NCBI GenBank assembly: GCA_048213135.1
Contig: PS015329.1
Coordinates: forward strand, 1-47,132
Direction: 5' to 3'
DNA from: Reclinomonas americana ATCC 50394
Lineage: Eukaryota
DNA length: 47,132 nt
The notes beneath the pieces were generated by a model. The model was not told where the DNA came from. It searched no databases and was given only the letters and a program-made list of their open reading frames with translations. Shown here piece by piece: positions 1 through 47,132 of the stretch. A program made the translations under genes and the position numbers. The first letter of the stretch is position 1, and every line of letters begins with the position of its first letter.

Positions 1-58
<58 letters not shown>

Positions 59-77
59 CTCCTCCTCCTCTCTCCTC

Positions 78-132
<55 letters not shown>

Positions 133-192
133 CTCCTCCTCCTCCTCCTCCTCCTCCTCCTTCTCCTCCCCCTCCCCCTCCCCCTCCCCCTC
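1..192. repeat. (CT)n/(CCT)n microsatellite in an LRR-gene intron; representative of many GA/CT and CA/TG tracts in the window
   Basis: Pure pyrimidine tract followed by the same acceptor motif as the LRR units. Similar tracts occur at e.g. 2100-3180, 5500-6500, 13250-14200, 27710-28250 and 34515-35350. Confidence 0.95.
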
Positions 193-199
193 TCTGCTG

Positions 200-2098
200 T
201 CAAAGTGACGTTCGTGTCACTGCAGAGATAACTCACACACTCTGCGTGCGTGCAGGCAATAGAATCGGTCCAGTGGGAGCACAAGCCATATCGCAGATGC
301 AATCACTGACGACCCTGGACATCAGCGGTGAACATCTTTTTTCCGCTCTGCTTGTAATCGTGCCACTGGGGAGCTCACGCTTTCCATGCTTGCAGGGAAC
401 GGAATCGGTCCAGAGGGTGCACAGGCCATATCGCACATGAGGTCGCTGACGACGCTGGACATTTGCTGTGCGTTCTCGTCGTTACTCTGCAGGTAGTGCT
501 GATGCTGGAGAGAGCTCACGCATTCTGCGTGGTTGCAGACAATGGAATCGGTCCAGTGGGAGCACAAGCCATAGCGCAGATGAGATCGCTGACGACGTTG
601 AACATTTGCTGTGAGTTCTCCTCTTTCTGCGAGAAGTGCGATATTTGTGTCACTCTGTGTGCATGTAGGGAACGCAATCGATCCAGAGGGAGCGCGAGCC
701 ATATCGCAGATGGGGTCGCTGACGGCGCTAGACATCAGCGGTGAACAACTCTTTCCGCTCCCCTTGCAGGGTGCTAATCGTGTCCCTGGAGAACTCACGC
801 ACTCTGTGTGCTTACAGGGAACGGATTCGGTCCAGAGGGAGCACAAGCCGTGTCGCAGATGAAGTCACTGACGACGCTGGACATTAGCGGTGAACTCTGC
901 TGGCAGGGCGATATTCGTGTCACTGGAGAACTCACGCACTCTGCAGGGAATGGAATCGGCCCAGAGGGAGCACAAGCCATATCGCAGATGCAGTCGCTGA
1001 CATCGCTGAGCGTCAACGGTGAACAACTCTTTCCACTTTGCCGGTTCGTGTCACTGGAGAGCTCACACACTCGGCAGACAATGGTCTCGGCCCAGAGACA
1101 GCACAAGCCATATCGAAGATGAAGTCACTGACGACGCTGGGCATTGGCGGTGAACCCTTGCCACTCCACAGGCACTGCGATGTTCGTGTAGCTCACGTTC
1201 ATTGCGTGCTTGCAGACAATCAAATCGGTCCAGCGGGAGCTCGAGTCATTTCGCAGATGCAGTCGCTGACGACACTGAACATCTGGAGTGAGTTCTCGTC
1301 ACCGTGCTGGCAGTGTGATGCGTGTGTCACTGAAGAGCTTGCAGGGAGTAAGGTCAGCCCAGAAGGAGCGCGCGCCATATCGCAGATGAAGGCACTGACA
1401 TCGCTGAGCATCGACGGTGAGCAAGGGAGAGGGAGAGGGAGAAGGAGAAAGAGGGAGAGAGAGAGAGAGAGGAGGAGAGGAGAGAGAGGAGAGAGAGAGG
1501 AGAAGAGAAGAGGAGGAGAGAGAGGTAGGGGGAGGGAGAAAGAGGGAGAAAGAGAGAGAGCTGGCGGTTCGTGTCCCTGTCGAGCTTACGCACTGTGCGT
1601 GCTCGCAGGGAATGGAATCGGTCCAGAGGGAGCACGCGCCATATCGCAGATGAAGTCGTTGACAGTGTTGGACATCAAAGGTGAACTCTTGCCACGTCGC
1701 CGACTGTGCGATGTTGTTTTGGAGAGCTCACGCACTGTGTGTGCTTGCAGACAATGGAATCGGTCCAGTGGGAGCAGAAGCCATATCGCAGATGCAGTCG
1801 CTGACGACGCTGGATATTAGCGGTAAACTCCTTATACTCTGCTGGCAGTGCGATGTTAGGAGAGCTCATGCACTGTGTGTGCTTGCAGACAATGAGATAG
1901 GCCCAGAAGGAGCACGCGCCATGTCGCAGATGCAGTCGTTGACGGCACTGAACATCTGGAGTGAGTTCTGCTGGGTGATGTAATGCTCGTGTCACTGGGG
2001 AGCTCACGCACTCTGCGCGCTTGCAGGGAATGAGATTGGTCCCGAGGGGGCACAGGCCATTTCGCAGATGAAGGAGCTGACGACGCTGACAATTGGTG
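200..2098 (+). repeat. Tandem array of ~130-150 bp intron+exon units
   Basis: Introns are 57-77 nt (one expanded to 192 nt by a GA tract) and share the motif TCGTGTCACTGGAGAGCTCACGCACTSTG upstream of a YAG acceptor. Confidence 0.9.
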
Positions 2099-3617
2099 GT
2101 GCGGAGAGAGAGGGGGAAACGGGGGGGGGAGTGGAGAGAGGGAAGGAAAGGGAAAGGGGAATAGAAAGGGAAAGGGGGAGGAGAGAGGGAAGGAAAGGGA
2201 AAGGGAGAGGAGAGAGGGAAAGGAAGGGAAAGAGGAATAGAAAGGGAAAGAGGGAGGAGAGAGGGAAAGGGGGCACTGAGTGTGTAAGAGAGGGAAAGGG
2301 GGAGAAGAGAGGGACAGGGGGAGTGAGTGCGTGAGAGAGGGAAGGGGGGAGAGAGGAAAAGGGGGAGCAGAGAGGGAAAGGGGGATGTAAGTGCGTGTGA
2401 GATGGATGGGTGGAGAGAGAAGGGGGAGTAGAGAGGGAACGGGGGAGGAGAGAGGGAAAGGGGAGTAGAGAGGGAAAGGGGGAGGAGAGAGGGGAAGGGG
2501 GAGGAGAGAGGGAAAGGGTGAGTAGAGAGAGAAAGGGGAATAGAGAGAGAAAGGGGAAGTGAGTGCGTGAGAGAGGGAAGGGGGGAGGAGAGAGGGAAGG
2601 GGAGGAGAGAGGGAAAGGGGGCACTGAGTGTGTAAGAGAGGGAAATGGAGAAGTGAGTACGCTAGATAGGGAAAGAGGAGAAATGAGAGAAAGGGGTCAA
2701 AGGGGTAGGGAATGGGTTAGAAAGGGAATGGGGGCACTGAGTGTGCAAGAGGAAAAAGGGGATTAGAGAGAGAAAGGGGGAAGTGCGTGCGCGAGAGATG
2801 GATGGGGGGAAGAGAGGGAAAGCGGGAAGCGGGTGCGTGAGAGAGGGAATGGGGAAAGTGAGTGAGTGAGAGGCTGAGAGTGAGCTCGAGTGCGTGAGAG
2901 AGGGAAAGAGGGAATTGGATGAGAGAGAGAGGGAAAGGGGGAGAAATGAGAGGGAAAGGGGGAGAAATGAGAGGGAAAGAAAGGGAAAAGGGAGTAGAGG
3001 GAAAGGGGGAGTAGAAAGGGAATGGTGGAAGTGAGTGCGTGAGAGTGGGAAAGGGGGAGGAGAAAGGATGAGGTGGAGTAGAGAGGGAATGGGGGAAGTG
3101 GGTGAGAGAGAGAGAGAGGGAAAGGAGTTAAGAGGGAAAGGGGAGCGAGTGGGTGAGCACTTGAGTGAGTGATTGTGGAAATGAGTGATTATGTAGGCGA
3201 GCTCCTTCTTTGCTCGAAACCCACTGAGCCCGTTGTACAGGAAACGACATTGGCGATGTCGGCGCCAAAGCAATTGCCTGCATGTCTGGCGTGAGCGTGG
3301 TCGGTGTCAATAGAACCAAGTTCCTCTCCAGCGGTGCGGCAAGAGCACCCAGTGATAGCCGCACTGTGTTTCAGATTATCAGTCTCACTGGCTTCCTCAC
3401 AGATTGTGTGAGTGAGACCGCCACCGCTGCTGCGGTAACAGAGGGAAAAGATGTCGACGGCGGTACGTGTAACGCAGTACATCTCATACGGAACTCCGCA
3501 ACCGTTTTGACAACAGGCGGCTGGCTACCTGATGGCGATCTATGGCCGATTGCAGTGGCCTTGCTCGCTGTGGCAGTCCCAGCAGCTGTCTTTTTGTATC
3601 GCCGGCAAGGACGCTAA
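256..3617 (+). CDS. LRR protein with C-terminal transmembrane helix (5' end outside window); one 24-aa LRR per 72-nt exon
   Basis: Thirteen AG/GT-bounded exons of exactly 72 nt, all phase 1: 256-327, 396-467, 539-610, 669-740, 818-889, 947-1018, 1078-1149, 1216-1287, 1345-1416, 1609-1680, 1751-1822, 1889-1960, 2027-2098. Consensus xNxIGPEGAxAISQMxSLTTLDIS (RI-like LRR, resembling the expanded Naegleria-type LRRs). The terminal region 3241-3617 starts with a degenerate LRR (NDIGDVGAKAIACM) and ends in LWPIAVALLAVAVPAAVFLY-RRQGR*. It may contain further short introns (e.g. 3463-3516). Confidence 0.9.
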
Positions 3618-3887
3618 GCAGCCTCCGCCGCCTCTCGGTGCAGCTATCCAGGCCGCTCTACAGCCTCCGCCACCTCCCAATGCAGCGATCCATGCCGCTC
3701 AGCAGCCACTGCAATAGGTGCGCATGCTGTCGAGCACGTTGGTGAGAACTGCCGTTCGTGAGCGTTGTTTTTGATAATCGTATAAAACAGAACGATGCAC
3801 TATGCTGCACATTTCTGCACTTTAGCAACGAGAAAGAGCAGGAAACCCCCTTCCACCTTAACCCTTCCCTTCAAATCCTTCATTCCC

Positions 3888-5618
3888 TCACAAATGCAAC
3901 ACCTCCACCGAATACGGCGGCACCGACGTCGGCATGCGCACCGGCCGCTGCACGAAATCCAGCCGCGCCAACAACAGCTCCAGCTCCTGGTATTCGGCCA
4001 CGTGCTTCTTCACCAGCTTCTCCACTTTCTGCAGCTCGGCGGCGCCGCTGTCCGAGACCACGAACGACAGCGAGTGGGCGTCGAGGACCACGTTGAGCCA
4101 GTCCACCATCTGTCGGAGAGGGAGAAGGGTGAGAAGGGGAGAAGGGAGGAGAGGGGGAAGGGGGAGGAGAGGGGGAAGGATGAGAGGGGAAAGGGAGGAG
4201 AGGGGAAGAAGAGAGGGGGAAGAAGAGAGGGGAAGGGGAGAAGGGAGGAGAGGGAGAAGGGTGAGAAGAGGGAAAGGAGGGGAGGGGGAAGGGGGAAGAG
4301 AGGGGGAAGGGGGAAGAGAGGGGGAAGGATGAGAGGGGGAGAGAGGGGGAAGAAATGAGTGACGGAAGGCGGAATAAAAAGAGAGAGCTAAAGAGGAGGG
4401 CGTGGAGAAGTGAAGGGTGAAACAGAATGAGCGATAATATGGACACATTCAAACCAGATGAACATGGTGTGAGCAATAACGACTGGCAACAAAAGATCAG
4501 AAACGAATCAGGAGGAGGGTCGAACATCGCAACTCACCAGCACGGAGAGACGAAGCGGGAAGGGACGAGAGAGAAGGAGGAAAAAGAATAAAGACTGTAG
4601 GAATCCAGATAGAGAGAGACTGTGGATGGGAGAAAAAGCGAGAGAAAGAGAGACGCAGAGAGGGAGAGGCAGAGGACTGCTGGAGAAAGGAAGGGGAAAG
4701 CGGGAAGGAGAAAGGAAGGCTGAGAGAGAGAAGAGAGATTGAGGAGAGAGAAAGAGAGCGAGAGAGCGGAGGGTGGGAGAAAGAAAAGAAAGAACGCTAT
4801 GAAGAAACGAAGGGAGAAGGGAGGAGAAAGGAAGGAAGAGAGAATGAGGAGGGAGAGAGAGAGAAACTCACGGTGGGAGAAAGAGGGACAGAGAAAGCAA
4901 GCAATGAAAAAGGAAGACTGCGAGACGCAGGGAGGGAGAGGCAGAGGACTTTTAAAGAAAGGAGAAAGGATGTTGGATTCAAGATTGAGAGACGCTTAGG
5001 GCGGGAGACAGAGGGAGAGAGAGAAAGGAAGCAAAACAAGAAAGTACACCGATTTAGCAGCACGGCGAGAAGGAGAGAGGCACTGTGCCACATGTAGCAA
5101 GCGAACCCAGCCGATAAAGACAGAAAAAATAGAACTGTAAGGTCGAGTGCAGAAGCCTCTCTAACACTCAGCGACAATGCCACTTGGCAGTCAAACTCAC
5201 ATCCGATTGACGCGGGTACCACAGCTCACGACCATGCAGCGACGAGTACGTGAGCTGCCGCCTGAGGTAGCCCACCAATTTCTGCAGCACGCCGATCGTC
5301 AGTCTCCACCACACCCACAATCATCATCTCAGAGCAGACTCACCAATGCCGACTCGCGTGGCACCTCACGCAGTCCCTGTCGCAGGAACAGATCGTTGCG
5401 CGGGAGCGAGAGAATCAAGTTCCTGCGCCACACACACACACACACATGTCATTTCACCGCACCATCACCAACTTCCTCTCTCTTTCTTTAACAGTTTCTT
5501 CATTCTCTCTCTCTCTCACACACACACACTCTCCCTCAGCCTCTATCATTCTCTTACAGTCTCCGTAAGTCTCTCTCACTGTCTCTCACTCATGTTGTCT
5601 CTCACTCATGCTGTCTCT

Positions 5619-5661
<43 letters not shown>

Positions 5662-8600
5662 ACATACTCTCTCAGTCTCCCTCAATCTCTGTCTCAATGA
5701 GTCACTTAGTCTCTCTCATTCTCTCTCAGTCTCTCTCAGTTTCTCAGTCGCTCTCTGTCTCTGTCTATCTCTCTCAATCTCTCAGTCACTCTGTCTCTGA
5801 GTCACTCTCAATCTCTCTCTCAGAGTGTCTTGCTCGCTCACTCAGTCTCTTACTTAATATCTTTCATCCTCACTCAGTCTCTATCACTCTCTCTCAATCT
5901 CTCTCAATCTCTTTCATCCTCTTTCGTCTCTCTACGTCTCTCTCAGTCTCTCTCTCATTCTCTCTCTCAGTCACTTTCATTCTATCTCAGGTATTTTCAT
6001 TCTCTCTCAGTCTCACTCAGTCCCTCTCCCTTTCTTTCCCTCTTTCCCTGTCTTTACATGTCTCTCTCTACCTCTGTCTCTCGTTCTCTTTCATCCTCTC
6101 TCTCATATCTCTCAGTGTCTCTCTCTCTCTCAATCTCTCTAATACTCCCGCAGTTTCCCTCGGTTTCTCATTCTCTCTCAATCTCTCTAATTCTCTCACA
6201 TACCTCAGTTTCTCAATCAAAATCTCTCAGTCTTTCTCTCAATCTCTCTAATTCTCTCGCAGTATCCCTCTCAATCTCTAAGTCTCTGTCTCTCTCTCTC
6301 TTCCCCTCTCCTTCCCTCTCCTTCCCCTTCCCCTTCTCCTCCCCTCTTCTCCTCCCTTCCCCTCTCTCTTCCCCTCTCTTCCCCTCTGCCTCCCCTCTCC
6401 CTCCCTCTCCCTCCCCTCTCCCTCCCCTCTCCCTACCCTCTCCCTCCCCTCTCCCTCCCCTCTCCCTCCCCTCTCCCTCCCCTCTCCCTCCCCCCCTCCC
6501 CTNNNNNNNNNNNNNNNNNNNNNNNNNNNNNNNNNNNNNNNNNNNNNNNNNNNNNNNNNNNNNNNNNNNNNNNNNNNNNNNNNNNNNNNNNNNNNNNNNN
6601 NNNNNNNNNNNNNNNNNNNNNNNNNNNNNNNNNNNNNNNNNNNNNNNNNNNNNNNNNNNNNNNNNNNNNNNNNNNNNNNNNNNNNNNNNNNNNNNNNNNN
6701 NNNNNNNNNNNNNNNNNNNNNNNNNNNNNNNNNNNNNNNNNNNNNNNNNNNNNNNNNNNNNNNNNNNNNNNNNNNNNNNNNNNNNNNNNNNNNNNNNNNN
6801 NNNNNNNNNNNNNNNNNNNNNNNNNNNNNNNNNNNNNNNNNNNNNNNNNNNNNNNNNNNNNNNNNNNNNNNNNNNNNNNNNNNNNNNNNNNNNNNNNNNN
6901 NNNNNNNNNNNNNNNNNNNNNNNNNNNNNNNNNNNNNNNNNNNNNNNNNNNNNNNNNNNNNNNNNNNNNNNNNNNNNNNNNNNNNNNNNNNNNNNNNNNN
7001 NNNNNNNNNNNNNNNNNNNNNNNNNNNNNNNNNNNNNNNNNNNNNNNNNNNNNNNNNNNNNNNNNNNNNNNNNNNNNNNNNNNNNNNNNNNNNNNNNNNN
7101 NNNTCCCCTCCCCTCCCCCTCTCCCTTTCCCCCTCCTCCCCTCCCTCTCGCCTCCCCCTTCCCCTCCCCCTCTCCCGCCCCACCACTCAACAGCAGCTTC
7201 CGACACATCACCACCGGCGTGTCCCTGCCCTCGGGCGGCGCACGCCACTGATCCAAGTGCGGCTTCACCGCCGGATCGAAAATCTTCAGCACGTAGTTGA
7301 GCAGCGCCACCACCGCGTTCTCCGGCAGCTCCGTGCAGGCGGCCACCAGGGTGCCGAGGAGGAACTGCGATAGACGGGGAAGGGCGATTAGGGGAAGGGT
7401 TGATCAAGGAGAGGGATAGGGGAACAAACACAGTCACCACACGCTGCCACTACATCTCACATCTCACTCTCCTCCCATTACCCCTCTCCCTATGAAAATG
7501 AGAGGGGGAAGGGGATTAGGGGAAGGGTTGATCAAGGAGAGGGACGAGAGAGGGAAGGGAGACAAAAAGAGAGGGATGGGATATATGAGAGTGAAGGAAA
7601 TGCAGAGTAAGAAAGTGCGGAACAGAGGAGGAAAACACCACAAGAGTTGTGACGAAGGAGACGAGAACACAAGACACAAGAGGGGAAGGGAGAGTAAGGA
7701 GATCGACAGGAGGAGCAGGGAGACTGAGACGGAGGGGGCAAGGCAGAGCAAGATGCGGGAGGAAATGAAAGCGTGGTACAGAGTTGGAGAAGAGCACCAC
7801 AAGAGTTGTGACGAAGGAGAATAGGCCATGTGAGCAAAGTAAGACAAACGCAAGTGGCATCAACATTTTCACACACTCACAAGATTAGAGACACGAGGGC
7901 AAACACAAAGATAAACAGCAGAAGCGCGCGAGTCTTTGACAGCACATGGAAGACGAATGTCAATCAAGCTCAAAACAAGAATCTCACACAACTTAGCACG
8001 CGCAAGAAAAACACGAGCCGCGGTGACGTGGAACGAAATGAACAGCGAGATGGAGGAAAGAGGAAGAGTGGAGGGTCAAGGAGCAAGGCAGCGAGTAGTA
8101 GACAATCAGTTAGAGGGCAAGAGGGAGAGAAAGATGCTATCTCGGCAGTCGTCAGAGAATCAAAACACAAGTAAAGCAAAGAGACATGGCATCTCACAAA
8201 ACTAACGCATGATTAGAACATCACGGATGATTAAAACTAACTGACAGCAAGAGAAGTAGCAAGAACGGACGCACAAATGTTGTGAGAGAATCAAGGCGCA
8301 AGCCAGAGAGCAGAGCAAAAGAGACATGGCATGTCACAAAACTTGACGAGAGCGGACAATGCACAATAAGCAACACGCTACCACACTACAGAAACAAGAA
8401 GGCAAGGTAACGAATCGAGAGTAGGTGCAAAGCAGACCACACAGTCCTTCCCCTCCCTCTCCTATCCTCACTCTAATAAATAATAAAAATAATAAAACTT
8501 CACTGAGACATACACAACAACGAGCTTCTATCAGTGATCGCCAACAAGTCTCGTGTGCTTTCCTTCTACAGCAAATTAAGTTGCCGTGGGAGAGACTTCT

Positions 8601-11600
8601 CTTTCCCCTATATCCCTTTCCCTCCACCTCCCTTCCCCTCTAACCCCTTTTCCTTCCCCCCACCCTCACCGTATCCCCCCTCGCAATCAACGTCGGCACC
8701 AACGCCGGCGAGTGATACGCAGACACCCGCCGACTCCGCACCAGCAACAACAGCACCTCCCGCAAATCACTCCACTCCAAGCAGTGCTGCGTGAGCAACA
8801 TGATGCTGCGCGGCGAGAACACCGACCACTTGCTGAACAGCTCGGCAATGTGGCGGTGCTCCTTGGCACTCTGCGATAAGAGAGGAGAAGGGTGGTGAGA
8901 AGAGGGGGAAAGGGGGGAAAAGTCCTGCAGGACGCACACGCACCGGCGGCGGGTGCGCCACTCGCAGCACCTCGAAGAACTCCTCGGTGGTGAAGCACTG
9001 CAGGAGCTGGGAGACGAGCTGCTGCTCGGCCTCGGCCAGAGTGGTCATGCGGTCCAGGCATTGCTCGCGGATCTCGGCCTCGGCGTCGGTGGAGGAGGAG
9101 TGGGAGGGTAACCTCAGGAGTTCCTACGAGAAGGGGAAGGGGAGGGGGAAAGGGGGGTTAAAGGGGAAGGGGGTTGAGGGGGAAGGATGGGGAAAGGGGG
9201 TTAAAGGGGAGGGGGGAAGAGGGAAAGGGGGACAGGAGAAGAGGGGGAAAGGGGGAAAGGGGGAGAAAGAGGGAGGGGNNNNNNNNNNNNNNNNNNNNGA
9301 GGGGGAAGGAAAGGAAAAGGGAGACAGAAGGGATTAGAAAGGGATGGGGAAAGAGAGAGACGAGCACACGTGCGAATGCATGTACAATCGCAGTCTCCGA
9401 CAATGTTGTGCAATCTCAAACGGGTCGATTTCTGCCTCCCCACACACGTCGTCTCTCGCATTATGTCACACGCGGACTTCAGTGATTCTCTGTCGCTCCA
9501 CGAAGGCACAGTTCCTCAAATAACTGTCACTTGCCGTGCTCTCTGCCTCTCCAAACTTGTTACAGTGTTTAAGCTGTCGTTCACGGTCTTTCGCAACCAA
9601 ACAAAGGATTGCTCTACCTATACAGCGTCGCAATCTCTCATGTCGGCGCTCTCCGCCACTCGCAGCTTCACGCACAGTCGCTCAAACACACTGCGAACTC
9701 TAATATCACGCGCCTATCTCACAAAGGTGCTCTCTATGATTGTGTTCCTGTTTACTCAGCCTTACAATCTGTCACAGTATTCAAGAATCCAATCAAGTAC
9801 CTTAGGGCGACAATCTGTCTGCAAAACTGTGTGCCTGTCACCCAGTTCTCCGTCTCACAGAAATGCTCTCAAAGAGGCACAGCCCTTTCGGGAGTTGCTC
9901 TTCACAGAGTGCTGTCATTCATCAATCTTCGTCGGTATCACTCAATCTCTCACTCTTGCTCGTTGTTGATAACAAACAAAAACAATATCTCTCCGCATTT
10001 TGCCCTCTGTCGGGATTCCTTCTCTTCTGCTGTCGTTGCAAAACTCAATCTCTCTCACTCCTTCTCCACTCACCCCTCCCCTCCATACTGCCCTCACTTC
10101 CCCCTTCCCACTTTAAGAAGGACAGAAGAGAAGAGTAAAGGCGAAAAAAGATAGCCAAGTAAAAGTAAAACTTGTCATTTCTTCTCACTCGCCCTCTCTC
10201 CCTCTCCCCTCCCTTTCCCTTCCCCCCTTCTCCCCTTTCCTCCCTCCTTTCCCTTTCTCCTTCCCTTTCCCTCACCTGCAAATTGACAAAGTTCGGCTGC
10301 GCCGTCACCACCCTCTCCGCCGCTGACGCCGCCGCCGCCGCCGACGGCTCCGCCGTAGACCCACTGGCCGCCGACGCCTTGCCCAGAATGCGCGCCAGCG
10401 TCACCGACGGCAGCACCGAGCGACCGACAAAGACCTGGTGCGCGGCCACCACCGCCACCGTCGACAGACCGCCGCCCACGTCGCCGCAGTTGACGACGTG
10501 GAGCGCGGAGGAGGCGGGGCTGGCAAAGGCGTCGGCAAAGACCTCGCGGGCAAAGGTGGTGCCAAAGGTGGTGTCCACGATGACGAGCTCGTCTGCAAAT
10601 GGTAATAGGGAAAGGGTGAGTGAGGGGAAAGGGGGAGAGAGGGAAAGGGCGAGTGAGGGGAAAGGGGGGAAAGGGAAAGGGTGAGTGAGGGGAGGGGAAA
10701 CAATTATTTTGCATTTTCTCTCTCTTCTCTCCTTGTTGTTTCTCTCTCTAACTTTCTCTCTCTCTCTCCATGTATCTCCAAGCTCTTTTATTTCTCTTTC
10801 TACGACTCCTCGTTCAATCAATGAGCCTCGTAGTCTTCGTTCTCCCTTCTATCGCTCCTTATCTTTTCTCTCTTCCTCTTTCTTTCTGTCTTTCTCCTCT
10901 TTTCCTCTCTTTGCTCTCCTCTCTTCTTCTATGTACCTCGCGGTTTAATCGTGATTGTTCTCTCTTTCTCCATATCTCAATTTCCTATTCCGCTTCCTCT
11001 TTATACCTCTTCCCCCTCATCTTCACTCCCTCGTTTCCATTGTCTCTTTCTATTCTTTCTCTTTCTTTTTCCGCTCCTTGTCTTTTCTCTCTTTCTGTTA
11101 TTTGTCTTCTCTTTCTCCTTCTCTTTTCTTTCTCAGGCCTCGCAGTCCAATCGATCAGCTTCATTCATTTCGTTCTCTGTTCTATCTCTCTTTAACTTAG
11201 CAGTGAGTGATTAGAAAGAGGAAGATGAAGAGGGAATGAAGAGAAGGAAGAGACAATGTAGAGGATGAGGAAGAGAGAACGATCCGAACGGAGCTCGTCG
11301 ATTGCACAGCGATGTATGAGAAAGAGAAGAAGCAGAAGAGAGGAGAGAGATGGAGAGAAAGAAAAGAATTGGCATTCTGCTCATTCTCTGTTTGTCTTTC
11401 GCTCGGCTCCACTTTAGTCGATGAGATTCGAGTTCTCTTCATTCTCTATCTCTCTGGCCGAAAAAAACCATGAAGGACTCATGGGCGCAAGGGAGGAAAC
11501 GCACAAGCACAGGAACAAAGAAAGTATGAGGGAGAAATAGAAAGACAGAAATGAGAGACAGAGACAACAACAAAAGAGACAGAGACAAAGAGAGAGAGAA

Positions 11601-47132: not shown

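Follow-up and report, generated by a model that had tools for sequence, protein, structure and literature searches.

Symmetric 72-nt exons, each encoding one GALA-type leucine-rich repeat, in the 3' part of a eukaryotic gene

An array of interchangeable exons, each encoding one leucine-rich repeat (LRR), raises the question of whether its cassettes are actually diversified, as an earlier note on this DNA had proposed for a membrane-anchored receptor, or belong to an ordinary gene that grew by duplication. The window analyzed here, meaning the whole stretch of 47,132 bases, was scanned for splice borders. Thirteen open-frame exons of the form AG-[72 nt]-GT were found on the plus strand between positions 256 and 2098. 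The features of the locus are as follows.

1..255, plus strand: 3' part of the upstream intron; CT/CCT microsatellite at 1-192, followed by sequence homologous to the 3' termini of the other introns, ending in ...GTGCAG
256..327, plus strand: LRR cassette 1; 72 nt, phase 1-1
396..467, plus strand: LRR cassette 2; last base T, donor GTGCGTTCT
539..610, plus strand: LRR cassette 3; last base T, donor GTGAGTTCT
669..740, plus strand: LRR cassette 4; border scan and nhmmer
818..889, plus strand: LRR cassette 5; border scan and nhmmer
947..1018, plus strand: LRR cassette 6; border scan and nhmmer
1078..1149, plus strand: LRR cassette 7; border scan and nhmmer
1216..1287, plus strand: LRR cassette 8; last base A, donor GTGAGTTCT
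1345..1416, plus strand: LRR cassette 9; the most divergent cassette, SKVSPEG...
1417..1608, plus strand: intron 9; 192 nt, carries a GA-rich microsatellite between ends that match those of the short introns
1609..1680, plus strand: LRR cassette 10; border scan and nhmmer
1751..1822, plus strand: LRR cassette 11; donor GTAAAC
1889..1960, plus strand: LRR cassette 12; last base A, donor GTGAGTTCT
2027..2098, plus strand: LRR cassette 13; border scan and nhmmer
2099..3240, plus strand: intron 13; 1142 nt, nearly all purine-rich low-complexity repeats, 16 stops in the exon frame, acceptor ...GTTGTACAG
3241..3311, plus strand: degenerate 14th LRR at the start of the terminal exon; NDIGDVGAKAIACM..., in cassette register and phase, no donor after 72 nt
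3312..3539, plus strand: stalk; 76 residues, Ser/Thr/Ala-rich, two Cys, one N-x-T sequon
3540..3599, plus strand: predicted transmembrane helix; LWPIAVALLAVAVPAAVFLY, best 19-residue Kyte-Doolittle mean 2.42
3600..3617, plus strand: basic tail RRQGR and TAA stop (stop at 3615-3617)

Every cassette is bordered by AG on the acceptor side and GT on the donor side, all 26 splice dinucleotides are intact, and the frame is open in 13/13. The split codon is divided identically in each instance (2 bases at the 5' end of the exon and 1 base at the 3' end, that is, intron phase 1). With the split codon included, 72 nt equal 24 codons and every cassette encodes one 24-residue LRR, which confirms the earlier description of one repeat per symmetric 72-nt exon in a common phase. 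An nhmmer model of the 13 exons matched exactly those 13 places (E values from 1e-22 to 2.7e-17), and a 78-letter IUPAC pattern spanning acceptor, cassette and donor matched 10 of the 13, as compared to 0 expected from 100 shuffles. The residue at each junction is composed from both neighboring exons and is G, D, Y, W or R in the array. The claim that any join keeps the frame held for the phase, which is always kept, but cassettes 2 and 3 end in T, which together with the initial GA of the tail exon would make TGA if the two were joined directly.

The window opens within the intron upstream of cassette 1, positions 193-255 of which can be aligned with the other introns of the array, and the N-terminus of the protein lies outside the window. 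Because the window begins inside this intron, 13 cassettes is a lower bound. The count given earlier was therefore correct as a minimum: all 13 were found, but the tail exon opens with a further, degenerate LRR, the 14th. A gene on the opposite strand was also considered and dropped; the minus strand of 201-2150 contains only 2 AG[72]GT sites and displays no periodicity.

The array is joined to a predicted transmembrane anchor, as had been claimed. The terminal exon (3241-3617) encodes 124 residues and continues the repeat in the register and phase of the cassettes; register and phase are the basis on which the junction between cassette 13 and position 3241 is tentatively assigned. The predicted helix covers residues 100-119. 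Pfam searches of the 124-residue tail exon returned no family and no cysteine-rich LRR cap. No relatives were found among 1.84 billion representatives at E <= 0.001 or by word search among longer proteins, and similarity in the Atlas reached at most 0.81, which serves as a lead only. The single-sequence AlphaFold model of this exon (mean pLDDT 44.1) was unusable.

In tail-anchored proteins, the only transmembrane helix lies no more than about 30 residues from the C-terminus. The predicted helix ends 5 residues from the C-terminus, a position compatible with both a tail-anchored and a type I protein, and the basic tail behind it may represent a cytosolic C-terminus. The label 'receptor' presupposes an outward-facing LRR domain. 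The GALA/CC class to which these repeats are assigned is, however, typical of intracellular proteins, and the LRRs may face either the cytosol, as in a tail-anchored protein, or the outside, as in a type I protein.

The exon consensus is xNxIGPEGAxAISQMxSLTxLxIx, with Asn as exon residue 2, and on sequence criteria the repeats are GALA/GL-type LRRs of the CC-LRR subfamily. When a profile of 14 repeats was compared to the PDB, the sole sequence at E <= 0.1 was 9j7j_A, 'GALA protein', with an E value of 2.5e-5 and matches every 24 residues. Single exons matched Pfam LRR_6 at E values of 7.5e-4 and 2.1e-3, which do not reach the cut-off, as expected for 23 residues. The GALA consensus in Kajava et al. 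(2008, PMC2244805) comprises N3, I/V5, G6, G/A9, A10 and apolar residues at 13, 19, 22 and 24; the fit was judged against the text description in that paper. A length of 24 residues, N3, Ile-Gly at 5-6, G9, A10 and the four apolar positions are common to GALA-LRRs or GL-LRRs, as described there, and to the repeats in this array. Among the 13 cassettes, N3 occurs in 12/13, I5 in 10/13 (the rest F, L and V), G6 in 11/13, G9 in 12/13 and A10 in 13/13. The apolar positions are occupied by I13 in 11/13 (the rest V and M), L19 and L22 in 13/13 each, and I24 in 12/13 (the rest V). There are also differences. According to the text of PMC2244805, position 16, an invariant Met here, has no conserved residue in GALA-LRRs and Leu in GL-LRRs, and position 7, Pro here, is Asp there. 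The GALA and GL members described in that text either carry an F-box or consist of LRRs only, and most are bacterial and intronless, whereas here there is one repeat per exon and a predicted membrane anchor; an N-terminal F-box, as in GALA proteins proper, would lie outside the window.

A read-through query (1080-1415; three cassettes and two translated introns, in frame) was compared with longer proteins only. Six matches were obtained among 982 candidates, all of them LRR proteins from bacteria or metagenomes, 25-32% identical to the query, and no eukaryotic gene model was among the matches in this set. The best relatives were bacterial LRR-ROC-COR proteins (Myxococcota and metagenomes, 29-32% identity), in which the unit is likewise 24 residues long (...LTxLxLxxNxIGxxGAxAL...). 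These are uninterrupted genes with the LRRs N-terminal to a ROC-COR GTPase, whereas no such GTPase lies downstream of the LRRs here. In the Atlas, the query fell among generic LRR_6 clusters at 0.92-0.94 from bacteria, ciliates, euglenozoans and haptophytes. The degenerate pattern GPEGA.AISQM had 0 matches in metagenome contigs, and the 78-letter cassette and splice-site pattern had 0 in the metagenome, viral and prokaryotic genome collections.

Introns of 57-77 nt make up 11 of the 13. These short introns display 72% pairwise identity over shared columns, compared to 38-43% in shuffled controls, and have in common the blocks ...CGTGTCACTGGAGAGCTCACGCACTCTG.GTGCTTGCAG. The introns are homologous to each other, and the duplicated unit is therefore an exon together with its intron, copied whole.

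Variability among the repeats was assessed with Asn numbered as position 1 and the split-codon junction as position 24. Entropy was highest at positions 23, 24 (junction), 2 and 21 (2.62, 2.04, 2.03 and 1.99 bits, respectively) and zero across the 13 cassettes at P5, A8, M14, L17, T18 and L20. The peaks lie on strand positions, in agreement with the conserved helix and variable strand noted before, and the strand words then quoted (LDIS, LDIC, LNIC, LSVN, LGIG, LNIW, LSID, LDIK and LTIG) are all present in the translation. At 17 scaffold codons pN/pS was 0.25 (0.16-0.37), and over all 24 codons it was 0.50, which indicates that the array is coding and constrained; the scaffold is under purifying selection. 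Identity at codon positions 1, 2 and 3 was 77.5, 83.6 and 69.2%, the third position being the least conserved. The concave-face codons gave a pN/pS of 0.98 with a bootstrap interval of 0.66-1.75. These positions are neutral-like, and the excess of non-synonymous change that was looked for across the cassettes did not appear. Positive selection on the concave face was dropped because the interval includes 1, although the upper bound of 1.75 would allow some diversifying pressure.

Identity among the units is about 75%, rising to 89% in the best pair, and there is no recently copied pair. The unit tree is a star in which 0/10 inner branches are supported and the end branches have a median of 0.17; pS is 0.39. 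The star shape, the long end branches and this pS indicate that the copies are old and not freshly shuffled. Interleaved subtypes had also been described. In this case 4/13 cassettes do differ (cassettes 2, 3, 8 and 12, the B type, with ...TGCT or ...TGGA followed by GTG[A/C]GTTCT), and the order along the array is A B B A A A A B A A A B A. However, the difference consists only of co-variation between the exon 3' end and the donor, and the tree contains no resolved clades.

Cassettes outside the array were sought on both strands of the 47,132 bases, and no orphan or reverse-strand copy was found (best other nhmmer E value 0.66). A six-frame hmmsearch likewise returned nothing beyond the 13 cassettes and the weak 14th. 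There are no cassettes in 3618-47132, the about 43 kb of downstream flank in this window. Rfam produced 0 matches in the window. A NACHT-WD40 STAND gene is located 12.5 kb downstream of the LRR gene, and its NACHT region has 19 matches at 25-33% identity, mostly from Mortierellaceae fungi.

The reading that we favor, and consider rather likely, is that the window contains the 3' part of an ordinary germline-encoded gene, probably constitutively spliced, for a membrane-anchored solenoid of at least 14 GALA/GL-type LRRs whose array grew by tandem duplication. Growth would have occurred through unequal crossing-over, each unit of about 130-150 bp consisting of the 72-nt exon and a short intron. 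Because the exon is symmetric (phase 1-1) and holds exactly one 24-residue repeat, the gain or loss of a unit amounts to one solenoid turn and leaves the frame unbroken. Interchangeability of the cassettes is what such duplicates need in order to survive; taken alone, it does not point to a mechanism that generates diversity. Conserved P5-M14 would form the helix and packing core of the protein, and L17-x-x-L20-x-I22 with the next Asn would form the strand. The variable positions 21, 23, the split-codon junction and 2 would line the concave sheet, a putative protein-ligand surface. The 76-residue stalk, the single C-terminal helix and RRQGR would fix the protein to the membrane. In organisms with introns as short as those in this array, splice sites are paired across the intron, and intron retention, not exon skipping, dominates. 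Judged by their size, the short introns (11/13) probably favor intron-by-intron splicing and constitutive inclusion.

Equal length and phase would also allow any subset of the cassettes to be joined in frame, and different subsets could be skipped to give many membrane-anchored LRR isoforms with varied length and binding face. The junction codon comes from two neighbors, and novel joins would place G, D, Y, W, R, N, S or C at a concave-face position. Skipping occurs in Ectocarpus ROCO genes and in NLRP3, as described in the text of PMC11378527 and PMC10950545. However, all 13 donors and acceptors here are similar and seemingly equal in strength, with no obvious weak site. The short introns also speak against skipping, as does the TGA that arises when either T-ending cassette meets the tail exon. 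We consider alternative splicing of this kind unlikely. Only a slim chance is given to its most far-reaching form, in which a unicellular eukaryote would, by regulated skipping of at least 13 symmetric one-LRR exons, generate combinatorial membrane-anchored GALA-type binders from one gene, an RNA-level analogue of Dscam or VLR that is independent of the brown-algal ROCO genes.

Fast germline turnover would make the locus a recombination hot spot, with cassette number and order varying among strains and paralogues under diversifying selection, and the protein a candidate immune receptor. Tandem homologous units of 130-150 bp are a natural substrate for unequal crossing-over, variability is concentrated on the concave face, and the NACHT-WD40 STAND gene means that immune-type genes are nearby. 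The divergence of the units, their star-like tree with long end branches and the lack of any recently copied pair are at odds with this explanation, and concave-face pN/pS is not above 1. Neither the introns nor the rest of the window contain inactivated or reverse-strand cassettes, whereas shuffling in Ectocarpus is accompanied by such cassettes in the account given in the text of PMC3341825. Turnover of this sort appears quite unlikely. The proposal that the cassettes are actually diversified thus found no support in the concave-face pN/pS, the star tree, the about 43 kb free of orphan cassettes or the short introns; the cassettes could be diversified combinatorially, but nothing here supports it.

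It is very unlikely that the repeat is dead or mis-assembled, either as the remnant of a pseudogene or through collapse or expansion, in the assembly, of a repeat whose expression differs from the reading given here. The assembly is a draft with 11 N-runs in the window (4,434 N in total), the start of the gene is missing from the window, and the tail exon lacks a relative among the representatives searched. However, no N-run lies within 1-6502, the units are about 25% different, so collapse is unlikely, every frame and splice dinucleotide is intact, and both the scaffold pN/pS and the least conserved third codon position speak against a dead repeat.

Somatic assembly in the manner of lamprey VLRs, with cassettes copied or rearranged in the DNA of single cells, is hardly conceivable, as its resemblance is formal only (a cassette-like LRR array, stalk and membrane anchor), whereas the locus is already a complete array that can be spliced, each cassette having canonical splice sites, the about 43 kb downstream contain no donor cassettes, the units are old and diverged, and the tail exon is without a cysteine-rich LRR cap by Pfam. 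The lamprey and hagfish VLRs combine an LRR solenoid, a stalk and a membrane anchor, and derive their diversity from LRR cassettes. VLR cassettes are not exons; somatic gene conversion transfers copies of them into a germline gene that is incomplete, whereas the cassettes here are ordinary exons of a contiguous gene, with no donor cassettes in 3618-47132.

The exon layout itself has precedents. The Ectocarpus example of one-LRR-per-exon genes invoked in the earlier note is real, as the text of PMC3341825 describes. In the accounts of Zambounis et al. (2012, PMC3341825) and Teng et al. (2024, PMC11378527), brown-algal type I LRR exons (Ectocarpus and Saccharina) are 72 nt long with nucleotides 3-71 coding for 23 residues, arrays run to 13-17 exons, and transmembrane segments are present at the C-terminus of some members. 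Modularity at the exon level has been proposed for these genes to generate diversity in binding, and as many as nine transcripts differing in their LRR combination are reported for Ectocarpus (PMC11378527). The locus here shares with the type I exons so described the single LRR per 72-nt exon, the coding nucleotides 3-71 and the split-codon phase. The LRR class differs, being GxxPxxLxxxxxLxxLxLxxNxLx in the brown algae as compared to xNxIGPEGAxAISQMxSLTxLxIx, although the brown-algal locus lists may contain GALA-type examples. The Asn register differs as well, with Asn at exon residue 21 (type I) or 5 (type II) in the published descriptions of the brown-algal exons and 2 here. Brown-algal LRR-ROCO proteins have a ROC-COR GTPase after the LRRs, whereas here the tail exon with its stop comes directly after cassette 13, and Pfam finds no family in that exon; such a domain could still be encoded upstream of the window. 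Intronic and reverse-strand orphan cassettes and recently exchanged fragments are described for Ectocarpus; here, there are none in the window and the tree is a star. The simplest reading is that the layout arose independently here. Brown-algal introns are much longer than the 57-77 nt seen in this array.

The uniform length and frame of the LRR exons are also features of NLRP3 and vertebrate NLRs. As described in the text of PMC10950545, the NLRP3 LRR exons are 171 bp long and identical in length and frame, any combination can be dropped with the domain still folding, and alternative splicing is observed. However, NLRP3 exons code two repeats of 28 + 29 residues of the RI type, and the NACHT proteins presented there are cytosolic and lack a membrane anchor. 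A literature search for a 72-bp or 72-nt exon with leucine-rich repeat found no paper, and in a search for tandem exon duplication or one repeat per exon with LRR only the Ectocarpus paper was relevant; a search on SERK genes turned up one unrelated paper. Roughly 72-bp one-LRR exons occur in plant SERK genes and in animal glycoprotein-hormone/LGR receptor genes. The one-repeat-per-exon LRR design is already known in other lineages.

If the plain reading is true, this locus would be another clean, apparently independent case of LRR solenoid growth by duplication of symmetric one-repeat exons. New here would be the GALA-type repeat, the third exon register and the occurrence in an unannotated eukaryote. 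Such arrays are easily missed or merged, and the case is therefore useful for gene prediction. It also bears on the origin of bacterial GALA-like LRRs. If cassette content were variable in transcripts or strains, the locus would offer a simple, compact model (72-nt exons and introns of about 65 nt) of how receptors diversify in lineages other than animals and brown algae.

Thirteen exons of exactly 72 nt each were identified on the plus strand by a scan for AG-[72 nt]-GT intervals with an open frame and by reading positions 1-4500. All 13 cassettes are bordered by AG upstream and GT downstream (13/13) and all are in intron phase 1, with each junction codon formed from the last base of the preceding exon and the first two bases of the next. 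Translation of a cassette gives one 24-residue leucine-rich repeat (LRR) unit with the consensus x-N-x-I-G-P-E-G-A-x-A-I-S-Q-M-x-S-L-T-x-L-x-I-x. An nhmmer model built from the cassette exons recovered the 13 sites (E 1e-22 to 2.7e-17) and no further cassettes on either strand of the 47,132 bases, the next score being no better than E 0.66. A 78-letter pattern of acceptor, cassette and donor matched 10 of the 13 cassettes as compared to none in 100 shuffles, and the minus strand of the array region displayed no cassette periodicity, with merely two aperiodic AG[72]GT sites. The scan, translation and nhmmer results therefore bear out, with small corrections, the claim of an earlier note that 13 equal 72-nt phase-1 exons encode one LRR apiece. 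The interleaved subtypes that it described come down to cassettes 2, 3, 8 and 12, which have a distinct exon end, TGCT or TGGA, paired with a GTG[A/C]GTTCT donor; there is no regular interleave (order A B B A A A A B A A A B A). Identity among the 13 exons averages 75.6% (77.5%, 83.6% and 69.2% at codon positions 1, 2 and 3).

Features of the LRR gene
256, 396, 539, 669, 818, 947, 1078, 1216, 1345, 1609, 1751, 1889, 2027, plus strand: starts of cassettes 1-13 from the AG-[72 nt]-GT scan
68, 71, 58, 77, 57, 59, 66, 57, 192, 70, 66, 66, 1142 nt, plus strand: lengths of introns 1-13, each following the cassette of the same number
3241-3617, plus strand: tail exon

Single cassettes matched Pfam only below threshold, to LRR_6 (E 7.5e-4 and 2.1e-3), as expected because the exon codes for just 23 residues. 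A 14-repeat profile matched one PDB sequence only, the 'GALA protein' 9j7j_A, the matches recurring every 24 residues. In the portions of Kajava et al. (2008, PMC2244805) used here, GALA/GL-LRRs are 24 residues long and assigned to the CC-LRR subfamily. Their consensus has Asn3, Ile-Gly-Asp across positions 5-7, Gly/Ala9 and Ala10, and positions 5, 10, 13, 19, 22 and 24 are apolar. Numbered from the same Asn, the cassette repeat agrees with these published features apart from Pro at position 7, which is peculiar to it together with an invariant Met at position 16. The visible protein would consist of 14 or more GALA-type LRRs wound into a solenoid, in which the P-E-G-A-x-A-I-S-Q-M segment would form the helix and pack the core, L-T-x-L-x-I and the following Asn would form the strand, and the variable positions would face the concave sheet. 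The concave sheet is the usual ligand face of LRR proteins.

The highest entropies are those of position 23, the junction, position 2 and position 21, and six scaffold positions have an entropy of zero. This profile agrees with the conserved helix and variable strand noted earlier, although any LRR consensus looks alike in that respect. The values of pN/pS indicate clearly that the array is coding and constrained.

Nei-Gojobori pN and pS counted among the 13 cassettes of one gene, with bootstrap 2.5-97.5% intervals
All 24 codons: pN 0.196, pS 0.394, pN/pS 0.50 (0.40-0.62)
17 scaffold codons: pN 0.087, pS 0.345, pN/pS 0.25 (0.16-0.37)
5 concave-face or adjacent x positions (19, 21, 23, junction, 2): pN 0.477, pS 0.488, pN/pS 0.98 (0.66-1.75)

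The exposed strand positions drift at about the silent-site rate. In the per-codon selection check proposed in the earlier note, run here between cassettes, no excess amino-acid change could be demonstrated at concave-face positions; a comparison of repeats within a single protein tests diversifying selection only weakly.

Downstream of the 1142-nt intron, the tail exon starts from an acceptor at 3240/3241. Its first segment is a degenerate 14th repeat that keeps the phase and register of the cassettes, and from this register and phase the cassette array appears to be joined to the tail exon. There is no donor 72 nt in; the open frame continues through a Ser/Thr/Ala-rich stalk of 76 residues, containing two Cys and one N-x-T, and a hydrophobic stretch (best 19-residue Kyte-Doolittle mean 2.42) to RRQGR and a TAA at 3615-3617. 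This is the last exon because a convergent minus-strand open frame (3888-4448) lies approximately 270 nt beyond it. The tail exon matched no Pfam family and had no relatives by word search or among 1.84 billion representatives; it gave weak Atlas leads only, and its single-sequence model (pLDDT 44) was unusable. A 42-nt tandem repeat at 3608-3707 (2.4 copies, 79% matches) begins just ahead of the stop codon and fills the start of the 3' flank. At the other end, 1-192 is a CT/CCT microsatellite and 193-255 aligns with the 3' ends of the array's other introns, which indicates that the window begins within an intron and that 13 cassettes are a minimum.

The stalk and the single C-terminal helix would anchor the protein to a membrane, and such anchoring is likely. 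The orientation is nearly evenly balanced between a cytosolic, tail-anchored protein and a type I surface protein. F-box, ROCO and comparable intracellular proteins contain LRRs of this class. The resemblance to 9j7j_A and to GALA descriptions, the presence of just five residues beyond the helix and the single cysteines at exposed strand positions of cassettes 2 and 3 argue for a cytosolic location; the basic tail beyond the helix and the cysteines and sequon of the stalk argue for the surface.

The 11 short introns have a mean pairwise identity of 72% over shared columns, compared to 38-43% in shuffled controls. The introns have in common a 5' GTGAAC or GTGAGT, a block in the middle and, on the 3' side, the block ...GAGCTCACGCACTCTG.GTGCTTGCAG, and the two long introns (192 and 1142 nt) are short-type introns expanded by purine-rich microsatellites. 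Tandem Repeats Finder detected the array with periods of 131-142. Taken together, intron homology, exon identity and tandem periods indicate that units of about 130-150 bp, exon plus intron, were duplicated in tandem. The gene would most likely have grown by unequal crossing-over. Interchangeability of the cassettes is an expected by-product, since gain or loss is harmless only for symmetric units of one repeat, and alone it is no evidence for a diversity-generating mechanism. Introns of 57-77 nt are probably intron-defined and constitutively spliced. The explanation we favor, with some reserve, is a membrane-tied GALA-type LRR protein that is constitutively spliced from an array grown by unequal crossing-over. 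The earlier interpretation was of a combinatorially diversifiable, membrane-anchored recognition receptor; its exon architecture and membrane tail are real, but the array is diversifiable in a formal sense only and recognition is unproven.

Regulated skipping of cassettes is a live rival, although a doubtful one. Any cassette join keeps the frame. Cassettes end in G (nine), T (two) or A (two) and open with GG (seven), AC (five) or GC (one), while the tail exon opens with GA; openness is lost in one case, where a T-ending cassette spliced straight onto the tail exon gives TGA. The junction residue is a concave-face position (in germline order G, Y, W, G, G, D, D, R, G, D, D, R, G), and because it is built from both neighbouring exons, novel cassette joins would yield novel residues there. 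Introns 5, 7, 8, 9 and 11 (890-946, 1150-1215, 1288-1344, 1417-1608 and 1823-1888) are divisible by three in length and stop-free in the exon frame, so retention of any of them would preserve the frame; a single continuous open frame of 265 codons (1023-1820) spans cassettes 7-10. Strain-level turnover of cassettes is also a live rival, and an improbable one. Maximum likelihood gives the 13 units a star-shaped tree, with none of 10 inner branches supported and a median end branch of 0.17, and identity reaches 89% in the closest pair, formed by cassettes 1 and 11; these features indicate old copies without fresh exchanges. A splicing-generated LRR repertoire in a protist is, in our estimate, improbable. 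The window contains 11 N runs (4,434 bases) and is therefore a draft assembly; a locus that is mis-assembled, or dead in spite of its coding constraint, is very unlikely. VLR-like somatic assembly is scarcely credible.

Beyond the LRR gene, the window carries ordinary eukaryotic genes, whose introns are of the GT-AG type, and abundant purine- or pyrimidine-rich low-complexity DNA.

Other genes in the window
3891-4448, minus strand: weak Nol11-like open frame
16111-20100, plus strand: intronless NACHT-type, pentapeptide and WD40 open frame, 1329 residues
25209-26090 and 27354-27800, minus strand: carboxypeptidase Taq (M32) metallopeptidase, two exons (Pfam E 1.3e-24 and 3.7e-19)
~34-35 kb, minus strand: WD40 gene
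40915-43570, plus strand: ankyrin, coiled-coil and kinase gene (Ank_2 E 1.5e-18; kinase C-lobe E 4.1e-5)
44130-46632, plus strand: TLC-domain (TRAM/LAG1/CLN8) gene, at least two exons (Pfam E 1.1e-10 and 1e-7)

The NLR-like NACHT gene lies 12.5 kb from the LRR gene. Its N-terminal STAND/NACHT-like region has best relatives that are just 25-33% identical and mainly from Mortierellaceae fungi. After this region come a stretch of pentapeptide repeats and 12 WD40 stretches recognized by Pfam, the latter seemingly almost the same in translation. Repeat-rich introns and an N-run separate the two M32 exons. To the eye, the kinase N-lobe exon of the ankyrin gene resembles plant-type IRAK/Pelle-like kinases. 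CT-, GA- and GGA-type repeats crowd introns and spacers (1-192, 1427-1560, 2103-3015, 4115-4359, 5504-6493 and many others).

One-LRR exons of roughly 72 bp occur in plant SERK and animal glycoprotein-hormone/LGR receptor genes, a layout that our literature searches did not confirm for either. The literature search, which did not extend to the brown-algal supplementary tables, turned up no GALA-type LRRs encoded one to an exon. In the excerpts of Zambounis et al. (2012, PMC3341825) used here, Ectocarpus ROCO genes have a single 72-nt exon per LRR. Two recent duplicates carry arrays of 13 and 17 exons, introns contain orphan and reverse-strand LRRs, and some members have C-terminal transmembrane segments thought to keep most of the protein cytoplasmic. 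Excerpts of Teng et al. (2024, PMC11378527) describe brown-algal 72-bp exons in which nucleotides 3-71 encode 23 residues, and up to nine splice variants differing in LRR combination. As far as these excerpts go, the exon phase is identical to that of the cassettes, whereas the repeat class and the exon register differ, Asn being exon residue 21 or 5 there and residue 2 here. The ROC-COR of brown-algal ROCO proteins is absent after the LRRs of the present gene, and no orphan cassettes like those of Ectocarpus occur within the 47,132-nt window. These differences in class, register, ROC-COR and orphan cassettes place the gene outside the brown-algal family though the layout works alike, and the one-LRR-per-exon layout probably arose independently of brown algae. 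The same exon-modularity logic is seen in NLRP3, for which the portion of PMC10950545 used here describes alternatively spliced 171-bp exons that share one frame and encode two repeats each, and draws an explicit comparison to VLRs. The gene is a fresh variant of an exon-modular LRR design already published for other lineages.

The best relatives of a read-through piece of the array (1080-1415; three cassettes and two translated introns) are all bacterial: LRR-ROC-COR proteins and further LRR proteins, 25-32% identical to the piece, which have the 24-residue unit ...LTxLxLxxNxIGxxGAxAL... in common with the cassettes. DNA pattern scans detected no cassette-like DNA in metagenome, viral or prokaryotic collections. 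Together with the low identity of the NACHT relatives, this result points to a eukaryote that has no near kin in the databases covered. One relative of the read-through piece, P0003, is a Lys/Asn-rich LRR protein of 346 residues from an NCBI/Logan source; it shares with the cassettes the variant ...GAxxISxMxxLxxLxIxxNxIGxxGA..., with Met at position 16. This variant may bear on whether GALA-type LRRs have been exchanged by eukaryotes with the bacteria associated with them.
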